Source: Candidatus Dojkabacteria bacterium (GTDB lineage Bacteria > Patescibacteriota > Dojkabacteria > J137). Taken from it: a DNA stretch of 64,000 nucleotides. A program made the position numbers and the translations under genes. The notes beneath the pieces were generated by a model. That model worked only from the letters and a program-made list of their open reading frames with translations, did not search any database and was not told where the DNA came from. The stretch covers positions 120,979 through 184,978 of the forward strand of contig JAUQWV010000001.1 in the NCBI GenBank assembly GCA_030834985.1, given 5' to 3'. Positions 1 through 64,000 of the stretch are shown in pieces. Numbering within the stretch: position 1 is the stretch's first letter; each line of letters starts with the position of its first letter.

Positions 1-421
1 CAAGCAACAACAGATCAGGATTAATTAAGTATGCAATAGCAAGATTAACTTTAGTTAGTTCGCCACCGCTTAAGGTGTTTAGTTTTTGATTCGGATCAAG
101 ATCTTTACCGCTAAAATGAGTTTTAAAAACTTCTAATACCTGCCACCACTCATCAAAATACTTGGATATATATTCATGGGCAGGTATCTTTTGATTTAAA
201 AGTTCTAAATCTAATTGAGGAACGTAATAGATAGTACCAAATAAAAATATACCTGTCTGTTGAGTGATGATTGCATTTAGTAATGAAGTTTTACCACTTC
301 CGTTTGCTCCAACTAGTCCGATTTTTTTATCTATAGATACAGAAGCAGAAACTTCTTTTAATAAAGTTTTGTTTTCGACTTCGATATTTAGTTTTTGGAT
401 TGATAGGATTTGCTTTGACAC
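1..421 (-). CDS. ABC transporter ATP-binding protein, N-terminal part (3' end beyond window edge); GTG start at 421
   Basis: Minus-strand translation reads VSKQILSIQKLNIEV...GLVGANGSGKTSLLN (Walker A)...NTLSGGELTKVNLAIA (ABC signature LSGGE), continuous to position 1. The listed + ORF 264..470 is antisense to it. Confidence 0.75.
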   Translation of the reverse strand, partial: MSKQILSIQKLNIEVENKTLLKEVSASVSIDKKIGLVGANGSGKTSLLNAIITQQTGIFLFGTIYYVPQLDLELLNQKIPAHEYISKYFDEWWQVLEVFKTHFSGKDLDPNQKLNTLSGGELTKVNLAIAYLINPDLLLL

Positions 422-467
422 ACAAAGATTATATCCTATTAGGTTGAAGATGTTTATGGATGTTGGT

Positions 468-498
468 TAGGGGCGCTGCTCAAGCGCCCCTAACCTGT
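468..498 (-). terminator. GC-rich perfect hairpin (13 bp stem ggttaggggcgct / agcgcccctaacc, 5 nt loop) downstream of the 518..883 gene
   Basis: Palindrome read directly from the sequence; it lies between the stop of the minus gene 518..883 and the GTG start of the ABC gene. Confidence 0.5.
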
Positions 499-517
499 AG
501 ATGATTGAGAGTATTGC

Positions 518-883
518 TTAGTTCAGGTAGGCGTTTTCTGGCGGGATACCGTACTTATAGTACATACTTTCTTCAAGCTCGCGTAGAAACGCGATTCGGT
601 CTTCCGCGTGTTTAATTCCTACACACAGCGCCATGAAGAATTTTTCGTACATAAACGGTCTGGTATCCATGCCTTGCGCCCACAAGTGGAATTCCCCGGC
701 AAGGAACACGCCTTCCTGCCACACCTGAAGGTGTAGTCCTACTTTCTCAGGATTAGGGCAGTCCTTGACGACGAAAACGGCGTTGATACCGTTATCCGCC
801 AGTCGGTTCTGCGCTTCTAAGCTGAGTCGTTCAAGAAGGTCTTTGGCTTCGCTGTAATCCGTGGACATTTCTACTCTCCTCAT
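518..883 (-). CDS. hypothetical 121 aa protein; visibly GC-rich relative to flanks; paralog of 1624..1974
   Basis: Intact ORF. Shares a conserved core with the 1624..1974 product (AVFVVKDCPNPEKVGLHLQV vs AIVHIDDCDENPEGEVCLQLII, plus N-terminal Y.EA.DLL.R). G+C by eye ~45-50% versus ~30% around it. Confidence 0.6.
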   Translation of the reverse strand: MRRVEMSTDYSEAKDLLERLSLEAQNRLADNGINAVFVVKDCPNPEKVGLHLQVWQEGVFLAGEFHLWAQGMDTRPFMYEKFFMALCVGIKHAEDRIAFLRELEESMYYKYGIPPENAYLN

Positions 884-984
884 TGTTTACGAGCTAATAA
901 TTTTATCAATTTTGTCGCCAGCTATCAATAACGCGTATATATAGATAATTTTGTAAAAGAGGACATGTGATATAAAATTCGTGA

Positions 985-1581
985 ATGGAAGATCAGAATT
1001 CGGAGAAAAAATTCAGTCGAAAAAAGATTAACTTTGAAACTTTTTTAAAGCTTGAAGAATTTGCAAGAGTTAATCCAACTCAGTTCAGACGTTTATGGCT
1101 GTTGTATCAATACCAGGTTTTTAGAGTAACTTTAGATTTTAGTACTGCTAATTTTATTATTAAAAGTTGGGTTGTAGATAACGCGCTGAGATCTAGGTAT
1201 CCTGAATATGTATATACAGCTACGCGATCTCAGCGCTTAGGTAAGATGTATGAACAAAAACAGGATGAATTTATTGATATGTATACAAAGCAGACTGCAG
1301 CTGAAGGTTTTGATATTTTTGATTATGCCATTAAGTCTGAGCCTGAGGATTTGTTGCATTTAACTGAAAAATCAGCCATATTCGTTGAAGATTTTTTTAG
1401 AAAGGTATTAAAACTTCCTGCTGATATATGGCAGGCAATTATTAGTGGCAACATTGAGGCTATGCAGAACGTCTATATCCCTTTACCTACAAGACTTGAG
1501 AAATACTTGGCAATAAGTCTAGCTTCTAATAACGGTAACTCGGATTTAGATGTTGATTGGGAATCTTTTTTTGAAAGTTGA
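985..1581 (+). CDS. hypothetical protein (198 aa)
   Basis: Intact AT-rich ORF flanked by the two GC-rich paralogs; no recognisable motif. Confidence 0.5.
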   Translation: MEDQNSEKKFSRKKINFETFLKLEEFARVNPTQFRRLWLLYQYQVFRVTLDFSTANFIIKSWVVDNALRSRYPEYVYTATRSQRLGKMYEQKQDEFIDMYTKQTAAEGFDIFDYAIKSEPEDLLHLTEKSAIFVEDFFRKVLKLPADIWQAIISGNIEAMQNVYIPLPTRLEKYLAISLASNNGNSDLDVDWESFFES

Positions 1582-1587
1582 GTATTT

Positions 1588-1620
1588 GGGAGCCGCGGCC
1601 TTTCAGGCGCGGCTCCCTTT
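1588..1620. terminator. GC-rich hairpin (gggagccgcg...cgcggctccc) followed by ttt; bidirectional terminator between convergent genes
   Basis: 10 bp perfect stem between the stop of 985..1581 (+) and the stop of 1624..1974 (-). Confidence 0.5.
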
Positions 1621-1623
1621 GAT

Positions 1624-1974
1624 TCAGTTCCAGACAGCTTCTGGACGAATCGATCCGTTCAGTATTTCTACAAGCTCCGATAACGACCGGAGCCCTTCTT
1701 TGAATACTTCCGCCGCTCTTTCTTGAAAGAGCAACGGGTCCATCGATTCGTATGTTTTATTCCATACCTCCTTTCTGAAACGGAATCTTGTTGCAAGAAT
1801 GGTGGCTTCTATTATCAACTGAAGACATACTTCGCCTTCAGGGTTTTCGTCGCAATCGTCAATGTGAACGATTGCGTCTGGGAGCCCACCCATTCCGTCT
1901 TCGCCCTCTCTCAGCCCTAGTTCTATTACTTTGGCTGTTCTTGCGAGAAGGTCTAACGCCTCGTGATACTTCAT
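1624..1974 (-). CDS. hypothetical 116 aa protein; GC-rich; paralog of 518..883
   Basis: See 518..883; shared DC(D/P)ENPE..V.L.LQ core; elevated G+C by eye. Confidence 0.6.
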   Translation of the reverse strand: MKYHEALDLLARTAKVIELGLREGEDGMGGLPDAIVHIDDCDENPEGEVCLQLIIEATILATRFRFRKEVWNKTYESMDPLLFQERAAEVFKEGLRSLSELVEILNGSIRPEAVWN

Positions 1975-2065
1975 GTCAGTCCCCTACCTTCTAGAGCGGC
2001 ACTATATATAACTTACGAGCACCGAATTTTAACAAATAATTATGTTATTGGAAACTGTAAACAAA

Positions 2066-2091
2066 GCGGCTCTTCAAAGAAGAGCCGCTTG
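2066..2091 (-). terminator. hairpin aagcggctcttc-aaa-gaagagccgctt downstream of 2115..2525
   Basis: Perfect 12 bp inverted repeat seen in the sequence. Confidence 0.4.
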
Positions 2092-2114
2092 TAAAATCAC
2101 TGATTAGTAGGGAG

Positions 2115-2525
2115 TTAAGCTGCGTTTTTCTTTACATTTTCTTCAAAATCCTTTTTTAACTGCTCTACTTGTTCTCTAATTTTTTCTCCTAAATTACCAG
2201 CATCCTCTTCTGCGGATTCTCTGGCATTCTTAATATCTTCTGATATAGCTTTTAATTGAGCTTTAAAGTCTTTTGCTTGATCGCTTTTTTCTATCTCTGC
2301 TTTTAATTCTTCAAAAGAAGCAGCTAGTTTATCTAAGAAATCTCCTCTTAGATTATCAACTAGTTCCTCTCCTTTTTCTTTTGCAGTATTTAAGCCCTCT
2401 GCAATTTTCTTTCTATTTTCTTCATCACTTAATATTTTTGCTGCAGCAACACCGGCTCCTACAACAGCAGCTCCGGCCAACACCTTACCTACAATGTTGT
2501 TATTGTTTTTCTTGTTATTCGCCAT
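2115..2525 (-). CDS. small membrane-anchored coiled-coil protein (YtxH-like architecture)
   Basis: N-terminal Gly/Ala-rich hydrophobic segment VLAGAAVVGAGVAAA followed by ~100 aa of charged, heptad-like sequence. Confidence 0.5.
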   Translation of the reverse strand: MANNKKNNNNIVGKVLAGAAVVGAGVAAAKILSDEENRKKIAEGLNTAKEKGEELVDNLRGDFLDKLAASFEELKAEIEKSDQAKDFKAQLKAISEDIKNARESAEEDAGNLGEKIREQVEQLKKDFEENVKKNAA

Positions 2526-2626
2526 ATATATTAAATAACAATTAAAGTAACTACCATTATCAGTATACCCTATAGGTGTTATTTAATATACCCAAGACAG
2601 CGTATTTCCTTTACCACACTGCTTTT

Positions 2627-4102
2627 TTAATCGATTCCTAACCAAACTAGTTTAGGTTTAAAATACAAAACAGAGTCGTTACTTACTTTAATACTTAATA
2701 ATTCTTTTTCTTCCTTAGTTTGAATATCAACTATTCTATACTCAATAATTGTTTCTGTTGCTGCGTTATAGTTTCGGTAGTAAGAAAGAGTGTTTTTTGC
2801 TGGGTTATAAATAAAATTGTATAGATCTTGAGGTAATTTAATAGATTCTATAGGTGACATTGTATTATCTTCATTGTTATATCTATTTATTGTGTATATG
2901 CGGTCACCGGAATAGTTCTCTGTATCTTCTGGTAATGAAGTTAACAAATATATGTCGTCACTACCAATTACTTCAATCTGATGCGTTGTTTCACTTTTTT
3001 CTAAATCTCTAATTTTTGTTAAAGATTTATCGTTAATGTTAAGTCTGTTGATACTTGGTCTATTTGTCTCAGGTGGATTGTAAGGATAATAATTCTGCAC
3101 AATAGCGTTTTCATTTTTTGCAGTTATAATGCTAAGAGATCCTGAATGTTGAACCTCGTTATATATATCAGTAAAATTTCTGTCCTTTAAGGCAAAAGCT
3201 TTTTGATATCCTGCATAGCCGCAGCCCAGGTACATAGAAACAACATTGTTAATAATATTTTTGTTATATGGTACGCAGTCTGGATTACCGTCTGTTAAAA
3301 CGGAAAATTTTGAAATATTAGAATCCGCTATATTGTAAAGGAGTAATTCGTTACCTTGAAGTAGAATGATTTTTGTATTATCACTATCGTATCCAACTAG
3401 TTTAATCTCGTGTGCACCAAGCCTATTACTTAAATCATAAGGTAGATACGAAGTATTATATCCTGCAGCAATATCATCTACGTATTCAACATAACTTACC
3501 GGATAACTAATCAATTCATCATACTCGTTTACATATACACTATAACTATTAGGATATATAACAATCTTTTTGTTATATACCTGCTGGTTTGTAGCTCCTA
3601 GATCAATTCTGTCTGTAGACCAAATTAGCTTATTTTCTCCTGTTTCTAAGTTCAGTTCAAAAACTTTGAATGCTATGGGATCAAATTTAAGCTTAGAAAC
3701 ATCCATATTAGATGCGAAAATTTTGTTCTTGTAATCTTTATCAGACAAACTGTAAGTAATTCTTTTTTTATCAGGCGATATAACATAGTCCATTATTTTT
3801 TCATCACCTGATACTAACTCTAGTTGCTTAACTTTATCTAATGTTGATGCAACAAGCTTATTATCATCTGTATTGTAAATAAAATCGTAGTTATCATAGA
3901 TTTTATCAGATGCTATATTTGGAGCAATTTGAACTTCAGGGGTCTTAGAACCATTTAGGACCAAGGCTATAACTGCAATCATACACAGCAGTACTACTGA
4001 AACAATCGCTGCTGCAATTTTAAATTTCCGTGTTTTGGCTAACGTTTTAAGTTTAGATAGTCTTGAAGCCTTTGTTTCGCCTTGGAGAGCTTGGGTTTCC
4101 AT
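2627..4102 (-). CDS. hypothetical membrane-anchored protein (491 aa), large extracytoplasmic domain
   Basis: One N-terminal TM helix (IAAAIVSVVLLCMIAVIALVL); the rest is polar and Tyr/Asn-rich, beta-rich-looking. Confidence 0.55.
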   Translation of the reverse strand: METQALQGETKASRLSKLKTLAKTRKFKIAAAIVSVVLLCMIAVIALVLNGSKTPEVQIAPNIASDKIYDNYDFIYNTDDNKLVASTLDKVKQLELVSGDEKIMDYVISPDKKRITYSLSDKDYKNKIFASNMDVSKLKFDPIAFKVFELNLETGENKLIWSTDRIDLGATNQQVYNKKIVIYPNSYSVYVNEYDELISYPVSYVEYVDDIAAGYNTSYLPYDLSNRLGAHEIKLVGYDSDNTKIILLQGNELLLYNIADSNISKFSVLTDGNPDCVPYNKNIINNVVSMYLGCGYAGYQKAFALKDRNFTDIYNEVQHSGSLSIITAKNENAIVQNYYPYNPPETNRPSINRLNINDKSLTKIRDLEKSETTHQIEVIGSDDIYLLTSLPEDTENYSGDRIYTINRYNNEDNTMSPIESIKLPQDLYNFIYNPAKNTLSYYRNYNAATETIIEYRIVDIQTKEEKELLSIKVSNDSVLYFKPKLVWLGID

Positions 4103-4209
4103 AGGAAAAAATATAAAAATGTTACATTAATTGTACTAAAATCATCTTACAAAATCTCTACATTTAAGAAAATCTGCGATTTTGCTATACTTACAAAGCT
4201 TACGTTGAT

Positions 4210-4284
4210 GGTGTTGTGGCCAAGTAGTAAGGCGAGAGTCTGCAAAACTCTTATGCGCGGGTGCAAATCCCGCCAACACCTCCA
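4210..4284 (+). tRNA. tRNA-Cys (GCA), CCA encoded
   Basis: Cloverleaf folded by hand: acceptor ggtgttg/caacacc, anticodon stem agagt/actct with loop ctGCAaa, T-stem gcggg/cccgc, discriminator t plus cca. The T-loop reads tGcaaat (G at position 55). Confidence 0.8.
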
Positions 4285-4298
4285 TTTTGAACTACCGG

Positions 4299-4389
4299 GG
4301 AGAGGTCGCATAGTTGGTCTAGTGCGCAGTCCTGGAAAGACTGTTTCCTCGCAAGGGGAACGCAGGTTCGAATCCTGTCCTCTCCGCCA
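4299..4389 (+). tRNA. tRNA-Ser (GGA), class II with long variable arm, CCA encoded
   Basis: Acceptor ggagagg/cctctcc, anticodon stem cagtc/gactg with loop ctGGAaa, 18 nt variable arm, T-loop ttcgaat, discriminator g plus cca. Confidence 0.8.
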
Positions 4390-4624
4390 TTTTTAAATGG
4401 TTCCACAAGACCTGCCTACCTCCTTCTGGTATCTTGAACGGTATTGTACATTGGCTTTCAGTAATTGCCAAATTCACAAAAAGTGCCTATTTTGCTCAAA
4501 AATAGCCATTATCGACTTTTAAACTTACCTCTCTGGTTCTAAGCTTTTTTGTTGCGGGTGTTGTGTATTCTTGATCGATGATTCTCGTTCTAATTTCGTT
4601 CCTCCCTTTTGATATAATTACTTT

Positions 4625-4858
4625 ATGAATAAAGAAAAGGATGTAAAAAAACAACATTACGTTCCACAAGTGTATTTGAGGAGATTTTCAATAAAAAATC
4701 AAATTAATGTATTGGATAAATTTAATGATAAATCTTACCCATCTAATATTAAAGATGTAGCTGAGGAAAATAGATTTTATGATATTCCTATCCCATCAGA
4801 AATAATTGAATTGGCTAAGAAGTCCGGAATAGAAATTGATCATCAATTTGTATTTTGA
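4625..4858 (+). pseudogene. truncated DUF4238-family gene (77 aa N-terminal fragment)
   Basis: N-terminus carries the HYVPQVYLRRF signature typical of DUF4238 proteins, which are normally ~300 aa. The ORF stops after 77 codons, directly downstream of the tRNA pair. Confidence 0.45.
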
Positions 4859-4928
4859 TGCAAGGCCATTGAATATCTATAGGTGATATAATCTTAAACA
4901 TCTATTTCGGATCTAGCTAATTTCTAAT

Positions 4929-5978
4929 ATGGCGAATATAAATTTTGATAGGGAGTACTATAAAAATTTAATAGCGAAGCACGGGTATCAAGAGCTGAAT
5001 ATTTCTGCAATAGATTTCAATCTTGGCGATATTAACAAAGATATATTACAGAGAAAATGGTTGTGTCACAGTAAAGGCTATATATTTGCAAAAGAACTTC
5101 TAGATAAAAAATCAATTGTAACAACTGGTATAGGAATAAGTGGTGCTCCACATATGGGCACTTTAGGACAAATTTTTAATTCTATATTCCTTCAGAACCA
5201 TGGTATTAATACGCAATTTGTATTAGGAGATTTAGATGCTTACAACGGTAAAAAACTTTCATTATCTTACGTAAAAGAACTTTCAGAACAGTATAAATCA
5301 TTTATTACTAAGTTAGGCTATTCTACAACGGATGGAAATATACTAAGGAATCAATTTGATGCAAGTGAAGTAACTAGGACAATGTATCTAATTGCAAAAT
5401 TTATAGAAGATAAAGATTTTGATAATGTGGAAGAAGATCTTCACAATTTTTATTCTGATAAAGGAAAAGTAGATAAGGATATGTCATTTAGACGTAAGAC
5501 TTCTCTTACTCTTATGACTGCAGATTTTATAGATCTTGTTATCAATCACAGTTTTACTAACGTGTTAGTTACATTAGGAGTAGATGAACATAAGTATGTT
5601 TTGTTTTCAGAAAAGATTCTAGAAAGAGTTATAGAGTCCGGTGAAATACTACCAAGCGACAGTATTATAAATTTTGGAGCAATGTACACTCACATAATTA
5701 GAGGCTTTAATAACTACCCTAAAATGTCGAAATCATTCCCTGATTCTTCGATAAATATTGAAATGAAATCAGATGAAATAAGAAATAGAATTTTGAATGA
5801 AAGAACAAACAAAATTCCAGAAGAAGACACTGTATATCAAATGATGTGTCTAGTAAGTAAATTTAATAGTGAGGAACTGTCAAAAAGATATATTGCATGC
5901 AAAGAAGATAAAGCATTATGGATGAAATATAAAAACGACTATATAGAATACTTGATAGATATTTTTAAACTGTGGTGA
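4929..5978 (+). CDS. class I aminoacyl-tRNA synthetase paralog, TrpRS/TyrRS family, divergent (349 aa)
   Basis: HIGH-region-like GIGISGAPHMGTLGQ, FVLGDLDA, and an intact KMSKS (YPKMSKSFPDSSINI...IRNRI). It has an extra ~65 aa N-terminal extension. First gene of a tightly packed operon. Confidence 0.6.
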   Translation: MANINFDREYYKNLIAKHGYQELNISAIDFNLGDINKDILQRKWLCHSKGYIFAKELLDKKSIVTTGIGISGAPHMGTLGQIFNSIFLQNHGINTQFVLGDLDAYNGKKLSLSYVKELSEQYKSFITKLGYSTTDGNILRNQFDASEVTRTMYLIAKFIEDKDFDNVEEDLHNFYSDKGKVDKDMSFRRKTSLTLMTADFIDLVINHSFTNVLVTLGVDEHKYVLFSEKILERVIESGEILPSDSIINFGAMYTHIIRGFNNYPKMSKSFPDSSINIEMKSDEIRNRILNERTNKIPEEDTVYQMMCLVSKFNSEELSKRYIACKEDKALWMKYKNDYIEYLIDIFKLW

Positions 5979-5979
5979 A

Positions 5980-7107
5980 ATGAAAAAATTTGCAAATGGC
6001 ATACAATTTAATAACCCTTTACACGAAGCGATATATCGGATAAACGTTGGACAAGATATAACTGAAGAGATGGCATACAATGCTTTTAGCTATACACTTA
6101 ACATTGAGGATGAAATTAATCGTGGAGTCTGCTTAGGAGTACTACTAAATGGTATAGTTTCCAAAAGACCCCAAATACATGAAATTCTCGGGATATTAAA
6201 AGCAACTCTTGACTATGATGGGATAGATATTACAAATCAAAAAAGATTGGAGATGCCTAACAATGCCCGAGTTATAGGCTATGCAGGGAGCGGTAAGAAA
6301 GGTATAAAAACTATTAATGTGTCTTCTTGCGCAGCCATCGTTGCTGCCACAGCGGGTACTTATGTGGCAAAATCATGTTCTGGTTCTACATCGTCTGTAT
6401 CAGGTTCTGCAGATTTCATTGAAATTTTAGGTGCCAATATTAGCCAAACTAATGAAGAGATGATAGATATAATGAAAAAGACTGGCTTAGGTTTCTTTAA
6501 AATTGAAAAAATGATCCCTAAGTTTGATAAGGTATATGGAGGTCATTTCTATGCACCTAATGCTCTAAGCTTTGGATTAGCAGGTATTTTATTGCCTTTT
6601 AGACCTGACAATTTATTTTACGGTTTAGCCCATCCTAATATTCACTTACTTATAAATGTACTAAAAGAATTAAATTATCGTTATGCATTCGTTGCATCAA
6701 CAACTGATGATGGAGTGCACTTTCTTGATGAGATTGGAATATTTGGTATGACTTCGGTTATTGGTATTCAGGAACATAAAATTGGTCATACTCTTACTTT
6801 CTCCCCAGCAGAAGATTTAAAATTACAAGGATACAATAGAAGTTCAATTGAACCAGGTAAGACTAGATTGGAGAATGTGAAAATGGGTGTCGATGTTTTA
6901 AGAGGGAAAGGCCAAATAGCTCATGAAGATTTGATTTGTGTAAATGCAGGAACCTTACTATGTTTAGACAAAAAAGCTAAAGACTTAACGGAAGGTTACA
7001 CTATATCAAAAGAGACTATCAAATCAGGGAAAGCAATAGAAAAATTAACTGAATTTATTACTGCAACTGGTGGTGATCTCAATACTTTAAATCAGTTTTT
7101 AGACTAA
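5980..7107 (+). CDS. glycosyltransferase family 3 fold protein (TrpD / nucleoside phosphorylase-like), divergent
   Basis: INVSSCAAIVAATAGTYVAKSCSGSTSSVSGSADFIEILGANI aligns by eye with the TrpD core [38 protein letters not shown]. The phosphate-loop GTGGD is replaced by GSGKKG and KHGNR by KSCSG. Confidence 0.55.
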   Translation: MKKFANGIQFNNPLHEAIYRINVGQDITEEMAYNAFSYTLNIEDEINRGVCLGVLLNGIVSKRPQIHEILGILKATLDYDGIDITNQKRLEMPNNARVIGYAGSGKKGIKTINVSSCAAIVAATAGTYVAKSCSGSTSSVSGSADFIEILGANISQTNEEMIDIMKKTGLGFFKIEKMIPKFDKVYGGHFYAPNALSFGLAGILLPFRPDNLFYGLAHPNIHLLINVLKELNYRYAFVASTTDDGVHFLDEIGIFGMTSVIGIQEHKIGHTLTFSPAEDLKLQGYNRSSIEPGKTRLENVKMGVDVLRGKGQIAHEDLICVNAGTLLCLDKKAKDLTEGYTISKETIKSGKAIEKLTEFITATGGDLNTLNQFLD

Positions 7108-8127
7108 TTGAAGGCAATAAAAATTTATAAAAATAAAATAGAATATACAGATATACATGAACCAAAAGTTGATGAAAAGTTTAATGTATTAGTAAGAGTA
7201 ATGTCAGTTGGTTTATGTGGAAGCGATGTACAAAGAATAGATTTTATTAATTCAAATAATCAAGAAATAAACCATCCAGTTTTAGGTCATGAAATTTCTG
7301 GAATTATCGAAGAAATAAAAGGAGAACAAGCTACTTTTAAAGTAGGAGATAGGGTGGCAATCGAACCTATTATCTACTGTAACAGTTGTAAATATTGCAC
7401 CGAAGGGAATTTCCAGTTTTGCGAAAATATCATTGCTTTAGGTAAAACTATTAATGGGGGATTTGCACAAAAAGTAGTTGTGCCAATAGAAAATATACAT
7501 AAACTACAAGATGATATAGACTTTGACACAGGAACTTTACTTGACCTATGCTCTGTCTGTGTACATATTCATAATTTAGCAGGTGATTTTTCAGGAAAAA
7601 ATATTGCAATAATTGGTGATGGTGCAGTAGGACTAATGACCGCAACATTTGTTGAAATATATGGTGGTAAAGCAATTATTATAGGAAAAAGGAAGAATGG
7701 TGGTTATAACTTTGTAAATTTTGAAGATGTTAGGAAACTAAAAGAAATCGAATCTACTTTTGACATAGTTATAGAAACAGTCGGTAGAAAAAATCTCACT
7801 TCCCTTAATCAAGCAATATCATTGAGCAAAATAAAGGGAAAGATTGTTGTCGCAGGTGTATTCGCACCAGAGTTTATGTTGCCAATAACTGCACGAACAC
7901 TTTTTTATAAAGAAATTACTCTTGTTGGAGCTAACTCATATAGTTATGATCATAATAAATCAAGAAGTGAAACTTTGTATGCAATTGAAATATTAAACAA
8001 ACATTATAAGAAGCTGAGTAATCTTATAACTCACAAGTACCCTCTTCAGAAATTTGAGGATGGACTTAATGCATTTAGAAATAAGGACACAAGTCATGCA
8101 ATAAAAATAGTATTTAACCCAAGCTAA
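7108..8127 (+). CDS. zinc-dependent alcohol dehydrogenase (MDR superfamily; sorbitol/threonine dehydrogenase-like); TTG start
   Basis: GLCGSDVQ, GHEISGII...GDRVAIEP, the structural-zinc Cys cluster CNSCKYCTEGNFQFC, and the Rossmann motif IAIIGDGAVG. Confidence 0.75.
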   Translation: MKAIKIYKNKIEYTDIHEPKVDEKFNVLVRVMSVGLCGSDVQRIDFINSNNQEINHPVLGHEISGIIEEIKGEQATFKVGDRVAIEPIIYCNSCKYCTEGNFQFCENIIALGKTINGGFAQKVVVPIENIHKLQDDIDFDTGTLLDLCSVCVHIHNLAGDFSGKNIAIIGDGAVGLMTATFVEIYGGKAIIIGKRKNGGYNFVNFEDVRKLKEIESTFDIVIETVGRKNLTSLNQAISLSKIKGKIVVAGVFAPEFMLPITARTLFYKEITLVGANSYSYDHNKSRSETLYAIEILNKHYKKLSNLITHKYPLQKFEDGLNAFRNKDTSHAIKIVFNPS

Positions 8128-8148
8128 TTTAACTTTTATTAAAATTTT

Positions 8149-9045
8149 ATGAGTACAAAAGAAGAGTTATATAAAAAATATCCTTGGTTAGAAGTAACAA
8201 CTACAATGGTTGATTATGTAAAGCCTAGTTACTACGATAAGATTATTAAGGAATACGAATATAAAGGAAAGAGTGATTTAGACTATACAATTGATTTTCT
8301 AAAAGATCAGACAAGAAAGGATTTGAGTGTTGTTGAGTTTGGAGCAGGTACAGGTAGAGGAACAAAACTTATAATGGAAAATATCGATTTTGATAAGCTA
8401 ACTCTTGTGGATCTAAGTCCTCAAATGATGGAGACTCTAAAAGAATTATTCAGCAAAGATTCTCGGGTACAGTTTGCACAAAGTGATCACCTAAACTTTA
8501 TGGAATCTACTGAGGATGTGTTCGATTTAATGGTGACACTATGGAGTTTATCTCACTCTATCCATCAACATTTTGGAAGAAATAAGGGAGATGATACTAA
8601 GATAGTTCAAATATTAAAAAAGTTCTTCACTAATAATATATCTAAGGAAGGAAAAGCATTCATTATCCACTTCGATACACTATCGGATGAGCAAAGAATT
8701 TTAACTAAACAATGGGCCAAAGTTTATCCTACCTTTGCTGATTATTACCACAATAAAATTCAATCTCCTTCTAAACAAATTGTTGATAAAGTATTAAATC
8801 AACTAAATGAGAGCAATACTATTTCATACAATTGTGAACATATAATAGGAGATGAAATTATATATAAAGATATGAATGAAGCTTTAGAGGTCTTCATGAA
8901 TTTTCATTTAGAATCACATTTCAATCAATTGGATATTGTCGAAGAAGTTGTAGAAGATTTAACAAATGAACTAAATAAATATAAAGACGAAGATGGAACA
9001 ATCAGAGTTAAGCCAGGCTTTTTCCTATACACTATAACAAGATAA
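8149..9045 (+). CDS. class I SAM-dependent methyltransferase
   Basis: Motif I VVEFGAGTGRGT followed by an acidic loop (LVDLSPQM). Confidence 0.6.
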   Translation: MSTKEELYKKYPWLEVTTTMVDYVKPSYYDKIIKEYEYKGKSDLDYTIDFLKDQTRKDLSVVEFGAGTGRGTKLIMENIDFDKLTLVDLSPQMMETLKELFSKDSRVQFAQSDHLNFMESTEDVFDLMVTLWSLSHSIHQHFGRNKGDDTKIVQILKKFFTNNISKEGKAFIIHFDTLSDEQRILTKQWAKVYPTFADYYHNKIQSPSKQIVDKVLNQLNESNTISYNCEHIIGDEIIYKDMNEALEVFMNFHLESHFNQLDIVEEVVEDLTNELNKYKDEDGTIRVKPGFFLYTITR

Positions 9046-9050
9046 TTGAA

Positions 9051-9905
9051 ATGACTAAACCTGAGAATTCTAAATTAATCGTATTAGATATTGATAACAC
9101 TATAAATACTAAAAATCTAAATGGAGAGATTCAATTAGTTAAAGAATTTATAGACTTACATACTAAGATCGATTTAAAGAAGAATATTAAAATTGCTTAT
9201 AATACAACTAGGGGAATCTCTCGGGTTTTGGAAATGCTAAAAGGTGAACAGGAATATTTCGGTAATGGAGTAATATCAGCATTAAATGGTTCTTTGATCT
9301 ACGATCTTAAAGGTATGCAACAACTTGAAGGTTATACTATCTCAAATGATATTAGAAAAATGTTGTCGGAATGGTTTATAAAAAACACAGATATAACATT
9401 TATGGCATTTTATACTAATAACGATATATATGGTCATGTATATTTGAAAGATGCTAATAATGTTGATGAGTTCTATAAATTGCATGAATCTTCTTTTAAT
9501 CATGAGAAATATAGATGTATATCTGATCCTAAAATCTTTGCTTCATGGATTGAACAAAAAGATATCAATATGATTGAATTCAAAACGGCTGATGAAAATA
9601 AAACAAATGAATTTTTGATTAATAATCCCAACATAAACTTCTCCTTTGATGGACATTTTTATATTAATCCTAAAGGTATAAATAAAGGATCAGGGTTAAG
9701 AGATTTAATAAGATTTATTTATAGAGATGAAACTAATTTGGATATTATAGTTGCTGGTGATTCTAAAACAGATTTAGCAATGTTTCTGGATTCAAACTAT
9801 ATGAATATTATTGTCGGAGAAAGACTACCAGAAATTAGAAATGAGAATTATACAAAAGTAAAAGATCCAAAAGAACTTTGCAGTATTTTAAGTAGCTTAT
9901 TATGA
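9051..9905 (+). CDS. HAD-superfamily hydrolase, Cof/IIB-type phosphatase
   Basis: Motif I LIVLDIDNTI (DxDxT), C-terminal IVAGDSKTDLAMF (GDxxxD), and a cap-domain-sized insert. Confidence 0.65.
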   Translation: MTKPENSKLIVLDIDNTINTKNLNGEIQLVKEFIDLHTKIDLKKNIKIAYNTTRGISRVLEMLKGEQEYFGNGVISALNGSLIYDLKGMQQLEGYTISNDIRKMLSEWFIKNTDITFMAFYTNNDIYGHVYLKDANNVDEFYKLHESSFNHEKYRCISDPKIFASWIEQKDINMIEFKTADENKTNEFLINNPNINFSFDGHFYINPKGINKGSGLRDLIRFIYRDETNLDIIVAGDSKTDLAMFLDSNYMNIIVGERLPEIRNENYTKVKDPKELCSILSSLL

Positions 9906-10813
9906 ACATATCCAGCAAAACAAAAGTTAACAGTGTATATCAATTGCCTGCTAATAAAAATGAATTATCAAAATTATCTGATATTACTACACTTGGGAAA
10001 ACATATAGCCTAATGAAATATGGCTCTCGGTTAGCAATCAGAGATTTCGCAGAACTAATATATAGCCAATACGAGAAGGACTTTGATTACAAAGATGGTG
10101 ATTTGTATATAACATCTACTCTAACCTCAGATATTGATTCCAGCTCACACTTTATTGCAAGGGAACTTCAAGAGATTATCAATAGAAAAAGATTAAAACT
10201 TAACCTCAAATCTTGTAAATATATTGAACTACTTGCACGAAAAAAAATACTTATTAGTAGCGATTACGGAAAAGTACAGAATAAAAAAGATAGAATTCAA
10301 TCACAAGGTAATATGGAACTTATAACATATCCAAATCTTAAGTCTGATGATTTACTACTTGTTATTAATGATTGTTTCGTGACCGGTGCTCAATGGGAAC
10401 TACAAGAAGAATTATTGAGAAGTAATAGGTTAACCTCTCTTATTAATTATTACTATATTATTAAATTTACTGAATCAAAAGGTAGCTTTGATATTAGTGT
10501 AGAAGACTTATTGAACAACTATGAAGTTAATAATGATTTAGATTTCTTAAATTTAATTATTAAGCTTTCGAAAGACAAACAGTTAACTTGGAATAAAAGA
10601 ACATTATTAAGGTCACTAAACCTTAATCAAAAACATTTTGAACTATTTATAGATGGGTTGAGAGTCGAAGATTTAGAAACTCTTTGTAATAATTCAGTAT
10701 TATCAGATACTCATCTTGTAAATAACGGAGAGTTTTTAGGCAAAATTGATTATATGTTCAATGTGTTGAAGAATAAAATCCAGAGAGAAGGATTCGAACC
10801 TCCGAAGCCCTAA
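9902..10813 (+). CDS. hypothetical protein with type I phosphoribosyltransferase-like PRPP motif
   Basis: SDDLLLVINDCFVTGAQ resembles the PRTase PRPP-binding loop. The last ~35 nt overlap tRNA-Tyr on the opposite strand, and the C-terminal ...REGFEPPKP is the antisense translation of the tRNA T-arm. Confidence 0.4.
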   Translation: MNISSKTKVNSVYQLPANKNELSKLSDITTLGKTYSLMKYGSRLAIRDFAELIYSQYEKDFDYKDGDLYITSTLTSDIDSSSHFIARELQEIINRKRLKLNLKSCKYIELLARKKILISSDYGKVQNKKDRIQSQGNMELITYPNLKSDDLLLVINDCFVTGAQWELQEELLRSNRLTSLINYYYIIKFTESKGSFDISVEDLLNNYEVNNDLDFLNLIIKLSKDKQLTWNKRTLLRSLNLNQKHFELFIDGLRVEDLETLCNNSVLSDTHLVNNGEFLGKIDYMFNVLKNKIQREGFEPPKP

Positions 10814-10862
10814 GGACGCCTGATTTACAGTCAGGTGCGATTGACCGCTCCGCCATCTCTGG
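10779..10862 (-). tRNA. tRNA-Tyr (GTA), long variable arm, no encoded CCA
   Basis: Minus strand reads CCAGAGA-TG-GCGG-AGCGGTCAA-TCGC-A-CCTGA-CTGTAAA-TCAGG-(15 nt variable arm)-GGAGG-TTCGAAT-CCTTC-TCTCTGG-A. Confidence 0.8.
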
Positions 10863-10991
10863 ATATGAGAAAGTATAACAAAAAGTGGGCTATTTTAGTA
10901 TGTGATGTTACGATAATACAAGACTTTTTGATGAAAAAAGTTTAAAATTAGCCAAATAAAATTAAGAATACTATTTATTCATAAAGAACGT

Positions 10992-12116
10992 ATGTTAGAC
11001 AATCTAAAAAATATAACAGAAGAAATTCTAGGAGAAGAAAGACTCGTAGAGCTATTAAATTCTAATATACAACCAGTACACTATATTGGATTTGAAATAT
11101 CAGGAAAACCTCATATCGGTTCAGGTATTGTTACCATGATGGTTATAAAGGAGCTATTGAAGCTAAATGTTAAATGTAAGATATTTTTAGCTGATTGGCA
11201 TTCATGGATTAATAACAAACTAGGAGGAGACATCGATTTTATAAGAGAGGTGGGCATCCCTTATTTTAAAGAAAACATTTTAGCTGCAGCAAAATGCGTA
11301 GGCGTTGATCCATCTAATATCGAATTTGTAATTGGTTCCGACCTTGCAAAAGATATGCAATATTGGGCTACTGTAGTAGATGTTGGTAGAAATACCAGTC
11401 TATCTAGAATTCAAAGAAGTATTACCATTATGGGTAGAAAGGAAGGAGATAGTGTGGATTTTGCGAAATTAATGTACCCAGCCATGCAAGCAGCAGATAT
11501 TTTCTACATGGGTATACATATCGCTCACGCTGGTATGGATCAACGTAAGGCACATGTTATTGCTATTGATGATGCAAATCATATGGACATAAATCCAATA
11601 ATAGTAAATGAGAAAAAATTTAAACCAGTAGCAGTTCATCAGCATTTACTGATGGGCCTTACTCCTCCATCAAAAGAGATATTAGAACGTATTGAAAAAG
11701 GAGAAATTTCTCCAAAAGATGTTTTAGGGGAATTAAAGATGAGTAAAAGTAAGCCAGACAGTGCTATTTTTATGAATGACTCAGAAGAAGAAGTTATTAG
11801 AAAGATTAACAAAGCTTATTGCCCTGAGGGAATTACTGTTTTAAATCCCGTTTTAGATTGGGTAGAAAACTTGTGTTTTAAATTCTCCAATTCAGAGATC
11901 AATATTCTAAGAGATGAGAAATGGGGAGGAAATATTACCTACAAAACATATGAAGAGCTAAAGAATGATTTTGAACAAAAGAAATTACACCCAAGTGATT
12001 TAAAGAAGGCAGTAGCACTATTTATAAATGATTTCCTTAGACCTGCCAGAGAGCATTTGTCCAAGCAAGAGATTGTTGAAATGGCAAAGAAAATAGAAGA
12101 AAAGGTAACTAGGTAA
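10992..12116 (+). CDS. tyrS: tyrosyl-tRNA synthetase, archaeal/eukaryal type
   Basis: HYIGFEISGKPHIGSG (HIGH region), ELKMSKSKPDSAIFMNDSEEEVIRKINKAYCPEG (KMSKS plus the archaeal-type TyrRS tail). ~374 aa with no bacterial-type C-terminal S4 domain. Confidence 0.8.
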   Translation: MLDNLKNITEEILGEERLVELLNSNIQPVHYIGFEISGKPHIGSGIVTMMVIKELLKLNVKCKIFLADWHSWINNKLGGDIDFIREVGIPYFKENILAAAKCVGVDPSNIEFVIGSDLAKDMQYWATVVDVGRNTSLSRIQRSITIMGRKEGDSVDFAKLMYPAMQAADIFYMGIHIAHAGMDQRKAHVIAIDDANHMDINPIIVNEKKFKPVAVHQHLLMGLTPPSKEILERIEKGEISPKDVLGELKMSKSKPDSAIFMNDSEEEVIRKINKAYCPEGITVLNPVLDWVENLCFKFSNSEINILRDEKWGGNITYKTYEELKNDFEQKKLHPSDLKKAVALFINDFLRPAREHLSKQEIVEMAKKIEEKVTR

Positions 12117-12749
12117 ATGAATAACTTTGAAATAGATAAAAAACAATTTACTTTTAAATATAATGATAAGAATTCAAAAATTCTTATCATTACAGGACCA
12201 AGGTCAGTTGGAAAAACTACACTTGCAAAACAATTTTATGAATCTATAGGTATAGATTTTCTGGATCTCGATGATTTAGTTAATGAGAAGCTGAGTGAAT
12301 TCTTTAAGTCTGGTTCCAAAACACCTTTAGAACAAGCTATGGAGGCAAAAAACTATGACTTAATAGAAAGTATAGTTAGAGATATTGTTCAGAGTTTTGA
12401 TAATATAAACCAAGCTACTGCCATTGCTTTTGCAGGAGGAGCGTATACAGGATACCAAGGGTTATCAGGAGATTTAAAATCGAAATTTATTACAATAGGA
12501 TTAATTCCATACGAGAATGACGATGAACTATCAGTAAAATTGCTAATTGAAAGAGAATCTAATCGGGAGCATTTCAAAAAACTTATTGATGAAGGGAAGT
12601 TAGATATGGAAACTTTATCTAATCGAGTACGAAATGATTATATTAAAGTAAATACTTATCTAAGAGCAAATACAATAGATGAATTAATTTTTATCCAACA
12701 AAAGACACCTATCGAAATAATGAACCAGGTGTTGGATTTATTAAAGTAG
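12117..12749 (+). CDS. P-loop kinase (shikimate/adenylate-kinase-like fold)
   Basis: Walker A ILIITGPRSVGKTTLAKQF followed by LDLDD. Its start overlaps the tyrS stop codon. Confidence 0.45.
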   Translation: MNNFEIDKKQFTFKYNDKNSKILIITGPRSVGKTTLAKQFYESIGIDFLDLDDLVNEKLSEFFKSGSKTPLEQAMEAKNYDLIESIVRDIVQSFDNINQATAIAFAGGAYTGYQGLSGDLKSKFITIGLIPYENDDELSVKLLIERESNREHFKKLIDEGKLDMETLSNRVRNDYIKVNTYLRANTIDELIFIQQKTPIEIMNQVLDLLK

Positions 12750-12752
12750 AAT

Positions 12753-13310
12753 ATGAAATATTTAGAGTATAAATTCGATAACTATAATATATTAGTTAGA
12801 AATATTGAAGAAGCTCAACGAATTGTAAACGAAAAGTTTGAAAAAGAGGAAGAGTTCTTTACAGATCCAGCTGACCCACGATTATTAACCTTACCTACTA
12901 TTAATACTGACGCATACATTCAAAAGGTGGGTGTAGATCAAAATAATCAAATAGCAGTCCCTGATAATATTCATTTAGCTGGCTGGTATATAAATAGTGT
13001 TAAACCAGGTGAAAAAGGCTTGAGTATAATAGATGGACACGTAGACGGCTTATTCAATCCTGGGGTTTTCCGTAACTTAAAAGAGCTTAAACAGGAAGAT
13101 ATTTTTACTATTGAATATGGTAATGGTAGTATCTATACATTTAAAGTTGTAGATAAAAAAGAAATTTCTACTGAAGATGCTGCAAAAGTTTTATTTTCAA
13201 AAAATCCTGGTATAGTAAGCCAGTTGAATTTAATTACCTGTGTTGGAGTATTCGATCCGTCAGTCCAAAGTTACGACAAAAGATTAATTGTAATTGCCGA
13301 AAAAATATAG
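12753..13310 (+). CDS. sortase-family transpeptidase-like protein with no N-terminal membrane anchor
   Basis: The catalytic triad is present in order: His (IIDGHVDG), Cys in LNLITCVG (TLxTC-like), and Arg 14 residues later (YDKRLIV). No hydrophobic N-terminus. Confidence 0.5.
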   Translation: MKYLEYKFDNYNILVRNIEEAQRIVNEKFEKEEEFFTDPADPRLLTLPTINTDAYIQKVGVDQNNQIAVPDNIHLAGWYINSVKPGEKGLSIIDGHVDGLFNPGVFRNLKELKQEDIFTIEYGNGSIYTFKVVDKKEISTEDAAKVLFSKNPGIVSQLNLITCVGVFDPSVQSYDKRLIVIAEKI

Positions 13311-13312
13311 AT

Positions 13313-13708
13313 ATGGATACTAAAGTTGTAACTAGAGTATTTATAGAAAATGAGGAAGGAGCTGTAATGTTGGGTAAGAGAACTAAAGGTGCAGGCGCTA
13401 AACAATGGGCTCTTATTGGTGGTAAACCTAATGAAGGAGAAGAGTTATCTGAAACTGTTGTCAGAGAAGTGAAAGAAGAAACGGGTCTGGATTTTGAACC
13501 TCTATATATTGGAAAAATAATAGATGCAAGTTTTGATGCAGATAGCCCTTGGCATGTATACTTGTTTAAAGGAAAAGCTACCGGAGAACTTAACCTTGAT
13601 TTAGATGAGATTTTAGAAATCATCTATGTTACTAAGGCGGACATAGATGGCCTAGATATCGCTTTTAATCACAAAGATTTGCTATTGGAATTCTTTGGCG
13701 AATCATAA
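13313..13708 (+). CDS. NUDIX hydrolase
   Basis: Nudix box GGKPNEGEELSETVVREVKEETGL (Gx5Ex7REUxEExGU). Confidence 0.8.
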   Translation: MDTKVVTRVFIENEEGAVMLGKRTKGAGAKQWALIGGKPNEGEELSETVVREVKEETGLDFEPLYIGKIIDASFDADSPWHVYLFKGKATGELNLDLDEILEIIYVTKADIDGLDIAFNHKDLLLEFFGES

Positions 13709-14750
13709 TTATTATATGGAACAACTAAATACAATACTTTCTTCAGCTAAAAAAGTATTTATAACGTCGCACCTTAAGCCAGATACAGATGCAGTCTCTT
13801 GTTTATTAGCTATGCATTATTATGTATCTCAAGTTTATCCTAATGTGCAGGCAGCTGCTTATCTTAGTGGTGAAATGACAGATTCTTTAAATGAACTTTA
13901 TGGATTTAGTCAAATTAAATGGGTAGCTGATATTTCAGGTTATGTTAATGAATACGATACATTAATATTTGTAGATGCTTCTCAATTACATCGATTCACT
14001 ATAAATCCAGATAAAATAGACCTAACTAAATTTAAGTCTATATGTTTTGACCATCATAATAACGAACCTTCTAAATTTACTTATATTGTTAATGAGTTTA
14101 ATGAACCTTCATGTTCTCAGGTATTATATAAACATCTATTTAAAGAACGCAGTGACCTACTGAATCCGGCAATTGGAGAGGTTTTGCTGACAGGGATAAT
14201 GGGAGATACAGGATCTTTAAGATACATTGGCAGCAAAACCTCAAATACTCTACTTTTAGTTAAGGAATTACTTGATGCTACTGGTTTGCAGATTAAAACT
14301 ATTCAGGAAAAGTATTTTGGATATCCAGTATCAGATTGGGAGATTATCACGGCGTTAATAACCAATACAAGGCTTGTATCTGACTATCAACACCCATTTT
14401 TATACTCTTATTTACCACTTGAATTTCTAGATAAGTATTCAACTAATACAATTAAACAAGCAAAAAATAAATTTTTGTTTTTAGTTAGCGGCACGATTAA
14501 AGGATATAAATGGGGATTTGTAGCTACTCCAGACACTTTAAAGAATGTAAATCTTTCATTTAGATCAGGTCCAGATTCTGTTAATGTAAGGCTTTTAGCA
14601 GAACAGTACTTTAATGGCGGTGGCCATGATCAAACTAGTGGTGGCGAGGTAGTATTATCTGATAATCAGACAGTCGAAGATCTTGTTTATAAGATGGAAA
14701 GTCAAATCAAATCGCTCTCTGATTTACCATTAATCGTGAAAACTCCATAG
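13695..14750 (+). CDS. DHH-DHHA1 phosphoesterase (NrnA-like oligoribonuclease / pAp phosphatase)
   Basis: DHH motif CFDHHNNEP, the Asp-rich FVDASQ motif, and the DHHA1 GGGH motif (NGGGHDQTSGG). Confidence 0.75.
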   Translation: MANHNYYMEQLNTILSSAKKVFITSHLKPDTDAVSCLLAMHYYVSQVYPNVQAAAYLSGEMTDSLNELYGFSQIKWVADISGYVNEYDTLIFVDASQLHRFTINPDKIDLTKFKSICFDHHNNEPSKFTYIVNEFNEPSCSQVLYKHLFKERSDLLNPAIGEVLLTGIMGDTGSLRYIGSKTSNTLLLVKELLDATGLQIKTIQEKYFGYPVSDWEIITALITNTRLVSDYQHPFLYSYLPLEFLDKYSTNTIKQAKNKFLFLVSGTIKGYKWGFVATPDTLKNVNLSFRSGPDSVNVRLLAEQYFNGGGHDQTSGGEVVLSDNQTVEDLVYKMESQIKSLSDLPLIVKTP

Positions 14751-14786
14751 ATTGACGAATTTTCTTAGGAAATTTGTGAAAACATC

Positions 14787-14815
14787 TTGCATTAGTCTTT
14801 CTCATGTACTACAAT
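14787..14815 (+). promoter_or_regulatory. putative sigma70-like promoter TTGCAT-17-TACAAT
   Basis: Hexamers read from the sequence in the 330 bp gap upstream of the GC-rich ABC exporter. Confidence 0.3.
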
Positions 14816-14908
14816 AAAACTTATCATTTTTACAGAATTATATCTATTTAATGACAAGAATTATTAAACTAACAATTAATAACTACGGGCAAGACTTTGC
14901 GCGTATAT

Positions 14909-14942
14909 CTTGTCGGATTTAACTTTCGTTACCTCCGACAAG
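14909..14942 (+). promoter_or_regulatory. GC-rich leader hairpin (cttgtcgga...tccgacaag, 9 bp stem) in the 5' region of the ABC exporter
   Basis: Perfect inverted repeat; the leader 14880..15082 is visibly more GC-rich than the surrounding intergenic DNA. Confidence 0.3.
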
Positions 14943-15082
14943 CCACTTTGGATTGGTCGGAAGGTTTGAATTACTACATACAAAAGACGTTGATTTCCTC
15001 CAAAGGTGGTTTGACGGGTGTAATGAGCTTACGCAAGTAGCTTAAGCACCTTGCTGTTTAACAACCTATTCTAAGGAGACGT

Positions 15083-16969
15083 GTGATGAAGCAGTATCGG
15101 CGTTCGCAGTACAAAAAGCTCTCAAAGCAAGGTGCTTTACATAGCTTCTTGGCTATCCTTTGGGAGTATCGGGCGTTTATGTACGTTCCGGCATTTTTTG
15201 TTTTAATGCTGGAGCTGGCACAGATGGGGGCAAGGGTCTTTATTTCAGAGATTCTTACCCGAATTGAGTTGGCTGACTGGGGAGTACTTGGCGTTCTGCT
15301 GATTTCTCTCTTTGCCTACAACATGCTCACTTTGCTTCTTGACGTTAAGATGGTACGAGCAGTCATTGAAAAGGTCGGCTATGACTTTGCATTTGCATTC
15401 GAAAATCGAGTCATAAGCCACGTAATTCGGCTAGGTCATACTTTCAATTCATCATTTCCTATCTCTGTAACCCTAGATAGGATCTCTAAGATTGAAAGGG
15501 TGTCTGACCTTGTTGAACAGGGCTTTTGGGCTTTGTTTAACAACCTGTTTCAAGGTGCAATAAGCATTGTGGTACTGGCAATCTACTTGCCACAGGCAGT
15601 TCCAATTGTAATCATTGTGTTCTTCCTGTTCCTTCGGTTCAATGGGCACATGATTGCAAAGCAGGGAGTTGTAAGGCGCCGGCGAAAAGATCGAGGTGAG
15701 GATAAAGCAGAAACTCGAATGAGACTGATTTCAGCAAATACTACTCTGCTCTCTAACAATGCGTTAGACCGGACAGAGGAAGAGGTATTTGCTCAGTCTA
15801 GAAATCTAAAGCGTGTGGGAATCCTTGAGTTGCTCTATGTTCTTCGGGGCAATGGGATAATCAGGGACATCCTTCTGTACTTTGGTCGGTTCTCGGTACT
15901 TTCATTTGCAGTGTACATGGCACAAATCAAACTGATAGACATCCCTAAGCTGGTTCTAATCTATACAGTAAGCGAGACCATGTTTATTGGTCTTTGGGGT
16001 GTTGTAAGGTTTATCTATTCGTTCATGTACGAAAGCCCGTCGATAATTAAAATCGATGAGCTGATGGCTATTAAGCCAACTGTAACAGAGCCTGAAAGTG
16101 CTGTGACCATTCCAAGCGGTCCTTTGGGATATTCTCTGCAAGGAGTAAGCTTTACCTACAAGGGAATCGAAAGTAAGTCAGAAAAACAGGAGAATCCGTT
16201 CTTTACGGAAGCTCTGAAGAAAGCGAATGCACTACGTCTGCAACTTGGCCTTGAAGAATATGTAGAAAGAAAAGAGGAGGAGAAGCCGCAGCATTTATGC
16301 GGACTTACTCTTAACATACTTCCAGGTCAAAAGGTTGCTCTGGTCGGGCAAAGCGGTTCGGGTAAAAGCACTCTAGCGCTGATGCTTTCTAAGCTTCAGC
16401 TGGCGGATACTGGCGAAGTTTATGTAAACGGTATCGAGATGAGAGAGCTTAACGGCTATGAACTCCGTTCCAGAATCGCTGTTGTACCTCAAGGCAGCAA
16501 TGTTGATATCTTCAACGATAGTCTACTTTACAATATCACATTGGGTGATCCGAGCTTCACCGAGCAAGATGTTATTGAAGCGTTAAAGGTAGCTGAGCTG
16601 TGGGATACAGTTTGTCAGTGGCCTTTGATGATCTTTGAAACTATCGGGGAGCGCGGGCGTACATTGTCGGGCGGTCAGCAGCAAAGGGTCGCAATCGCCC
16701 GCGCTGCAATCCGTAAACCTGACCTCATCATTCTAGATGAGGCTACAAGCGCATTGGATACTCAAACAGAGCGTGCAGTTCAGGATTCGCTAAATAAGCT
16801 GCTTGATGGACGAACAGCAATAATCATTGCTCACAGGTTATCCACAATTAAGGATGTGGATAAGATTGTAGTGATGAAAGACGGCTGTATAGTTGAAGAA
16901 GGCAGCTGGAACGAATTGGTCGGTCAAGACGGCGAATTTGCCGCGCTTGTAGATGCGCAAACCCTATAG
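15083..16969 (+). CDS. ABC transporter, fused permease/ATP-binding protein (exporter type), GC-rich
   Basis: N-terminal multi-TM domain; NBD with LVGQSGSGKSTLALML (Walker A), LSGGQQQRVAIARAA (signature), IILDEATSALD (Walker B) and IAHRLST (H-loop). RBS aaggagacgtgtgATG. Confidence 0.8.
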   Translation: MMKQYRRSQYKKLSKQGALHSFLAILWEYRAFMYVPAFFVLMLELAQMGARVFISEILTRIELADWGVLGVLLISLFAYNMLTLLLDVKMVRAVIEKVGYDFAFAFENRVISHVIRLGHTFNSSFPISVTLDRISKIERVSDLVEQGFWALFNNLFQGAISIVVLAIYLPQAVPIVIIVFFLFLRFNGHMIAKQGVVRRRRKDRGEDKAETRMRLISANTTLLSNNALDRTEEEVFAQSRNLKRVGILELLYVLRGNGIIRDILLYFGRFSVLSFAVYMAQIKLIDIPKLVLIYTVSETMFIGLWGVVRFIYSFMYESPSIIKIDELMAIKPTVTEPESAVTIPSGPLGYSLQGVSFTYKGIESKSEKQENPFFTEALKKANALRLQLGLEEYVERKEEEKPQHLCGLTLNILPGQKVALVGQSGSGKSTLALMLSKLQLADTGEVYVNGIEMRELNGYELRSRIAVVPQGSNVDIFNDSLLYNITLGDPSFTEQDVIEALKVAELWDTVCQWPLMIFETIGERGRTLSGGQQQRVAIARAAIRKPDLIILDEATSALDTQTERAVQDSLNKLLDGRTAIIIAHRLSTIKDVDKIVVMKDGCIVEEGSWNELVGQDGEFAALVDAQTL

Positions 16970-16992
16970 AATAAGGGGAATAGCAATAAAGA

Positions 16993-17021
16993 GGGGACGA
17001 CCACTTTGGGTGGTCGTCCCC
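16993..17021 (+). terminator. hairpin ggggacgaccac-tttgg-gtggtcgtcccc downstream of the ABC exporter
   Basis: 12 bp perfect GC-rich stem; only a weak T-tract follows. Confidence 0.45.
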
Positions 17022-17098
17022 GTAACCCTACATTTATTATACCATAGTCGGCGATAGTTTAACGTCTATCTGGTGGTTTAAGTAACAAAAAGTTACGA

Positions 17099-17392
17099 TT
17101 ATTCAACACCTACTTCATCTATTTCAGGAAAAACTTTTCTGACTTCACCCCAAAATTTTTCTGCTAATTTAGAGGTATAGTTGCCGAAGCCGGCACCTTC
17201 AGATCTACCGCATAGGATGCTTTCGTAATGACGGATTATTGCAATTATTTTTTCACCTTGTTTATTAAACTCTGCTCTATTCGACTTTGGATCTACCGAA
17301 AACTTAGCGTGTGTAACCATAAATTGTTCTAGTTCTGATTTATGATCAGTCCACATATCTTCAAATACTTTTTTAAATTTTGCTTGTGCCAT
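17099..17392 (-). CDS. hypothetical protein (97 aa)
   Basis: Intact ORF, no motif recognised. Confidence 0.45.
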   Translation of the reverse strand: MAQAKFKKVFEDMWTDHKSELEQFMVTHAKFSVDPKSNRAEFNKQGEKIIAIIRHYESILCGRSEGAGFGNYTSKLAEKFWGEVRKVFPEIDEVGVE

Positions 17393-17467
17393 ATATTTTA
17401 AATTTTATCATGAGAGGTAATTATTCACTTTTCTCTGCTAAAATACGAGTATATCAAATAATAAATT

Positions 17468-18160
17468 ATGGAGCTAAAAAGCGGGGATATCTTCTACATA
17501 AAATCGAATAATCAATACTTTGTTTACAAATTGCTAAAAAAAGATAAAGAAACTGGAATTCACCATGTATTGGTGTATAAACCATTCGATTTAGAACCTA
17601 AAGGTCAAGACTTTGTTAACTTAGAAATTTACACCGCTCATATACCAATAGATACTCCAAAAGATTATAAAATTATTGGTCATGATGAAGTTAGTATTTC
17701 AGAGCTACAGGGTTTTTATGATTATTTAAAATTAACAGATTTTGCCAGATATTTAGAAGAAACAGATAGAAAGTTAGAAGACGTAGTGAATGCAGCAAAT
17801 GAACATTTTAGGCAGGCGGATGAAGCGTATAAAGTTGGAAATTATAGACTGGCAATTCAGAAATATACAGATGCATTAAATGAATTTCCATTATTCTATG
17901 AAGCAATAGATAGACGCGCTTTTACCAAAATGGCTTTAGGTGAATTTATAGATGCGATTAAAGATTTTCAGTTTTCGTTAATGATTAATCCTAATTCTGT
18001 TATTGCTGAATTTGCTATTGGTGAATGCTATTACAAACTTGGTGATTTTGAAAAGGCTGTTGAGCAATTTGATCGGACAGTAAAGATGTTTCCTGATGAT
18101 TCTCTTTCGCAGGAATGGTTAGAGATGAGTAAACGCGAGCTAGCAGCATTAAATAATTAG
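17468..18160 (+). CDS. TPR-repeat protein with an N-terminal domain of unknown function
   Basis: Three or four TPR-like repeats at the C-terminus (YKVGNYRLAIQKYTDAL..., GEFIDAIKDFQFSL..., GECYYKLGDFEKAVEQFDRTV). Confidence 0.6.
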   Translation: MELKSGDIFYIKSNNQYFVYKLLKKDKETGIHHVLVYKPFDLEPKGQDFVNLEIYTAHIPIDTPKDYKIIGHDEVSISELQGFYDYLKLTDFARYLEETDRKLEDVVNAANEHFRQADEAYKVGNYRLAIQKYTDALNEFPLFYEAIDRRAFTKMALGEFIDAIKDFQFSLMINPNSVIAEFAIGECYYKLGDFEKAVEQFDRTVKMFPDDSLSQEWLEMSKRELAALNN

Positions 18161-18161
18161 T

Positions 18162-19316
18162 ATGGATTTGTCAGCTGATCAGCAAAATGCAATTTCTACT
18201 CTACTAATGTGGTATAAAAATCCAAAGAAATCTGCATTTATAACTTTAGGTGGTTATGCGGGTACAGGTAAAACTACCGTTATTTCATTATTACGCAGTG
18301 AGCTTAATAAGCTGAATTCTGAAATTAAAGTTGCATTCTGTAGCTATACAGGTAAAGCTACTAGAGTACTATCTAACAGACTAAAAGAATCTAACTCTAT
18401 TTATTCAGATGATTCTATAAGCACAATTCATGCCTTAATTTATTCCCCAATGGTAGATGATTCAAATGAAATTATTGGCTGGGAACGGAAAAAAACGATG
18501 GATGTTAATCTAATAATAGTTGATGAAGCTTCAATGGTAGATGAAGCAATCTGGCGTGATCTTCTTTCTTACGGAATTCCAATAATTGCTGTTGGTGATC
18601 ATGGGCAATTACCACCAATAAACTCAAAATTTAACTTGATGGAAAACCCAAATTTAAAATTAGAACAAATTCATAGACAGGCTGAAAATAATCCAATAAT
18701 TGAATTATCTATAATGGCTCGTACTAGTGGGACTATTCCTACAGGAAAGTTTGGCACTAATATTAAAAGGTTTTTACGTAACGATTTTGATGCAACAGAA
18801 ACAATAACTGAACTTTTACAGAATTATAAAAGCGACATATTAGTTCTATGCGGGTTTAATACTACACGTGTAAAGCTAAATAGATATATTAGATCTTCAC
18901 TTGGGTTTGAAACTCAACTACCAGAGCCTCGTGATCGTGTTATCTGCTTAAAAAATAATAGTACTAAAAATATTTTTAATGGCATGCTTGGTAAGCTACT
19001 ATATGCTACAGATGTTGATGAAGATATCCTAGATGTAGGTATTCAGATGGATGAAGAAGATTCGGAATATAACGGCTTAATTTTAAAAGAACAGTTTAAT
19101 TCAAAAGAAACATTAACAAAAAAGGCTAATAAAGAGATTGATCTCTTTGATTTCGGCTATGCGTTAACTGTACATAAATCGCAGGGTTCGCAATCAAAGA
19201 GAGTTATTTTATTTGAAGAAAGAGCTGGAGCAATGGATAATGATATTTGGAAAAGATGGCTCTACACTGCAGTAACTAGAGCCGAAGAAGAATTATTTAT
19301 TATTGGTCGAGAATAG
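18162..19316 (+). CDS. SF1B RecD/Dda/Pif1-like ATP-dependent DNA helicase (minimal, 384 aa)
   Basis: Walker A GGYAGTGKTT, Walker B/motif II IIVDEASMV, motif III GDHGQLPPI, motif V/VI TVHKSQGSQ. Starts 2 bp after the TPR gene. Confidence 0.75.
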   Translation: MDLSADQQNAISTLLMWYKNPKKSAFITLGGYAGTGKTTVISLLRSELNKLNSEIKVAFCSYTGKATRVLSNRLKESNSIYSDDSISTIHALIYSPMVDDSNEIIGWERKKTMDVNLIIVDEASMVDEAIWRDLLSYGIPIIAVGDHGQLPPINSKFNLMENPNLKLEQIHRQAENNPIIELSIMARTSGTIPTGKFGTNIKRFLRNDFDATETITELLQNYKSDILVLCGFNTTRVKLNRYIRSSLGFETQLPEPRDRVICLKNNSTKNIFNGMLGKLLYATDVDEDILDVGIQMDEEDSEYNGLILKEQFNSKETLTKKANKEIDLFDFGYALTVHKSQGSQSKRVILFEERAGAMDNDIWKRWLYTAVTRAEEELFIIGRE

Positions 19317-19318
19317 TT

Positions 19319-20116
19319 ATGGACTTAGCAAATGTTGTAATTTTAGCTGTTGTTCAAGGATTAACTGAGTATCTACCAATATCTTCTACTGCACATCTTT
19401 TAGTTTTGCAAAAGTTATTGAATACGCAGCCGAGTGTTTTATTTACAATAGTACTACAGTTGGGAACAATATTCGCTAGTATAGTCTATTTTAGAAAGAA
19501 AATTCTATCGGTTATAAAACACTCGGCTGCCAACGTTAAAAGCGGAAATATTAAGAATGATTTTGGAGTATGGATTCTAATAGGAATTATTCCTGTTATT
19601 ATTGTAGGTTTTGTTGCTAGCAATTATTTAGATCAAATTTATAATTATCCAATAATCATTGTTATAACTTCTATAGCATTTGGCTTTATGTTCTATGGTA
19701 TTGAAGTGTTCTACAAAAGTTCTAAAACACATTTGCAGCAACAAGATTTAAAACTTATTAATATTGTAAAAATTGGTTTAATGCAGATTTTGTCGTTAAT
19801 TCCAGGTGTATCTAGGTCGGGTGCAACAATTTCTGGCGGTCTAGCGCAAAAAATAGATTTTAAAGAAAGTATCGAGATATCGTTTTTAATGAGTATTCCA
19901 GTTATGCTTGCCGCAGGAATTTATGAGTTACTAAAGCATATAGGTTCCTTTACTCCGGAGCTATTAACTCAACTTCTAATAGGCGTAATAATTGCTTATT
20001 TTGCCGGTTTAGTGTCTATAAAACTTACACTTGGTTTTTTACTACGCAAAGGATTTCTTCCTTTTTTGATATATCGAGTTCTTTTTGGACTTTTTGTATT
20101 GATTGTAGTGGCCTAA
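19319..20116 (+). CDS. uppP: undecaprenyl-diphosphatase
   Basis: BacA/UppP signature GLTEYLPISSTAHLLV, a polytopic membrane protein, and the second motif region PGVSRSGATISGG. Confidence 0.85.
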   Translation: MDLANVVILAVVQGLTEYLPISSTAHLLVLQKLLNTQPSVLFTIVLQLGTIFASIVYFRKKILSVIKHSAANVKSGNIKNDFGVWILIGIIPVIIVGFVASNYLDQIYNYPIIIVITSIAFGFMFYGIEVFYKSSKTHLQQQDLKLINIVKIGLMQILSLIPGVSRSGATISGGLAQKIDFKESIEISFLMSIPVMLAAGIYELLKHIGSFTPELLTQLLIGVIIAYFAGLVSIKLTLGFLLRKGFLPFLIYRVLFGLFVLIVVA

Positions 20117-20121
20117 ATAAC

Positions 20122-21573
20122 TTAGAAAGCAAAACTTAGGATTAAACATAGCATAAGTATTAGCACAGTTCCTCCTAAAAGAAGAGCTTTATAGACTTTT
20201 ATTCTTCTTATTGCTTTTTTGCTCTCTTCTATTGCATAAACTACAGTAGCTAGATTAGCAGAAAGTAAAATAATACTGCTTTTTTCTTTTGCGATATCAA
20301 CTGCACTATCTGTAACAAGATTAACATTTGCGATATTTAAATTCTGTAATTGATCATATCCACGGCTTATATATCCTACAGTGCCCTCTTTTTTTAGCAT
20401 TTCAATAATCTTATATTTATCAGAATTATCTGTATCTGCAAATATATTCCCGTCAGCAGCTAAGCCAATAGATCTTGCTATATGACTAGCTATCTCCTTT
20501 GATTCTTCTGTTACAATCTTAAGCTGAATTCCAAGGTGGCTAGCCTCTTTAACAGCAGCTGCAACACCTTCTTGTATTTGGTCATAATAAAAATATGTGC
20601 CTATATACTTGAATCCTCGATTATGTTTTATAGCAAAAGCTACTGCTTTTAATCCATTTTTAGAGTTTTGGATAATTTTATTTTGAATTTCAGCGGTGTC
20701 TTTTCTAGTTAATCCAAAAATATATTCCGGATCACCTTTTATGATTTCAAAATCTTTAAATTTTCTAGATGAAAATTTGTTAATAGGATCAAACGGAGTT
20801 TCATGCAATAAAAATTCACTCTGTTCCTCAACATTTAAGAGCTTTAAATAATGCAAAATACATTTATCTAATGGATCTGTACTTTCTACAACAGACAAAT
20901 AGCTATATTTTAAAAACTCTTGAATATCAATTACTGAATCGTAAGATTCTACATTTAATTTGTTTAGAGTGAATGTTCCTGGAATGTCTGTAATTAAAAT
21001 GTTTATTGTACTTAACTCCTTAATTGCATTAGCATTTTTAATAATAACTTTATGTTTAGATAGTTTAAGCGCGGTATTTTTTAGTACTTTAGAGAAGATA
21101 CCTCCAGTATATTTGGAAATTGAATTACTAGCGGCAGCGCGTGGATACTTAATATTTTTGCCTGTGGCAAAAACCTTAACAATTGCGCTGCCGCCAACTA
21201 CATAACTTCCAGAATATACAATCCCATCTTGAGAATTTCGCTGAAGATTTAGATTCTCTTTTTTTGTAACTTCTTTAGCATTTCCTTCTACAAGTATAGA
21301 TTCATCAACTAATAAACTATCTTGTTCTAAAACAAATGAATCTGCACAAACAATATCACCTGCCTTTAAGAATAAAATATCATCTGGAACAACAGCAGAC
21401 TTATCTACCCAAGATTTTTTACCGTCTCTTAGAACAAGTGCACGGTTAGTAACTACTTTTGAAAGTTGAGTAAAAACATCATTTTGCTTCTTAGCTGCTA
21501 AAGGAACTAGGTTTTCACCATGTACTCTTATTGCCTTTGTTGCTTGATTCCAGCCTAATCCTTCTATATTCAT
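20122..21573 (-). CDS. P-type ATPase-like protein with degenerate catalytic motifs and only one C-terminal TM helix
   Basis: Actuator-like LRDGKKSWVDKSAVVPDDILFLKAGDIVCADSFVL...VDESILVEGN (TGES replaced by VEGN); phosphorylation loop ITDIPGTFT (canonical SDKTGTLT; Asp kept, Lys lost); hinge GYISRGYDQL in place of GDGVND; a single C-terminal TM. Confidence 0.5.
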   Translation of the reverse strand: MNIEGLGWNQATKAIRVHGENLVPLAAKKQNDVFTQLSKVVTNRALVLRDGKKSWVDKSAVVPDDILFLKAGDIVCADSFVLEQDSLLVDESILVEGNAKEVTKKENLNLQRNSQDGIVYSGSYVVGGSAIVKVFATGKNIKYPRAAASNSISKYTGGIFSKVLKNTALKLSKHKVIIKNANAIKELSTINILITDIPGTFTLNKLNVESYDSVIDIQEFLKYSYLSVVESTDPLDKCILHYLKLLNVEEQSEFLLHETPFDPINKFSSRKFKDFEIIKGDPEYIFGLTRKDTAEIQNKIIQNSKNGLKAVAFAIKHNRGFKYIGTYFYYDQIQEGVAAAVKEASHLGIQLKIVTEESKEIASHIARSIGLAADGNIFADTDNSDKYKIIEMLKKEGTVGYISRGYDQLQNLNIANVNLVTDSAVDIAKEKSSIILLSANLATVVYAIEESKKAIRRIKVYKALLLGGTVLILMLCLILSFAF

Positions 21574-21576
21574 ATA

Positions 21577-22599
21577 TTATTGAATTAATATAGACAGATA
21601 TTCGCCATCAATACTTATTCCTATTTGACTGATATCTTTGTTTAATATGTTATTACGATAAGTTGGATTATTCGATATCTTATCGAAAATATTAGCTGCT
21701 GTTTTAGGTGCGCTAATGCGAATGTTCATTTCTGCATAGCATTCAACCCCAGCATTAGCGCACCGTTCTTTATACGATAATCCATTAGATTCAACTGTAG
21801 AAAGCGATTGGTTATTATTCATCCACTGTGCATGAGATGTAGATAAATTAATTAGTACATTATTGGTTTGCAAAGTGTTTAATTTATTTTCTACTCTTAA
21901 ATTATTACCTAAGCAAATTATTGCATTTTCTAAAGATAGTTCACTACAATTTTCAAAACTACTTTCTTCTTCGACTTCAGCAACTGGTTCAAAGTTTTGA
22001 TTTGCCGTAAGATCTCTTAACTCTTCTGGCAATAAATTTTGATTTCTTAATAAATCAAGTAATTTTACAAAACTTACATTTGAAGCATAAACTGTTTTAT
22101 CCAGCTGTCTAACTGTAAATCTATCAACTTCCTTAACTAAAATTTCATTTACCTTTGCTGTTGTACGATTATTTGCTGCACTTCCTTTTAGTACATGTAT
22201 ACTTACTGGATTAGAGTTAATGATATATTCTCCTGCTTCTAGAGTTATATTTTCTGTGCCAAACACTGTTTGTATGTTTTCTATAACGTGAAAATAAGTA
22301 ACTCCATTTAAATTATTTATTTTGTGTTGATCAACGATTAAAGATATTGAATTTGAAACAATTACATAAGCTTTAGATTTTATTATTGTCGGCTCACTAA
22401 ATGTCACCGCTTCTAAGTAGTCTACTTTAATTGAATCTTTTTGATTCAATAGGCTAACTTCAATAGGCAATATACCAATGGCTCTTGCAAGAAGTCCATT
22501 TGGTGATCTAAAAGACAGATAGCCTATAACTGCTAATGAAACTGCAAATACAACTAATGCAATTATAGTGATAACTTTTTGTGTAAGCTTAAGATCCAT
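21577..22599 (-). CDS. hypothetical membrane-anchored protein (340 aa)
   Basis: N-terminal TM helix; 4 bp upstream of the P-type-ATPase-like gene on the same strand. Confidence 0.5.
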   Translation of the reverse strand: MDLKLTQKVITIIALVVFAVSLAVIGYLSFRSPNGLLARAIGILPIEVSLLNQKDSIKVDYLEAVTFSEPTIIKSKAYVIVSNSISLIVDQHKINNLNGVTYFHVIENIQTVFGTENITLEAGEYIINSNPVSIHVLKGSAANNRTTAKVNEILVKEVDRFTVRQLDKTVYASNVSFVKLLDLLRNQNLLPEELRDLTANQNFEPVAEVEEESSFENCSELSLENAIICLGNNLRVENKLNTLQTNNVLINLSTSHAQWMNNNQSLSTVESNGLSYKERCANAGVECYAEMNIRISAPKTAANIFDKISNNPTYRNNILNKDISQIGISIDGEYLSILIQ

Positions 22600-22711
22600 A
22601 TTATTAATATGATATCAATATTTTGATACAAATTCATTCTTGATTGAAGCTTCTATTGATGATGGTATTAAAAAATAGTATTATCGCACTGATAATTATT
22701 AATAATAATCT

Positions 22712-23299
22712 ATGGCAAATTTGGATAGAAAACCTAGCAGACTAATGCCTAACTTGTTGCATATTTTAGGAGCATATACAAATGAAGAAAAAAATGTTGT
22801 AAATGCAATTATAGAAGTTAATGCTGGTAGTAGACATAAATACGAATTAATTACTGAAACTGGCCATTTAAAACTAGATAGAGTTGGATATTCATCTTTA
22901 GTGTATCCATTTACTTATGGAGCAATTCCTGGTACTTGGGATTTGGATGGTGATCCTTTGGATGTTGTTATTGTAAATGTTGATGAAGCTTTAGTTCCTG
23001 GTTCTTTAGTTGAAGCTAGAATCATCGGTGTTATGAAATTTGAAGACGACGGTGAAGTTGATGATAAGGTTATTGCAGTCTTAAATGACGATAAAAGAGT
23101 TGATCATATTACTTCGATTGAAGATTTAGGCGAATACTTTATAAAAGAAACAACTTATTACTGGGAGCATTATAAAGATTTAAAGAAACCTGGTACTGGA
23201 AAAGTAGAAGGATTCTTTAATACAGCTACAGCAGTAAAAGTTATTGATGAATGTGTAGAAAGATATAACACTGAATACGCACCTAAGCTTGAAGATTAA
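22712..23299 (+). CDS. ppa: inorganic pyrophosphatase, family I
   Basis: EVNAGSRHKYE, the DGDPLDVVIV signature, and AVLNDD. Confidence 0.9.
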   Translation: MANLDRKPSRLMPNLLHILGAYTNEEKNVVNAIIEVNAGSRHKYELITETGHLKLDRVGYSSLVYPFTYGAIPGTWDLDGDPLDVVIVNVDEALVPGSLVEARIIGVMKFEDDGEVDDKVIAVLNDDKRVDHITSIEDLGEYFIKETTYYWEHYKDLKKPGTGKVEGFFNTATAVKVIDECVERYNTEYAPKLED

Positions 23300-23332
23300 A
23301 ATTGTTAAAAATTTTTGACCAAGCATTAAAGA

Positions 23333-23366
23333 AGCCCGATAGGGCGAATGCCCTATCGGGCTTTTA
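23333..23366 (+). terminator. rho-independent terminator (gcccgatagggc-gaat-gccctatcgggc then tttt)
   Basis: 12 bp perfect stem followed by a T-tract, immediately after the ppa stop. Confidence 0.6.
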
Positions 23367-23444
23367 CGTGCTTTTAAGTTCACTTTTATTCTACCCTCAT
23401 TTGTGAAAATTTCCAATAGTTTTTGACAGAATTTTGGATAATTT

Positions 23445-25259
23445 TTATTTGTAGCCCTGAGCTTGAGTGTAAAAAGCCTCTGCATATTTGCCGTTTAGCT
23501 TTATTAATTCTTCGTGGGTACCACTTTCAGCAATTGCTCCGTGGCTTAAAACATAAATCTTGTCGGCTTTTCTAACTGTAGAAAATCTATGCGAAACAAT
23601 TATTACTGTTTTATTTGCAGAAAACTCGTAAAGTCTTTCAAAAATTTCATACTCAGCTTTTGCGTCTATAGCACTTGTAGGTTCATCTAATATTAAAATT
23701 GGAGCATCTCTAAAAAACGCTCTGGCTAAAGCAATTCTTTGCCACTGCCCACCTGAGGGGTTAATCCCTCCTTCAATAGATTTATCAAGTACCTGTTCTA
23801 ATTTATTCATATAGCTGTTAATAAATTCCTCGGCATCGGCTTTGCGGACTGCCTCCTCTACTTTAGCTGTATTACCTAAGTTTTTCATATCTCCTAACTC
23901 TACATTGGTTTTAACATTAAACTGAGAGTATCTAATAAAGTCCTGAAACAATACCCCGATTTTGGTATATAAGCTTTCAAAGGTTAAATCTTTAATATCT
24001 ACTCCATCTATTAAAATTGCTCCACTTGTTACATCGTAGAATCGGCATAAAAGTTTAATTAAGGTTGTTTTACCAGCACCGTTTACGCCTACAAGCGCGA
24101 TTCGTTCGCCTGATTCTATAATTAAATTAAAGTTCTTAAGTATATAATTTTCAGAATTAGTATATTTAAACCATACATCTTTAAATTCAATTACAGGAGG
24201 TTTTCCTGTTGCACTAAGCTCTTTTTTTCCTTCTATAACATTGTTCTTTAAATCTAAGAATTTAAAGAAATCTACTAAATACAAGCTGTCTTCGTATTGA
24301 TGACTTAGCTGTCTAAAGAAGTTTGCTAGCGCATTAGAAAAGTTGTTAGTTGAAGACACATAGAAAGTAAGTAAACCTAATGTTATTTCGCCATTTAAGG
24401 TTGCAACTATTGCAATAATCCAAAAGCCCAATGTTCCTAATACACTTAGATTTCCAAAGATTGATTCTAAGAAAGCTTTTCTAACTTGGTTAGTTCTTTC
24501 TTTTTGGGTAAAGCGATCATATATTCCGCGAACAATGTCCATTAAATATCCTTGGGTTCTAAAAATTCTCAACTCCATAATTGACTCTTCACGACCAAGA
24601 ACATCTTTTGCCCAAAAATATCTTCTTCGGTCCAGTGCATTGGCATCCCAGACTCCCCAAGAGCCAGAACCAAGTTTGATATTAACTATTAATCCAGGTA
24701 GTGTAGTCAACAAAACAAGTAAAAACGCAGGAAATGAAAAAGTTAGTACAATTGCAATACTGGATAGTATTCTTGCCACATCTCCTGTCATCCATATAAA
24801 CCTATTAGCAACGTTTGAAGGTTTATAGTCGTACATATCCCTAACTTTTTGAATAAGATTGTTTGTATCGTTATCTTCAAAATGATACATATCTAGTTCA
24901 GAGATTTTTTTCAGAAAAAGGGTTTCTATGAGTTGATTTACTGAAAAATAGTGGCTTTTTTCTGCCAACGCAAGGAGTGCCCAAGTTACTTTATCAATAA
25001 CATTAATGATAATTACTATAACGATGAATAAAAAGAGCTGATTTATTATTCTTTCTGATGGCGATATACCAAGTAAATGTACAATTTCGTCTATTACTTT
25101 ACTGTCTATATAACTGCTAAGAAACGGTAAAACAGATACCAAAATAAGGCATACAAATAAACCTGCAAATGCAAGCCTGTTAGCTTTATAAGTTAATTTA
25201 ATAATCTTTATGAAAGCTTTGAATATCTCCTTTTTATTTTTCTTTTCGCTTTTATCCAC
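23445..25259 (-). CDS. ABC transporter permease/ATP-binding protein (MsbA-like exporter)
   Basis: LVGVNGAGKTTLIKLL, PSGGQWQRIALARAF, ILILDEPTSAID, IVSHRFST; N-terminal 6-TM domain. Confidence 0.8.
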   Translation of the reverse strand: MDKSEKKNKKEIFKAFIKIIKLTYKANRLAFAGLFVCLILVSVLPFLSSYIDSKVIDEIVHLLGISPSERIINQLFLFIVIVIIINVIDKVTWALLALAEKSHYFSVNQLIETLFLKKISELDMYHFEDNDTNNLIQKVRDMYDYKPSNVANRFIWMTGDVARILSSIAIVLTFSFPAFLLVLLTTLPGLIVNIKLGSGSWGVWDANALDRRRYFWAKDVLGREESIMELRIFRTQGYLMDIVRGIYDRFTQKERTNQVRKAFLESIFGNLSVLGTLGFWIIAIVATLNGEITLGLLTFYVSSTNNFSNALANFFRQLSHQYEDSLYLVDFFKFLDLKNNVIEGKKELSATGKPPVIEFKDVWFKYTNSENYILKNFNLIIESGERIALVGVNGAGKTTLIKLLCRFYDVTSGAILIDGVDIKDLTFESLYTKIGVLFQDFIRYSQFNVKTNVELGDMKNLGNTAKVEEAVRKADAEEFINSYMNKLEQVLDKSIEGGINPSGGQWQRIALARAFFRDAPILILDEPTSAIDAKAEYEIFERLYEFSANKTVIIVSHRFSTVRKADKIYVLSHGAIAESGTHEELIKLNGKYAEAFYTQAQGYK

Positions 25260-25331
25260 CAGTGCATTATAACTCCAATTTCAATCGATTTTTATGTTAG
25301 TGATATACTATTATTAGTTATTCTTTAGATT

Positions 25332-25802
25332 ATGCTTCAAGTAAACGACTTAGCTCCCATAGACATTCCTCTTACGAATCTAGAGGGCAACAAAACTACT
25401 CTAAAAGAGTTTCTAAATAAAAAGTATTTAGTTGTCTACTTTTATCCAAAAGACGATACTCCTGGATGTACAACAGAAGCTTGTGAATTACGCGACTATA
25501 ATCAAGATATTGAAAAGTTAGGTGCAAGAATAATAGGCATAAGTAAAGATTCTCCAAAGTCTCATAACAAGTTTAAAAGTAAATATAATTTAAATTTTGA
25601 GTTACTCTCCGATGAATCTCACAACCTTCAGGAAGCTTTTGGTATTTGGCAGCAGAAAAAGTTCATGGGAAAGACCTATATGGGCACTGTAAGATCTACT
25701 TTCATCTTAGATAACACAGGAAAAATTATAAAAGTTTGGGAAGAAGTTAAGCCCCAAGGCCATGCGAAGGAAGTATATGAGTTCTTGAGCACCATATATT
25801 AA
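25332..25802 (+). CDS. bcp: thiol peroxidase Bcp (peroxiredoxin)
   Basis: YFYPKDDTPGCTTEACELRD (peroxidatic Cys motif PxxxTxxC). Confidence 0.85.
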   Translation: MLQVNDLAPIDIPLTNLEGNKTTLKEFLNKKYLVVYFYPKDDTPGCTTEACELRDYNQDIEKLGARIIGISKDSPKSHNKFKSKYNLNFELLSDESHNLQEAFGIWQQKKFMGKTYMGTVRSTFILDNTGKIIKVWEEVKPQGHAKEVYEFLSTIY

Positions 25803-25831
25803 AGGTATATAAGAAATATATTATAGGCTAG

Positions 25832-25859
25832 TTGTTTGCTCAGGTTTCTCTGCTATAAT
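25832..25859 (+). promoter_or_regulatory. putative promoter TTGTTT-16-TATAAT upstream of the surface-protein gene
   Basis: Hexamers read from the sequence. The ORF-track TTG start at 25836 lies inside this element, which argues for a downstream start. Confidence 0.3.
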
Positions 25860-25898
25860 GAACAAAAATATAGTACTTTAGTTGTTATTTATACTATA

Positions 25899-28800
25899 GT
25901 GAAACGACTAACACACCAACTGCGCATTGGTTTGTATTTATCAATGCTAGCAATGTATTTTATTTCTCCCTTGGCTCCATTAGTAGCCGCAGATAATCCC
26001 CCAAGCTCATACCCTAGCGTTTTAGAGCAAGACCTAACGGATGGAACTGTTGAAACACCAGTGGAAGAGGAAGTTCCTGAACAAGAAACTCCTGTAACCG
26101 AGGAAGAACTACCGCTTACTTATCCTACTTCAAGCCCTTTACTTGAAGTTCCAAGTAAGGTTGTAGAAGGTAAAAAGGTTACTTACAATAACATTACTAC
26201 AGGTACAACATATATTTATGATTTCAATAGCGCTGTAACAATTAACTTTGCTGCTTTACCAGAAGGTGAATGGCATTTAAATATTGAGGAAGTTCAAGTT
26301 ACAGTAGATGGTCAAACTACAACAGGTTATGAATTCACTTCGAATTTAGTAGATGGAACTTTTGAATATGCAATGACCTTACCAAATCCTTACGGAACTT
26401 CTGCAGTTGTCAAATATTCTGAAGATGGCACTACTTATCAAGAATTAACTAACGAAGAAGTAGTTAGCAATGTACTAAGGTTCACTGCTGATCACTTTAC
26501 TGTGTTTGTAGTTGTACCTGATGACATTGTTCCAAGTAATATTGTCTCTTACTTTCATCAAGGCTGGAGATTAACTAGAGTTGGTAATGCTTCTATTGGA
26601 TTAACGGATATTACGACAGCAGGAGCTACCAACGCTTTTGGCCCTGACATTATTGGTATGAGTAGACCTGGAGGAGCTGGAACAAACAGGTCATTTCTTG
26701 GTTATTTTGATTATGGAAGAAGATTAAATGAAATAGAACAGATAAAATGGAATAGATTTAGTAATATTGGTAATGATACTTACCTAAACATATTTATTAC
26801 AAATTCCTTTGGAGGTTTTGGTGTTTTAGGTACAACAGCTACAGTTGTTGTTAAACCTAGCATTACACCTGGTGTTTGGCAAGAAGGAGTATTTGATAGT
26901 TCATCAACAGTAGATCTTAGAGTAGGAGGAACAACCTATACGCTTACATGGTCAGAATTAATGTCAACATACGGAAATTGGTTCATATACAATGATGCAA
27001 ATATATTGGCTAATAGGCAAGTAGGCGGAATTGTATTTGTGTCAGGCTCTTCAAGCCCTACCGCACAGCAAGAACATTATTACGATGGCGTTACTTTGGA
27101 TTTTGTAGGTGAAGATCCAATATTTTATGATTTTGTTCAAGAAGTTCCTGAGCAACCGGTGATAGAGATCTTAACTCCACTTTCTGGTTCATATGTAAAA
27201 GGAACAGTTAATGTAAGAGCTAGAATTACAGATTCAGGCTACGGTTTAAATCCTGACTATATTTGGGCAAAATTCTCAGATGGTATATCTCCTGCTGAGT
27301 TTGGCCCAACTTTGATGACATTAGTTCCTGGCGAAACTGATATTTATCAAGCAAATATCAACACAGTTCCTAATAATGGACTTTATAGTGTTGGCGTTGA
27401 TGTAATTGACAATATCGGTATGGGGAGGTCTGCTAAAAATATAAACGTCACGGTAGATAATACAAGACCAACCTTAGTATTTAATAATCCTTCTGTAGCT
27501 AATCAGCTTGTAGGAAGCGACTTTACTGTTAGTGTAACAGCTACTGATAATACTGTACTTAATTATATTGCTGTAAACTTATACAATGCTACTAACACAA
27601 CCTTACTTGGAACTTGTGGTGTATCACCAACTAATCTTGGAGTAAGTACATATACGTTTGAATGTAATATTGATGTAGATTCTTTATCTGAAGGAATCTA
27701 TACTTTGCGAGCAGGAACTTTTGATGCTGCAGGTAATAATCAAACAACAACTGCAACATTTAAGGTTGATAAAACCGCTCCTGTGTTGACAATTAAAGGT
27801 AGCGTATATGGTAATAGCTACACGCCTGAATCAATTGGAGTTGGTCCCTTAAGTAATGTATTTCAAAAAGTTAGCTTTAAGTTATTTGATAATAACTTAA
27901 TTGATAAAGTAACTGTAAACGGTGTTGTAAATGATATGTCAAATAATCAATGGAGTGATGCTAACAACATAATACCAAATAATTACTGGGGTGCTGTTGA
28001 GGGATTAAATACAATTGTACTATTTGACGCAGCTGGTAACAGCACATCATATGACTTTGTATTAGATACTACAGCGCCAGCTACTCCACTTGGCTTACAT
28101 TATTGGGATCCAAGTACTAGTTCTGAGCTAGCATGCGGATCTATTGTTCAACCAAAAAGTATATGGCCAAGATGGGATGCTAATACAGAAAGTGATTTCT
28201 CTCATTATGAATACACATCATTTGATGTAACTACTTCTGCTCCATTCTGGAGAGTTGGATTAGATGAACAGGTTCTAACCATAAACGAATTTCAACATAG
28301 CTGGGTCCCACCTATGGATGGAATTTACGGTTATGCAGTACGTTCGGTAGATGAAGTAGGTAATAAGTCAGACTGGGCTTTGGGTGGTACAGAAACTCTT
28401 GAAGATAGTTGTCAGTATACGGTTGATAGAGTAAGACCAGTTGCACCTGTAATTGTTTACCCTGATGAAAATGATGCCTTTAATGTAATGCCTATTCTTA
28501 ATGATTGGGAACATGAAGAGGAACTATTAGGAATAGACTTTTATAGAGTTGCCTATTTATATGATGATGGACACGTATTCGGCGGCAGTACATGTCCTGG
28601 CTTACAACTAGAAATAGATGGAGAGCTTAAAACTGTTAGCGGTTGTAGAGACGTAACAGCATCACAAAGATTCCATGTTCCAGATACTATAGAAGAAGGC
28701 GGTGTGAATTTTAAAGTTCAAGCATTTGACTTAGCTGGTAACGAAGGTGAATGGAGTGAATGGCGACATTATTATTACGATATTACTCAGCCATCCTCAT

Positions 28801-30704
28801 CCTTTATTTCACCTGCTGATGGAGCAGTATTCGGCGACAACGTAAATCTTGAAGGTGCTTCAGTGGATGTTATTACTTGGGTAGATGAAGTTTATTTAGA
28901 ATATAGCGAAGCTAATGCAGATAACTGGATTCTATTTGCTACATTGCCAAATACATTAGTTGCTAATCCATATGAATGGAGTTATTCTTGGTCACCTTTA
29001 ATAGAAGATGGTGTATACGATATTAGAGTAAGGGCAATGGATGCTGCAGGTAATGTTGAAAGCACAGATTATATTTATGATATTATATTTGATACTACTT
29101 CCCCATTAAATGTTCCTGTAATTACAGCGCCTACTGCTGAACAGTATTTCAACTCTATTCCAATACTAAATAAATGGACAGCAGTTGTTGATGAGCTAAG
29201 TGGTACAAACAGATATCAAGTAGCTTATTTATATGATGATGGACACGTGTTCGGCGGCAGTACATGTCCTGGCGTAGAGATTGAGATCAGTGGAGTACCG
29301 ACAGCAGTTAGCGGTTGTAGAGATACCTCAAATTTAGAAAGAAATCATACTCCAACACTTTCTGAACAAGGAGGTATAACAATCTGGGTAAGGGCAATTG
29401 ATAATGCTGAAAACGTAGGTGACTGGAGTGATCCTATCCATTACTATTACGATGCTACTGTGCCTGCTGTTCCAACAAATGGATTGCCACATAATCAGTA
29501 TAAAAATACAAATGATGGTTGGTACTTTACTTGGAGTGACGTTACTGACTCCGGTTCCCCAATTCATTATGAGTTTATAGCTTCTCAAAATAATTCAGTA
29601 GATGAGTATGGGGTTTTAAATTCTGGAGTTTGGTATAACACAAGTAGTAGCCATCCTGAACAGAATCCATTGAATTTACCACAGATACTAACTGTTGGTG
29701 CTGCTGAAGGTCAATGGTTCTGGCAAGTTCGCGCAATTGATGAAGCTGGTAATACCAGTAATTGGAGCGAAGTGTGGAATGTAACTATAGATATGACAGA
29801 TCCTGGTGTTGAAATCACATTACCAACTGATTCTTCACTACTTTCTGGCATTCAAGATATAAGAGGTACGGTACAAGACAGTAATCTTGCAGGTTACTTG
29901 ATTGCAATTCTTGATACTTCTCTTTCATTAATTGATGGCCCAATTATAGTTACTGACGGTATATCATTTATAGATGCACTATTACTTAACTGGGATACTG
30001 AACTGGAAGCTGATGGTGACTATGTGATTGTATTAGCAGCAGCTGACCTAGCATGGAATTGGTCAGTAGACTTTATTACTGTAACCATTGATAATACACC
30101 TCCGGTATTAGTATTAGAACCAACAGTAGTAATTAATGAAGGTCAAGTTCTTGGCGAAGGAGACATTTTGGAAGAAGGAGGGAATCCAGAAGATCTACAA
30201 ATAGTTTGCAATCCAGAGTTAGATTCACTACCTTTATCAGTGGATGAAGACGAGACAATTCCTGTTGAATGTACAATAACAGATGCTGCAGGCAATACTG
30301 CAACTCAAACAGTTATGGTAACAATTCTGGACGTTCCTGAAACACCAGAACAGCCTCAAGAAGAAACACCTAGTACTAACCCAGGAACTAATACTGGTAA
30401 CAACCCTGGAACACAGGCAACAGCTTTAGGAAACGCAGAAGTTTTAGGTGCTGATAACGAAGGTGATGTTGAAGGCAATAATCCCGCAAGCTTCCCTGTG
30501 GATGAAGATGACTTAACATCTGATGATTTAACAACAAGAAGCTCTGGTAATGTACAAGGTCTTGGTGACTCGCAAACTACTGAAGGTGAAGAAACAAATA
30601 CAACTTCACCATTATTGGTAATATGCTTAGTTGCTGGTGCTTTATTATTAATCTTATTATTCTTGTTCTTATTCTTAAGAAGAGATAACGAGGAAACGAA
30701 CTAA
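25899..30704 (+). CDS. giant secreted or cell-surface protein (~1600 aa) with multiple Ig-like/beta-sandwich repeats and a C-terminal hydrophobic anchor
   Basis: Probable GTG start at 25899 gives a signal peptide VKRLTHQLRIGLYLSMLAMYFISPLAPLVAA|DN (ATG at 25944 is an alternative). The body is Thr/Asn/Gly-rich with repeated ...YYYD.T.P... modules. C-terminus is ...TNTTSPLLVICLVAGALLLILLFLFLFLRRDNEETN. Confidence 0.7.
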   Translation: MKRLTHQLRIGLYLSMLAMYFISPLAPLVAADNPPSSYPSVLEQDLTDGTVETPVEEEVPEQETPVTEEELPLTYPTSSPLLEVPSKVVEGKKVTYNNITTGTTYIYDFNSAVTINFAALPEGEWHLNIEEVQVTVDGQTTTGYEFTSNLVDGTFEYAMTLPNPYGTSAVVKYSEDGTTYQELTNEEVVSNVLRFTADHFTVFVVVPDDIVPSNIVSYFHQGWRLTRVGNASIGLTDITTAGATNAFGPDIIGMSRPGGAGTNRSFLGYFDYGRRLNEIEQIKWNRFSNIGNDTYLNIFITNSFGGFGVLGTTATVVVKPSITPGVWQEGVFDSSSTVDLRVGGTTYTLTWSELMSTYGNWFIYNDANILANRQVGGIVFVSGSSSPTAQQEHYYDGVTLDFVGEDPIFYDFVQEVPEQPVIEILTPLSGSYVKGTVNVRARITDSGYGLNPDYIWAKFSDGISPAEFGPTLMTLVPGETDIYQANINTVPNNGLYSVGVDVIDNIGMGRSAKNINVTVDNTRPTLVFNNPSVANQLVGSDFTVSVTATDNTVLNYIAVNLYNATNTTLLGTCGVSPTNLGVSTYTFECNIDVDSLSEGIYTLRAGTFDAAGNNQTTTATFKVDKTAPVLTIKGSVYGNSYTPESIGVGPLSNVFQKVSFKLFDNNLIDKVTVNGVVNDMSNNQWSDANNIIPNNYWGAVEGLNTIVLFDAAGNSTSYDFVLDTTAPATPLGLHYWDPSTSSELACGSIVQPKSIWPRWDANTESDFSHYEYTSFDVTTSAPFWRVGLDEQVLTINEFQHSWVPPMDGIYGYAVRSVDEVGNKSDWALGGTETLEDSCQYTVDRVRPVAPVIVYPDENDAFNVMPILNDWEHEEELLGIDFYRVAYLYDDGHVFGGSTCPGLQLEIDGELKTVSGCRDVTASQRFHVPDTIEEGGVNFKVQAFDLAGNEGEWSEWRHYYYDITQPSSSFISPADGAVFGDNVNLEGASVDVITWVDEVYLEYSEANADNWILFATLPNTLVANPYEWSYSWSPLIEDGVYDIRVRAMDAAGNVESTDYIYDIIFDTTSPLNVPVITAPTAEQYFNSIPILNKWTAVVDELSGTNRYQVAYLYDDGHVFGGSTCPGVEIEISGVPTAVSGCRDTSNLERNHTPTLSEQGGITIWVRAIDNAENVGDWSDPIHYYYDATVPAVPTNGLPHNQYKNTNDGWYFTWSDVTDSGSPIHYEFIASQNNSVDEYGVLNSGVWYNTSSSHPEQNPLNLPQILTVGAAEGQWFWQVRAIDEAGNTSNWSEVWNVTIDMTDPGVEITLPTDSSLLSGIQDIRGTVQDSNLAGYLIAILDTSLSLIDGPIIVTDGISFIDALLLNWDTELEADGDYVIVLAAADLAWNWSVDFITVTIDNTPPVLVLEPTVVINEGQVLGEGDILEEGGNPEDLQIVCNPELDSLPLSVDEDETIPVECTITDAAGNTATQTVMVTILDVPETPEQPQEETPSTNPGTNTGNNPGTQATALGNAEVLGADNEGDVEGNNPASFPVDEDDLTSDDLTTRSSGNVQGLGDSQTTEGEETNTTSPLLVICLVAGALLLILLFLFLFLRRDNEETN
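28440..28798 (+). repeat. internal duplicated module, copy 1 (~120 aa domain)
   Basis: Copies share a 51 nt core with 2 mismatches (28571..28621 vs 29224..29274, gcctatttatatgatgatggacacgtattcggcggcagtacatgtcctggc) and the protein motif AYLYDDGHVFGGSTCPG...VSGCRD. Confidence 0.7.
29109..29475 (+). repeat. internal duplicated module, copy 2
   Basis: See copy 1; the two copies are separated by one unrelated Ig-like domain. Confidence 0.7.
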
Positions 30705-30730
30705 GAAAATAAGCTGATATTGATTGAAAA

Positions 30731-30758
30731 AGCCCCCCGATTATATCGGGGGGCTTCA
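30731..30758. terminator. bidirectional hairpin terminator (agccccccgat-tat-atcggggggct) between convergent genes
   Basis: 11 bp perfect stem with A/T tracts on both sides. Confidence 0.55.
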
Positions 30759-30780
30759 TTTACTTTATTTAAATTTATAT

Positions 30781-33700
30781 TTAAGAGAATAACGCGCAGT
30801 ATTCACACTGGCCGCATCTTGGATAATCATCACTTCCGAATTCAAGTTTACGAACTCTAGTGACTATATCGTTGATCTTATCTTTTACAATAGCAATGTC
30901 ATCTTCTGAGATTTGATAATTTACTTTTTTAAACACATTTTTGTCTTTATCTGGCTTTAAAAAGTCTACTTGCACCTCTGATACTATATATTTATCTAGC
31001 TTACCTTTTGGCTTAAAGCTTCTGTCAAGGTCTGTTAAAAGTTTATAGAAAATGAGTTGTCTATAAATATTACCTTTAGAATCTTTTGTAGTGCCTTTTA
31101 TTTGCCCCTCTGTTTTAGGTTCCGATGTTTTATAGTCTACCAATCTTACCTGATTGTTTTCCTTATCTAACCATTCAACTTTATCTATCTTGCCGGTTAA
31201 TTCGATTGGATCTTGATTAGGTAATTCTAGAAATATTCCTTTACTAAAGAACCCGTATTCTACATCTGCTGGTACCTCTATTAGGTCTTTATATTGTGTA
31301 AAATAATTTTTTAGGATCTTCAAACCCTCATCTTTGATTTGTTTGTATTCATCTTCATTTAGTAATTGTCTATCTAAGCTTACTAAGAACATTGCGTTTA
31401 CAAAGCTTATGTCTTTCTGCTGACTCTTAATTAGATTTCTAAAGTATTGCTCAAAGGCATAGTGAATTGCGGTACCCAATATCAAATTGCTATTAGATCC
31501 TTTAGGTGTTTTAATTAGACAGTTGAATTTAAATTTTAAGGGGCATTCTATATACTCATTTAAGGCAGATGCGCTTAATCTGAAGTCTTTAACCAAAGAC
31601 TTCAAATATTCTTCTTCTGTAATAGAATATGGAGCTAAAATATTGGTATTCAAGTCCTTAACGGTATTAATTTCTATAGTTGGAGTTGCATAATCATCGT
31701 GGAATTCAATATATTTTTTATCAAGCTCTGATAAAAATATACTTGGTGAGACCTCCTTTGTAGAGTTACCAGATGGATAAACCTTGGAGTAAGTAATATA
31801 GACCTTTTCACGGGCCCTTGTTAATGCAACAAAGAAAAGCCTACGCTCATCTTCCATATCATCAATGTCGATTTTTTCGGTATCATCTTCTTTTGTTAAA
31901 TCGTAAATGTCAGGAATAAGTTTTAACTTGTCTGCTACCCGGCTATTTCCCCAGTTCTTATCGTAAAACTTAACTATAAATACATATTTATATTCTAAAC
32001 CTTTAGATTTATGTGCAGTCATAAGGTTTACGCCTTCTTTTTCTAGAATAATATCACTTTCTTGTATGCTTAGTTTATTAGCTTCTAGCAAAGTTATATC
32101 TTCCAAAACTTCTGACAAAGTCAGATTTTTATTTTGTAAGTTTAGATTTTTAACATAATCAAAAAACGATTGTATTGAGTTTATTATTTCAAGATTGTTT
32201 TCTTTTATGAAATAGTCAAGGTATCCACTATCGTTGGCTACTTTAATTAAAAAGTTATAAAAATTATAATTTGCAGAATCTGCTTTCCAGTTAATGATAT
32301 TATTGGCTAGTTCAACAATTTTGGATTTATGTTCAATATGTGCTTCATCCAGCGCAGCTTCGTCTAACATTAAATCTATAATTGAAATTTTTTTATCTGC
32401 CGCTGCTCTAGTTAATTTAAATGCATCTAATCTATTTATACCTAAAAAGTTATAGAACATTATTGTGAATAAAAGCTTATCTCGATTTTTATCTGTAAAA
32501 TCAACGACTTTTAAAAGGTTAATAAGCTGCAGTATTTCCTGCTGATCTAAAGAGTTTTTACCAGCAGCGAGTTTGATAGGAACACCATTGTTAATAAGGT
32601 CTAGGGCAAGATCGCTGCCGTCAGCATGTCTTTTATAAAATACAGCAATATCGTTATAACTAATACCGTTTGCAGCAAGCTCTTTGATCTTTTGTATAAT
32701 AAAGTTATTTTCGTGCTGATAGTGCTCAAATTCGTAAACTTCAGCTAGATGGTTGGGAATACTCAATCCTGCTTTTAATCTTTTATCTACTCCTTTTAAA
32801 ATCTTATTGAGTCTTGCTTTATTGTTATCTATTAAGCTAGAAGACAAATCTAAAATATGCTGTGAAGATCTGTAGTTTGTAGTTAAAGAAATTGTAGTTA
32901 CATTCTCAAACTGTTTTTCAAAAAAAAGCAGATTTTCAACATTTGCACCCTGGAATCTGTAAATCGCTTGATCATCGTCTCCTACTGCAAAGATATTAGG
33001 GCTCTTATCAAAGGCAAAAAGCTTTAATAATTCGTTTTGAGAACCATTTGTATCCTGGTATTCATCAACTAAAATATATAAAAACTGCTCTTGGTATTCA
33101 GCTAAAAGCTCATCATCTTTTTTAAACTTATCTATTACAAATAAAATCATATCTTCGTAATCGTAAAAACCTTTTTCTAAAAGTACTTCGCTATATTTTT
33201 TATAAACCATTGCAAGTTCTAGGTTTTTTTTGTAAAGCTTAAGTTTATCTGTATAGTCTTTTTTAGGCTTACCTGTTCTTGAATTGATGTCTGGATTAGC
33301 TTCTAAATCTGCAATAGTTTCTTTACAAATATTTTCCAAAGTTTCGGCAGAAACGCCCTCACGCTTTAATGCCTGAATATTATCTAAAATATTTTTTTGA
33401 TATGTGTATTTATCGTAAAAGGGCACAATTGTAAGTTCTTGTTCGCTTGAAAGTTCATCTAAAATGAGCCTAATGATTTTGATTCTATTAAGGTCATCTA
33501 GTTGTGTTAATTCTTTTGCAAAGGAAAAGTTTTCGGGGTGAGATAATATTACTTCGTTGCAGAAGCTGTGAAAGGTATGAATTCGTACATACAAAGCTTC
33601 CTTACCTATCAGTTTTAAAAGTCTTTTACGCATTGCTGCTACTCCTGACTCTGTAAATGTTAAGCAAAGAATGTTATTTGCAGCAGCGTCAGTTGTGCTT

Positions 33701-33846
33701 AGAATATTAGCAATCCTAAACGATAATACCTGTGTTTTACCAGTTCCAGGCCCTGCAACTACAAGTACAGGACCTTCTATAGCGTTAACTGCTTCCTGCT
33801 GTGAGGGATTTAGCTTTAGTATCTCTGACTCAAGATTTGCATTCAT
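30781..33846 (-). CDS. UvrD/PcrA-family SF1A helicase fused to a C-terminal PD-(D/E)xK nuclease with Cas4/AddB-like cysteine cluster
   Basis: N-terminal VVAGPGTGKTQVL (Walker A), ILVDEYQDTN (motif II), helicase motifs through ~aa 700. C-terminal VDYKTSEPK...YRQLIFYKLL and CGQCEYC with an earlier Cys (YIECPLKF). Confidence 0.75.
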   Translation of the reverse strand: MNANLESEILKLNPSQQEAVNAIEGPVLVVAGPGTGKTQVLSFRIANILSTTDAAANNILCLTFTESGVAAMRKRLLKLIGKEALYVRIHTFHSFCNEVILSHPENFSFAKELTQLDDLNRIKIIRLILDELSSEQELTIVPFYDKYTYQKNILDNIQALKREGVSAETLENICKETIADLEANPDINSRTGKPKKDYTDKLKLYKKNLELAMVYKKYSEVLLEKGFYDYEDMILFVIDKFKKDDELLAEYQEQFLYILVDEYQDTNGSQNELLKLFAFDKSPNIFAVGDDDQAIYRFQGANVENLLFFEKQFENVTTISLTTNYRSSQHILDLSSSLIDNNKARLNKILKGVDKRLKAGLSIPNHLAEVYEFEHYQHENNFIIQKIKELAANGISYNDIAVFYKRHADGSDLALDLINNGVPIKLAAGKNSLDQQEILQLINLLKVVDFTDKNRDKLLFTIMFYNFLGINRLDAFKLTRAAADKKISIIDLMLDEAALDEAHIEHKSKIVELANNIINWKADSANYNFYNFLIKVANDSGYLDYFIKENNLEIINSIQSFFDYVKNLNLQNKNLTLSEVLEDITLLEANKLSIQESDIILEKEGVNLMTAHKSKGLEYKYVFIVKFYDKNWGNSRVADKLKLIPDIYDLTKEDDTEKIDIDDMEDERRLFFVALTRAREKVYITYSKVYPSGNSTKEVSPSIFLSELDKKYIEFHDDYATPTIEINTVKDLNTNILAPYSITEEEYLKSLVKDFRLSASALNEYIECPLKFKFNCLIKTPKGSNSNLILGTAIHYAFEQYFRNLIKSQQKDISFVNAMFLVSLDRQLLNEDEYKQIKDEGLKILKNYFTQYKDLIEVPADVEYGFFSKGIFLELPNQDPIELTGKIDKVEWLDKENNQVRLVDYKTSEPKTEGQIKGTTKDSKGNIYRQLIFYKLLTDLDRSFKPKGKLDKYIVSEVQVDFLKPDKDKNVFKKVNYQISEDDIAIVKDKINDIVTRVRKLEFGSDDYPRCGQCEYCALFS

Positions 33847-33876
33847 ATTAGAAGATTACCACGAGTATACCCAAAA

Positions 33877-35634
33877 TTGGTACAATTTAATAAGATGAAA
33901 ATTAAACTTGCTAAACTAGATAATAAAGAATTTAGAGCTTTTGGGATTCTAGCAGTGCTAATGCTTTTAATTGCTTTTATTAATGGTACGCCTTTTCTTT
34001 TTGGAGATTCTTTCGGTTACTTTCATGTAGGTAAAGTTTTTACAACGCAAGGAGTTTACCCTTCATCTGATGTTCCTGATTATTACCCATATACCGGTCA
34101 TGCTGTTGGCTATTTTAATGAAGAATATATAACACCCTATAGTGTTGGCCAGGGAATATTGTGGATTCCTTTTTTATTTGTTTCTTCGATATTTGATAAT
34201 GGCACAGTATTCGATAACTATTACAAAGCTTTTAATGGACATTCCTTGGCAGATGGATTAGCTGTATTACTTGCAGCCTGTACAGCAAGTTATTTAGGAA
34301 TAATATTTACTTATTTATTTTTAAAAGAGTTAGGATTCTCTAAAAGACGTTCTTTTTTTGTTACTTTAATGGTCTTTTTGTCATTATATTTGATTAGCTA
34401 CACGTTTGAGCAGCCCGGATACAGTCACGTGTATGAATTTTTTGCCTACTCCGGGCTGCTTTATTCTCTACTCAAATGCTTATCTACTAAAAGAGCGTTG
34501 TTCTTATACATTGCATCCATATTTGCAGGCCTGCTTGTTCTGATAAGAGTTGTTGATGTTGTGCTTATAATTCCAATATTAGCTCTTGCTGTTTACAGAA
34601 TTAGAAGTAAAAGACCGCTTTTAATAAGCGCTGTTATTTTGACAGTATTTGCTTTGATTTTCTTACTATATAACTATCTTTCTTACGGTAATGCGTTTAC
34701 AGTGGGTTATAACCTATCTTCAAATCAATCAGGAATTTCATTAGGAATAAATATTTTTAATCTGTTATTTTCAGATACTAGAGGATTATTTATTTGGTCA
34801 CCATTAATATTATTATCTGTTATAGGATTAGTATGGTATAGCTTAAAATCGAAAACAGCTATATTAATATTCCTGCTACCGTCAATCCTTCTTTTAGCTG
34901 TATACAATTTTTGGAGTAATTGGTGGGCAGGTGTATCGGCAGGTCAAAGGTTTTTTATTGTTTTGACTCCTTTATTTGCGCTTGGAATTGCTTATCTTTT
35001 AGAAAAAATTAAATATAAATCTGTTATTAAAGCTGCCGTTTTAATAACAACTTTCTATTCTTTAATTGTTGGTGTTTTGTATAGAGTTACACCAATTTTG
35101 AGTGTAGCAAATGACTTCCGTTTACCGGAACCAAGCAGAACAACACCGGCTGAGGAAGACTATAGGGTAAGTGATTTGTTTAGATATCATTATAGATTAC
35201 TAACACAAAGTGGCGGAGTTCAGAATTACTTAAACAACCTAACAGGAAGCCTAAATGGGGGCCGTAGTTTAATACTGTTGACATTAGGCGCAACAGATCC
35301 TTTAGTAAAAGTTGAAGCTATTTCGTCACAGGAATATAGAGTGCATTTTATACCTTCAAATACTCAAAAAAATATAACAACAAATACATTTGTTGTATTT
35401 GCCTCTGATAACATAGTAAAAAGTTATGTAATCCCAAATATGAATTATAAGTACTATTCTGTTATAGCAATAAAGTGTGATGCGCAACTAAATTGTAATT
35501 CTTCGGATATTGATTTGGTAAAAGCTCAAACTGACATTACAGAATTAGAGCTGATAAATGTGTCCTATAATATAAAAATGTATATTTATGGTGAAAGTAC
35601 TAAGCTTAATTTTATTAACCGTAAGTTGAAGTAA
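33877..35634 (+). CDS. polytopic membrane protein (585 aa), possibly a GT-C-fold glycosyltransferase
   Basis: At least 10 predicted TM helices; an acidic motif FGDSFGYF in the first extracytoplasmic loop; large C-terminal soluble domain. The family assignment is weak. Confidence 0.35.
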   Translation: MVQFNKMKIKLAKLDNKEFRAFGILAVLMLLIAFINGTPFLFGDSFGYFHVGKVFTTQGVYPSSDVPDYYPYTGHAVGYFNEEYITPYSVGQGILWIPFLFVSSIFDNGTVFDNYYKAFNGHSLADGLAVLLAACTASYLGIIFTYLFLKELGFSKRRSFFVTLMVFLSLYLISYTFEQPGYSHVYEFFAYSGLLYSLLKCLSTKRALFLYIASIFAGLLVLIRVVDVVLIIPILALAVYRIRSKRPLLISAVILTVFALIFLLYNYLSYGNAFTVGYNLSSNQSGISLGINIFNLLFSDTRGLFIWSPLILLSVIGLVWYSLKSKTAILIFLLPSILLLAVYNFWSNWWAGVSAGQRFFIVLTPLFALGIAYLLEKIKYKSVIKAAVLITTFYSLIVGVLYRVTPILSVANDFRLPEPSRTTPAEEDYRVSDLFRYHYRLLTQSGGVQNYLNNLTGSLNGGRSLILLTLGATDPLVKVEAISSQEYRVHFIPSNTQKNITTNTFVVFASDNIVKSYVIPNMNYKYYSVIAIKCDAQLNCNSSDIDLVKAQTDITELELINVSYNIKMYIYGESTKLNFINRKLK

Positions 35635-35636
35635 GG

Positions 35637-35942
35637 TTAGCTTGCCCCATCCCAGTAATACTTTTTTAAATCAACGATCTTTTCCTGTGAGAATTTGATG
35701 CCGTCAGCAAGCAGTCTTATTTTTTGCTCCTGCCACCCTCCAAGTGAAAATTTTTCTGCAAGTTTTCCTTCTTTATTAACAACTCTATGGCACGGAATAT
35801 TTTTATCTTGATTACCCCAAATAGCCCATCCAACTTGTCTGGCATCATTTATACCTGCTAACTTAGCAACTGTACCGTATGTTGTAACTTTCCCGGCTGG
35901 AATTCTTTTTACAATCTGTTTAATTTTTTCAAAATTATTCAT
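35637..35942 (-). CDS. MGMT-family DNA-binding/alkyltransferase domain protein (stand-alone C-terminal domain, active-site Cys present)
   Basis: PCHRVV active-site motif (NIPCHRVVN) plus a helix-turn-helix region TYGTVAKLAG; 101 aa. Confidence 0.7.
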   Translation of the reverse strand: MNNFEKIKQIVKRIPAGKVTTYGTVAKLAGINDARQVGWAIWGNQDKNIPCHRVVNKEGKLAEKFSLGGWQEQKIRLLADGIKFSQEKIVDLKKYYWDGAS

Positions 35943-36715
35943 AAAACTGGCGGTAAAGGATTTTCGACCTTTTGAATAAACATTTCTAGTTTATCACTAA
36001 ATTCATTTAAGCGGCTTATTTCTATTACTCTTGTTAAATCAATACTTTCGTATCCTATAGCGTGCACACCCCAATTATTTGTAAGTTTTAGATAAACGGC
36101 AAGGGCGCCAAGCTCTGTTGCTGGTATTATATCTGATCCTACATTGTCACCAAAGACTAACGTTCTTTCTGCTGGGATCCCGCCTGCAGCTATAGCGTTT
36201 TGCCAGTGCTCTTTAGTTTTTTTTACATCAGGTTGTACTACCCAAACCGTAGAAGGATCAAAATAATTGGTAAGGCCAGATTGTTCTAGTTTAAATTTAG
36301 TCCATTCATCCGAGGCGTTTGTGACAATACCAATTGGTATCCCTGCTTCTATTAATGTTAAGACCAGCTCTAGAGCACCTTCTTTAAGTACTATTGGTTT
36401 TGTATAAAGTTCTTGCATTATAGTCTGTACAAACTCTTGCTGAAGTTCTGCATCTAAAACTGGATATCTTAAACCTAAGTTTTCTAAAGTGAGTGTCCAG
36501 AGCGGTAAAGGATTTACATGATGTAATTTTCGAGACTCTAATTGGCACTCCTCAAAGTCTCTTTCTAATTGCTCCAGTGACACATTAAGCAGAACGGCAA
36601 TTCTTTGCCTAATTGATCCCAAAACTTCTATAAAAACATTATGAGTTTCTAAAAGTGTATCATCTAAGTCAAATAGAACTCGCTGAATACCTAGTCTGGT
36701 AAATGAATCTTGCAT
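35939..36715 (-). CDS. HAD-superfamily hydrolase (subfamily IA-like)
   Basis: VLFDLDDTLL (motif I), GIVTNASD (motif II region), VFGDNVGSDI (motif IV). Confidence 0.7.
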   Translation of the reverse strand: MQDSFTRLGIQRVLFDLDDTLLETHNVFIEVLGSIRQRIAVLLNVSLEQLERDFEECQLESRKLHHVNPLPLWTLTLENLGLRYPVLDAELQQEFVQTIMQELYTKPIVLKEGALELVLTLIEAGIPIGIVTNASDEWTKFKLEQSGLTNYFDPSTVWVVQPDVKKTKEHWQNAIAAGGIPAERTLVFGDNVGSDIIPATELGALAVYLKLTNNWGVHAIGYESIDLTRVIEISRLNEFSDKLEMFIQKVENPLPPVL

Positions 36716-36746
36716 ATTAGCTATTTAATCATAATATTTTAGCAAA

Positions 36747-36819
36747 AGCTGGAGCCGAGAATCGAACTCGGGACATTCGGTTTACGATACCGATGTTCTA
36801 CCAACTGAACTACTCCAGC
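36747..36819 (-). tRNA. tRNA-Thr (CGT), no encoded CCA
   Basis: Minus strand: GCTGGAG-TA-GTTC-AGTTGGTA-GAAC-A-TCGGT-ATCGTAA-ACCGA-ATGTC-CCGAG-TTCGATT-CTCGG-CTCCAGC-T. Confidence 0.8.
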
Positions 36820-36939
36820 TTAAATAGTCAAGTTGGGTAATTATATCAGAAATTATTCTATACTTTCTCTTTGACAATATTCACACTTTGCTAGTATTAT
36901 TTTTCGTATCACTTAAGTAAAAATTTAATTGTTTTCACT

Positions 36940-37983
36940 ATGTTTACTCCAAATTTTAATTATACCGATAAACTTGTTTCGTCCCTTGTAAAGCTTGAAT
37001 CTTTAAGAACTTATTTAGGCTCACTTGATTTGTCTTATCCTATAAGGCATAAGCTTTCAATGAACGCTAAAGCTCAAGATATCTTTCATTTTGGGCATAT
37101 TTTAGGCTTAGATATGACACTAAAGGATGCCGAAAAAATAGCAGGCGGACTAAGACTAGATTCTTTTAAAGACCAAAATGCATATATATTAAGTAACTTT
37201 AGAAATGCCCTTGAATTTAACCGTTCTAATATAGCAGATACATATTCTGAGCTAGATTTTACTGTTTTATTACATGTTAATAAGCTAATAACTTCAAGCT
37301 GGCGTGAAAGTTGGGATGCCAGATTTAGAAGTGTTAGCGATGAATTTATAGATAAAGATGAATGGTCAACATTACGCGATGAATCTATTGATGGAGCTCA
37401 AGTACAAAATCAAATGATTGAACTTGTAGAATGGTATAAATCGGCCGCCCCATCTATTACGCCAATTGTAAGGATTGGAGTTACTTTATTTAGAATGTTT
37501 GAAGTTGCACCATATTTTGCTGGAAATACTTTAAGCATTATCGGATTAGCAGACTATTTACTTGTAAAAAATGGTTTTGCTGGAAAAGTTTATTCCTCTT
37601 TTGTTAGGAATTTAGATATAAACGGCAGTGAGTATAAAGAAGCTTTTGCTGCTTCAAAAAAAGCAAATGACCTAACTTTCTGGTTAGAAACCTTGACACA
37701 AAATTTAATAAAAGAGCTTACAGAGATTAAAGAGAATTTAGGTAAGTTTACTGAAGATGAAGAAAAATCTAAAAATCAGCCATTCTTAGATTTGAATAAA
37801 CGACAACTAAAAGTTTTAAGATATTTGCAAAGTGTTCCAATGATTAAAAGAGAAGATTATTGTCATATGATGGAAGTTTCAACAATGACAGCTTTTAGAG
37901 ACTTAAACGACCTAGTTCGAAAAAAACTATTAAAAGTGGAAGGTAAAGGTCGAGGAACTAAATATAGATTATCTAGCATGTAA
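36940..37983 (+). CDS. Fic-fold-like protein with degenerate active-site motif and C-terminal winged-helix domain
   Basis: VAPYFAGNTLSIIGLADYLLVKNGF occupies the position of the Fic motif HPFx(D/E)GNGRxxRLL, with H, D and R all replaced. C-terminal LKVLRYLQSVPMIKREDYCHMMEVSTMTAFRDLNDLV looks like a wHTH. Confidence 0.4.
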   Translation: MFTPNFNYTDKLVSSLVKLESLRTYLGSLDLSYPIRHKLSMNAKAQDIFHFGHILGLDMTLKDAEKIAGGLRLDSFKDQNAYILSNFRNALEFNRSNIADTYSELDFTVLLHVNKLITSSWRESWDARFRSVSDEFIDKDEWSTLRDESIDGAQVQNQMIELVEWYKSAAPSITPIVRIGVTLFRMFEVAPYFAGNTLSIIGLADYLLVKNGFAGKVYSSFVRNLDINGSEYKEAFAASKKANDLTFWLETLTQNLIKELTEIKENLGKFTEDEEKSKNQPFLDLNKRQLKVLRYLQSVPMIKREDYCHMMEVSTMTAFRDLNDLVRKKLLKVEGKGRGTKYRLSSM

Positions 37984-37988
37984 TTAAT

Positions 37989-39284
37989 ATGGGAACATTA
38001 AAAAAGCTTTATATCTTTTTATTTGTGATTATTCTTGGGGTATTGGTTTTACCTCAGTTTAATTTGCAGATCGGTGATACTCAAATCCAATACCCCAATA
38101 TAGACTTTTCATTTGTGAGCCCAGACTCAACCTTAGGCAATTTTAGGAAAAGTTATGGTTTATACGACTCCAAGTTGTATACAGCTAGTGTAAGTATAGA
38201 TACAACTTTATCAGCACAGGAACAGGAAAATGAATTCAATCACTTAATTGATGTTATCCAAACAAGAATCGAGCATGCTAACTTATATGATGTTAAAGTT
38301 TATGGTCAAAAGCAGGATTCTCAATATTTTATTAAGTTAGAATTTCCTGATTACTATCAAGAAAGTGAAAAGCTAGCTACTCATCTAGTTAGTAAAGGGC
38401 AAATCTCTTTTATGAATGATCCTCAGATAACTGAGAATGCAATTATTGATTTATCAGACTCAGATATTGTTGGCCCTATTAAGGCTGTTTTTAACGATAC
38501 ATATGGAAGCTCTTTAGAATTTAAATTTGACGATTCAAAGCTTTTACAATTCTACTCTGCTCTTCAAAATGAAAGAGGCTACTTTTTAATGAATGTAGAT
38601 GCTTCATTTTTTGCTGTAATTCAAAATCCAAATTATGTTTATAACACTAATCTGCAAACATCTGTCTTTGCTGTGCCGTTTGCAGATATTAAAAGTAGTG
38701 TAAATGTTGCTATATATAACAATATTGTGGCAAGCTACTTCTTAACTGAACCATTAGATACACAGATTTTATTAACCGAAACTACTCCATTAATTGTTAA
38801 AAGAGACTTTGTACAAGATAAATTAAGCTATATCGGTTTATTTATGCTTGGTTCAGTTATTTTGATTATTGGAGCATACCTAATTAAAAAAGGTATGAAT
38901 AAGGGTTTTAAGTTTGGACTGATGTTAACTAGCTATATTGTATTGGTAGTATTCTTCTTAAAGATTCAATCCGCTGTGTTATCAGTATCTACGTTACTTG
39001 GTTTTGTTTTAGGTCTGATAGTAGCAATATATATAATTTATAGATTGTTAGAAGCAGATGATTCTGATTATAAAAAAGAGTTATCTAACTATACTAACTT
39101 AAGCATAGTATTGGGTCTGTGTTTATTTACAATTTTTAGATTAAATCAAAATATCGAAATATTGCTAGATGCTGTAGGTGTGATAATAGCAAGCATAGCT
39201 TCTATATTTATTCTAACTCTACTAAACTTTAGATACATTTTATCAATGGACTTTAATATTAATTTAAAGTTAAGAAGAAAGTAA
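37989..39284 (+). CDS. hypothetical membrane protein (1 N-terminal TM, ~260 aa periplasmic domain, 4-5 C-terminal TMs)
   Basis: Hydropathy pattern only. Confidence 0.5.
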   Translation: MGTLKKLYIFLFVIILGVLVLPQFNLQIGDTQIQYPNIDFSFVSPDSTLGNFRKSYGLYDSKLYTASVSIDTTLSAQEQENEFNHLIDVIQTRIEHANLYDVKVYGQKQDSQYFIKLEFPDYYQESEKLATHLVSKGQISFMNDPQITENAIIDLSDSDIVGPIKAVFNDTYGSSLEFKFDDSKLLQFYSALQNERGYFLMNVDASFFAVIQNPNYVYNTNLQTSVFAVPFADIKSSVNVAIYNNIVASYFLTEPLDTQILLTETTPLIVKRDFVQDKLSYIGLFMLGSVILIIGAYLIKKGMNKGFKFGLMLTSYIVLVVFFLKIQSAVLSVSTLLGFVLGLIVAIYIIYRLLEADDSDYKKELSNYTNLSIVLGLCLFTIFRLNQNIEILLDAVGVIIASIASIFILTLLNFRYILSMDFNINLKLRRK

Positions 39285-39286
39285 TT

Positions 39287-40216
39287 ATGAGAAAAATACA
39301 AAGATTTTTACCGGCTTTATTTATTTTGTTGGTAGTTATTGGAGCAATGCTGATTTATCAGAATGATTTAGTCAAATATTCTGATTTTGAATCTTCTATT
39401 AAAGTTGAATTGACTGGGATTGCTGATTATGAACAAATTTATGCTTCATTAAGTGAAAATCCAAATCTAATTGAAATAGATAGAGTAAATAATGTTGTGT
39501 ACTATCAAAAAGTTGGGCAAAGTGAAATACAAACAGAGGTATCATCCAAGCTTGAGGAATTTTCGGGTGTAACTGCTGTCTACTCTCAGACTTACTTTTC
39601 TATAAGCAAATTAGAAGCATTTAGCAAAACCTGGCTCTCTTTTGTTTTGATAGCTCTTGTATTTTTAGGCTCAACTTATGTACTTAAAACGAGATTTTAT
39701 AGATGGAGTTTGAAAACCTATTTAGTTATATATAGTGTGCTTACAATAATCTTTGCAGGAACTGCTGTGCTTTTGACAGGGTTAATTTCAGCAGTATCAC
39801 TAATTTATAAGGTTGGCTATTTAGAATTATTTTCATTTTACTTTACTGTATTTATATTGGCTTTACTGGTATGGCAAAACCTTTCAGATAAGACGTTAGA
39901 AGAGTTAAAATCAGATGTTTTATTGAAATTAAATAATCAAGTTTTTAAACTATTGCAAATTACCCTTCCAATAGTTGTTTTGCTTGCTTTTGGTCTGGGT
40001 CCAAAGATTGTTATTCCTGTAGTAATAATAATTGTATCGTTAGTTCTTATCTACTTAGCTTATTATGCAATTTTTACTACTTTACAGTTTCTTAATTTGA
40101 AACCTAATATAAGTTTGCCTAAAGTATCCTTGCCATCAAGAAAACCTAAACTAGTAAAGCCTGCTAAGACTAAAAAGGCTAAAAAAAGTAATAAATCCAA
40201 AAACAGGAAGAAATAA
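39287..40216 (+). CDS. hypothetical membrane protein with lysine-rich C-terminal tail
   Basis: Multiple TMs; C-terminus is SLPSRKPKLVKPAKTKKAKKSNKSKNRKK. Confidence 0.5.
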   Translation: MRKIQRFLPALFILLVVIGAMLIYQNDLVKYSDFESSIKVELTGIADYEQIYASLSENPNLIEIDRVNNVVYYQKVGQSEIQTEVSSKLEEFSGVTAVYSQTYFSISKLEAFSKTWLSFVLIALVFLGSTYVLKTRFYRWSLKTYLVIYSVLTIIFAGTAVLLTGLISAVSLIYKVGYLELFSFYFTVFILALLVWQNLSDKTLEELKSDVLLKLNNQVFKLLQITLPIVVLLAFGLGPKIVIPVVIIIVSLVLIYLAYYAIFTTLQFLNLKPNISLPKVSLPSRKPKLVKPAKTKKAKKSNKSKNRKK

Positions 40217-40256
40217 TCGCTCCGTGTTAAAATTTCAGAGTTATTAATACTATTGT

Positions 40257-41339
40257 ATGAACTTATCTTTAGGGATTGTAGGCCTTCCCAATGTTGGAAA
40301 ATCAACATTATTTAACGCTTTAACAAAGCAGAATGTTTTAGCTGCTAACTACCCTTTCGCTACTATTGATCCAAATGTAGGAATTGTTCCTGTTCATGAT
40401 GAGCGGCTGTATAAGATTGTGGAGCTCTCAAGGCCGGCAAAAGTAACGCCAGCTGTTGTTGAGTTTGTTGATATTGCCGGCCTTGTAAAAGGCGCTGCAC
40501 AAGGAGAAGGACTAGGAAATAAGTTTTTGAGTAACATTAAGGAAGTTTCTGCTATTGTGCACTTGGTGAGAGTGTTTAAAAATGCAAATATAACGCATGT
40601 TGAAAATAGTGTTGATGCAAAGCGTGATATTGAACTTATCAATACTGAGCTCATTTTAAAGGATACGGAAACAGTGGAAAATAGGATTAATGCTGTTAAA
40701 AGTAAGGCTAGATTCGACAAAGATTCATCAGAACAGCTTGAGTACTTAACAAATTTATTAAATCACTTAAATACTGGCAAGTTAGCTTCTGATTTTATAC
40801 AGACAGCATCAGAAAATACACTGTCAGAGCGTAAATCATTGTTCTTACTAACTGATAAGCCTGTAATCTATTTAGTAAATACTGATGATTTATCTGGAAG
40901 TGACACTACAGATACAATAAAAGAGATAGTAGGCGATAAAACGATAATTGCTATGGACGTAAAAACTGAAAGTGAGTTAGCTTCAATGTCCGATGAAGAG
41001 CGTGAGTTATTTATGCAGGAATTAGGTATAACAGAAACTGGCTTAGATAAACTTACAAGAGAAGCATATAAGCTTTTAGGTTTAATATCTTTCTTTACAG
41101 AAGGGCCATCGGAAGTCCGAGCTTGGACAATTAAGAAAGGATCTACGGCTCCTGAAGCAGCAGCGGCAATTCATACAGATTTTCAAAAAAGATTCATTGC
41201 CGCCGAGGTATGCCAATATAATGACTTTATAGAAGCTGGTAACTGGTTAAAAGCAAAAGAGAATGGAAAGGTTAGGTTGGAAGGCAAAGGTTATATGGTG
41301 CAGGATGGGGATATTATGATAATAAAACACAACGCTTAA
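40257..41339 (+). CDS. ychF: ribosome-binding ATPase YchF (Obg-family GTPase fold with C-terminal TGS domain)
   Basis: GIVGLPNVGKSTLFNALT (G1), DIAGLVKGA (G3), NxxxE motif region, C-terminal TGS (GKGYMVQDGDIMIIKHN). Confidence 0.9.
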   Translation: MNLSLGIVGLPNVGKSTLFNALTKQNVLAANYPFATIDPNVGIVPVHDERLYKIVELSRPAKVTPAVVEFVDIAGLVKGAAQGEGLGNKFLSNIKEVSAIVHLVRVFKNANITHVENSVDAKRDIELINTELILKDTETVENRINAVKSKARFDKDSSEQLEYLTNLLNHLNTGKLASDFIQTASENTLSERKSLFLLTDKPVIYLVNTDDLSGSDTTDTIKEIVGDKTIIAMDVKTESELASMSDEERELFMQELGITETGLDKLTREAYKLLGLISFFTEGPSEVRAWTIKKGSTAPEAAAAIHTDFQKRFIAAEVCQYNDFIEAGNWLKAKENGKVRLEGKGYMVQDGDIMIIKHNA

Positions 41340-41340
41340 G

Positions 41341-41405
41341 AAAGCGTGTATATGTTTTATCCGGTCCAAGCAAGTTGGAATTGTCTAAAACTATATACAC
41401 GCTTT
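41341..41405. repeat. 13 bp perfect inverted repeat (aaagcgtgtatat ... atatacacgcttt) with a 39 nt structured spacer, between convergent genes
   Basis: Read from the sequence; the spacer contains a nested small hairpin (ccaa gcaag ttgg). Confidence 0.35.
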
Positions 41406-41424
41406 AATAAATTATTATTATCTT

Positions 41425-42357
41425 CTACTTCTCTGTTGCGGTGATAAGGGCGGTAATGTCTATTTTTTTCATATCCAATAAAGCCTCCATTGCACGCTTA
41501 CCTTTTTCTTTATCTTCCTGATAAATAAGCTCATTTATTTGCTTAGGAACTATTTGCCAGCTTACTCCGTACTTATCTTTACACCATCCGCATGCTTCTG
41601 CTTCTGGTACAGCAGATAATTTTTCCCAGTAGTAATCTACTTCTGCTTGATCTTCACACTCCACAACAAAAGATACTCCTTCAGTAAAATTGAAGTCATG
41701 CTGACGTCCGCTATCCATTGCTGCAACCCAGGTATTTAGTATTTTAAAATCAGTGAACATTATATTTCCTTCTTTATCAGGTTCCATTCCTGCTGGATAT
41801 CGTGTTAATGTTCCGCGCGCGCTATCTTTAAAGACTGAGATATAAAAATTACTTGCTTCTTCGGCTTTGCCGTTGTTATCTCCAGCAAAAAGAAGTGAAG
41901 GTACAATTACAGGTCGCGCTTCTCCTTCCGGGTTTGTTAATATTAATTGCCAAGACACTCCATATTTATCTTGTATCCAGCCATACCACTTACTAAAAGG
42001 GTATTTACCAAGCGGCATTAATACCTTGCCTCCCTCAGATAATTTACCCCAAAGCTGATCTAGTTTACTACGAGAATCTCCTGCATTAACGTCATTTTTT
42101 GGATCAAAATTTACAATAAAAGAGATCGATGGATTGACTTTAAAAAAGGGCCCTCCATTAAGCGTTTGAAATCTTTGTCCTGCAATAGAAAAGTCAACAG
42201 TTATTATACTGCCAATTGGCTTATTAGATGGAGTTTCGGCGTTGTAGTAGTTTATTTCTCCAAGCTCTGCGTTTTCAAAAATATTAACATAAAAACGCGC
42301 CGCTTCTTCAGCTTCGTTGTCCATCCATAACTCTACGATTAGACCGTTGCTATTCAT
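41425..42357 (-). CDS. tandem PhnB-like VOC (glyoxalase-fold) domain protein
   Basis: Two copies of the PhnB-family C-terminal motif (WIQDKYGVSWQL and CKDKYGVSWQI), each at the end of a ~150 aa domain. Confidence 0.6.
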   Translation of the reverse strand: MNSNGLIVELWMDNEAEEAARFYVNIFENAELGEINYYNAETPSNKPIGSIITVDFSIAGQRFQTLNGGPFFKVNPSISFIVNFDPKNDVNAGDSRSKLDQLWGKLSEGGKVLMPLGKYPFSKWYGWIQDKYGVSWQLILTNPEGEARPVIVPSLLFAGDNNGKAEEASNFYISVFKDSARGTLTRYPAGMEPDKEGNIMFTDFKILNTWVAAMDSGRQHDFNFTEGVSFVVECEDQAEVDYYWEKLSAVPEAEACGWCKDKYGVSWQIVPKQINELIYQEDKEKGKRAMEALLDMKKIDITALITATEK

Positions 42358-42629
42358 TTTTTAGTTTTTAACAAATAAAACAATACATCTTTGAAGGAAA
42401 ATATCCCCCAAACTGCATTAACAACCATAAATGGTACTGAATTAGTGCTAGCAGCATAAACAAATAAACATATACTGCTAATTGTGTTCATCAGATCATA
42501 GATAGGAGAACTATTTTTGAGTTTATTAACCTGGTTTAATAAAAATGCTGTAAGAACTACTGTTGATCCTACAACTCCTATGATTGTGTAAACGTCCATA
42601 TTTGTATAGTTGTAAAAAGCTAAGTACAA
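42354..42629 (-). CDS. small 3-TM membrane protein (91 aa)
   Basis: Hydropathy only; start overlaps the preceding gene by 4 bp. Confidence 0.4.
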   Translation of the reverse strand: MYLAFYNYTNMDVYTIIGVVGSTVVLTAFLLNQVNKLKNSSPIYDLMNTISSICLFVYAASTNSVPFMVVNAVWGIFSFKDVLFYLLKTKK

Positions 42630-42655
42630 TATAGTATATAAAATTTATTAGGAAA

Positions 42656-43480
42656 TTGGCAATGGACTCTATTACAGTTAATTCGGTTAGAATTACTAAA
42701 CCTAACAAACTTTTATACTTAAATCCCGCTATTTCAAAGTTAGAAGTGATTGAATACTACGAAACTGTTTCAAAGCATTTTATTAATGAGTTAAGTGGCA
42801 GGCCGATTAGCATGGTTAGAGCACCAGAGGGTGCTAAAGGTCATAACTTTTATCAAAAGCATCCTACAGAATCTTTTCCTGAATATATTGAGCGTGTTGT
42901 TATTAAAGAAAAGAGCAAGGACGGGGTTTATATTACAATTGATGGGCTTAACGACATTACATACTTAGTTAATATTGGTGTTTTAGAATTTCATATATGG
43001 GGAAGCAAGATTGATGATATCGAACATCCCGATAGAATAGTTTTAGACTTAGATCCATCTGTTACAAATGAGAATGTGGTAGATGACTTAAGAGAGTTAA
43101 GTCTATCTGTAAAAGAATTATTTGAGTCGAATGGTTATAAGCCATTAATTAAAACTTCTGGCTCAAAAGGTTTTCATATTTATGCTGATGTTAAAGAGTT
43201 TGATTACTCATGGGATGAACTTAAAGTTGTTGCTAAAACTATTGCCGAAAAAATGGTTAAGCAAAATCCTAAAAAGTATACTATTGAATTTAATAAAAAA
43301 GATCGAGGAACAAAAATATTTATTGATTATTTAAGAAATCAAAGGGGCGCGACCATGGTCGCGCCCTATTCTCTACGTAGTAAAGAAGGCGCCTGTATAT
43401 CATTTCCTTTTGCGTGGGATAAGCTAAAAAATATAACTCCTACATTTTTCACAATAAAAAACTATCAGAGATACTTATAA
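42656..43480 (+). CDS. stand-alone NHEJ polymerase/primase domain protein (LigD Pol domain, AEP superfamily)
   Basis: LDLDPS (catalytic Asp pair region), KTSGSKGFHIYADV, and IDYLRNQRGATMVAPYSLRSKEGACISFPF, which by recollection match the LigD Pol-domain motifs KTSGGKGLHV and VDxLRNxRGxTxVAPYSVR. Confidence 0.7.
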   Translation: MAMDSITVNSVRITKPNKLLYLNPAISKLEVIEYYETVSKHFINELSGRPISMVRAPEGAKGHNFYQKHPTESFPEYIERVVIKEKSKDGVYITIDGLNDITYLVNIGVLEFHIWGSKIDDIEHPDRIVLDLDPSVTNENVVDDLRELSLSVKELFESNGYKPLIKTSGSKGFHIYADVKEFDYSWDELKVVAKTIAEKMVKQNPKKYTIEFNKKDRGTKIFIDYLRNQRGATMVAPYSLRSKEGACISFPFAWDKLKNITPTFFTIKNYQRYL

Positions 43481-43524
43481 TGTCTGAAACGTTATTATAA
43501 AATACTTAGTATTAGGTTTTTTAT

Positions 43525-44565
43525 ATGGGCGACATATCAATTTTAAGAATAAGAATTAACTACTCTGATTTAGAGGTTTTTACCTTAGTGTTTTTACAAG
43601 TTCACGTTATATATCCGCTTATTTTAATTGCTGTATTATTCTTGCTTAAGAATTTTATTTTCTGGTTTTTATCTTTCTTTAATAGAAATTCTATTTTTTC
43701 ATATTTAAGAATTCTGATAAATAAAATCAGACGGGCAAGGTATTGGGGAATTATTTATGACAGTAAACGATTATCACCTGTAAGGTTTGCTAGAGTTAAG
43801 TTAATAAAATTTGAAAAGCAAGGTGAAAAAGTAGTTAAAAAAATAGTTGGAACAACGATTTCTGATTATTTAGGAAGGTACTATTTTAACTATAAAGGTG
43901 AGTATAAAAATCTCTTTTTAGAGGTAAATTCATTTGGATACAAGAGATTTTATAAAGAAATAGACACTTTAAAGCATATCGAACTTAATAATGAAATTAT
44001 ATTTGATGCTGCATTAGTTAAATCAAAACAAGGTTTTAACCTTTCTAAATTCGCATACTTTGTTAACTTTATATTTGTAGTTTTAACGTTATTTTTAGCT
44101 GGTCTTGGCCTGATAGTGAGTATTTACTATCAGCTGTCTTCAATTAGAGCTGAAGCCTTTATATTCACTGCTATTTATGTATTTATATTATATATCAATA
44201 TTACAAATCTACTTAAGAGGTTCACACTTAAAAAGCTCGAGGTACTAGAATCTTTATTAATGCATAAAATCCCTGGTGCAGTAGTTAGACTGTACGATAA
44301 AAAAAATAATCTACACTTTGCAGTAACAAATAAAGACGGTTATGTTTTGCTTGATTGGGAACCTGGTGCCCATCAGATTATTGTTACAAAGCGTGGATAT
44401 CAAATATTGGATGATAATACAGGTACTGAAGATAAAAAAACATGGCTTACTCATACAAAACATGTTAGACTAAAACGTAAGTTTAAAAATCATACTGTAT
44501 CTACTACAGATAAAGATATAAAGATTAAGCCCGTTTCTTCTTTAAATAACCCTTTTACTGCTTAA
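43525..44565 (+). CDS. membrane protein with two carboxypeptidase-regulatory-like (CarboxypepD_reg) beta-sandwich domains
   Basis: ARVKLIKFEKQGEKVVKKIVGTTISDYLGRYYFNYKG and AVVRLYDKKNNLHFAVTNKDGYVLLDWEPGAHQIIVTKRGYQ match the V.L.D..G..(L/V)..TD..G.Y pattern; 3-4 TM helices. Confidence 0.45.
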   Translation: MGDISILRIRINYSDLEVFTLVFLQVHVIYPLILIAVLFLLKNFIFWFLSFFNRNSIFSYLRILINKIRRARYWGIIYDSKRLSPVRFARVKLIKFEKQGEKVVKKIVGTTISDYLGRYYFNYKGEYKNLFLEVNSFGYKRFYKEIDTLKHIELNNEIIFDAALVKSKQGFNLSKFAYFVNFIFVVLTLFLAGLGLIVSIYYQLSSIRAEAFIFTAIYVFILYINITNLLKRFTLKKLEVLESLLMHKIPGAVVRLYDKKNNLHFAVTNKDGYVLLDWEPGAHQIIVTKRGYQILDDNTGTEDKKTWLTHTKHVRLKRKFKNHTVSTTDKDIKIKPVSSLNNPFTA

Positions 44566-44595
44566 TTACCCTTAATTAGGTATACGTGTTATATA

Positions 44596-45843
44596 ATGTT
44601 TATTATGTTTGAACCTATACCTTCAAAATATAGACCAGAAACTTTAGATGAATTTATTGGTCAAAAGCATTTAGCAGCTAACGGAATGCCTATTAGAAAC
44701 TTTATTGAAAGTGGTAATATCCCTTCAATGATCTTTTGGGGGCCTCCTGGAACAGGTAAAACTACTTTAGCTAATATCATTTCTAAAAGTGTAAATGCAA
44801 ATTTTCATAAACTTTCGGCAGTGATGAGTGGAAAATCTACTTTAATGGAGATTATTGGAGAAGCTGTGGCTGAAACTAAGGATAATAAACTGTTCGAGCC
44901 TAAAAAAACTGTATTATTTTTAGATGAAATTCACAGGTGGAACAAATCTCAGCAAGATGCTCTACTGCCTTATGTAGAAAAAGGAACAATTATTTTGATT
45001 GGTGCTACAACAGAAAATCCATCTTTCTCATTAAATCCTGCCTTATTATCGCGAACGAGGGTTTTCACTTTTACAAAACATACAGCGGAAGATGTTAAGC
45101 AATATTTAGAATATTTATTGAAACGAGTTAAAAGTGAAAACCCTTCATTAGACTACGAAAAAGACGTTATTGATTTAATTGCTAAAGCTTCTGATGGCGA
45201 TTTACGAACTGCTGGCAATATTGTAGAAACTGCAATTTACTTAAGTGATGGTAAGAAAATCACTAAAGACACCCTTAAAAATGCTTTAGAAAATTTTTTA
45301 CAATACGAAAAAACAGGTGAAGATCACTTTAACATTATATCAGCGGTTCATAAATCGCTTAGAGACTCAGATGCTACTGCAGGAGTTTATTGGATTGTTA
45401 GAATGCTTCAGGCAGGAGATGATCCGTTATACATTGCGCGAAGGTTATTAAGATTTGCATCTGAGGATATTGGAAATGCTGATACAAACGCAGTAGTGTT
45501 AGCAAATACAGTATTTGAATCGTGCCAAAAACTTGGACGTCCTGAATGCGATATCTTTTTAGTACAACTTGCTGAATATTTAGCTAACGCGCCTAAAAAT
45601 AATTCAGCTTATGTGGCATTAGGCTTAGCTCAAAAAGATATCGCTGATTTCGGCTCATTGCCTGTACCTCTTCATATTAGAAATGCAGTAACTAATTTAA
45701 TGAAAGACTTAGGCTATGGAAAAGATTATAAATATGCGCATAATTATAAAAATGCTAAAGTCAATCAAGACCATCTGCCAAAAGAATTAAAAGGAAGAAA
45801 TTATTTTGCTGCTAAAGATAGACCTGAAGATAAAGACATTTGA
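44596..45843 (+). CDS. rarA: replication-associated recombination protein A (AAA+ ATPase RarA/MgsA)
   Basis: FIGQKHL, Walker A WGPPGTGKTTLA, Walker B LFLDEIHRWNKSQQDALLP, the ATTENP motif, and a C-terminal MgsA domain. Confidence 0.85.
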   Translation: MFIMFEPIPSKYRPETLDEFIGQKHLAANGMPIRNFIESGNIPSMIFWGPPGTGKTTLANIISKSVNANFHKLSAVMSGKSTLMEIIGEAVAETKDNKLFEPKKTVLFLDEIHRWNKSQQDALLPYVEKGTIILIGATTENPSFSLNPALLSRTRVFTFTKHTAEDVKQYLEYLLKRVKSENPSLDYEKDVIDLIAKASDGDLRTAGNIVETAIYLSDGKKITKDTLKNALENFLQYEKTGEDHFNIISAVHKSLRDSDATAGVYWIVRMLQAGDDPLYIARRLLRFASEDIGNADTNAVVLANTVFESCQKLGRPECDIFLVQLAEYLANAPKNNSAYVALGLAQKDIADFGSLPVPLHIRNAVTNLMKDLGYGKDYKYAHNYKNAKVNQDHLPKELKGRNYFAAKDRPEDKDI

Positions 45844-46193
45844 AACTTTAAGCTTTCGATTTCTTTGTTAACTTCTTCAGTATAGTTACCGCCTGTCTCA
45901 CTTAGGAGTTTATCAATATATTCGTTAAAATGTTTTTTAAAAACTTCTGAAACTGTCTGCTCTGCTACTTTTGTTCTGAAAGTACTTTGAAAAAGTCCTG
46001 GAGTTGTTACACTTTTTTTAAGTTCTTCAATAACTGCAGGGTCGACTCGTTTAATAACAGTTGTGAAAGTACTTACTGAAACTATCTTTAAAGCATCTTC
46101 AATAAATTGTTCACCTTCTTTAATTAGCTCTGCTAATTTAGTTATTTTCTGTCTAGCCTCTTCTGCAAATGGATATTGTCCTATATTTACCAT
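45801..46193 (-). CDS. hypothetical protein (130 aa)
   Basis: Intact ORF; its 3' end overlaps the rarA 3' end by ~40 bp (convergent). Confidence 0.4.
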   Translation of the reverse strand: MVNIGQYPFAEEARQKITKLAELIKEGEQFIEDALKIVSVSTFTTVIKRVDPAVIEELKKSVTTPGLFQSTFRTKVAEQTVSEVFKKHFNEYIDKLLSETGGNYTEEVNKEIESLKFQMSLSSGLSLAAK

Positions 46194-46195
46194 AA

Positions 46196-46366
46196 TTAAA
46201 AGAATATTCTGAATAGTTCACCTATACCAGTGATTGGGTTTAACAGTGCTTCACCAAATAGTTTTCCTGTTTCAACAGCTGCATCACCCAGCGTTGCACC
46301 AAGAAGTTCTTTGTTTAATTCTTCTGAACTTTTAGTTCCTCTTTCTAGTGTTTTTTCACCTTCCAT
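46196..46366 (-). CDS. unlisted small ORF (56 aa, MEGEKTLERGTKSSEELNKELLGATLGDAAVETGKLFGEALLNPITGIGELFRIFF)
   Basis: Translated by hand. Its stop codon is 2 nt from the ATG of the downstream 45801..46193 gene (translational coupling geometry). Below the 60 aa cutoff of the ORF track. Confidence 0.3.
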   Translation of the reverse strand: MEGEKTLERGTKSSEELNKELLGATLGDAAVETGKLFGEALLNPITGIGELFRIFF

Positions 46367-46422
46367 ATGATATTGCTAATATTTTTTCAACATTTTAAAA
46401 TGAAAATAAACAAAATTCAAAT

Positions 46423-47190
46423 ATGGATAATATAAACTCAAAGCAAATTGTTTTAAATGGTCTTCTAATAAATTACTATCTCAATAATATTGAAGATTCC
46501 AAAAAAACTATAATATTTATTCATGGCTGGTTAAGTGAATCGCGAGTTTGGTTTCATTTAATGCACGCTTTAACTAAAGCTAGCTATAAGTGTTTTGCAA
46601 TAGATTTACCAGGTTTTGGGCAATCTCAAGTTCCCGAAAGTTCCGTAGATAATACCTTTTATGCAGATATTATTGACCAATTTGTAAAAAAGCTGAATTT
46701 AAGCAATGTTGTACTAGTTGGGCATTCAAATGGAGGTGCAGTGTGTGTTAAATATTTAAATAAAGATTCTGCAAACGTAGTACAGCTTATTCTGATAGAT
46801 TCAGCAGGCATTCGTGAGCAAACAACAACTAAGAGGATTAAAAGATTTATTGCAGAAATTGTAAGGCCAATATTTAAATTTAGCTTATTAAAGCCGCTTA
46901 GAAATAAAATATATAGAGTTATGGGGTCTGAGGACTATATAAATTCAGAATACTTGCATGATACTTACAAAAACGTGGTAAATGAAGATATCTCTGACTT
47001 ATTTATTAACGTAAAAGTACCAACACTTATTATTTGGGGGGAAAATGACGGTGCGACCCCTCTAAGGTACGCAGATTTTATACATAGCAGTATTGAGGGG
47101 TCGCAGCTAGTAGTTCTTGATACTGGCCACTTCCCTTTTCAAGAAAAGCCGAGCGAGGTAATTAATGAAATTATTACTTTTATAAAATGA
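46423..47190 (+). CDS. alpha/beta-fold hydrolase
   Basis: HGW oxyanion region IIFIHGWLSE, nucleophile elbow VGHSNGG, C-terminal DTGHFP catalytic-His region. Confidence 0.75.
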   Translation: MDNINSKQIVLNGLLINYYLNNIEDSKKTIIFIHGWLSESRVWFHLMHALTKASYKCFAIDLPGFGQSQVPESSVDNTFYADIIDQFVKKLNLSNVVLVGHSNGGAVCVKYLNKDSANVVQLILIDSAGIREQTTTKRIKRFIAEIVRPIFKFSLLKPLRNKIYRVMGSEDYINSEYLHDTYKNVVNEDISDLFINVKVPTLIIWGENDGATPLRYADFIHSSIEGSQLVVLDTGHFPFQEKPSEVINEIITFIK

Positions 47191-47939
47191 ATATATTCGA
47201 AGACAGCATTAATCTATTAAAAGGTTCAGCCTTTACAGAGATTACTGTTAACGATACTTTTATTTTTTTAGAAAGCCCTGCAATTTTTAGCGAATATATT
47301 GTTCCTTTGACTTGGTTAGATAAATTTGATACTCAAACAGCTCATGAGCTTTTTCTAAAAGAAAGTGAAGAAGAAAAAAATATTTCATACTACATAAGAC
47401 ATACTTTACAAAGTGAATATAGCGGTTATCTAAAGAGTTTAAAACTTTCGCATGATTATACTGATTCGTATATGGTAAATGAGCTCAAGACTTTAACTAA
47501 GTTTGATGATAAAGGAACTACTTTATTAGAAGTGACTGAAAATACTTTTGAAGAATACAAGGCTATTGCACTTGATATTTTCAATACATGGGTTAATGAA
47601 GAAGACTATGTAAATCATTTTCATAATTTAGCAATAAATCAACAATCGGAAACTAAAAACTTTAAAGACTTTTGTCTTACTCTTAATGATACTATTGTCA
47701 GTATTGCTTCTGTAGTGTGGGATACAGAAATGAATTTGGCATATATTCATAATGCAGGCACATTAATTGATTTTAGAAAAAATGGATATTTTACAATAAT
47801 TAACGGTTACTTAGCTAATTATCTTTTCAACTTAGGAATTACTAGAATTTATGCTATCGTTGAAAAAGATTCGGATTCACAGAATATTTATAGACGATTA
47901 AATTTTAAAGAACAAGATACTTATTATTCTTATAGTTAA
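47187..47939 (+). CDS. hypothetical protein, possible GNAT-fold acetyltransferase
   Basis: C-terminal LAYIHNAGTLIDFRKNGYFTIINGYLANYLFNLGITRIYAIVEKD looks GNAT-like. Overlaps the upstream stop by 4 bp. Confidence 0.35.
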   Translation: MNIFEDSINLLKGSAFTEITVNDTFIFLESPAIFSEYIVPLTWLDKFDTQTAHELFLKESEEEKNISYYIRHTLQSEYSGYLKSLKLSHDYTDSYMVNELKTLTKFDDKGTTLLEVTENTFEEYKAIALDIFNTWVNEEDYVNHFHNLAINQQSETKNFKDFCLTLNDTIVSIASVVWDTEMNLAYIHNAGTLIDFRKNGYFTIINGYLANYLFNLGITRIYAIVEKDSDSQNIYRRLNFKEQDTYYSYS

Positions 47940-47948
47940 GACCACTAA

Positions 47949-49412
47949 ATGAAATTTCTGCCTCATAAGATACTTTTATATCACTTTTATATTTTTCAAT
48001 TAGAAGAATATGACTCCGCTAGGTTTATTAAAGCCATTATCGCAAAAGGACTATTCCCACCTGCTGACTTAAGAAAGAAAGCAAAGCTAACATCAAAAGC
48101 TCTGTTATTGATTGGCTTAACACTTCTTCAGCAAATACTGATTACTCTACTGTTAGCTTTGCTTTTGTACACTGTATTTAATAATCTGCTTGTTTTGATA
48201 CTAACTTCAGCAATTGTTATATATATATTTATTGTTTTGTCATTTATTTTTCTTATTCAGGCAAAAGATCTTTTATGGCCATTAGACTATTTTGTAAAGG
48301 TAAGAATGATTAATCAGGCTAAGAAAAAACTAAAGATACTGCCTAACTTAAAAATAATAGGGATTACAGGCAGTTATGGAAAAACCACAATGAAAGAAAC
48401 AGTTTATACATTTTTAAATGAGGAATTTAAAGTTGTTAAAACAGAAGGCAACAATAATACGCCGTTAGGAATTGCTAGAACAATACTAAATAAAGTCGAT
48501 GATACTACTGAAATATTTATTGTTGAAATGGGTGAATATATAAAAGGTGATGTTAAAGCTTTGTGTGAAATTGCTACACCTGATATTTCAATAATAAGCG
48601 GTATTAACGAAGCTCATTTAGAGCGTTACAAAACAATGGAAAACGCTATTTCTACTAAATTTGAAATTGTTGAATATGCAAAGCCCAATGCATTTGTTCT
48701 GCTTAATGCTGATGATGAATTAACCCTTGATAATTACAATAAATATATTACTAATCACAAATCTGAATGGTTTACTGCTAAAAATAATAAGTTAAGCGAA
48801 TACAGTACTACAAATTATGAATTCGATCAGAATGGCAAAGGGCAGGAGTTTAATTTATTACATAAAGGTAATGATCTAGGTAAAATTAAAGTTCCAGTAT
48901 TAGGCGAATATATAATAGGAAATATTATTGCAGGATTTATTGTAGGTAAGTTTTTAGGTATTGCAGATTCCAAATTAAGATTTGCAGCTTCAATGATAAA
49001 GCCTGTTGAACATAGATTAGAGCCTATTTACAATAAATCCTCTGATATTTTAGTAATTGACGACACATACAATGGCAATTCAGATGGTATTAAAGAAGGA
49101 ATAAGACTATTATCTAAATTTAAAAATCGAAGAAAAGTTTATGTTACACCGGGTTTAGTAGAAACTGGCGACCTTGCTGAGAGCATTCATTTACAAATTG
49201 GAGCTGACCTAAGCAAGGTCGCCGATCTTGTAATTCTAGTCAAAAACAGCGTAACACCTTTTATTTTTAAAGGACTTGTTGATAACGGTTTTACTGAAGA
49301 TAAAATAATCTGGTACGACAACTCTAAGAGTGTGTGGGAAGATCTTAATAAAAACGTAGTAAAAGGTGATGTTGTATTGTTGCAAAACGACTGGAGTGAT
49401 AACTACGTGTAG
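47949..49412 (+). CDS. murF: UDP-N-acetylmuramoyl-tripeptide--D-alanyl-D-alanine ligase with N-terminal transmembrane segment
   Basis: Mur ligase P-loop IIGITGSYGKTTMKE and the MurF-type DDTYNGNSDG motif. Residues ~50-105 form two strongly hydrophobic helices (LLLIGLTLLQQILITLLLALLL / LVLILTSAIVIYIFIVLSFIFLI). Confidence 0.75.
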   Translation: MKFLPHKILLYHFYIFQLEEYDSARFIKAIIAKGLFPPADLRKKAKLTSKALLLIGLTLLQQILITLLLALLLYTVFNNLLVLILTSAIVIYIFIVLSFIFLIQAKDLLWPLDYFVKVRMINQAKKKLKILPNLKIIGITGSYGKTTMKETVYTFLNEEFKVVKTEGNNNTPLGIARTILNKVDDTTEIFIVEMGEYIKGDVKALCEIATPDISIISGINEAHLERYKTMENAISTKFEIVEYAKPNAFVLLNADDELTLDNYNKYITNHKSEWFTAKNNKLSEYSTTNYEFDQNGKGQEFNLLHKGNDLGKIKVPVLGEYIIGNIIAGFIVGKFLGIADSKLRFAASMIKPVEHRLEPIYNKSSDILVIDDTYNGNSDGIKEGIRLLSKFKNRRKVYVTPGLVETGDLAESIHLQIGADLSKVADLVILVKNSVTPFIFKGLVDNGFTEDKIIWYDNSKSVWEDLNKNVVKGDVVLLQNDWSDNYV

Positions 49413-49478
49413 ACTGTCTACCACTAAGTACTAGATTTTATGTGATAGAATTTTAATAGTACTTGTTTCAAACAAATT

Positions 49479-50657
49479 ATGAATATTGCAGTTTTCTTTG
49501 GAGGAAAAAACACTGAACACGATGTATCAATCATTACAGGTCAGTTAATAATTTCTGGACTTAAAAAGATTGGGCACACTGTTTACCCGGTATATATTGC
49601 TAAAGATGGTAAATGGTACATTGATGAAAGAATGGATAATGTAGAATTTTTCAAACCATTCAACTCGAAAGGTTTAGGAGAGTTCAATTTAAATATGTCT
49701 CAGAATCTTGATGGTTCATTGACAATAAAGACATCTGGACTCTTTCCAAAAACATACAAAATAGATTTAGCTTTTCCCGCAATCCACGGAAAAAATGGTG
49801 AAGATGGAACTATACAAGGCATGTTTGAAATGCTTAATATCCCTTACGTAGGCTGTGGAGTGGTTGCAAGTGGTATTGCTATGGATAAGGTGTTAACAAA
49901 GCTTTTTTATCAGCGATTTAACTTTCCTACAACCAAATTTGTGCACTTTACAACACAGGAATGGCAGGAAAAGAAAGATAGTTTATTAAAAGAGATTAAT
50001 AATACTCTAACCTGGCCTGTATTTGTAAAACCAGCAAGGTTGGGCTCGTCAATTGGTATGACTAAAGTGAAGTCTGAAGATGATTTAGAGTTTGCTATTG
50101 AAGTTGCACTTCATTACGATAATAAAGTTTTAGTTGAAGAAAGTGTTGAAGATCTAATGGATGTCACTGTCTGTTTAATAGGTAATCAGAATCCCAGATA
50201 TTCTTTAATTCAGGAATCAGCTTTCTCAAGTGATTTTTTCTCGTATGAAGATAAGTATTTAAATGAAGGTGGAGCCCAATTAGGCAATGCTGAAAAAAGT
50301 ATAGTGATACCGGCAAGATTAGATGAAAAAACTACTCAAGAAATTCGAGAAATGGCCTCTGAAATATATATGCTGATGGGTATGTCTGGAATTGCACGGG
50401 TTGATTTTTTATATAACAAAACATATAAAAAGTTCTATGCAAATGAGATTAATACCCTACCGGGAACACTCTACTATCATTTGTGGAAAAAAAGCGGAAT
50501 TGAGCTAGATGATCTGCTTAAGATGCTAGTAGACTTTGCTTTAGAAAAGAAAAAAGAAGACGATAAACTAACCTATACATTTGAATCTACTATTCTAAAA
50601 TCAGCGAATTCAAACAAACTTCAGCTTAAAGGCAGGCAAAACTCTTCCAAAGGCTAA
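49479..50657 (+). CDS. ddl: D-alanine--D-alanine ligase (ATP-grasp)
   Basis: MNIAVFFGGKNTEHDVSIITGQ N-terminus, HGKNGEDGTIQG, ATP-grasp core, C-terminal NEINTLPG. Confidence 0.85.
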   Translation: MNIAVFFGGKNTEHDVSIITGQLIISGLKKIGHTVYPVYIAKDGKWYIDERMDNVEFFKPFNSKGLGEFNLNMSQNLDGSLTIKTSGLFPKTYKIDLAFPAIHGKNGEDGTIQGMFEMLNIPYVGCGVVASGIAMDKVLTKLFYQRFNFPTTKFVHFTTQEWQEKKDSLLKEINNTLTWPVFVKPARLGSSIGMTKVKSEDDLEFAIEVALHYDNKVLVEESVEDLMDVTVCLIGNQNPRYSLIQESAFSSDFFSYEDKYLNEGGAQLGNAEKSIVIPARLDEKTTQEIREMASEIYMLMGMSGIARVDFLYNKTYKKFYANEINTLPGTLYYHLWKKSGIELDDLLKMLVDFALEKKKEDDKLTYTFESTILKSANSNKLQLKGRQNSSKG

Positions 50658-50729
50658 TAACGCCTTGATTTATTTGTACACCTATATATACTAGATACTA
50701 GCTATTATTATTTTATTTACCTTTTATAT

Positions 50730-52574
50730 ATGAAGTCATTGATTGAGAAGATTAATGCAAACCCGAAAGCAGCCATTTTGACAGCAATAATAGGTGTTTT
50801 TGTAGTTTCAACTGCAGTGATCTTAATATTGATAGTGTCTTTAGACAATTCGATTAAAAATCCGGATTCTGTTGTTACACCGGAGGAAAAACGACAAGTT
50901 CTATCGGGGATTATCAAAAACAACACAAAGGAAGCAATTAAAGACCCTGTTACGCCAAATGCTCCGACTAATCCAACTACTGGCGGAAATCAGGCCACAG
51001 ATCCTCAAGTTCCAGTAGTTCCTCAACCTATACCAGTAGAACCGGTTGTTCCTGTTGCACCAGATCCAAAGGATTTACCCATAGTTCCAGATCTAAACGA
51101 GTATAATTATAGAGTAACTACAACGACTACTCAAAAAGGACCGTCATCAGAACTATGTAAAGCTATTACACTTTGGCATGGAGGTGGTTATATGACAGAA
51201 GACCCTTCTGCTGATTTTTTAAAAAGAGAATATCACGACTACTTTGAAAGATATCAAAGTTATAGTAAAGGTTCAGTATACGAGGGAGAAGAGTCTAACT
51301 TATCTGCATTTTACATCAATAAGTGGGGCAGAAAAGAGGCTTCTTACACTGATTATCTAAATGGGTCTTATGCCGTAAGCAATGTTTACAACCCATATCC
51401 TGAATATGATGCTTTAAGTGATGTTAGAACAACAGAAGACGACAATCTATCTGACTATACGATTGATGATTACTTTGGAGAAAACACAGAAATAATTAAT
51501 GTAACTATAGATTCAAAGGGTAATAAAATATATACAATTGTTTCAACATTCCAAACACACTGTAGTGTAAATTATAATCCTCATTTAAAGTTACCTGGCA
51601 TTGAACCATTAGTTCCCTCAACTATATATATTGTTCGAACTGTAAATGAGAAAGGTTTTGAAGTTACCAAAACTGAACGGTACTTAGATGAAATTAATGC
51701 TCAAAGCCTAGTCGATGTTACAATTTCTGAAACTGTAAGATCATTAGTGGATTATGAAAATATAAAAGATGTCTTTGAATTAGATAGTGATGTTGAAATA
51801 GTTACTAGGGATAGAAGACAGTTGCTACCTATTTTAAATACTTACGATGAGCTAGCTAGACAAGTAAACTACCTAGTAAATAGAAATCAGAACATTATAC
51901 TTCCTGTAAAAGATAATACTTTAGCAAGTTTATATGTAGCAGATTACAGACCTGAAAATTATGAGGATTTCTATTACTATCTAAAAGATATCGAGTTCTA
52001 CCCTGATACAGAATGGGGAAGATTTCTTTTTGATAGAACAATGGAAAGATTTTCGTACGATTCTAAGATAGTTTATACTGCAACAGCTTATGGCCTAGAT
52101 GGATATTATCTATATCTTGATAAGTTTGAAGATGGAGTTTCGGCTGATTCAGTAATTTCAGAAATTTTAGGTTTCCAGTCAACTACGACCCAAGTTACTG
52201 ATGGACTTGTATCCTTTGATTCTCTTGAAGATCCAATTATCGCAAAAAGGATAGAGAAATATTTTGAATATAATTATCCTATACCATCTTACCCTGTTTC
52301 TTACAGTGATTATAATTATCAAAGTACGAGTGTATTCTATGTATTTGAATATCGAGGTGATATATACAGATTAACATCTCATACTGCTGCTAAGCATGCG
52401 TACCTTACAGGTTTAGTTAAATTGGTAGATATAAACTTAGAACCATATCCTCAAACGTTGGGTGAAATTATTACTACAGTCTTTAAGTACTATAATAATT
52501 ACTTAAATATAATGGGTTGGCCAACTAGCTATCCGGAAAAGTATCCGATAAGCTACGGAGTTATTGAAGTCTAA
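50730..52574 (+). CDS. hypothetical N-terminally anchored extracytoplasmic protein with Pro-rich linker (614 aa)
   Basis: N-terminal TM, then PQVPVVPQPIPVEPVVPVAPDP linker, then a large Tyr-rich domain. Confidence 0.55.
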   Translation: MKSLIEKINANPKAAILTAIIGVFVVSTAVILILIVSLDNSIKNPDSVVTPEEKRQVLSGIIKNNTKEAIKDPVTPNAPTNPTTGGNQATDPQVPVVPQPIPVEPVVPVAPDPKDLPIVPDLNEYNYRVTTTTTQKGPSSELCKAITLWHGGGYMTEDPSADFLKREYHDYFERYQSYSKGSVYEGEESNLSAFYINKWGRKEASYTDYLNGSYAVSNVYNPYPEYDALSDVRTTEDDNLSDYTIDDYFGENTEIINVTIDSKGNKIYTIVSTFQTHCSVNYNPHLKLPGIEPLVPSTIYIVRTVNEKGFEVTKTERYLDEINAQSLVDVTISETVRSLVDYENIKDVFELDSDVEIVTRDRRQLLPILNTYDELARQVNYLVNRNQNIILPVKDNTLASLYVADYRPENYEDFYYYLKDIEFYPDTEWGRFLFDRTMERFSYDSKIVYTATAYGLDGYYLYLDKFEDGVSADSVISEILGFQSTTTQVTDGLVSFDSLEDPIIAKRIEKYFEYNYPIPSYPVSYSDYNYQSTSVFYVFEYRGDIYRLTSHTAAKHAYLTGLVKLVDINLEPYPQTLGEIITTVFKYYNNYLNIMGWPTSYPEKYPISYGVIEV

Positions 52575-52613
52575 ATGAGAATTTGGATTGTCTTTTGAGA
52601 TAAAAGTTTAGGA

Positions 52614-52639
52614 GGGGGCACCCGAAAGGTGCCCCCTTT
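52614..52639. terminator. bidirectional terminator hairpin gggggcacc-cgaaa-ggtgccccc plus ttt
   Basis: 9 bp GC stem between convergent genes. Confidence 0.55.
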
Positions 52640-52640
52640 G

Positions 52641-53537
52641 CTATCTTTCTAGTTCAGTTACTATATCTCTAAGTTCTGCAGCTTTTTCAAATTCCAGCAT
52701 ATCTGCGTACAACTGCATTTGAAACTTGATTTCTTTTAAGAATTTTTTCTGTTCAGATTTATTCATAGCTTTAAAGCTTTCGGCTTTTGCCAATAAGTTT
52801 TGTTCTTCAGCAGCTTCCTGCTCTGATTCGCTGCCCCCGGCAAAAGCCGAAAGCTGATCCTTAATCTCTTTTACGACTGTTGTAGGAGTAATTCCATGCT
52901 CTTTATTAAACTTATCTTGAATTGCTCTTCTGCGTCTAGTTTCATCAATTGCAAATTTCATAGAATCAGTAATTTTATCAGCATACATTATTACTCTGCC
53001 TTCAGAGTGTCTGGCTGCTCTACCTATTACCTGAATTAAACTAGTCTGAGATCTTAAAAAACCTTCTTTATCGGCATCTAAAATTGCTACTAACGATACT
53101 TCTGGCAAATCTAAGCCCTCTCTTAAAAGGTTAATACCAACAAGCACATCGTACTGTCCTAATCTTAATTCCTTTAATATCTTTACTCTTTCCAAAGAAT
53201 CTATATCTGAATGCAAGTATTTTGCCTTAATGCCTTTTTCAGTAAGATAGTCAGATAGTTCTTCTGACATTCTTTTTGTTAAAGTTGTAACTAGAACCCT
53301 TTGCTTTTTTTTAATGGTCGCCTGAATTTCATCTATTAAGTTTGGAACCTGTGGTTGAGTCCAATCTGATGCGTTATATAAAGGCATATCTGTATAGCCG
53401 TTTTTTTCTAAATCTTTTTTGAGGTTAGAAAATGTCTCGGGCAATGAAGGACGAACTTCTACAATAGGGTCAAGAAGCCCTGTTGGTCTAATAATTTGAT
53501 AAACAATTCCTTTGTAGTCTTTTGGTAAAATTGCCAT
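52641..53537 (-). CDS. uvrB: UvrB C-terminal half only (helicase domain 2 plus UvrC-binding UVR domain); N-terminal ATPase half absent, possible pseudogene
   Basis: [16 protein letters not shown], then [18 protein letters not shown]...[57 protein letters not shown], near-identical to recollected E. coli UvrB from ~residue 400. C-terminal [11 protein letters not shown] is the UVR motif. Only 37 nt separate it from dcd upstream, so there is no room for the missing half. Confidence 0.7.
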
Positions 53538-53574
53538 GCTTTAATTTTAGCACTGCATGGATAATTAGCGTAGT

Positions 53575-54138
53575 TTACTTTCTTGCCTTTTTAAGGGCTC
53601 TAAACTTACTTTCAGAATCTTTAAATACCCGACTCCCTACAGTATCAAGCTGACCCTGGTATTTGCCAAGGTAAGGTTTATCTGCTTTTTGGTCCATGTA
53701 ACAGAATACAAATTGGCAGATCCTTCTGTTCTTTTCTAAAACTATAGGTAAGGAATTCGCGTTGTATAGCTCTAAAGTAACTTTTCCTTTAAATCCTGGA
53801 TCTACCCATCCAGCGTTTTGAATAAATAATCCCATTCTGCCAATAGAGCTTCTACCCTCTACAAAGGCGGTAATATTATCCGGAAGTTCAATATATTCAA
53901 CCGTAGTAGCTAGTACAAAGCTATGAGAAGGTATTGCTATTTTATCTTTAACGATCTTTCTATACTTAATTTCTTCGCTCATACTTATTGTCGACATCTC
54001 TGAGTTGTCAATTTCTAAGAAGGTATCACCTAGTCTGCAGTCAATAGATGCAGGCTGAATTGATTCGTCAGTTAAAGGATCAACTACTAATTCACCACTT
54101 TTTATTAACCTTTTTAAAGTTTTGTCTGAAATTATCAT
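53575..54138 (-). CDS. dcd: dCTP deaminase
   Basis: PASIDCRLG, VDPGFKGKVTLELYN, and the dUTPase-fold length. Confidence 0.85.
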   Translation of the reverse strand: MIISDKTLKRLIKSGELVVDPLTDESIQPASIDCRLGDTFLEIDNSEMSTISMSEEIKYRKIVKDKIAIPSHSFVLATTVEYIELPDNITAFVEGRSSIGRMGLFIQNAGWVDPGFKGKVTLELYNANSLPIVLEKNRRICQFVFCYMDQKADKPYLGKYQGQLDTVGSRVFKDSESKFRALKKARK

Positions 54139-54152
54139 ATATGTTTAGTTAA

Positions 54153-55961
54153 TTATGTACGTTCTGAAAACTGTTGTCTAGAGTTGTAATCTGGTGCCGA
54201 GATATCTTCAGTCATTCCTACCAAAAATGGATCAGAGTTCTGTATAAGTGTAAGCATATCGTGTGCCATATCTCTATTAGAAATATCGTTACCAGTTGTA
54301 GAGCGTTGGTCTGTAAAGTAATCCAATTGTGTAGGTGGTCCGCTTAAGTGCATTCGCGTTTGATGTCCTAGTGGAAGCAGTTTTCTAATTACAGTTAGAT
54401 CTTTATTAGGAAATCTTGCCGCTAAATATTTATAGAATTCCATTAACTTTTGATAATATGCATTGGCATCAGCTTCCCATTGACCCTGTAAGTGCTGTAA
54501 ACCTTCAGTTTTAATAATTTTTGAACTTGTATTAAAGCCATTCGCGATCATAGCCTCATAGTCTACTTGGTCATTTTCGTTATAATCAAAATTTAGCAAG
54601 TATCCAATATCTTGTCTACCTAACGCTCTGTGTCGATTAAAGTCTCTTAATTGGGCTAATGCGGTATTAAGTACAAATAATTTATCACCTCTAATATCAC
54701 CTAGATTACCCATCTTTTCATGTCGAGTATGATTTTGGAATATAATTGAACCTATCTCTCTTTTTGCTTGATCATCTAATGTGGCCAACCAACTTAATAC
54801 TGTTGATTCTTTAAGATTAGGATATGCGGTGCAAATGTACTGCATTGCTACTAAAGCGCCACTTGGGGCGCCGTCAATAAGGGTTACTTCTGTTTGCCTT
54901 GCATAATCCACGGTGTTAGGGACGGCGCCCTCCAATAACTCATTAAATGCTGGCATTGCTTCCAAATATGCTCTTAAATTACTTACGTTTTCTCTTATTG
55001 TAAGTGTAGGATCAGTATATTTTATTAATGGTTCAAGATTCGCATTTACATCTTGCCCCTCTTCTGTTTCTGAAAGTGAAAGTGCAAATCTAAGTTGCTC
55101 TGCTAACTCTACATATTCCTGCTCGCCAGTTTCTTGCATTATTTTTATATAGTTATTGAAGATTCTTTGATTACCTAATAGGCACATAGAAGTAGTTGCG
55201 CCCATAGGAATCCAACTTCTTACTACATCTAACACTCTGGCTTTTATAGTATTGTCTTCTAATGGTTCATCTTCTGGATTGCCTGCAAACTGCTGTAGGT
55301 AACCCTGCTCAATTAATTGGTACCACTTAACGTAATTACCTTCAGCCATTGCTAATAGCTCATAATATTGCTCAATAATATGCTCTTTATCCGCTTCAGA
55401 TCCTGCAGGAATTACCGAAAAATCCATTAAATCTTCAATCCGCGGAAAATTCATCTTATTGAATTTTATATATCTGCTTGAAGATTCCTGTCCATCGCCA
55501 TACCATAGATGATGGAAAATCCAGTATGCCTGCTCTAGCGATATATTATTAAAGAATAGAAATACTGGAATCATTCCCAGGATAGATTGATGTCCATAAT
55601 CTAGTCCAAATTCCTTAATCTTTCTTGCAGCAGCAACAGGATCCATTTGTACAAGCTCCAATACTTCATCAAAGATCTCTTCATAGCTTTTTCTAGTTCT
55701 AGAGGTTCTGGCGCCGCTCCAGGCGGGAAAAATATGCTTATCTATTCCTCCTTCTGATTTCGGTTCACTAAATGGAAAGAATGAGACAATCGGTTTTGTA
55801 GGATCTTGTCTTTTAACCTGATATAGCAAGTTGTGCAGTTTACCGTCAACTTCTCTTGTTACAACATCGATAGAAAATTTAGGAGGGTGTTGTACTTCAG
55901 CTTCTGATTCTACAGATTCTGGCCGTGTTTTAGATATTTCTTGATTCTGATCTAAAGACAT
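54153..55961 (-). CDS. large ThyX-family (flavin-dependent thymidylate synthase)-like protein with duplicated-domain architecture (602 aa)
   Basis: C-terminal half: FNRHRALGRQDIGY (RHR motif) and RKLLPLGHQTRMHLSGPPTQLDYF, aligned by eye to recollected T. maritima ThyX [24 protein letters not shown]. N-terminal half: GHQSILGMIPVF and YWIFHHLWYGDGQESSSRYIKF versus ThyX GHETPFEHIVF / [20 protein letters not shown] (RHR degenerate, SxRY kept). Adjacent to dcd. Confidence 0.5.
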   Translation of the reverse strand: MSLDQNQEISKTRPESVESEAEVQHPPKFSIDVVTREVDGKLHNLLYQVKRQDPTKPIVSFFPFSEPKSEGGIDKHIFPAWSGARTSRTRKSYEEIFDEVLELVQMDPVAAARKIKEFGLDYGHQSILGMIPVFLFFNNISLEQAYWIFHHLWYGDGQESSSRYIKFNKMNFPRIEDLMDFSVIPAGSEADKEHIIEQYYELLAMAEGNYVKWYQLIEQGYLQQFAGNPEDEPLEDNTIKARVLDVVRSWIPMGATTSMCLLGNQRIFNNYIKIMQETGEQEYVELAEQLRFALSLSETEEGQDVNANLEPLIKYTDPTLTIRENVSNLRAYLEAMPAFNELLEGAVPNTVDYARQTEVTLIDGAPSGALVAMQYICTAYPNLKESTVLSWLATLDDQAKREIGSIIFQNHTRHEKMGNLGDIRGDKLFVLNTALAQLRDFNRHRALGRQDIGYLLNFDYNENDQVDYEAMIANGFNTSSKIIKTEGLQHLQGQWEADANAYYQKLMEFYKYLAARFPNKDLTVIRKLLPLGHQTRMHLSGPPTQLDYFTDQRSTTGNDISNRDMAHDMLTLIQNSDPFLVGMTEDISAPDYNSRQQFSERT

Positions 55962-56087
55962 TCAACAAAGCTGAAAGTTATTAGTTTATTCTAAAGCTCG
56001 AGTTGAAAAACTGTCAAATATAGTTCTTAAAATCGTTATCCTGTTGTAAAATATTTATGTAGGTATTTTAACTTTTACAGTCTTTCT

Positions 56088-56447
56088 ATGAAGTACCTCT
56101 TTACTGCCCCAGGCCTATCGGCTCCTACTTACGAAACATTAGAAGAACATACATATAAAGCTTTTGGAAAAATCGAAAGATTAGTTCCGCAGAATGGTGA
56201 TGGTGAAGCTACCCTAAGGATTTCAGTAGCAAAAGAGGGTGATGAATTTGTAGTAACGGGCGAATTATCTGTTTTAGGAGGGTGTGTGAGCAAAGAAAAA
56301 AATAGAGACCTACGGAGAGCAATAGATAAACTCTCACACGAAATACGTGCACTTATAGTTAAAAATAAGACTAAAAGAAGATTAAATAAAATGACTGATA
56401 AAATCCGTAATTTAAGAGATCAACTTTTGAATAGAAATATCGAATAA
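56088..56447 (+). CDS. possible ribosome hibernation factor / RaiA (YfiA-HPF family)-like protein
   Basis: Size (119 aa) and beta-alpha-beta-beta-beta-alpha-like pattern with a basic C-terminal tail; weak sequence resemblance only. Confidence 0.35.
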   Translation: MKYLFTAPGLSAPTYETLEEHTYKAFGKIERLVPQNGDGEATLRISVAKEGDEFVVTGELSVLGGCVSKEKNRDLRRAIDKLSHEIRALIVKNKTKRRLNKMTDKIRNLRDQLLNRNIE

Positions 56448-56518
56448 TCCTATTGTATAAGCCCTCTGATTTTATTAAAATCATTATTAAGTATTAATTT
56501 ATATATTATAAATCCGTC

Positions 56519-56899
56519 ATGAAAAGACTAGTAAGTAAAGTAGTTGCTGCAGGAGCTACTATTGTAGGTTCATCAATCGCTTTTGCCAGCACAGTAGCTG
56601 CTCAAAGATATACATATGATTACACTTATGATGCAACTGAAGCAGCAGCAGGAGGTGTTATTGCCAGCATGGGAATCCTCTTTTATTGCTGTATACTATG
56701 CATTCCTCTTCTTGTTTTATTTGGATTTGCATATTGGGTTTATAAAGATGCTACTAAATATAAAGTTGAAAATCCTGCTTTATGGGGACTTTTAACATTT
56801 TGTACAGGAATTGTAGGCTTATTGATTTATTTCTTGGCAATTAGGCCTGAAGCTGTAAAAAAACTAGAAGGCGGATCAAAGCCAGATAATGCTAGTTAA
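56519..56899 (+). CDS. hypothetical small membrane protein (2-3 TM)
   Basis: Hydropathy. Confidence 0.45.
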   Translation: MKRLVSKVVAAGATIVGSSIAFASTVAAQRYTYDYTYDATEAAAGGVIASMGILFYCCILCIPLLVLFGFAYWVYKDATKYKVENPALWGLLTFCTGIVGLLIYFLAIRPEAVKKLEGGSKPDNAS

Positions 56900-56930
56900 T
56901 AGTTAAATCTGTTTAGATGAATTTTAAAAA

Positions 56931-56954
56931 GCCCCGGCTTAAGCCGGGGCTTTT
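56931..56954. terminator. bidirectional palindromic terminator gccccggc-ttaa-gccggggc flanked by aaaaa / tttt
   Basis: Perfect palindrome between convergent genes. Confidence 0.6.
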
Positions 56955-56970
56955 AGTTACAAAAGATATT

Positions 56971-57516
56971 TTAGTAACCAGCTTCTTTAAAAAAGCTAAT
57001 AAGATTGCTGATGTGATCATTTAAAGGAAGTCCAATAAGCTCAACTCCTTTATATATATCTTCTCTGTTTACATTTGCAGCAAATCTTTTATCCTTTAGT
57101 CTTTTTACTACAGACTTAGCCTCCATATCAGCTAAACCACTAGGTCTTACAAGGCTTGCAGCATTAATAAAACCGGATAATTCATCACAAGCAAATAGAT
57201 ATTTTTCTATTTCACTTTCAGGATTCTTACCAGTTCTATCGGGTGCATGAGCCTTAATAGCATTTAAAATCATCTCTGAATAACCTTTTTGCAGCAGAAT
57301 ATTATTAACAGCATAGTTAGGATGTTCGTCTGGATATTTTTCCCAGTCTAGGTCGTGCAAAAGCCCTGCAGTCCACCAAGTTATAATTTCTTCATCTGGT
57401 AATCCTAACTTTTTAGCATAGCCTTCCATAGCAGTTGCTACCATTTGGCAGTGTTTAATAAGGGCATCATTTTGAATATACTCGTGCAATAGTTGTAATG
57501 AGTCTTCTTTATTCAT
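56971..57516 (-). CDS. HD-domain phosphohydrolase
   Basis: H...HD metal-binding motif (HCQMVA...GLLHDLDWEKYPDEH). Confidence 0.7.
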   Translation of the reverse strand: MNKEDSLQLLHEYIQNDALIKHCQMVATAMEGYAKKLGLPDEEIITWWTAGLLHDLDWEKYPDEHPNYAVNNILLQKGYSEMILNAIKAHAPDRTGKNPESEIEKYLFACDELSGFINAASLVRPSGLADMEAKSVVKRLKDKRFAANVNREDIYKGVELIGLPLNDHISNLISFFKEAGY

Positions 57517-57519
57517 ATG

Positions 57520-58614
57520 TTAGAAACTTTTTAATATATATGAGTTTAAATTATAACTTTTAGCAAGCTCAATGAGGTAGTTTTGACTTAGATGTTTTGG
57601 GTAAACTATATAATTAGTTTCAATCCCGGTACCGATTTGGGCGATATTATCATCTAATTGATAATTATTTAAAACAGTTATGTTTGTAGATGATAATATC
57701 GCTTCAAGCTGACTCGCATTTAAAACTTCAACCTGCTGAGTACTTAGAACATAGTTATCTACATAATTATCTGTAATTTCTCGATTAGGCCATTTATAAG
57801 TGATATTGTTAATCACCAAGGTTATTTTTGAAGGATTAATGCCTTTATAAATATAGTATTGAATTATATTTTCGGCCCAATCGTTTTTGGTAATAGGTCC
57901 AACACTATTTGAGTTAATAGTTGTATAGCCGTAGGCATGTATTCTTACTTTATTACTTAGATTATTTATTACACTGATAGAAGCTGCCGACTTATAAAAA
58001 TTAGAAACAGGTGCTAGATAATCGTAATCCATTACATCACTCCACTTAGGGGGTAATCCTACATTTATTTTGATATTCTTATCTACTGTAAGTTTAGCCA
58101 GTTCTCTTAAAACATCTTCAATATTATTAACTTTATTTGTTATTGAAACATCAATATCGATTTCCTTTAATTCATTATCTATTATTGCGTCGTAAATAAC
58201 ATTTGTTACTTGCTGATCAGGTAAAGTTCCTGAATTCGGATCAGTAAAGAACAATGGGATTATATCTTCTTTTAAGTCACTTACAACTTCAACCTGCAGT
58301 GAATCTTCACTTTTAGTAAGTTTAAAAGTATATTGAATATTTTCCACTACAGGATTTATATCTGATTGATCGCCATTTATAAAATGTGCCTGATTTATGT
58401 TTCCGGGTTTACTATTTTTTTTAACTAAAGAGTCTAAACTAAGTTCTTCAGCTTGCACATTTGAAATCGTATTGTCTGTTATATCAATCCTTTGATCTAT
58501 ATATGTAACGTTTTCTGCTTTATAAGAGGTGTAAAGGTAATAATTTAATGTACCGAGTGCAGCAATTATTAAGATTTGTAAAAATATTAGTATAGATAGA
58601 ATCTTCTTAAACAT
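57520..58614 (-). CDS. hypothetical membrane-anchored protein (364 aa)
   Basis: N-terminal TM; rest polar and Asn-rich. Confidence 0.5.
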   Translation of the reverse strand: MFKKILSILIFLQILIIAALGTLNYYLYTSYKAENVTYIDQRIDITDNTISNVQAEELSLDSLVKKNSKPGNINQAHFINGDQSDINPVVENIQYTFKLTKSEDSLQVEVVSDLKEDIIPLFFTDPNSGTLPDQQVTNVIYDAIIDNELKEIDIDVSITNKVNNIEDVLRELAKLTVDKNIKINVGLPPKWSDVMDYDYLAPVSNFYKSAASISVINNLSNKVRIHAYGYTTINSNSVGPITKNDWAENIIQYYIYKGINPSKITLVINNITYKWPNREITDNYVDNYVLSTQQVEVLNASQLEAILSSTNITVLNNYQLDDNIAQIGTGIETNYIVYPKHLSQNYLIELAKSYNLNSYILKSF

Positions 58615-59014
58615 TATCCCGCTCTAAAGAGTCTAAAATAATATTGACAAGTTTGTCAGCATGTTTATTCTCAGCTCTAGGAACATGGGTAAATGATATT
58701 GAAGAAAAATCTTTTGCAAGTTCTTTAACTTTGCTTACAAGAGGCTTAATATCCGCACTGGATACTTTGTATTCACCATTGATCTGTTTTACTACCAGTT
58801 CACTATCTAAAAAACACGCTACACTGTCTGTATGCTTTTTAGCTAGTTTTAAGCCTTCAATAAGTGCGTTATACTCTGCAAAATTATTTGTAGCAGATCC
58901 CAGAAATTTTGCTCCAAGATCTATTAGATCGTTATCGTTAAATAATAAAAATGCTGCTGCGCTGCTACCAGGATTTCCGCGTGAGCCGCCATCTGTGAAT
59001 AATTTAAAATTCAT
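58607..59014 (-). CDS. rnhA: ribonuclease HI
   Basis: TDGGSRGNPG, NNFAEYNALIEGLKLA, DSELVVKQI, HVPRAENKHADKLVN (DEDD plus His). Confidence 0.85.
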   Translation of the reverse strand: MNFKLFTDGGSRGNPGSSAAAFLLFNDNDLIDLGAKFLGSATNNFAEYNALIEGLKLAKKHTDSVACFLDSELVVKQINGEYKVSSADIKPLVSKVKELAKDFSSISFTHVPRAENKHADKLVNIILDSLERDNV

Positions 59015-59021
59015 AAGATAA

Positions 59022-59639
59022 TTATAATTGATTAATAAACCATGTTACATTTCTAATCCATTGTGATTTATCATCACTTGGGCCTGCATAGCGATTTATT
59101 ATACATACTAAATCATTATTGCAAGGAACTAAAAATCTTTGGGTTATAACACACGATAAAAATGATAGTGAATCATTCCAATCAGTATATTGTTTCCCGT
59201 CTAAATAACCATAAGGATTATATAGTTTATATGGAATTCTTCCAAGACCAGACTCATTTCCGGCAATGCCAATGATTATTCTATAATCAGCTGAAGCTCC
59301 GCATTCTTCTACTCGTCTAAAAATCAATTCTCCATATCCTTGCATGGGTGAGTTATACCTTTGAAATAAAGCTTCAATTCTGTCAATTTTTGCTTGTCTT
59401 TCGGCTGCTTCTAGTTTTTGTTTTTGTTCAACTTTTAAGCGATTAATACTATCTTTTACAGGTTCTATTGGTACAAAACTTTGATCTGGATTATAAGTAA
59501 TACCGCTTATGTAGCTTGTATTTGGATTATAAGTAACCCTTTGAGGCTCACTATATTTAAAAAAAGTAGCTGTTAAAACAACAAAAGAAAGAATTGTTGT
59601 TGCGGTATAAAAACCGCGTTTTATCTTCTGATTATTCAC
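59022..59639 (-). CDS. hypothetical membrane-anchored protein (205 aa)
   Basis: N-terminal TM helix; no motif recognised. Confidence 0.45.
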   Translation of the reverse strand: MNNQKIKRGFYTATTILSFVVLTATFFKYSEPQRVTYNPNTSYISGITYNPDQSFVPIEPVKDSINRLKVEQKQKLEAAERQAKIDRIEALFQRYNSPMQGYGELIFRRVEECGASADYRIIIGIAGNESGLGRIPYKLYNPYGYLDGKQYTDWNDSLSFLSCVITQRFLVPCNNDLVCIINRYAGPSDDKSQWIRNVTWFINQL

Positions 59640-59652
59640 GCTTTTATACTAG

Positions 59653-60840
59653 TTATTTCGATAGTAAAGCTAGTATATCAGATTCCTTACCCTGTATAAA
59701 ATCTGTTAAGAGTGTTCTGTCTAACGATATAAAGTTGAATCTTTTTGGTTTTATTTTTAATAAAGTCATTGCTTGAGCTACATCGCTGCCTATTGCAACT
59801 TTAAAGCACTCTTTGGGAGTAGATAATGCAATGTATTCACCTACTGCTTCGGTACCTTTGCTGAATTCTTCTACAGTATAGTTACCCATAGCTCCATCCC
59901 AAATTACATTCTTTGCACCTTCTAGAATCTCTCTAAATGTCACTAATGTTTTTGGGCCAATATCCATACCCGTAAGTCCTTTAGTAATTTGCTGTGTTGT
60001 AATTTCATGAACTTTATTATCTTTTGAACTAGCAGTTATATGATCAACGGGTAGTACAATTTCAGCTTTATTCTTTTGGGCGATTTTGATAATCTTTTCT
60101 ATTTTTGACAAAAGTTTAGCGTCTCCTTCGAAATCACCAACTTCAACTCCCATAGATTTTAGAAAGTAGTATGCTAAGTTACCACCAAGCAATAAAGTAT
60201 TATTTTTTTGAACTAGAACTTGTAATAGTTCAATTTTATTTTGAATATCGCTGCCCCCAAGTACAGCTGTTATAGGTGCTTTTAATTCTGCTAGTTTTTT
60301 TGCAGTAGCAACTTCTTGTTCAAAGTGTAATCCTGAATAAGTAGGAAGCTTTACAGCTACTCCTGTAACAGAAGCTACATTTGCGTCAATTCCATAGGCT
60401 TCAAATACGTATGCATCTGCTAGTTTAACTAGTACTTCTACATATGACGCTCGGTCTTCTGATTTTTTTGTGGTTTCAAAAGGACTAAATCTTAAGTTTT
60501 CAAGTAATAGAACTTCGCCAAAATCCATAAATTTAATGGAATTCTCACAAGCGGCTATATTAGCAAATTTAATCTGCTTTTCAAGCAATCTGCCAAGGAC
60601 AAATCTAACATCCATTAAAGATAATGTATCATCTTGTTTTCCTTTAGGATCTCCTAGATGTGATAATAGAATTACTTTGCAGTTATTTTTTAATAGTAGT
60701 TGGATAGTTGGAATAGCAGCTCTAATTTTTGTGTCGTCGATTATAGATCCATTATTGAAAGGAACGTCAAAATCTACTCTTACCAAAACGGTTTTATTAG
60801 CAATATTCGCATTTGAAAGCGACTTTGGTATTTTGTTCAT
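59653..60840 (-). CDS. pgk: phosphoglycerate kinase
   Basis: VLVRVDFDVP N-terminal signature and the two-domain length. Confidence 0.9.
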   Translation of the reverse strand: MNKIPKSLSNANIANKTVLVRVDFDVPFNNGSIIDDTKIRAAIPTIQLLLKNNCKVILLSHLGDPKGKQDDTLSLMDVRFVLGRLLEKQIKFANIAACENSIKFMDFGEVLLLENLRFSPFETTKKSEDRASYVEVLVKLADAYVFEAYGIDANVASVTGVAVKLPTYSGLHFEQEVATAKKLAELKAPITAVLGGSDIQNKIELLQVLVQKNNTLLLGGNLAYYFLKSMGVEVGDFEGDAKLLSKIEKIIKIAQKNKAEIVLPVDHITASSKDNKVHEITTQQITKGLTGMDIGPKTLVTFREILEGAKNVIWDGAMGNYTVEEFSKGTEAVGEYIALSTPKECFKVAIGSDVAQAMTLLKIKPKRFNFISLDRTLLTDFIQGKESDILALLSK

Positions 60841-60908
60841 ACCCTTGTATTATAACACGACCCGCTAATTCAATCCACCATTTTTAGATAGAAAATGATA
60901 CGCTTTTG

Positions 60909-62279
60909 TTACTCTCGGTTTTTAGATACCAAGTTTTTACCAACAAAGTCTCTTAATACATCAGGTACATTTAAATCACCATTTTCAGTTTGATAGTGTT
61001 CAATAATAGCTATTAAGAGTCTATGCGTAGCTCCTGTATCGTTTAGTGTATAAGGGTATTTAAGGTTGCCTTCCTGATCTCGATATTTGATATTCAAGCG
61101 CCTAGTTTGGAAATCCGTAGTTATACTGTCAGACATAACTTCCATATATTCTGCAGTTGAAGGCAACCAAACTTCAACATCGTATTTTTTGGCTGCCGCA
61201 TAGTAGCCTAGATCACCTGTGCACATATTAATTATGTGGTAAGGCAGCTTTAGCTCCTGCAGTAGCCACTCATTAATTGATAATAAGTATTCGTGCATTT
61301 CTCTAGCTTTCTCGTCATCAGCTTCAATAATCATGTTCATTTCAAGCTTATCAAATTGATGAGTTCTTTTTATACCTCGAACATCTTTACCCCATGAACC
61401 TACTTCAGATCTAAAGCAGGCAGTTTGTGCCATTACTTTTACCGGTAGCTCATCAAAATTAAGAATCTTATCCATAAAATAAGCAAAGTTGCTTGGCTCT
61501 GATGAACCTAATAAATACAGCTGACTGTTATCTTCAACGTATTTATTTTCTAGCTTGTATATCTGGTCTGCATCTCCAGGAAAGTGTCCAGAACCATATA
61601 ATACTCTTTCTTTTACTAAAAGAGGAACCAGCATTGGGTCAAATCCATCTTGAAGAAGCTTCTTCATTAATAAGTTAAACACCGCCATAATTATTAAAGC
61701 ACCTTCCTTTTTTATATAGTAAAACCTGCTTCCTGATACTTTAGGGCCTGCTTCCAGATCCATAATATCTAATGCAGGACCGATCTCCCAATGAGGTCTT
61801 GGCGTAAAATTTTTTGTTGAATTTACTGCGTATTTAGGCATTGACGCGGCACTACCCTCTGCTCCGCTTAACTTTTCAGCTGGTAAATAGCTACTTTCGG
61901 GCGTCCAGGCCTTAAATTCAATATTCTGATTAGAAGTAGTTCCTACTGGAACCTCTTCGTAAGGAATATTTGGAATCCAATCCAATATTCCCTGCCACTG
62001 CTTTGTAAGTTCTTCAATTTGTGTATTTAATTGTGTAGATTCTTCCTTTAGTTTTCTACCTTCCTCTTTTAAACTTTCTATATCTACTCCTTGTTTTCCT
62101 TTTTGTGCAAGCTCATTTCTTTTCCGATTTATCTCATCTAGCTTGACTAGAAGTTCTCTACGTTGTGTATCTAAATAAAGCCATTTATCGATATCAACTT
62201 TATCATTAGATGCTCTTCCGATATTTACCAAATTTCTAATTTTGTCAGGATTTGCCCTTATATAATTTACGTCTAACAT
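60909..62279 (-). CDS. serS: seryl-tRNA synthetase (class II); probable start at the MLDVNYIRANP methionine
   Basis: N-terminal coiled-coil arm, motif 2 FRSEVGSWGKDVRGIKRTHQFDKLE, motif 3 region GDLGYYAAAKKYDVEVWLP. The ORF-track start at 62315 adds 12 codons not typical of SerS. Confidence 0.85.
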   Translation of the reverse strand: MLDVNYIRANPDKIRNLVNIGRASNDKVDIDKWLYLDTQRRELLVKLDEINRKRNELAQKGKQGVDIESLKEEGRKLKEESTQLNTQIEELTKQWQGILDWIPNIPYEEVPVGTTSNQNIEFKAWTPESSYLPAEKLSGAEGSAASMPKYAVNSTKNFTPRPHWEIGPALDIMDLEAGPKVSGSRFYYIKKEGALIIMAVFNLLMKKLLQDGFDPMLVPLLVKERVLYGSGHFPGDADQIYKLENKYVEDNSQLYLLGSSEPSNFAYFMDKILNFDELPVKVMAQTACFRSEVGSWGKDVRGIKRTHQFDKLEMNMIIEADDEKAREMHEYLLSINEWLLQELKLPYHIINMCTGDLGYYAAAKKYDVEVWLPSTAEYMEVMSDSITTDFQTRRLNIKYRDQEGNLKYPYTLNDTGATHRLLIAIIEHYQTENGDLNVPDVLRDFVGKNLVSKNRE

Positions 62280-62345
62280 CTGGATAAAGTAATATTTAAT
62301 CATTTGATTATACAATATTTATCTTGGCAGATTTTGAAAATCAGT

Positions 62346-62374
62346 TTGACCGATTAAAATCAAAATAATATAAT
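62346..62374 (+). promoter_or_regulatory. consensus sigma70-type promoter TTGACC-17-TATAAT
   Basis: Exact hexamers with 17 nt spacer read from the sequence; the T-box leader lies downstream. Confidence 0.5.
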
Positions 62375-62394
62375 CAAATTGAAAATTGAATATC

Positions 62395-62527
62395 AGCAGT
62401 GATATTGCTTGGCAACAATGGAGCTGAAATTGAGAGGGCTTATGAGTAATCATAAGAACTAGGGTGGAACCGCGGTTGAAAGCCGTCCCTAAGGTGGAGT
62501 AATATTTACCTTAGGGACGGCTTTTTG
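62395..62527 (+). promoter_or_regulatory. T-box riboswitch leader (tRNA-sensing antitermination element), putative Gly specifier
   Basis: T-box consensus AGGGTGGAACCGCGG at 62461..62475 with the UGGA bulge, overlapping an intrinsic terminator (agccgtccctaaggt ... accttagggacggct then ttttt, 62480..62527). Candidate specifier GGC-A at 62411..62414. Confidence 0.6.
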
Positions 62528-62556
62528 TTTATCTATATTTTTAATAAACTATATAT

Positions 62557-63024
62557 ATGAATACAGATCACGATGTTTGTGTTGAAATGCATAGAAGCGA
62601 TAGACATACAGGAGGAAATCCAGAAGCTGCGCAAATAAGCTATATTCTTACTCCTTATGGAAAAAGACAGTCATTAGATAGTCTTTTAGCCTATGGGTCT
62701 ATTACAGAAGATATGCTTAAACAGGCACTTGCTCAAGTTAACTGGGCTGACCCCGCTATGTTTAAAAATATTCGTGAGCTCTGTGAATTATTAGCCCAGA
62801 ATCCTTCAAATACAGGTGAGTTAGTAGCTTTTATTGAGAAAGCACTTACAGACAGTGAGTATTTAGATGATGCCGTTACTAATCTAAGTGAGGTAATAAA
62901 ATTTATCTTTGAAAATAATCCTGCTTTATATATGAAAATTCAGGAATATTTTGATGATAAAAGCGAAGTTTTTGGTGTAGCAGTATTAAATGTATTTAAC
63001 CTATCTTTTCAGATGGAAGCTTAA
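62557..63024 (+). CDS. hypothetical protein (155 aa) between the T-box leader and glyQS
   Basis: Intact ORF; no motif recognised. Confidence 0.45.
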   Translation: MNTDHDVCVEMHRSDRHTGGNPEAAQISYILTPYGKRQSLDSLLAYGSITEDMLKQALAQVNWADPAMFKNIRELCELLAQNPSNTGELVAFIEKALTDSEYLDDAVTNLSEVIKFIFENNPALYMKIQEYFDDKSEVFGVAVLNVFNLSFQMEA

Positions 63025-63041
63025 TATTATTATCTTAACTT

Positions 63042-64000
63042 ATGAAGAAATTAGAAAATCTAGAACAATTTAAGGCTTGGGCAAAGGAAAATGCATTTAT
63101 TTACCCCTCTAGCGAGATTTATGGTGGTTTTGCTGCTGTATACGATTACGGACACTATGGAACATTATTAAAAAATAATATCCAGAATGCCTGGATTAAG
63201 TCGATGGTTCAGGATCGAAACGATGTATATATTTTAGACTCAGGGATATTTATGCATCCTAAAACATGGGTAGCAAGCGGACATGTTGGAGGTTTTTCTG
63301 ATGTTTTAGTTGAGGATAAAAAAACTCATAAAAGATATAGAGCAGATCACTTGATTGAAGAATGGTTTGAAAACAAAGGTGAGAAGGTAGATATGGATAA
63401 AAAAACTGCTGAAGAATTGGCTGACATTATTAAAACTAATAATATAAAATCGCCTGAAGGTAACGATTTAACTGAATCTAGGAGCTTCAATCTGCTGGTT
63501 AAATCTAACATGGGAACTACAGATGCAACCTTTAGTGATGAAAATGTAACTTATTTAAGAGGAGAAACATGTCAAGGAATTTACCTAGAATATAAAAACT
63601 TTGTTGATACCCTAAGGCTAAAGCTGCCTTTTGGTATTGCTCAGGTTGGTAAAGCATTCAGAAATGAAATTGTAGCAAGGCAGTTTGTGTTTAGAACTAG
63701 AGAATTTGAGCAGATGGAGATGCAGTACTTTCATAAACCTGAAGATAAAAAAGAATTATTTGAAATGTGGAAACAAGCAAGAATGGGTTGGCTAGTAAAT
63801 GAATTAGGAATTAGTAAAGAAAATTTAAGATTTAAAGAACATGAAAAGTTAATTTTTTATGCAACTGCTGCGTTTGATATTGAATATAACTTTAGAACTT
63901 TAGGCGGTTTTAAAGAAATTGAAGGAATTCACGATCGTGGCGATTACGATTTAACTCAGCACGCAAAGTTCTCTGGTCAAACGCTTGATTATTTCGATCA
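63042..64000 (+). CDS. glyQS: glycyl-tRNA synthetase, dimeric (GlyQS) type, 5' part (continues beyond window)
   Basis: FIYPSSEIYGGFAAVYDYGHYGTLLKNN N-terminal signature of alpha2 GlyRS; class II motif 2 region FRNEIVARQFVFRTREFEQMEMQYF. Confidence 0.85.
   Translation, partial: MKKLENLEQFKAWAKENAFIYPSSEIYGGFAAVYDYGHYGTLLKNNIQNAWIKSMVQDRNDVYILDSGIFMHPKTWVASGHVGGFSDVLVEDKKTHKRYRADHLIEEWFENKGEKVDMDKKTAEELADIIKTNNIKSPEGNDLTESRSFNLLVKSNMGTTDATFSDENVTYLRGETCQGIYLEYKNFVDTLRLKLPFGIAQVGKAFRNEIVARQFVFRTREFEQMEMQYFHKPEDKKELFEMWKQARMGWLVNELGISKENLRFKEHEKLIFYATAAFDIEYNFRTLGGFKEIEGIHDRGDYDLTQHAKFSGQTLDYFD

Follow-up and report, generated by a model that had tools for sequence, protein, structure and literature searches.

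The GT3 gene lies at 5980 to 7107 on the plus strand of the window, i.e. the whole 64-kb stretch of DNA analysed here, and encodes a protein of 375 amino acids from an ATG start codon. The open reading frame of an aminoacyl-tRNA synthetase (aaRS) paralog (aaRSp) upstream ends with TGA at 5976-5978, and a single A separates it from the ATG at 5980, confirming the 1-nt gap given in the initial annotation. GT3 in turn ends with TAA at 7105-7107, and the TTG start codon of a Zn-dependent dehydrogenase gene (Zn-ADH) follows at the very next base (7108). The features of the locus, including the GT3 residues considered below, are as follows.

4929-5978, plus strand: aaRSp, type A aaRS paralog with the class Ic (TrpRS/TyrRS) fold, 349 amino acids, Pfam tRNA-synt_1b 41 bits
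5980-7107, plus strand: GT3, protein of the 'GSGKKGxKTxN' clade with the TrpD fold, 375 amino acids
6286-6303, plus strand: GSGKKG loop of GT3, residues 103-108, in place of the TrpD GTGGD[GS] 5-phosphate/flexible loop
6307-6309, plus strand: K110 of GT3, invariant lysine near the GSGKKG loop
6370-6384, plus strand: KSCSG of GT3, residues 131-135, in place of TrpD KHGNR
6526-6528, plus strand: D183 of GT3, candidate specificity residue in the acceptor channel, mapped via 1zvw alignment offsets
6727-6732, plus strand: D250-E251 of GT3, retained Mg2+-binding 'DE' motif of TrpD
7108-8127, plus strand: Zn-ADH, Zn-dependent medium-chain dehydrogenase, polyol/threonine dehydrogenase-like, 339 amino acids, ADH_N E=2e-24
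8149-9045, plus strand: SAM-dependent methyltransferase, lineage-specific tailoring gene
9051-9905, plus strand: HAD-IIB (Cof-type) sugar-phosphate phosphatase, Hydrolase_3 E=3e-15
9902-10813, plus strand: weak ComF-like type I PRTase homolog, uncertain cassette member, PF15610 28.6 bits against a cut-off of 28.7
10779-10862, minus strand: tRNA-Tyr (GTA) with C1-G72, A73 and a long variable arm, the archaeal identity set
10992-12116, plus strand: full-length archaeal-type TyrRS, 374 amino acids, NF006330 386 bits against a cut-off of 220
12117-12749, plus strand: P-loop (shikimate-kinase-like) protein, accessory

The best NCBIfam matches of Zn-ADH were Tdh, idonate 5-dehydrogenase and galactitol-1-P 5-dehydrogenase, all below the cut-off. 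The methyltransferase gene was found in Saccharibacteria loci, and the Streptomyces avidinii locus has an unrelated methyltransferase; the ComF-like homolog, seen in loci L005 and L006 only, is likewise lineage-specific. The P-loop kinase occurs in Saccharibacteria loci and in one Woesearchaeota fusion (L013), where it is joined to the cassette HAD phosphatase, and it was rejected as a core gene since most 'kinase-HAD' matches cover the HAD half alone. The tRNA-Tyr gene, read with published identity rules (PMC5370408), sits between the PRTase-like open reading frame and the gene for TyrRS, the only TyrRS within the 64 kb. With the cluster-linked TyrRS of a Woesearchaeota locus this TyrRS shares 51% identity; the aaRSp and GT3 of that locus share 50% and 45% with the window proteins. 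CPR bacteria use archaeal TyrRS/tRNA-Tyr pairs (PMC5370408), and the TyrRS of the window, a candidate for a cassette-linked target or immunity enzyme, may be the housekeeping enzyme here. No T-box leader was found in the window.

GT3 matched Glycos_transf_3 (PF00591) with E=2.1e-33 and 116.5 bits against a cut-off of 27, over residues 100-352 and 247 of the 253 model positions; the profile search thus placed it inside the family to which it had been assigned by eye. The AlphaFold (AF2) model of GT3 (pLDDT 92.4) showed helices at 13-79 and then an alpha/beta core, i.e. a two-domain architecture of an N-terminal helical bundle and an alpha/beta domain. This fold is shared with anthranilate phosphoribosyltransferase (TrpD; EC 2.4.2.18; PF00591/PF02885; 1zvw, 1khd, 1zyk): the best 50 PDB fold matches were all TrpDs (TM 0.69-0.78, ca. 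355 aligned columns), to which GT3 is 19-25% identical. Local alignment to solved TrpDs reproduced the pairing of the TrpD core proposed in the initial annotation (1vqu, E=6e-19, with the GT3 segment running from KTINVSS through KSCSG and GSAD to EILGAN). The description 'TrpD / nucleoside-phosphorylase-like' was upheld in its first half by the structure prediction and the fold matches, but not in its second. The C-terminal alpha/beta domain of NP-II enzymes (PYNP_C) is absent from GT3, which ends at residue 375 and has PF00591 as its sole Pfam domain, and NP-II models matched ca. 70 C-terminal residues only, with 30-38 bits (best: residues 300-371, 38 bits against a cut-off of 409). Neither the PDB sequence matches of GT3 (E<=0.001) nor its best 50 fold matches included YbiB.

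The top-scoring NCBIfam model for GT3 was trpD (TIGR01245) with 149.7 bits, below the equivalog cut-off of 199.05. The GT3 clade numbers ca. 375 representatives (50% identity, E<=1e-30), and between it and the true TrpDs the scores jump from E=1e-53 to E=1e-18. Several GT3 homologs are auto-named 'anthranilate phosphoribosyltransferase' by JGI, and the Bacillus thuringiensis ortholog is a 'hypothetical protein' in the NCBI pipeline. Judged by its sequences, GT3 is a separate TrpD-fold clade with its own invariant signature and not TrpD.

In Mycobacterium tuberculosis TrpD, pyrophosphate and Mg2+ are bound by N117, S119, T120, K135, D251 and E252, the GTGGD loop binds the 5-phosphate and contacts the anthranilate amine, and anthranilate is bound by N138 of KHGNR and R193 of helix alpha8 (PMC9835598). 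By alignment, the pyrophosphate/Mg2+ ligands correspond to N113, S115, S116, K131, D250 and E251 of GT3. These residues and G142-S143-A144-D145 were conserved at 95-100% in the clade (D250 invariant, E251 at least 97%), so that of the PRPP residues, whose conservation the initial annotation had wished to see checked, those for pyrophosphate and Mg2+ are kept. TrpD and GT3 accordingly have in common the NxS[ST] helix cap, the second-strand Lys, GSAD and the DE pair. In contrast, both replacements read by eye, GTGGD to GSGKKG and KHGNR to KSCSG, were found at residues 103-108 and 131-135; across the clade, the former is accompanied by the invariant K110 and the latter takes the form K[PS]xSxxTSS. 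Within KSCSG, the pyrophosphate-contacting Lys (K131) is kept and the His, Asn and Arg are replaced, the anthranilate-binding Asn138 becoming S134. The column of TrpD Arg193 holds H189 here and Lys in about half of the clade, and His183 of M. tuberculosis TrpD corresponds to I179. GT3 also differs from TrpD in a four-residue insertion before DE, with a conserved His (H247). The GSGKKG and KSCSG substitutions are not sequencing noise, because S104, K106, K107, K110, K131 and S134 are invariant among 49 family members. Of the substituted phosphate and PRPP-binding loops claimed earlier, the 5-phosphate loop and the acceptor site are thus changed, whereas the pyrophosphate/Mg2+ ligands are conserved.

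The score of aaRSp was far below the TrpRS and TyrRS equivalog cut-offs of NCBIfam, and automatic pipelines name genes of this type 'tryptophanyl-tRNA synthetase'. It carries a HIGH-like PHxGT motif and an exact KMSKS, with H75, G77, T78 and K265-S269 invariant. Its AF2 model (pLDDT 89.3) shows the class Ic fold over the full length, with the C-terminal helical domain present, and Foldseek matched this model to archaeal and eukaryal TrpRS/TyrRS (TM 0.62-0.74, 14-18% identity). The invariant KMSKS and HIGH-like motif argue for retained ATP chemistry, and aaRSp is predicted to be an ATP-dependent amino-acid-activating ligase. A cyclodipeptide synthase was rejected, tRNA-synt_1b being the sole match and KMSKS being intact.

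Seventy GTDB loci were collected, of which 65 were typed (48 type A, 17 type B); their hosts are CPR bacteria, DPANN archaea, Firmicutes, Actinobacteria and others. The type A cassette consists of the aaRS-like protein, GT3, Zn-ADH and usually a HAD phosphatase, and type B combines GT3 with a different aaRS-like protein, an AKR, a nucleotidyltransferase and HADs. The type B aaRS paralog had no PDB sequence match. In type A, aaRSp adjoins GT3 in 47 of the 48 loci and Zn-ADH is present in 46; natural fusions join GT3 with aaRSp (P0244 and P0255) and the ADH and GT3 domains within a single protein (P0104). A HAD phosphatase (Hydrolase_3 or HAD_2) was found in 28/48 type A and 12/17 type B loci, and the cassette phosphatases are drawn from non-orthologous HAD families. 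Every variant has a sugar/polyol oxidoreductase, which is Zn-ADH in type A and AKR in type B; at one locus of a sister clade it is a RibD_C-family homolog of ribosylamino-pyrimidinone-5'-phosphate reductase. TyrRS accompanied 44/48 type A and 0/17 type B loci, and TrpRS 14/17 type B and 0/48 type A loci, although the loci share phylogeny and the count of 44/0 against 0/14 therefore overstates the statistical support. Where a linked aaRS is missing, the locus is mostly on a cut contig. A trp-operon arrangement was seen at none of the 65 typed loci, GT3 always occurring with the aaRS-paralog cassette.

Two to three TyrRS genes were present in 13 loci. Archaeal hosts carry a bacterial-type TyrRS beside the cassette and this bacterium an archaeal-type one, and the cassette TyrRSs fall in mixed-taxon clades. 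On the B. thuringiensis plasmid pBMB172, the order is recombinase/IS6, aaRSp-GT3-ADH-HAD-MFS-tyrS and IS4, this tyrS being extra; an EamA exporter gene was found at L075, and relaxase and T4SS genes beside L002 and L081. In Bacilli loci, a T-box leader lies on a second TyrRS copy (or MetRS) and none on the cassette copy, and T-box control of the cassette was rejected on this ground. Cognate tRNA genes were found in or beside 3 of the 33 scanned sequences (the window and 32 loci), namely tRNA-Tyr in the window and L003 and tRNA-Trp in L032, all with ordinary anticodons (GTA, CCA); a pyrrolysine-like code-expansion cassette was rejected for these reasons. An anti-phage defence system was also rejected, as the PADLOC matches were generic P-loop only. 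A full-text search found no description of the GSGKKGxKTxN clade or of the cassette, which is not proof of absence.

The GSGKKG loop is identical between type A and type B loci. Residues 179, 183, 196 and 132-135, mapped to the acceptor channel by alignment, co-vary with the type of the linked aaRS, which weakens the idea, drawn from the shared invariants, that GT3 provides one and the same scaffold in types A and B. At position 183, clusters linked to TyrRS have Asp or Asn and those linked to TrpRS have Ala, as do fusions with a type-B-like ligase; a TrpRS-linked member of the sister clade has Asn, not Ala. The residue differences between the types could reflect clade divergence instead of substrate.

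Since the Mg2+-pyrophosphate leaving-group site is kept, PRPP or a similar sugar-1-diphosphate is most likely still used. From the conserved residues, PRPP itself appears the most likely donor and the acceptor is probably an amino acid or a derivative; the anthranilate site is lost, and GT3 has a lysine-rich GSGKKGxK loop and a rebuilt acceptor channel. The reaction type, in which an amine displaces PPi from C1 of PRPP, is probably shared with TrpD. We propose that a PRPP-type N-phosphoribosyltransferase and an aaRS-derived ligase jointly make a conjugate of Tyr (or Trp) as an inhibitor of the cognate aaRS, the linked aaRS providing immunity, and we put the probability of this reading at about 0.5. 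GT3 would be an active TrpD-fold enzyme with PRPP, or a very similar sugar-1-diphosphate, as donor and an N-(5-phosphoribosyl) product. aaRSp, coupled or fused to it, would activate Tyr with ATP, the Zn-ADH present here would reduce or oxidise the ribosyl/ribityl chain, and the HAD phosphatase would take off the 5-phosphate. The end product would be a small secreted Tyr-(pentose/pentitol) conjugate inhibiting TyrRS, with the cassette TyrRS as the insensitive target of the producer. We infer this order of steps and the antibiotic/immunity role. It would be unusual for TyrRS to bind a Tyr derivative that carries an alkyl group on its alpha-amine, and an antibiotic cluster is unexpected in very small CPR/DPANN genomes.

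The small genomes of many hosts, CPR and DPANN symbionts, would also suit a metabolite derived from Tyr or Trp that does not act on an aaRS, such as a signal, a form for transport or storage, or an opine-like N-ribityl amino acid. On this view GT3 remains a PRPP-type N-phosphoribosyltransferase, and the linked aaRS might, for example, tell the analogue from the normal amino acid or sustain charging when the amino acid is drained. The same enzymology (PPi/Mg site, oxidoreductase and phosphatase, RibD_C homolog) speaks for it, and EamA and MFS exporters move ordinary metabolites too; we nevertheless regard it as unlikely, as cognate-aaRS pairing, multiple aaRS copies, cross-domain types, and plasmid or IS location with an exporter fit producers of aaRS inhibitors. 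Rather improbable is an action of GT3 on RNA or as a non-catalytic nucleic-acid binder like TrpD2/YbiB, in a cassette that modifies tRNA-Tyr/tRNA-Trp or gives alternative aminoacylation. K106, K107 and K110, the three invariant lysines gained in the loop, would bind the RNA backbone, cognate tRNA genes accompany three loci, and aaRSp keeps the full-length aaRS fold with its C-terminal helical domain. TrpD2/YbiB proteins have the same fold and, like GT3, have lost the canonical GTGGD and gained basic residues; TrpD2 proteins are known DNA binders (PMC9835598). However, TrpD2/YbiB, which binds nucleic acid, is without the PRPP motif (PMC9835598), whereas the GT3 clade keeps the whole pyrophosphate/Mg site, and YbiB was matched neither by PDB sequence nor among the best 50 folds. 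TrpD2/YbiB has a helicase/SOS gene context, while the polyol dehydrogenase, AKR, HAD phosphatases and MFS/EamA around GT3 point to small-molecule chemistry; moreover, tRNA genes are absent from most loci, and where they occur their anticodons are ordinary.

The tight coupling, conserved adjacency and fusion of the pair are what would be expected if aaRSp were no ligase but a subunit that regulates GT3 by sensing an amino acid or presents the substrate to it, as in HisG/HisZ. HisZ is catalytically inactive, unlike aaRSp with its invariant KMSKS and HIGH-like motif, and this arrangement seems quite improbable to us. A little more doubtful still is an NP-II-type phosphorylase (thymidine, pyrimidine-nucleoside or AMP) that would release ribose-1-phosphate or ribose-1,5-bisphosphate for the pathway. 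The superfamily is shared, weak C-terminal NP-II matches were obtained, the added lysines could bind phosphate, and AMP phosphorylase pathways are frequent in CPR and DPANN organisms, which are among the hosts. Against it stand the absent C-terminal domain, the score of 38 against 409 bits, the Mg-binding DE pair, and the best sequence and fold matches, all of them TrpD. An ordinary divergent anthranilate phosphoribosyltransferase of tryptophan synthesis, to which the JGI names and the best NCBIfam model point, can hardly be maintained: the score is 149.7 against a cut-off of 199, GTGGD, KHGNR and the anthranilate Arg/Asn are replaced by other invariant residues, a trp-operon arrangement was seen in 0/65 typed loci, and NCBI gives the B. 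thuringiensis ortholog no such name. The sub-cut-off score, the separate clade, the replaced Asn and Arg, and the constant absence from trp operons support the earlier suggestion of a substrate unlike that of TrpD.

Returning to the aaRS-inhibiting conjugate, producers of albomycin (SerRS), mupirocin (IleRS) and indolmycin (TrpRS) have a second, insensitive target aaRS, often xenologous, which lies in or near the cluster and can be plasmid-borne (PMC9437257). The same pattern of an extra target aaRS is seen at GT3 loci, and across the loci taken together the cassette pattern (linked TyrRS/TrpRS, at least two TyrRS copies in 13 loci, foreign types, exporter, mobility) matches a self-resistance aaRS cluster, although the window itself has a single TyrRS in its 64 kb. 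The set of TrpD-like, aaRS-like, Zn-ADH and HAD proteins, however, resembles none of those pathways, the GT3 hosts include CPR bacteria and DPANN archaea, and the 2022 review names no producer cluster with a linked TyrRS (PMC9437257). It is speculation that SB-219383, a TyrRS inhibitor of Micromonospora, is the product of the actinomycete cassettes; the literature search found nothing on its biosynthesis.

aaRS cores are reused outside translation in MshC, the CysRS-like ligase of mycothiol synthesis, and in GluQRS/YadB. MshC, GluQRS/YadB and HisZ all have an aaRS catalytic core outside translation, as proposed for aaRSp; aaRSp differs in being class Ic (Trp/Tyr type), in keeping KMSKS and in being fused at times to its partner. 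In the riboflavin pathway, a RibD-type enzyme reduces an N-(5-phosphoribosyl)amine to a ribitylamine and a HAD phosphatase acts next, and the iminosugar route of Bacillus comprises three genes, for amination, a phosphatase and a Zn-dehydrogenase. By analogy of gene content only, the substrates being different, a putative phosphoribosylamine former, a reductase or polyol dehydrogenase and a HAD phosphatase recur in all cassette variants. The pairing of a PRPP-dependent transferase with an aaRS paralog is known from HisG-HisZ (PMC9437257), although the partner of aaRSp is a type III (TrpD-fold) phosphoribosyltransferase and not of the HisG fold.

Mukai et al. (2017) described cross-domain TyrRS/TrpRS, C1-G72 tRNA-Tyr in CPR, and an extra TrpRS with an 'ORF1' that has HIGH/KMSKS-like motifs (PMC5370408). 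Their 'ORF1' operons share cross-domain TyrRS/TrpRS, C1-G72 tRNA-Tyr and extra TrpRS copies beside a protein with HIGH/KMSKS-like motifs with the GT3 cassettes; a TrpD-like gene is unmentioned there, and antibiotic production was judged unlikely for those operons (PMC5370408). As a more tentative extension, the cassettes may represent a widely transferred new class of aaRS-targeting aromatic-aminoacyl-pentose/pentitol conjugates, made by a TrpD-derived amino-acid N-phosphoribosyltransferase and a TrpRS/TyrRS-derived ligase. If they spread together with an immunity synthetase, this would be part of the reason why TyrRS/TrpRS and tRNA identity have repeatedly been exchanged across domains among CPR, DPANN and other prokaryotes.

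If the proposal is true, GT3 would add to the enzymes of the TrpD fold a branch with a new acceptor, the third after anthranilate phosphoribosyltransferase and the nucleoside phosphorylases, and a class Ic synthetase scaffold would be newly used as a biosynthetic ligase. The cassette would be a compact mobile pathway of 4-6 genes for TyrRS/TrpRS inhibitors, of which few natural ones are known, and toxin plus immunity synthetase would be a selective force behind TyrRS/TrpRS transfer between bacteria and archaea. The hypothesis lends itself to direct testing, as the cassette is present in strains in culture: Bacillus thuringiensis C15 (pBMB172), Bacillus cereus-group strains and Clostridium beijerinckii HUN142, and among actinomycetes Nocardia, Dactylosporangium, Nocardiopsis and Streptomyces avidinii strains. 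The analysis also corrects the names 'anthranilate phosphoribosyltransferase' and 'tryptophanyl-tRNA synthetase', given to these genes by automatic pipelines.

GT3 is encoded on the plus strand from an ATG start and is 375 aa long. As described in the initial annotation, a single base separates its gene from that of the upstream aaRS paralog (aaRSp), the TGA codon of which lies at 5976-5978; the Zn-dehydrogenase gene starts at the base right after the GT3 stop codon. The relevant features of the window are as follows:

518-883, minus strand: small ORF, 121 aa
1624-1974, minus strand: small ORF, 116 aa
4210-4284, plus strand: tRNA-Cys (GCA)
4299-4389, plus strand: tRNA-Ser (GGA)
4929-5978, plus strand: aaRSp
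5980-7107, plus strand: GT3
9902-10813, plus strand: ORF, weak ComF-like PRTase homolog
10779-10862, minus strand: tRNA-Tyr (GTA)
10992-12116, plus strand: TyrRS

Pfam placed GT3 inside the Glycos_transf_3 family (E=2.1e-33, nearly the full model covered). The best matches among solved structures were anthranilate phosphoribosyltransferases (TrpD; E ~1e-19), and the alignments printed by this search reproduced the earlier by-eye alignment, with GSGKKG (residues 103-108) in the place of GTGGD and KSCSG (residues 131-135) in the place of KHGNR. When the AlphaFold model of GT3, built from 49 family members (pLDDT 92.4), was compared with the PDB, the top 50 matches were all TrpD (TM 0.69-0.78, 19-25% identity). 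The proposed TrpD or nucleoside-phosphorylase likeness thus held for TrpD but not for the NP-II type, since GT3 has no C-terminal NP-II domain and matched the NP-II models weakly, over ~70 residues. A TrpD2/YbiB-like protein was also considered and rejected, because that family is without any PRPP motif (PMC9835598), unlike GT3. On the curated TrpD model, GT3 scored 149.7 bits against a cut-off of 199. A search of 5.8 billion proteins returned 107 relatives at E<=1e-53, with true TrpDs lying beyond a score gap, at E ~1e-18; searching 1.84 billion representatives with a profile gave ~375 clusters at E<=1e-30. Judged by sequence, GT3 is a member of a separate clade and not a TrpD.

The active site was mapped onto M. 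tuberculosis TrpD through alignment offsets, with the roles of the residues taken from a 2023 review (PMC9835598).

Active site of M. tuberculosis TrpD (PMC9835598) and GT3
Pyrophosphate and two Mg2+: TrpD, N117, S119, T120, K135, helix alpha6 cap, D251, E252; GT3, N113, S115, S116, K131, GSAD, D250, E251 (kept)
5-phosphate loop: TrpD, GTGGD; GT3, GSGKKG plus K110 (replaced)
Anthranilate ligands: TrpD, N138, R193, H183; GT3, S134, H189 (Lys in about half of the clade), I179 (replaced)

On this mapping, GT3 retains an intact leaving-group half of the TrpD active site and has a rebuilt acceptor half. The earlier description of substituted PRPP-binding loops therefore applies to the 5-phosphate loop and the acceptor half but not to the pyrophosphate/Mg2+ ligands. 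Its expectation of a substrate or chemistry other than that of anthranilate phosphoribosyltransferase was supported by the score below the TrpD cut-off, the separate clade and the replaced anthranilate ligands. G103, S104, K106, K107, K110, N113, K131, S134, S139, Y186, L196, S197 and D250 are invariant in the clade, and E176, F182, H218, H247 and E251 are nearly so. Carboxylate binding by the lost arginine may have passed to the new lysines. Wider relatives have GSGK in common, followed by different residues (GSGKDD, GSGKDE and others). A further GT3-like subgroup (P0242, P0245, P0247, P0250 and P0257; 440-470 aa) carries an N-terminal extension and a GSGKK[ED] loop, with IDQ at the place of the Mg-binding DE pair, and could represent a branch that is inactive or does not use Mg.

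The scan covered one genome per GTDB species and yielded 70 loci; one further locus, from Streptomyces avidinii, was looked up separately. ORFs were called at every locus and classed by phmmer, and representatives were checked against Pfam and NCBIfam. The hosts were bacteria (Saccharibacteria, other CPR phyla, Bacilli, Clostridia, Bacteroidota, Proteobacteria and Acidobacteria), including actinomycetes (Nocardia, Dactylosporangium, Nocardiopsis and Actinospica), and archaea (Woesearchaeota, Nanoarchaeota and Methanosarcinales). The GT3 gene of the window itself was present in two MAGs (98-99% protein identity). Typed loci comprised 48 of type A, the window included, and 17 of type B.

Gene content of type A and type B cassettes
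aaRS paralog: type A, ~350 aa, 47/48 loci; type B, ~395 aa, 15/17 loci
Oxidoreductase: type A, Zn-ADH, 46/48; type B, aldo-keto reductase, 14/17
HAD phosphatase: type A, 28/48; type B, 12/17
Full-length TyrRS: type A, 44/48; type B, 0/17
Full-length TrpRS: type A, 0/48; type B, 14/17
Other type B genes: PF14907 nucleotidyltransferase, 14/17; uncharacterised 370-aa protein

The expected aaRS was missing in seven loci, six of which were on short or cut contigs (exception, L052). A Paceibacteria locus (L024) carries two GT3-clade genes, at 9908-11083 within a type B cassette and at 3568-4683, the latter much more divergent. In the Streptomyces avidinii locus (L001, 11125-21090), the cassette is enlarged by a methyltransferase, a carbamoyltransferase and three glycosyltransferases (EryCIII-like, GT4 and GT2), suggesting a more decorated product.

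GT3 and the aaRS paralog are very likely functional partners, to judge by the 1-nt coupling, near-universal adjacency and two natural fusions. In both fusions, P0244 (736 aa) and P0255 (717 aa), residues 1-350 correspond to GT3 and residues ~380 to 730 to the aaRS paralog; KMSKS was found in P0244. In loci L078-L080 (gene 8001-10211 in L078), the fusion gene has a C39-peptidase ABC exporter and a phosphopantetheinyl transferase in its vicinity, a different cluster architecture. In sequence, the aaRSp of the window is highly diverged from true synthetases: it scored 41 bits on its Pfam model, and its best PDB sequence match had E=0.002. Its AlphaFold model (pLDDT 89.3) nonetheless matched full-length archaeal/eukaryal TrpRS and TyrRS (TM 0.62-0.74). 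This synthetase-like fold and the invariant H75-x-G77-T78 and K265-M-S-K-S269 argue for retention of ATP-dependent amino-acid activation.

The linked synthetase probably travels as cargo of the cassette rather than sitting beside it by chance. Two or three TyrRS genes are present in 13 type A loci. In archaeal hosts, a bacterial-type TyrRS with an S4 domain adjoins an archaeal-type TyrRS, and the bacterial host of the window has a TyrRS of archaeal type. Identities between the window and one Woesearchaeota locus were similar for TyrRS (51%), aaRSp (50%) and GT3 (45%), as expected under co-transfer. In a distance tree, clades of cassette TyrRS mixed Gammaproteobacteria, several CPR phyla, a Bacillus plasmid, Thermodesulfobacteriota and Alphaproteobacteria, and another united Bacteroidota, Methanosarcinales and DPANN archaea. 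Housekeeping synthetase genes of Firmicutes are usually controlled by T-boxes. In three Bacilli loci that have two or three TyrRS genes, the TyrRS copy outside the cassette operon is preceded by a T-box leader (L003, 11712-11900; L008, 14442-14635; L016, 14234-14415), and none was found for the in-cassette copy at these loci. A tRNA-Tyr lies downstream of the T-box-controlled copy in L003. The clearest case of a synthetase carried as cargo is plasmid pBMB172 of Bacillus thuringiensis C15 (NZ_CP021438.1), with the order recombinase, IS6, aaRS paralog, GT3, ADH, HAD, MFS transporter, tyrS and IS4, the six cassette genes spanning 110240-116636; NCBI labels its aaRS paralog and GT3 'hypothetical protein'. 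Relaxase, T4SS or resolvase genes adjoin other cassette loci.

All cassette variants combine GT3 with a sugar or polyol oxidoreductase, usually together with a phosphatase. The nearest models of the type A Zn-dehydrogenase are polyol and polyol-phosphate dehydrogenases. A locus of the sister clade (L075) encodes a Zn-dehydrogenase together with a homolog (118 bits) of the archaeal 2,5-diamino-6-(ribosylamino)pyrimidinone 5'-phosphate reductase (RibD_C-type), a family whose known substrates are N-(5-phosphoribosyl)amines; an archaeal-type TrpRS, a TrpRS-like paralog and an EamA exporter are also encoded there (4934-11792). The GT3 of L075, with a GSGKDD loop, adjoins a fragment-sized NAPRTase C-terminal-domain protein. 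Because the HAD families of the cassette phosphatases differ among loci, a dephosphorylation step, rather than one particular gene, is suggested to be required. In the proposed route, GT3 would form an N-(5-phosphoribosyl)amine from PRPP and an amine, the pentose chain would then be reduced or oxidised and dephosphorylated, and the aaRS-like enzyme would activate or join an amino acid. This route fits the intact pyrophosphate/Mg site and the oxidoreductase and phosphatase gene content, and is probably the chemistry of the cassette. We have high confidence that GT3 belongs to a clade of its own, TrpD-derived and catalytically competent, with a functional link to an aaRS-like partner and a cognate aaRS. 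The full mechanistic reading, in which PRPP-dependent N-phosphoribosyl transfer feeds a TyrRS-inhibitor pathway with an immunity TyrRS, is given a probability of about 0.5.

The catalytic invariant residues are the same in both types, and the following differences were found at positions aligning with the acceptor channel of TrpD:

Position 183: type A, Asp or Asn; type B, Ala
Position 179: type A, Ile, Leu or Val; type B, Thr
Position 196: type A, Leu; type B, Met
Positions 132-135: type A, variable; type B, Ala-Cys-Ser-His

Ala183 also occurs in the GT3-aaRSp fusions with a type-B-like ligase. These type-dependent residues and the Ala183 of the fusions hint weakly that the acceptor contains a Tyr or Trp side chain. 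Clade divergence alone could account for the differences between the types, and a TrpRS-linked GT3 of the sister clade has Asn183.

Producers of albomycin, mupirocin and indolmycin are known for an additional copy of the target synthetase that is insensitive to the antibiotic, their hallmark (PMC9437257). The 64-kb window contains a single TyrRS. Its neighbouring tRNA-Tyr has the archaeal identity set (C1-G72, A73 and a long variable arm), and CPR bacteria use archaeal TyrRS/tRNA-Tyr pairs as a working system; such pairs were reported in other CPR phyla by Mukai et al. 2017, in which Saccharibacteria are not listed (PMC5370408). On these grounds, the cassette TyrRS may serve as the housekeeping enzyme here; it might have displaced the original TyrRS, or may merely adjoin the cassette.

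The literature search found no description of the GT3 clade or the cassette, and no TyrRS copy linked to antibiotic production is listed in a 2022 review of duplicated synthetases (PMC9437257). The system resembles TrpD in its fold and in one half of the active site, HisG-HisZ in pairing a phosphoribosyltransferase with an aaRS paralog, MshC in its putative aaRS-derived ligase, antibiotic clusters with self-resistance synthetases in the linked copy, and the riboflavin pathway in the proposed ribosylamine reduction and subsequent dephosphorylation. It is a new functional variation on known systems, not a wholly new one. The cassette is widespread, mobile and misannotated, and is accessible to experiment in cultured Bacillus, Clostridium and actinomycete strains.

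Three genes of the window are lineage-specific additions, coding for the methyltransferase, the weak ComF-like PRTase homolog and the P-loop kinase; the downstream sortase, Nudix, DHH and ABC genes show no conserved association with the cassette. The 3' end of the PRTase-like ORF overlaps the opposite-strand tRNA-Tyr by 35 nt (10779-10813), and either its called end or the ORF itself is doubtful. The tRNA-Cys and tRNA-Ser genes lie immediately upstream of the cassette; tRNA genes are a typical integration landmark, and no integrase was seen near these two. The two small ORFs further upstream had no Pfam match and are apparent paralogs of each other, and the stretch containing them has a G+C of 0.40, as against 0.28-0.33 in the cassette.

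Follow-up and report, generated by a model that had tools for sequence, protein, structure and literature searches.

Sortases work on the outer face of the membrane, where they cleave the sorting signals of exported precursors and transfer these proteins to lipid II or to wall acceptors (PMC8225981). A characterised example of class F is the housekeeping sortase of Cutibacterium (Propionibacterium) acnes (PMC8225981). The family considered here includes proteins of Patescibacteria and Saccharibacteria annotated by NCBI as class F sortases (e.g., P0045, P0064, and P0110), and its members share a common layout. An N-terminal transmembrane (TM) helix, defined by a Kyte-Doolittle mean of at least 1.6, is present in 105 of 119 homologues, and most of the others start within one. 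The helix is followed by a linker with S in 95%, P in 100% and E in 97% of the sequences and with the motif Y-x-W-x-G, as counted in the columns of the alignment (a regular expression for the linker also matches the catalytic-domain motif SVKPGE), and then by D-P-K at the start of the catalytic domain. The anchored relatives are typically ~213 aa long, and their genes adjoin giant surface-protein genes, without housekeeping neighbours. At one anchored locus (L008, 2455..6004), the two proteins encoded just upstream of the sortase end with (V/A)PNTGLGG(RQTR) and have no hydrophobic tail; the (V/A)PNTGLGG C-terminus is a candidate for an unconventional sorting motif of this Patescibacteria sortase subfamily.

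Sortase domains without an anchor have been engineered as soluble enzymes, e.g., the N-terminally truncated S. aureus SrtA used for sortagging, and they are not known to have a natural cytoplasmic role. The open reading frame (ORF) at 12753..13310 (+) of the window, i.e., of the whole 64-kb stretch of DNA analysed here (GC 33%), had been singled out in an original prediction as a sortase-like enzyme lacking a membrane anchor and embedded in the tyrS operon. The reading frame was recovered as predicted and encodes 185 aa, and the gene proved to be a truncated chimeric member of a known family and no new kind of enzyme.

Sortase domain without anchor and linker

The ORF matches the Pfam Sortase profile PF04203 of the sortase superfamily (MEROPS C60) with 66.3 bits, against a gathering score of 26.6, and the match spans ORF residues 45-184 and model positions 1-124 of 125; the profile searches thus do not reject the sortase family. 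The top NCBIfam model, and the best-scoring class model, is class_F_sortase (NF033748) at 100.7 bits, which is under its 166-bit cutoff, while the remaining sortase class models give at most 34 bits each. The catalytic residues named in the original prediction, i.e., the His in IDGHVDG, the Cys of LITC and the Arg 14 residues downstream, are all in place: His96 lies in IIDGHVDG (codon 13038-13040), Cys163 is the last residue of LITC (codon 13239-13241), and Arg177 (codon 13281-13283) is located 14 residues C-terminal of Cys163. All three occupy invariant columns of a 95-sequence family alignment. The catalytic domain keeps 13 of the 13 invariant residues and matches 49 of the 51 family columns conserved at 80% or more, where the family mean is 47.8 with a standard deviation of 1.8 (alignment A3).

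The structural evidence points in the same direction. An AlphaFold2 model of the ORF, with the family alignment as input, reaches a mean pLDDT of 87.8, with values above 84 from residue ~40 and of 46-59 in residues 1-30. A sortase beta-barrel is predicted, and each of the 50 matches listed by Foldseek against the PDB is a sortase, from class A, C, D, or E (best E = 2.8e-9, TM ~0.6). A PDB search with the single ORF sequence gave no match, and with the family profile sortases A, C, and D were found weakly. From residue ~39 onwards the ORF is ~60-63% identical to anchored class-F-like homologues, and it shares with P0045, P0064, and P0110 a catalytic domain of ~50-63% identity, the His-Cys-Arg triad and the predicted beta-barrel. 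Profile, triad and predicted fold together place the domain within the class-F-like Patescibacteria subfamily of sortases.

The part of the protein that precedes this domain is different. The highest 19-residue Kyte-Doolittle mean in ORF residues 1-70 is 0.38, and the absence of a signal peptide and TM segment claimed in the original prediction is borne out by this hydropathy. At the linker columns S, P, and E the ORF has N, A, and R, and at the columns Y, W, and G it has E, F, and T. Compared with class F sortases, the ORF has neither the TM anchor nor the S-T-D-x-P-x-E linker, its N-terminus comes from another gene, no surface-protein gene adjoins it, and its 100.7 bits stay below the curated class F cutoff of 166. 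The two missing parts, anchor and linker, are the ones that make a sortase work. The reading frame is open and the conserved residues are intact, so that the disruption or degradation of a pseudogene is not seen; at the same time the ORF is truncated with respect to all family members and carries foreign sequence at the break, which are the marks of a gene remnant.

A TAG at 12747-12749 shuts the frame of the ORF 3 nt 5' of its ATG. A hidden upstream anchor was considered and ruled out by this stop codon, by the P-loop gene that fills the upstream space and by the absence of any other ORF on the + strand; no upstream in-frame start could supply a TM helix, as the TAG is preceded by the 3' end of the P-loop gene. 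Read-through of the TAG, which would join the P-loop protein to the sortase, was also considered and has no support, because the same in-frame spacing also precedes an intact methyltransferase gene in sister species. All three stop codons serve normally in the window, with TAA used 42 times, TAG 9 times and TGA 8 times, which likewise speaks against read-through.

Chimeric origin at a methyltransferase breakpoint

The ORF is located in a packed gene run on the + strand that starts with an archaeal-type tyrosyl-tRNA synthetase gene (tyrS, 10992..12116, NCBIfam NF006330, 386 bits). It is followed by a P-loop NTPase gene (12117..12749, 210 aa, AAA_14 at 33.5 bits), which is in the same frame as the ORF with TAG-AAT between them, by the ORF itself, by a NUDIX hydrolase gene directly 3' of it (13313..13708) and by a gene for a DHH-family phosphoesterase (13695..14750), which overlaps the NUDIX gene. 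The tyrS gene abuts the P-loop gene, and the gaps before and after the ORF are 3 nt and 2 nt. No convincing terminator was found between the tyrS, P-loop, ORF, NUDIX, and DHH genes, and the tight spacing supports a putative co-transcription of the ORF with the tyrS run. The operon of the original prediction thus stands as far as packing and the lack of a convincing terminator are concerned, while two of its gene names do not: the P-loop kinase is a weak AAA_14 match, and the supposed NrnA is a DHH protein that scores 61 bits against a 350-bit cutoff. The TyrRS has matches in Patescibacteria at 97% and 66%, followed by Woesearchaeota and other DPANN archaea at ~50%, a pattern of sequence matches that suggests an old inter-domain transfer of the archaeal-type enzyme.

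Searching GTDB species genomes with the TyrRS retrieved two sister species (L011 and L012) whose TyrRS is 97% identical, and a Logan contig (L100) represents a third sister lineage beside them. All three are collinear with window positions 4845..12851 at 92.1-93.4% nucleotide identity, and the similarity stops exactly at 12851, the last base of ORF codon 33. At this position the sisters have an intact FkbM methyltransferase gene for 248-250 aa, in which PF05050 (Methyltransf_21) is matched at residues 47-212 with 69 bits. The sister methyltransferase starts with M(R/K)YLEYKFDNFKILVRNIEEAQRIV.EKFEKEE and the ORF with MKYLEYKFDNYNILVRNIEEAQRIVNEKFEKEE; over the 26 residues aligned by tblastn, ORF residues 1-33 are 88% identical to the FkbM N-terminus. 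The N-terminal pattern RN..E...RI..E.F..EEY.F recurs in FkbM homologues of 38-58% identity from unrelated assemblies, which means that the 33-residue head belongs to the methyltransferase family. The P-loop gene has the same spacing and phase ahead of the methyltransferase gene in the sister species, and the family HMM detected no sortase in the sister loci within 8 kb on either side of tyrS.

The breakpoint at codon 33, together with the sister FkbM genes that carry the same head, shows that the ORF is a chimera in which codons 1-33 of a methyltransferase gene are fused in frame to a sortase gene. The 5' segment (12753..12851, +, codons 1-33) provides the start codon and the translation-initiation context, and the sortase-derived segment (12852..13310, +, codons 34-185) consists of ~8 linker residues and the complete catalytic domain. 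The resemblance to FkbM methyltransferases is confined to residues 1-33, which fit the N-terminal pattern of that family; the methyltransferase domain, which occupies residues ~47-212 in the sisters, is lacking, and a Pfam search of the ORF did not detect PF05050. As only the head that precedes the domain is present, the ORF is not an FkbM methyltransferase. A reciprocal product, with a sortase anchor and a methyltransferase body, was not found in the window by tblastn or by the family HMM.

Originally, the sortase gene stood beside the NUDIX and DHH genes, and the methyltransferase gene beside tyrS and the P-loop gene. The operon membership of the ORF is a by-product of the rearrangement. Neither an LPXTG-like C-terminal sorting signal among the ORFs nor a second, canonical sortase was found in the 64-kb window. 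A 1622-aa protein with bacterial Ig-like repeats (25836..30704) has a C-terminal hydrophobic helix followed by RRDNEETN, which resembles the end of a sorting signal, although the LPXTG-like motif is absent.

Presence/absence polymorphism and the tRNA-Ser-linked block

A second allele came to light through a variant of the downstream NUDIX protein from its 90% cluster. Five loci of this B-type (L101-L105) match the window at 98.6-99.6% identity from 13193 onwards, i.e., through the NUDIX, DHH, and ABC transporter genes and beyond, which indicates that they belong to the same species. They have the same NUDIX-DHH-ABC block, and in front of it only the last 38 codons of the sortase gene remain (13193..13310, +, 118 nt), with Cys163 and Arg177 and without His96. 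Upstream of this relic are a ~100-nt element, a degenerate tRNA-like stretch, a 155-aa NUDIX gene and a TehB-like methyltransferase gene, and the latter two are absent from the window. With only 118 nt left in B-type strains and no sortase near tyrS in the sister species, the gene is evidently dispensable. In more distantly related genomes, whose DHH proteins are 46-49% identical, the DHH-ABC-TPR-helicase order is maintained and no sortase is present at this place. Within the clade, every sampled state of the sortase is thus truncated, being either the 185-aa chimera or the 38-codon relic.

In a further relic-type locus (L111), the NUDIX gene is ~98% identical and the relic is ~14% diverged. 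Between the relics of L101 (1233..1350) and L111 (583..700) there are 13 synonymous and 2 non-synonymous differences (pS 0.54, pN 0.022), and the divergence is limited to ~200 nt comprising the element and the relic, with near-identical flanks. Both relics have an identical junction with the ~100-nt element, which falls within a microhomology of ~10 nt between the end of the element, AAATTYTCAAAAA, and sortase codons 146-150, TTATTTTCAAAAA. No ATG, GTG or TTG start codon occurs in the open frame of the L111 relic. The divergence could stem from recent deletions that happened in parallel between the same short repeats, from site-specific recombination or from a mosaic produced by recombination; whichever applies, the pattern implies that the sortase was functional until recently in more than one lineage and was lost more than once. 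A 4-nt insertion near the start of the downstream NUDIX gene (around window 13370; L110 ~790..830, L111 ~750..765) is common to one A-type locus, with the allele of the window, and one B-type locus (L110 and L111, respectively), and only a 113-aa product is called there.

The sequence up to 12851 that is common to the sister species starts on the left with a tRNA-Ser(gga) gene and a conserved ~100-nt element (4299..4482, +), and a diverged copy of this element abuts the sortase relic in the B-type strains. The resulting block of ~8.5 kb (window 4299..12851; L011 875..10505; L100 1722..10753) is bordered on either side by sequence that differs between the window, L011, and L012. It carries, in this order, tRNA-Ser, the ~100-nt element, a very divergent TrpRS/TyrRS-like paralogue, a TrpD-like protein, ADH, a methyltransferase, HAD, a ComF-like PRTase, tRNA-Tyr (-), the archaeal-type TyrRS, the P-loop NTPase and the FkbM methyltransferase. 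The block is found 3' of three different tRNA-Ser isoacceptor genes, with the anticodon gga in the window, gct in L011 and cga in L100, and it looks like a translocating or integrative cassette. The ORF junction is best read as a rearrangement hot spot. Rfam models detected only four tRNAs in the window, and no convincing covariation was seen for an RNA structure of the ~100-nt element. Many independent Logan contigs of this organism begin at window position 10813 or 10830, within the tRNA-Tyr gene (10778..10863, -) upstream of tyrS, which suggests a branching point due to strain variation or to a repeat.

Another contig, L097, was considered as a continuation of a sister genome and rejected: its ABC-helicase block is just 69% identical to the window, and its 96% match to L012 is local, covering 494 nt. 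This stretch (L097 1..494, L012 10682..11175) adjoins a PycTM-domain gene and overlaps a 160-aa NUDIX gene (-), the genomes are otherwise ~69% identical, and it is probably a recently exchanged mobile piece. The taxon labels of the related records are at odds (L011-L013, P0255): the sister MAGs are named Candidatus Saccharibacteria and a 99% identical copy of the ORF protein is assigned to the Patescibacteria group, while a member of the DHH cluster and the 66% TyrRS match are labelled Candidatus Dojkabacteria.

Recent remnant or retained enzyme

The ORF is a chimera that arose by a lineage-specific rearrangement, and in our judgement it is most probably a recent gene remnant that has not yet degraded. 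We hypothesize that one parent was a class-F-like sortase gene upstream of the NUDIX and DHH genes, with its N-terminal TM anchor and linker, and that the other was the FkbM methyltransferase gene that closed a tyrS/P-loop/methyltransferase block. Both genes were broken by the rearrangement, and codons 1-33 of the methyltransferase gene were attached in frame to the sortase gene ~8 residues ahead of the catalytic domain. The product, if made, would be translated from the start site of the methyltransferase inside the tyrS operon; it would be soluble and cytoplasmic, with ~35 disordered residues as a tail ahead of a complete sortase barrel. Since sortases work on the outer face of the membrane and the ORF protein has no anchor, it cannot do the job of its family. 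The gene is judged a recent, undegraded remnant because it is almost wholly deleted in sibling strains, and the chimera may be young and on the way to the loss that these strains have already undergone. The order of events is a reconstruction, as the intact ancestor of the gene was never observed: neither a search of 5.8 billion proteins nor two JGI metagenome scans uncovered an intact orthologue, and the 90% identity cluster, which has two members only, contains none. We infer that the sorting function was lost and that the direction is decay.

The remnant reading has to account for a catalytic domain without decay (49 of 51 columns). Weaker points against it are the in-frame fusion, with a chance of 1/3, and the unchanged ORF of L110, a strain that differs from the window at 0.47% of sites over 11 kb and has 0 differences in the ORF where ~2.6 are expected. 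Among nine A-type assemblies and L110, the ORF shows 0-1 differences in 558 nt, a variation that carries little information on selection. The chimera could be a neofunctionalised cytoplasmic sortase-fold enzyme, i.e., a cysteine transpeptidase or protease kept by selection and co-expressed with tyrS and the P-loop NTPase, NUDIX, and DHH genes, which we regard as unlikely. The intact triad, the undegraded domain and the good fold model would suit such an enzyme, as would the in-frame fusion with an inherited start codon in a tightly packed operon and the dominance of the A-type allele in public assemblies (77 blocks of independent assemblies, compared with 7 B-type contigs). Like truncated S. 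aureus SrtA, the ORF protein is an anchorless catalytic domain that in principle may fold and act as a soluble transpeptidase, and SrtA deletion constructs are catalytically active in vitro, so that by analogy a cytoplasmic activity is chemically possible; the SrtA forms, however, are laboratory constructs.

Intactness, however, is expected of a recent event, and the ORF has its operon neighbours by accident. Its architecture occurs in a single near-clonal species: the search of 5.8 billion proteins returned one 99% identical copy, named sortase A [Patescibacteria group bacterium] by NCBI, the next-best protein is 63% identical, such matches cover only ~78% of the ORF, and there is no second lineage with this fusion. 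Moreover, no more than 38 codons are left in other strains of the species, and the 64-kb window offers no candidate sorting-signal substrate. A cytoplasmic sortase in its own right, towards which the original prediction leaned, is therefore not supported, given that its head consists of FkbM codons 1-33 and that B-type strains keep 38 codons only. Because the catalytic residues are intact, the join is in frame and this allele dominates in public data, a little room is left for a retained or new cytoplasmic activity. The more specific proposal, that the chimera is a newly born intracellular cysteine transpeptidase or protease which the tyrS operon expresses and selection maintains in a reduced-genome, Dojkabacteria-like member of the Patescibacteria, is decidedly doubtful.

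It is very improbable that the protein is a working surface sortase that reaches the outside by a non-classical route or with a membrane partner. Only the intact catalytic domain speaks for it, whereas the protein lacks a hydrophobic or signal-like stretch, its N-terminus is a methyltransferase fragment of high charge for which disorder is predicted, the juxtamembrane linker of the family is absent and no partner gene is evident. An artefact of assembly or gene calling, i.e., a chimeric contig or a wrong start that hides the anchor, can practically be dismissed. Some Logan contigs do end in the shared 5' segment, at window positions 12800 and 12818, but the exact ORF protein is listed in the 77 blocks of independent assemblies, with the same context in the contigs examined, on contigs of up to 282 kb, and two NCBI genome assemblies and Logan contigs of 57-145 kb are among the many assemblies that read through the junction in identical form. 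The identical protein and context in independent assemblies argue against an assembly artefact, the in-frame TAG 3 nt upstream and the P-loop gene leave no space for another start, and tblastn finds neither the anchor nor the methyltransferase body elsewhere in the window. The reverse polarity, with the window state ancestral and the sisters having gained a methyltransferase body behind the 33-codon head, has nothing but the formal symmetry of a two-state comparison in its favour and is scarcely credible, as the head is conserved on FkbM methyltransferases of unrelated organisms and the sortase family has its own N-terminus of TM helix and linker.

The reading of the ORF as a recent remnant has a parallel in another lineage. 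P0042 (L009 5779..6420; L010 1157..1798) is an orthologue of the sortase P0015 with an in-frame stop at codon 37, located between the TM anchor and the catalytic domain and present on several contigs of up to 209 kb; taken by itself, it is a natural knock-out or a candidate for read-through. As in the ORF, a single lesion parts the anchor from the catalytic domain, and the gene caller reports an anchorless sortase. The lesion of P0042, however, is a point mutation in situ beside the substrate genes, unlike the rearrangement in the ORF, by which two genes were newly fused in frame and the domain came to lie in a housekeeping operon. The knock-out of P0042 by an in-frame stop shows that sortase inactivation recurs in the family.

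These results are a caution for the annotation of single genomes, in which an anchorless sortase in a housekeeping operon mimics a new enzyme class; three sister genomes and a few sibling strains were sufficient to reveal an in-frame fusion at a rearrangement breakpoint. The ORF is a clean natural case of how truncation and fusion create a plausible-looking novel architecture in MAG-derived proteomes, and it points to a rearrangement-prone, tRNA-Ser-linked cassette that carries archaeal-type aminoacyl-tRNA synthetase genes. Should the ORF protein prove to be produced and active, it would be a rare case in nature of a sortase domain with an intracellular activity. For the Patescibacteria, the chimera and the 38-codon relics document the repeated loss of one sortase within a clade, with a nonsense allele in another lineage.

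Follow-up and report, generated by a model that had tools for sequence, protein, structure and literature searches.

Few membrane pumps are understood as well as the P-type ATPases, and a locus in Candidatus Dojkabacteria (Patescibacteria) raises the question of what a member of this superfamily can be doing when most of the membrane domain and the catalytic signatures of a pump are gone. The gene in question encodes a protein of 483 amino acids and lies in a stretch of 64,000 nucleotides, which was analysed as a whole and is referred to below as the window (coordinates are counted from its first letter; table 1). The original prediction, made from the sequence alone, described the protein as a soluble, catalytically degenerate P-type ATPase homolog, while in the Candidatus Dojkabacteria records it is annotated solely as "hypothetical protein". 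The gene has an ATG start codon and a TAA stop codon. A chance ORF was excluded, the probability of an open frame of 483 codons at 31% GC being about 1e-17 and the two alternative frames containing 51 and 57 stops. An assembly artefact was likewise ruled out, as the same 483 aa protein was found on over 70 contigs drawn from four data sources.

Profile searches assigned the protein to the P-type ATPase superfamily. The Pfam family E1-E2_ATPase (PF00122, A domain) matched residues 42-147 (8.8e-17, 61.6 bits; gathering cut-off 28.1 bits), and NCBIfam TIGR01494 (HAD-IC P-type ATPase) matched residues 168-481 with 95.2 bits (cut-off 62.3). The Pfam family Hydrolase (HAD, PF00702) was found with 20.8 bits (5.6e-4), below its cut-off of 26.4. 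Thus, both the E1-E2 ATPase domain and the HAD-like P domain, whose absence from profile searches was to count against the prediction, were recovered, the second of them just below the gathering score. The scores against the NCBIfam equivalogs TIGR01524 (MgtA) and TIGR01647 (H+-ATPase) were 104 and 178 bits, both below the respective cut-offs of 611 and 616 bits. The top sequence matches in the PDB were fungal and plant H+-ATPases and MgtA. A structure prediction, which had been proposed as a check, gave a headpiece with the A, P and N folds in canonical order that can be superposed on MgtA, AHA2 and SPCA1a over about 460 residues; the AF2 model has two stretches of low confidence, which coincide with the two deletion junctions described below, and is confidently folded elsewhere. 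Profile matches, PDB sequence matches and structural superposition are therefore in agreement with the homology along the A, P and N regions that had been noticed by eye. By profile score the protein is a member of the superfamily, and it was filed as a pseudoenzyme derivative instead of a working member because it lacks the four features that define the superfamily in sequence as well as the membrane-domain feature.

Table 1. Features of the 483 aa protein, its upstream partner and the catalytic motifs of related pumps (motifs of the related pumps stand in the order of the TGES, DKTGT, TGD and GDGxND positions).
Feature	Coordinates	Strand	Remarks
Whole gene, putative 483 aa pseudo-P-type-ATPase (headpiece and one TM helix)	20122..21573	-	TAA at 20122-20124
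Residues 1-27, N-terminal A-domain piece (M1 normally next)	21493..21573	-	aligned to residues 1-27 of full-length orthologs
Residues 26-30 (AAKKQ), deletion junction 1	21484..21498	-	alignment gap; M1-M2 hairpin (~54 aa) gone
Residues 31-145, beta-rich A-domain core	21139..21483	-	Pfam E1-E2_ATPase; 54% identity to P0003
VEGNA, residues 95-99, degenerate TGES loop	21277..21291	-	sister allele AAGEG
Residues 146-158, AAASNSISKYTGG, deletion junction 2	21100..21138	-	~57 aa gone: A-M3 linker, M3, half of M4
Residues 159-215, cytoplasmic M4 stalk and first half of P domain	20929..21099	-	alignment, PDB match, model
DIPGT, residues 196-200, degenerate DKTGT	20974..20988	-	sister allele DITGT
N domain	20584..20928	-	dN/dS 0.057; 57% identity to P0003, highest among regions
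Residues 331-440, second half of P domain	20254..20583	-	alignment; 43% identity to P0003
TEE, residues 355-357, degenerate TGD	20503..20511	-	sister allele identical
SRGYDQ, residues 403-408, degenerate GDGIND	20350..20367	-	sister allele SRGSDH
Residues 441-483, continuous helix, stalk S5 and M5	20125..20253	-	AF2 helix 441-482
340 aa partner: N-terminal TM, C-terminal CAP/SCP (YkwD-like) domain	21577..22599	-	Pfam CAP; upstream of ATPase gene
Motifs of P0006			TGKD; DKTGT, TGD and GDGxND intact
Motifs of P0007			TGAT, DKIGT, SDD, GDGIKD
Motifs of P0008			TGAS, DKSGT, TSD, GNGVED
Motifs of L006			TGSD, DIAGT, TKD, GEGIED
Motifs of L037			TRES, DAAGT, TED, GNGNND
Motifs of P0068			INTS, DKNGT, SED, GNGIDD

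Compared with its full-length orthologs, the protein shows four in-frame deletions, three of about 54, 57 and 25 aa and one that comprises everything beyond M5, and nine of the ten TM helices of a ten-TM pump (M1-M4 and M6-M10) are absent. The first deletion joins the N-terminal A-domain piece, in which the model has a helix at residues 8-18 (pLDDT 85-91), to the A-domain core through a junction with a pLDDT below 50. At the second junction the pLDDT is below 50 for residues 146-157, and identity to the full-length ortholog P0003 drops to 15%. Here the remainder of M4, including the PEAL motif of the ion site, has become polar (P0003 AISVAIIPEALP vs AAASNSISKYTG in the window protein, aligned to the full-length orthologs), with PEAL replaced by SKYT. 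Such rewriting of the surviving half of M4 from hydrophobic to polar looks like adaptation to solvent and not like decay. The third deletion, located after residue 374, removed an insert of about 25 aa of the P2/P3-type P domain, which P1B pumps likewise lack. Finally, the protein stops where M5 stops, and the hydrophobic tail at residues 458-483 (20125-20202; Kyte-Doolittle) is the only TM segment.

The alignment and this single segment confirm that the N-terminal and middle TM helices have been lost and that one C-terminal helix has been kept. The term "soluble" was appropriate as far as the other membrane helices are concerned, all of which are absent, but imprecise in that the M5 remnant is predicted to anchor the tail in the membrane. 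According to the alignment and the predicted model, each deletion took one topologically self-contained unit; hairpins and a C-terminal block were removed, and therefore all soluble domains still lie on the cytoplasmic side of the membrane.

The four signatures TGES, DKTGT, TGD and GDGIND had all been reported as altered, and each of them is indeed changed in the alignment. The registers given for DIPGT and TEE proved correct, while TGES corresponds to EGNA and not VEGN (MAFFT places a one-residue insertion before it), and GDGIND to SRGYDQ and not RGYDQL. Using SERCA numbering, which we take to be transferable to this alignment, the catalytic Glu of TGES (E183) is Asn (the sister allele has AGEG), and in DKTGT D351 is kept, K352 is Ile and T353 is Pro. 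In GDGIND the two aspartates of the Mg2+ site have given way to Arg (D703) and to Gln (D707; His in the sister allele), and N706 has become Asp. Further substitutions affect R678 (Asp), R560 (Lys) and A517 (Asp); D351, T355, F487, K492, K515, D601, T625 and K684 are unchanged. The Asp of TDIPGT, for which a check of conservation had been suggested, is the phospho-acceptor and is invariant, including in the sister allele. Expressed as HAD motifs, motif I reads D-I-P, the Thr of motif II and the Lys of motif III are present, and the acidic pair of motif IV has become Arg and Gln. The new state of the active site is itself mostly conserved between the two alleles, as the sister allele shares most of the altered residues, namely TEE, SRG, KGD and the Asp at 678.

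Since the Asp pair of the Mg2+ site, the Lys of DKTGT, the Gly-Asp of TGD and the Glu of TGES have all been replaced, the phosphoenzyme cycle almost certainly cannot run in this protein. Transport would be impossible as well, because the ion path is absent. The protein thus appears to be a pseudoenzyme in the usual sense, i.e. a clear homolog of an enzyme family in which essential catalytic residues are replaced.

It could be argued that the protein is still an enzyme, namely a membrane-tethered phosphatase or ATPase of the HAD type that operates with Asp196, Thr355 and Lys386 around an altered metal site. The nucleophilic Asp, the motif II Thr and the motif III Lys are invariant, the residues of the N domain that contact ATP (F261, K266 and K279) are retained, and no region of the protein is under stronger constraint than the N domain. 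Archaeal "soluble P-type ATPase" proteins, moreover, turned out to be HAD phosphatases. Small archaeal proteins with this annotation are mentioned in PMC4153887. Against an enzymatic role stand the changes in TGD (Gly-Asp to Glu-Glu), DKTGT (Lys to Ile), TGES (Glu to Asn), R678 (Asp) and R560 (Lys), as well as the fact that the P domain is the soluble domain that has diverged furthest. Above all, HAD motif IV is destroyed (D703 to Arg; D707 to Gln or His), and no characterised HAD phosphotransferase is known to bind Mg2+ without its acidic residues. An enzymatic function is therefore very unlikely. Membership among the soluble HAD phosphatases, which have four intact HAD motifs, was considered separately and rejected, as motifs I and IV are altered.

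The nearest relatives of the protein (P0003-P0009, L005-L007 and L037) have 779-791 aa and possess Cation_ATPase_N and Cation_ATPase_C domains. Their genes are arranged as in the window: an ABC transporter (604 aa), inorganic pyrophosphatase, a protein of about 340 aa and the pump are followed by BacA/UppP, a helicase (384 aa), a TPR protein and a 97-aa ORF. Because the window and the loci of the full-length pumps share this gene order, the 483 aa gene is orthologous to the pump by position and does not represent an added paralog. The full-length ortholog P0003 scored 455 bits against TIGR01524 (MgtA) and 452 against TIGR01647 (H+-ATPase), both below the cut-offs, and its best match in the PDB was MgtA (8uy7, 1e-108). 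The parent pump is thus P3-like, with an NCBIfam position between P3A and P3B. CtpE or "P6" ATPases, which are similar in length to the parent family, have been reported in Saccharibacteria. It was also observed that beta-lactamase-like and SOUL genes, which are part of the relatives' loci, are absent from the window.

Two alternatives concern the relation of the protein to other genes. In the first, it would be one subunit of a split pump with the membrane domain encoded on separate genes. The deletions do lie exactly at domain boundaries, and multi-subunit P-type systems are known, e.g. KdpFABC, which was among the structural matches. However, when M1-M2, M3-M4 and M5-M10 of four orthologs were searched against the window by tblastn, all matches had E values above 1; the flanking genes are those that also surround the full-length orthologs, with no space for more genes; and the loss of the catalytic residues would leave a membrane part without an engine. 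This alternative is hardly credible.

In the second, the protein would regulate, without catalysis of its own, a different and intact P-type ATPase elsewhere in the genome, or serve it as a pseudo-subunit. Pumps of the MgtA and PMA1 types form oligomers via their bodies, and a headpiece-only paralog could cap or inhibit such an oligomer. The closest solved relatives include a dimer (MgtA) and a hexamer (PMA1), according to the titles of the PDB entries that were matched and of the papers. A regulator of this kind would be in line with a headpiece that is complete and well folded in the model, with the retained M5 helix and with the purifying selection described below. However, the gene takes the place of the lineage's pump and is not an additional paralog, and no second P-type ATPase was found within the 64 kb. 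The oligomer contacts of MgtA and PMA1 also lie largely in membrane helices of the kind deleted here, which argues against such an association. A regulatory role of this type is considered unlikely.

The selection acting on the gene was estimated from a single comparison of two alleles. Between the window gene and the L001 allele, 120 synonymous and 79 non-synonymous changes were counted over 480 codons, with zero internal indels, giving a dS of 0.54, a dN of 0.074 and a dN/dS of 0.136 (bootstrap CI 0.095-0.188; Fisher p 2e-38). By region, the dN/dS was lowest in the N domain and reached 0.14 and 0.13 in the first and second halves of the P domain, 0.20 in the A domain and 0.23 in the TM tail; the control genes gave 0.06 (UppP), 0.20 (CAP protein) and 0.02 (helicase fragment). 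These results show purifying selection on the gene, strongest in the N domain. The constraint is real, yet weaker than in housekeeping genes, because the dN is about four times that of the neighbours (0.074 vs 0.016). All six population variants, which come from four sources and over 70 contigs, have 483 aa and are at least 99% identical. The protein sits on a long stem branch (Kimura distance to the outgroups 1.38, vs 0.89 for P0003), so the gene went through a phase of fast evolution. An island of divergence also covers the gene. Identity to P0003 is highest in the N domain and lower in the A domain, 43-46% in the P domain and 28% in M5; for the intact pair P0004/P0003 it is 70-72% in the P domain and 59% in the N domain. 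Relative to this pair, the usual ranking of the domains by conservation is inverted in the window protein.

These data also bear on the view that the gene is a functionless relic, a pump on its way to being lost as a small genome of the symbiont type is reduced. Genomes of Patescibacteria are reduced, the protein has suffered large deletions together with the loss of its catalytic motifs, it evolves faster than its neighbours, the motifs have eroded in relatives too, and the two neighbouring genes mentioned above are missing from the window. Decay is, however, difficult to reconcile with an upper bound of about 0.19 on the dN/dS, with a frame that stays open at low GC and with the lack of indels in spite of the synonymous divergence between the alleles, nor does it account for the constant length of the six population variants. 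The deletions are all in frame and comprise whole structural units, what is left of M4 now carries polar residues, and the model is confidently folded. The gene is being maintained and is not in decay; there is only a slight chance, somewhat smaller than for an enzymatic function, that it is without function. The common signs of a pseudogene, a broken frame or a dN/dS near 1, were not seen.

The distribution of the short form, which it had been proposed to survey, is narrow. In a word-indexed search of 5.8 billion sequences, short-form proteins were restricted to the window cluster and P0002 (485 aa, 86% identity), and in an exhaustive HMMER search of 1.84 billion representatives the remaining strong matches were pumps of about 780-850 aa or fragments. 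Family-pattern scans of genomes, and of metagenomes among the matches listed, detected no further truncated alleles or part-deleted intermediates. The suggestion that the protein represents an undescribed protein class stands as far as an earlier description is concerned, none having been found in the searchable literature, but "class" is too wide a term for a lineage-specific derivative known from one Dojkabacteria population and one divergent allele.

Loss of catalytic residues is more widespread in the sub-clade. One or more catalytic residues that are normally invariant have been lost in eight of its 11 distinct sequences: the window protein, P0002 and six full-length ORFs (motifs of relatives in table 1). 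The catalytic motifs of P0003, P0004 and P0005 are essentially intact. Because six full-length relatives also lack catalytic residues, a shift of role across the lineage is suggested, in which the pump had already become independent of turnover and of which the window protein would be the extreme case.

The neighbouring gene upstream was originally described as a membrane-anchored hypothetical protein. The anchor was found, as one N-terminal TM helix at residues 2-33, but the protein is not entirely hypothetical, since residues 232-330 match the Pfam family CAP (PF00188; 2.4e-7, 32 bits, cut-off 21.1). Across seven orthologs Cys218, Cys229, Cys280, Cys287 and His256 are invariant, and Glu278 and Glu290 are kept too. 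An AF2 model of this partner, for which only two homologs were recruited, reached a pLDDT of 40.3. Only 3 nt separate the end of the partner gene from the start of the ATPase gene (TAA tat ATG). At every sub-clade locus examined (L002-L006, L034, L035 and L037) an ortholog of the partner lies immediately upstream of the pump with a gap of 1-3 nt; no such ortholog adjoins the pump of the more distant P0009. The spacing and the conserved adjacency indicate that the two genes are probably co-transcribed. A scan of positions 19900-22800 detected 10 promoter-like sites (14.5 expected) and no terminators.

In topology the partner resembles the beta subunit of the Na,K-ATPase: a short N-terminal stretch in the cytoplasm is followed by a single TM helix and a large extracytoplasmic domain containing disulfides. 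Unlike the Na,K-ATPase beta subunit, CDC50 and KdpC, however, it has a CAP/SCP ectodomain, and the likeness is one of topology. By analogy, the partner may hypothetically act as a single-pass accessory subunit that is physically associated with the pump body. Because its cytoplasmic portion has only about eight residues, contact with the ATPase would be made from helix to helix within the membrane.

The reading preferred here, to which a probability of roughly 0.6 is assigned, is that the protein is a membrane-tethered pseudoenzyme, in which a P3-like headpiece (A, P and N domains) on a remnant of M5 is maintained for a non-catalytic role. A pump of about 786 aa with 10 TM helices, located at the same position in related Patescibacteria, would have been converted in situ into the headpiece form by the four in-frame deletions, i.e. 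of the M1-M2 hairpin, of M3 and half of M4, of the peripheral insert of the P domain and of M6-M10. The earlier shift of the pump to a role independent of turnover may have made the membrane domain dispensable. The headpiece would now serve in binding or scaffolding at the inner face of the membrane, probably together with the co-encoded single-pass CAP-domain protein and possibly through contact between their helices, and residual binding of nucleotides by the N domain is possible. As the phospho-acceptor Asp, the motif II Thr and the motif III Lys are retained, unconventional chemistry is also conceivable.

A wider proposal, which is put forward only tentatively, is that in this clade of Patescibacteria the pump and the CAP protein form a pair whose function involves neither turnover nor transport, such as signalling or anchoring related to the envelope or to contact with a host. 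The ATPase body would act as a cytoplasmic binding module, and the window protein would be the end-point of the series and the first natural stand-alone pseudo-P-type-ATPase, with a headpiece able to fold and work in the absence of a membrane domain.

If the preferred reading is correct, the locus constitutes a natural experiment, in which the A-P-N headpiece persists as an independently folded unit on a single helix, and the P-type ATPases would join the enzyme families with pseudoenzymes. The clade offers a graded series from an intact pump via a motif-degenerate 10-TM protein to the headpiece alone, which can be used to probe non-transport roles of the pump body and the CAP protein as an accessory subunit. 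In addition, transport capacity may be over-counted, because automatic annotation by TIGR01494 would name the window protein a P-type ATPase. The immediate impact is modest in view of the very narrow distribution.

No superfamily member that is stand-alone, stripped of its transport domain, catalytically dead and under selection was found described in the searchable literature, and the accessible part of Palmgren's review of the field's open questions does not mention such a form. The nearest published precedent is the P4-ATPase module of alveolate guanylyl cyclases, especially the apicomplexan guanylyl cyclase beta (Plasmodium GC-beta/P4GC-beta), which is degenerate at the DKTGT aspartate, the DGET glutamate and GDGxND and is thought to have been retained in a supporting or regulatory role (PMC6592433, PMC13466520). 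Both are P-type ATPase bodies that have been retained with degenerate motifs, but the GC-beta module is eukaryotic, of the P4 type, has the full set of 10 TM helices and is fused to a cyclase, whereas the window protein comes from a bacterium, is P3-like, stands alone and has lost its membrane domain.

Archaeal "soluble P-type ATPase" proteins resemble the window protein in that they are P-domain kin, small and without a transport domain. Proteins of the COG4087 or MJ0968 type consist of a HAD domain of about 150-160 aa with intact catalytic motifs and have no A or N domain; the window protein, in contrast, has all three headpiece domains and has lost the motifs. Among the structural matches, short chains were limited to engineered headpiece fragments such as CopB-B (2iye), the ATP-binding domain of CopB (3sky) and the N domain of MgtA (3gwi), which demonstrate that P, N or P+N domains fold without a membrane part; these are laboratory constructs of active pumps with the catalytic residues kept, whereas the window protein is the product of a natural gene. 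The closest matches in both sequence and structure are the P3-type pumps (MgtA, P3B; plant and fungal plasma-membrane H+-ATPases, P3A), with which the window protein shares the order of the A, P and N domains and M5, and from which it differs by the absence of nine of the ten TM helices and of an ion-binding site, and by the degeneration of all four signatures.

In related Patescibacteria, full-length orthologs with ten transmembrane segments lack invariant catalytic residues, for example in the motifs that normally read DKTGT, TGD and GDGxND, although the ORFs are intact (~785 aa). The table lists these orthologs. Judged from their sequences, it is possible that they are "pseudo-pumps" which still have a membrane domain.

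Coordinates of features in the window and in related loci
Feature	Locus or protein	Coordinates	Motifs
Motif-degenerate full-length ortholog	L006	4124-6481	DIAGT/TKD/GEGIED
Motif-degenerate full-length ortholog	L037	2746-5103	DAAGT/TED/GNGNND
Motif-degenerate full-length ortholog	L035	5001-7361	
Motif-degenerate full-length orthologs, further proteins	P0006, P0007, P0068		
CAP-domain partner	window	21577-22599	
CAP-domain partner	L005	4965-5999	
Compared stretch, sister contigs	window	19084-22300	
Compared stretch, sister contigs	L001	1-3133	
Beta-lactamase-like to helicase region	L003	10775-14443	
Beta-lactamase-like to helicase region	L034	7522-11202	
Beta-lactamase-like gene region	L005	8362-10336	
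uppP-helicase junction	window	18162-20116	
Tandem paralogous ORFs	L006	6545-8119	
Altered ABC transporter/pyrophosphatase region	L035	968-2778 and 2922-3854	
1622 aa ORF	window	25836-30704 (+)	
602 aa ORF	window	54153-55961 (-)	

Nucleotide identity between the window and L001, the sister contig carrying the other truncated allele, was mosaic along the compared stretch. The CAP gene showed 99-99.5% identity. For the pseudo-ATPase gene the figure dropped to 76-85% over its 3' half, and uppP and the helicase gene were again closer, at 92-97%; dS values were 0.08, 0.54 and 0.27 for the CAP gene, the pseudo-ATPase gene and uppP/helicase, respectively. This island of divergence over the pseudo-ATPase gene could reflect either recombinational import of a divergent allele or locally faster evolution.

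When the window was compared with L005, a related locus with a full-length pump, the CAP-domain partner was the quickest to diverge in the syntenic block (38% identity, versus 50% for the ATPase, 61% for UppP, 70% for the pyrophosphatase and 75% for the ABC transporter). The CAP partners of L005 and L006 share 65% identity, and the fast divergence of this protein may represent co-acceleration with the truncated ATPase.

In relatives, a class-A beta-lactamase-like gene comes after BacA/UppP and before the next gene that is conserved. In L003 and L034 the order continues with a SOUL-domain gene and, beyond it, the helicase gene; L005 also has the beta-lactamase-like gene, at which its reading ends. 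In the window and L001, uppP directly adjoins the helicase gene, indicating that the beta-lactamase-like and SOUL-domain genes were lost in the window lineage; L035 likewise has neither gene. Between the pump gene and BacA, L006 carries four tandem paralogous ORFs (~102-106 aa, MITEEQVK... type), at which position L003 and L035 have one ORF of 107-109 aa each; no counterpart was present between the pseudo-ATPase gene and the BacA position in the window.

L035, from the genome carrying motif-degenerate P0008, is altered further. Its counterpart of the conserved 604 aa ABC transporter gene seems to be split into ORFs of 377 and 216 aa, and a DHH/DHHA2 (family-II-like) protein replaces the family-I pyrophosphatase at an unchanged position.

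Two other ORFs in the window stood out. With a hydrophobic segment at its N-terminus, a TM anchor at its C-terminus and repeated 'YLYDDGHVFGGSTCPG' modules, the 1622 aa ORF looks like a giant surface protein. The sole match of the 602 aa ORF was a partial ThyX (Thy1) domain (2.3e-10, residues 104-290); as the ORF far exceeds the usual length of ThyX, its architecture is unusual.

Follow-up and report, generated by a model that had tools for sequence, protein, structure and literature searches.

LigD-type polymerase domains and their partners

The closest described relatives of the protein analysed here are the polymerase domain (PolDom) of bacterial LigD, the NHEJ polymerase Mpa-Pol of Methanocella paludicola, the free-standing PolDoms of Mycobacterium and Streptomyces, and Prim-PolC. 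Genes coding the archaeal NHEJ ligase, nuclease and polymerase are kept together in one operon (PMC5124664). Mycobacterial PolD1 and PolD2 are free-standing proteins which carry out both templated and non-templated addition with a preference for rNTPs (PMC4176160), and Streptomyces genomes have two to three scattered PolDom genes together with zero to four ku genes (PMC5124664). Prim-PolC, associated with LigC, fills gaps in BER and provides a precedent for Ku-independent short-gap ribonucleotide fill-in; it is defined by a strictly conserved carboxyl-terminal extension composed of alpha-8 and Loop 3 (amino acids 294-336 in M. smegmatis) (PMC5663958).

Mycobacterium and Streptomyces are known to carry lone PolDom genes; what is new here is the occurrence of one in an under-studied CPR phylum. 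It is in larger genomes that end joining is usually met among bacteria, and a literature search on NHEJ, LigD or DNA repair for Dojkabacteria, Patescibacteria or CPR gave no relevant paper. The gene lies in a stretch of 64,000 nucleotides from a Candidatus Dojkabacteria bacterium (contig JAUQWV010000001.1), hereafter the window. Exact or nearly exact copies of its PGK and YchF proteins are listed in NCBI under Candidatus Dojkabacteria bacterium or Patescibacteria group bacterium. Here a strongly conserved LigD-type polymerase has persisted by itself, apart from Ku and ligase, in a CPR organism of reduced genome.

Mpa-Pol (PDB access code 5DMU) is the best match of the Dojkabacteria PolDom in sequence and also in structure. 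Both are stand-alone PolDoms of ~270-300 aa with the same motifs and the same phosphate-pocket lysines, but their identity is about 29-31% only and, in contrast to the archaeal operon, no Ku, ligase or phosphoesterase (PE) is encoded near the Dojkabacteria gene. The LigD Pol domains of M. tuberculosis (Mtb; Rv0938, 2IRU/4MKY) and P. aeruginosa (2FAO) have the same fold (TM 0.85-0.89), catalytic triad, K16/K26 pair, His111 and loop-2 K/R residues. The Dojkabacteria protein differs from bacterial LigD by being unfused to ligase or phosphoesterase and by the replacement of Asn13 by Lys. PolD1, PolD2 and the Streptomyces PolDoms are also free-standing and have no ligase fusion, but they are found in large genomes that encode full LigD and/or Ku in addition, whereas the Dojkabacteria host has a small CPR genome.

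Prim-PolC (5OP0/6SA0) is likewise coded by a stand-alone gene and its core fold superposes with a TM of 0.88. The extension that defines this group is however missing from the Dojkabacteria PolDom, which ends at residue 272, aligned to position ~270 of 5OP0, and membership in Prim-PolC was rejected on that ground. The operonic LigC-type ligase of Prim-PolC, often accompanied by FPG, has no counterpart near the gene. The alignments class the protein as a Prim-PolD-type domain.

The gene and its product

The original prediction recognized a LigD-Pol/AEP coding sequence of 274 aa, a length counted from a TTG codon, in the ORF at 42656..43480 (+ strand), which contains the motifs KTSGSKGFHIY and RGATMVAPYSLR. 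The extent of the ORF and its family are confirmed by the sequence itself and by profiles PF21686 and TIGR02778, but its start is not. Translation most likely begins at the ATG codon at 42662, yielding a protein of 272 aa from a gene at 42662..43480 (+). Three observations lead to this preference. The putative ribosome-binding site AGGA (42650..42653, +), as read from the sequence, is placed 8 nt before ATG 42662 and only 2 nt from TTG 42656. The amino termini of the homologues read MDSIT or MDTVI, and public gene calls start at ATG 42662. Finally, exact copies of the 272-aa product are found on many public contigs while the form with the two additional residues has no exact match. The TTG start was rejected on these same grounds.

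The Pfam profile LigD_Prim-Pol (PF21686) matches the protein with E=3.6e-76 (256.5 bits, cutoff 27.4), ORF residues 28-271 covering positions 2-244 of the 254 in the profile. NCBIfam TIGR02778 (ligD_pol) gives 257 bits, where the curated cutoff is 214.7, and is covered from end to end (1-245/245). Models of full-length LigD remain far under their cutoffs (TIGR02776, 261 bits versus 373), which argues for a polymerase domain by itself and not for a truncated LigD. As judged from these profiles, and in agreement with the AF2 model and the Foldseek matches described below, the gene product is a complete stand-alone LigD-type polymerase domain of the NHEJ branch of archaeo-eukaryotic primases.

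Predicted structure and functional residues

The AF2 model, computed from the alignment of the clade to which the protein belongs (see the section on phylogeny), has a mean pLDDT of 94.1 and a pTM of 0.90. Foldseek aligns the predicted model to 5DMU, the Methanocella NHEJ polymerase, with a TM of 0.91 and an rmsd of 2.0 Å. The values are 0.89 for 2FAO and 0.87 for 2IRX, within an overall range of 0.85-0.91 for solved PolDoms, whereas the next fold class, the PriS replicative primases, reaches a TM of about 0.5. Structural-alignment identity to the solved homologues is 26-30%. Sequence searches of the PDB retrieve 5DMU (1.8e-49), 2FAO (2e-40), 5OP0 (5e-35) and 2IRU (7.5e-28), and the profile of the clade matches 5DMU with an E value of 2.6e-74.

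Residue equivalences were mapped by profile alignment to the Mtb PolDom 2IRU, conservation was read from 23 clade sequences, and the roles assigned to the phosphate pocket, His111, loop 2 and F63/F64/K66 are those given in a structural review (PMC8656161). The pocket that binds the 5'-phosphate in the Mtb PolDom is composed of Lys16, Lys26 and Asn13 (PMC8656161). The aligned segment of the Dojkabacteria gene (42707..42739, +) codes for K16 (42707-42709) and K26 (42737-42739); within the clade, K26 never varies and K16 is conserved to at least 90%. At the position of Asn13 this protein has Lys13, most members of the clade have His there and a few have Asn. F63-Y64-Q65-K66 (42848..42859, +) aligns with Mtb F63/F64/K66, the residues for base stacking and the fidelity lysine; F63 and Q65 do not vary, and conservation of Y64 and K66 is 90% or more. 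The same degree of conservation is found for His111 (42992..42994, +). Its aligned Mtb equivalent, also His111, forms a hydrogen bond to the 2'-OH of an entering NTP and so confers ribonucleotide preference (PMC8656161).

The motif IVLDLDP (43037..43057, +) carries the predicted catalytic residues Asp129 and Asp131 (Mtb D137/D139). It is invariant in the 23 clade sequences and aligns with the DxD of 5DMU, 2FAO, 5OP0 and 2IRU. KTSGSKGFHIY (43151..43183, +), the SxH motif with His172, aligns with all solved PolDoms, and its residues G167, G170 and H172 are invariant in the clade. Loop 2, with K212 and R215 (Mtb K217/R220), the Lys/Arg pair that guides the 3' end in PolDoms, is followed by KIFIDYLRN, which bears the catalytic Asp222 (Mtb D227), both within 43295..43339 (+) as placed by alignment; K212, R215, D222, R225 and N226 show no variation in the clade. 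The metal-binding triad D129/D131/D222 is thereby complete, being invariant in the clade and aligned to the solved structures. Downstream follows the motif RGATMVAPYSLR (43343..43378, +), in which T231, S237 and R239 are invariant. With its full predicted fold and every residue known to matter, the PolDom looks functional.

The stretch coding for RGATMVAPYSLR also includes a GC-rich palindrome of 22 bp (43345-43366) that is species-specific.

Absence of Ku, ligase and phosphoesterase from the neighbourhood

Among the ~47 ORFs of the window, the Pfam scan recognized neither Ku (PF02735) nor an ATP-dependent ligase (PF01068/PF04679) nor the LigD phosphoesterase (PF13298). The ORFs without a Pfam match were scanned again at E<=0.1 for divergent forms of Ku or ligase, and none appeared. 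Profile HMMs for Ku and PE-ligase were built from 80 ordinary bacterial LigD loci, with representative seeds confirmed by Pfam, and run in six frames over the window and 18 clade loci (345 kb); their best E values, 3.4 and 3.1, are noise. A single PolDom was seen in the window itself. The original prediction, which had reported neither ku nor an ATP-dependent ligase there, is borne out by the Pfam scans and the six-frame search alike.

That prediction also singled out the sequence just outside the window as the place where Ku and a ligase would speak against it. Neither is found there, over 3.8 kb on the left side and 10 kb on the right (~14 kb), nor does Ku, an ATP-dependent ligase or a phosphoesterase lie beside the PolDom orthologue in any of nine related lineages. 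For comparison, the 80 control loci (ordinary LigD loci with no more than 41% identity, among the matches listed from the contig profile search) have PE/ligase within 10 kb in 75 cases and Ku in 48. The claim of a stand-alone NHEJ-type AEP is thus supported for the window, the ~14 kb beyond it and the nine lineages, and the 'orphan' status of the PolDom is supported for its neighbourhood.

Selection and chromosomal context

If the PolDom were a non-functional relic left to decay after loss of an NHEJ operon, its usual partners would be missing from the neighbourhood, as they are. Such a relic is hardly credible. No lineage has a disrupted reading frame and the catalytic residues are all invariant; dN/dS lies between 0.03 and 0.11 among five lineages (about 0.1, with synonymous sites saturated); and the public assembly collection contains the identical protein in 100 blocks or more. 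The PolDom is under strong purifying selection.

The window codes for housekeeping proteins: TrpRS/TyrRS-type synthetases, SerRS, PGK, SecD/F, YchF, a Mur ligase, Ddl, BacA, a pyrophosphatase, an AddA-like helicase-nuclease, RarA, a UvrB fragment, dCTP deaminase and RNase H. DUF5677, EamA and ABC-F proteins are encoded in the 3.8 kb to its left, and GlyRS, an MPG-type glycosylase, VanW, MurG and SSB in the 10 kb to its right. The glycosylase gene (L098) is ~30 kb distant from the PolDom gene, which is not a linkage.

Two genes on the opposite strand precede the PolDom gene. The first codes for a protein with a double PF06983 domain (VOC/PhnB-like; 41425..42357, - strand), recognized in the Pfam/NCBIfam scan. 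It is confined to the species of the window and represents a lineage-specific insertion. The second (42354..42629, -), divergent from the PolDom gene, codes for a small membrane protein of the CBU_0592 family (NF047864, 42.8 bits). This divergent arrangement is also present in related loci L011, L007 and L094/L095 (four lineages, down to 45% identity). The CBU_0592 gene is a recurrent neighbour of the PolDom and a functional link between the two is no more than a candidate.

Downstream, 44 nt after the PolDom gene and on the same strand, lies the gene of a membrane protein of 346 aa, in which a CarboxypepD_reg-like domain is weakly matched (43525..44565, +). It is kept in the closest lineages (L008, L009, L011 and L103), and in L009 it begins directly at the PolDom stop codon. 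The original prediction had named a VOC-domain protein and a membrane protein as neighbours, which these genes bear out. The next gene, mgsA/rarA (44596..45843, +), starts 30 nt past the membrane-protein gene on the PolDom strand and codes for an AAA+ replication-associated recombination protein (PF12002 MgsA_C, E=9.6e-55). The order ychF, PolDom, 346-aa membrane protein, rarA, abhydrolase, GNAT and Mur ligase is kept in relatives at 59-67% identity, and linkage of the PolDom to ychF or to the CBU_0592 gene persists at 45-50% identity. Because its chromosomal position is stable across lineages, the PolDom gene is most likely chromosomal and vertically inherited.

AEP primase-polymerases are common on mobile elements generally and the adjoining VOC gene is a lineage-specific insertion, two points compatible with a PolDom that would serve as the replication primase-polymerase of a plasmid, a phage or an integrated element, or that would take part in anti-phage defence. 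Such a role is very improbable here. Neither an integrase nor a helicase fusion is found at the PolDom, which also has no flanking repeat and no tRNA next to it; the GC content of the gene (0.32) equals that of its surroundings, in a window of ~32% GC throughout; and its stable chromosomal position extends across lineages at 45-98% identity. No PADLOC model matches the PolDom or its neighbours, the matches to RarA being to a generic AAA+ P-loop. Close relatives are absent from IMG/VR (three loci at about 31% identity), from a phage collection of 50,697 records (two unannotated fragments at 28%) and from plasmids (625 records, none reaching 40% identity and most of them rhizobial ligD). The mobile-element and defence readings were rejected on account of the housekeeping synteny, the lack of a PADLOC match and the low identity (<40%) of the mobile relatives. 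Of the roles listed in the original prediction for a stand-alone protein of this kind, repair is the one supported; replication of plasmids or phages finds no support, nor does defence.

Phylogeny and relatives

With a threshold of E<=1e-10, the search for homologues yielded 6,647 proteins, of which the 26 nearest (42-98% identity) are without exception stand-alone, with lengths of 228-291 aa. When 203 Pol domains are placed in a neighbour-joining tree, the PolDom falls into a clade of 28 stand-alone members with 78% bootstrap, whose inner core (at least 59% identity) has 100% bootstrap. A metagenome scan added one further locus to the clade, L103. The sister assemblage in the tree is a mixture of stand-alone Pols, PE-Pol fusions, 5DMU and Prim-PolC.

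The closest outgroup examined, L099 (40% identity), has a split operon coding for Ku, PE-Lig and Pol. Its host is Clostridia-like, as judged from its Ku: the best 120 proteins matching this low-GC Ku have at least 69% identity to it and the few named ones all belong to the class Clostridia or to Erysipelotrichales. Since this outgroup has the textbook Ku, PE-Lig, Pol operon, a conventional NHEJ polymerase is the probable ancestor of the PolDom clade, and the ancestral role was probably in Ku-dependent NHEJ.

Several low-GC loci with PE-Pol fusions, also found in the metagenome scan, are likewise without Ku within 10 kb.

Proposed role

On balance, the PolDom reads best as a functional, chromosomal and vertically inherited repair polymerase of the NHEJ branch that fills in gaps or break ends and whose partners are encoded elsewhere. 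By analogy with its solved relatives, it would dock on the 5'-phosphate at a short gap or broken end and add a few templated nucleotides to the opposing 3'-OH. It would probably use rNTPs in preference, which would suit slow-growing or non-replicating cells with small dNTP pools, and the remaining nick would be sealed by a ligase encoded elsewhere. The enzyme would operate as a free-standing module in the manner of mycobacterial PolD1/PolD2 or of the scattered Streptomyces PolDom genes. We infer its substrate and rNTP preference from homologues at 26-30% structural-alignment identity.

Partners encoded elsewhere could be those of conventional NHEJ. The PolDom would then be the polymerase subunit of a dispersed system, with Ku and an ATP-dependent ligase (LigD/LigC-type) coded at other positions of the ~1-Mb genome and the components assembling at double-strand breaks. 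This alternative is possible but tentative. The enzyme is of the Prim-PolD type, without the Prim-PolC extension; operons of Ku, PE-Lig and Pol occur in the nearest outgroup; Streptomyces provides a case of dispersed NHEJ genes (PMC5124664); and the observed absence of Ku and ligase is one of the neighbourhood. It has to be weighed against the lack of Ku and ligase within ~78 kb here and within 10 kb in nine clade lineages, and against the literature search, which gave no paper on NHEJ in CPR.

If Ku and ligase are encoded elsewhere in the genome, the locus is merely part of a dispersed NHEJ system. If Ku and ATP-dependent ligase are absent genome-wide, it would be a clean natural case for a PolDom acting alone, for instance in short-gap or ribonucleotide patch repair, and its recurrent position near rarA would become a testable lead.

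The adjacency to rarA may suggest an action that does not depend on Ku, in which the PolDom would work with RarA/MgsA at stalled forks or daughter-strand gaps, filling or repriming them, in analogy to PrimPol and WRNIP1 of eukaryotes. In human cells WRNIP1, the RarA orthologue, regulates the use of PrimPol (PMC13558859), which lends the idea some support. A wider version of it would have Dojkabacteria, and perhaps other CPR with genomes of ~1 Mb, retaining the PolDom after loss of Ku and the LigD ligase, for Ku-free gap filling or repriming at stalled forks or at excision-repair intermediates, possibly with RarA/MgsA, the housekeeping ligase sealing the product. If true, bacteria would have their own equivalent of the PrimPol-WRNIP1 relationship, and the pathway would amount to a minimal form of 'ribo-patch' repair. 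A partnership with RarA is unlikely, and the wider version is doubtful too. LigD-type PolDoms are poor de novo primases when compared to true PrimPols, which counts against a role in repriming.

The genomic linkage itself bears on both sides of the question. rarA is found 0.03-1.3 kb downstream of the PolDom gene, on the same strand, in six of nine clade lineages and within 10 kb in none of the 80 ordinary LigD loci, and the linkage is kept in L094 (45% identity) despite the reshuffling of its flanking genes. The flanking housekeeping genes are syntenic too, however, so that the adjacency may be residual synteny among related small genomes and is taken as a lead only. A membrane-protein gene separates the PolDom from rarA, and the linkage is absent from L007, L092 and L096. 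In L008, rarA is split while the PolDom is intact.

Genes of the LigD modules unlinked to Ku

Fusions of the LigD phosphoesterase (PE) and polymerase (Pol) domains, about 450-490 aa long, are coded at about 9400-10850 in each of the metagenomic loci L107, L112, L116, L120, L125, L126 and L128. These loci have a low GC content (23-26%) and Ku was not found within 10 kb of their PE-Pol genes. The low-GC fusions are a further class of LigD-module genes unlinked to Ku within this 10 kb scope.

Genes surrounding the stand-alone polymerase gene

The stand-alone LigD-type polymerase gene (PolDom, 42662-43480, plus strand) adjoins a gene with a double PF06983 domain (VOC/PhnB-like; 41425-42357, minus strand), which the window's species (L001-L006) alone carries. 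L008, L009 and L011, relatives at 59-67% identity, lack it at the corresponding position. It was thus inserted recently, between ychF and the pair formed by PolDom and the small CBU_0592-family membrane protein gene. PolDom itself features a perfect GC-rich palindrome of 22 bp (43345-43366; GGGCGCGACCATGGTCGCGCCC) whose 9 bp arms have 8 G-C pairs in a genome of 32% GC. The palindrome encodes the conserved GATMVAP motif, and since relatives use AT-rich codons for this motif it is specific to the window's species. In L008 (67% identity) PolDom is intact and rarA (11923-12956) is split in two ORFs of 54 and 269 aa, being either a pseudogene or the result of an assembly error.

In a relative at 45% identity, a polymerase of the Y family (IMS+IMS_C+DUF4113) and a UmuD/LexA-like Peptidase_S24 protein are encoded 2-4 kb upstream of PolDom (L094 909-3131; L095 5827-8049), placing a damage-tolerance cassette near the same locus. 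Small repair genes are also scattered in the PolDom region: a PF01035 (Ogt/ATL-like) protein of 101 aa (35637-35942, minus strand) near an AddA-like helicase-nuclease and, just right of the window, an MPG-type 3-methyladenine glycosylase and SSB (L098 14580-15140 and 20164-20468).

Other genes of the window

The uvrB gene (52641-53537, minus strand) codes only the carboxyl-terminal half of UvrB (Helicase_C and UvrB domain, 298 aa). The amino-terminal half is not adjacent, because the gene upstream on the same strand codes a dCTP deaminase. As L009 and L011 retain this same gene of ~298 aa, the splitting or truncation of uvrB is apparently conserved rather than an assembly error.

Two ORFs for class-I Trp/Tyr-type tRNA synthetases are found 5 kb apart on the plus strand (4929-5978 and 10992-12116). 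The first matches weakly, at 41 bits, and is possibly a paralogue that has diverged. The ThyX (Thy1)-matching protein (54153-55961, minus strand) is unusually long (602 aa) and its weak match covers only residues 104-290.
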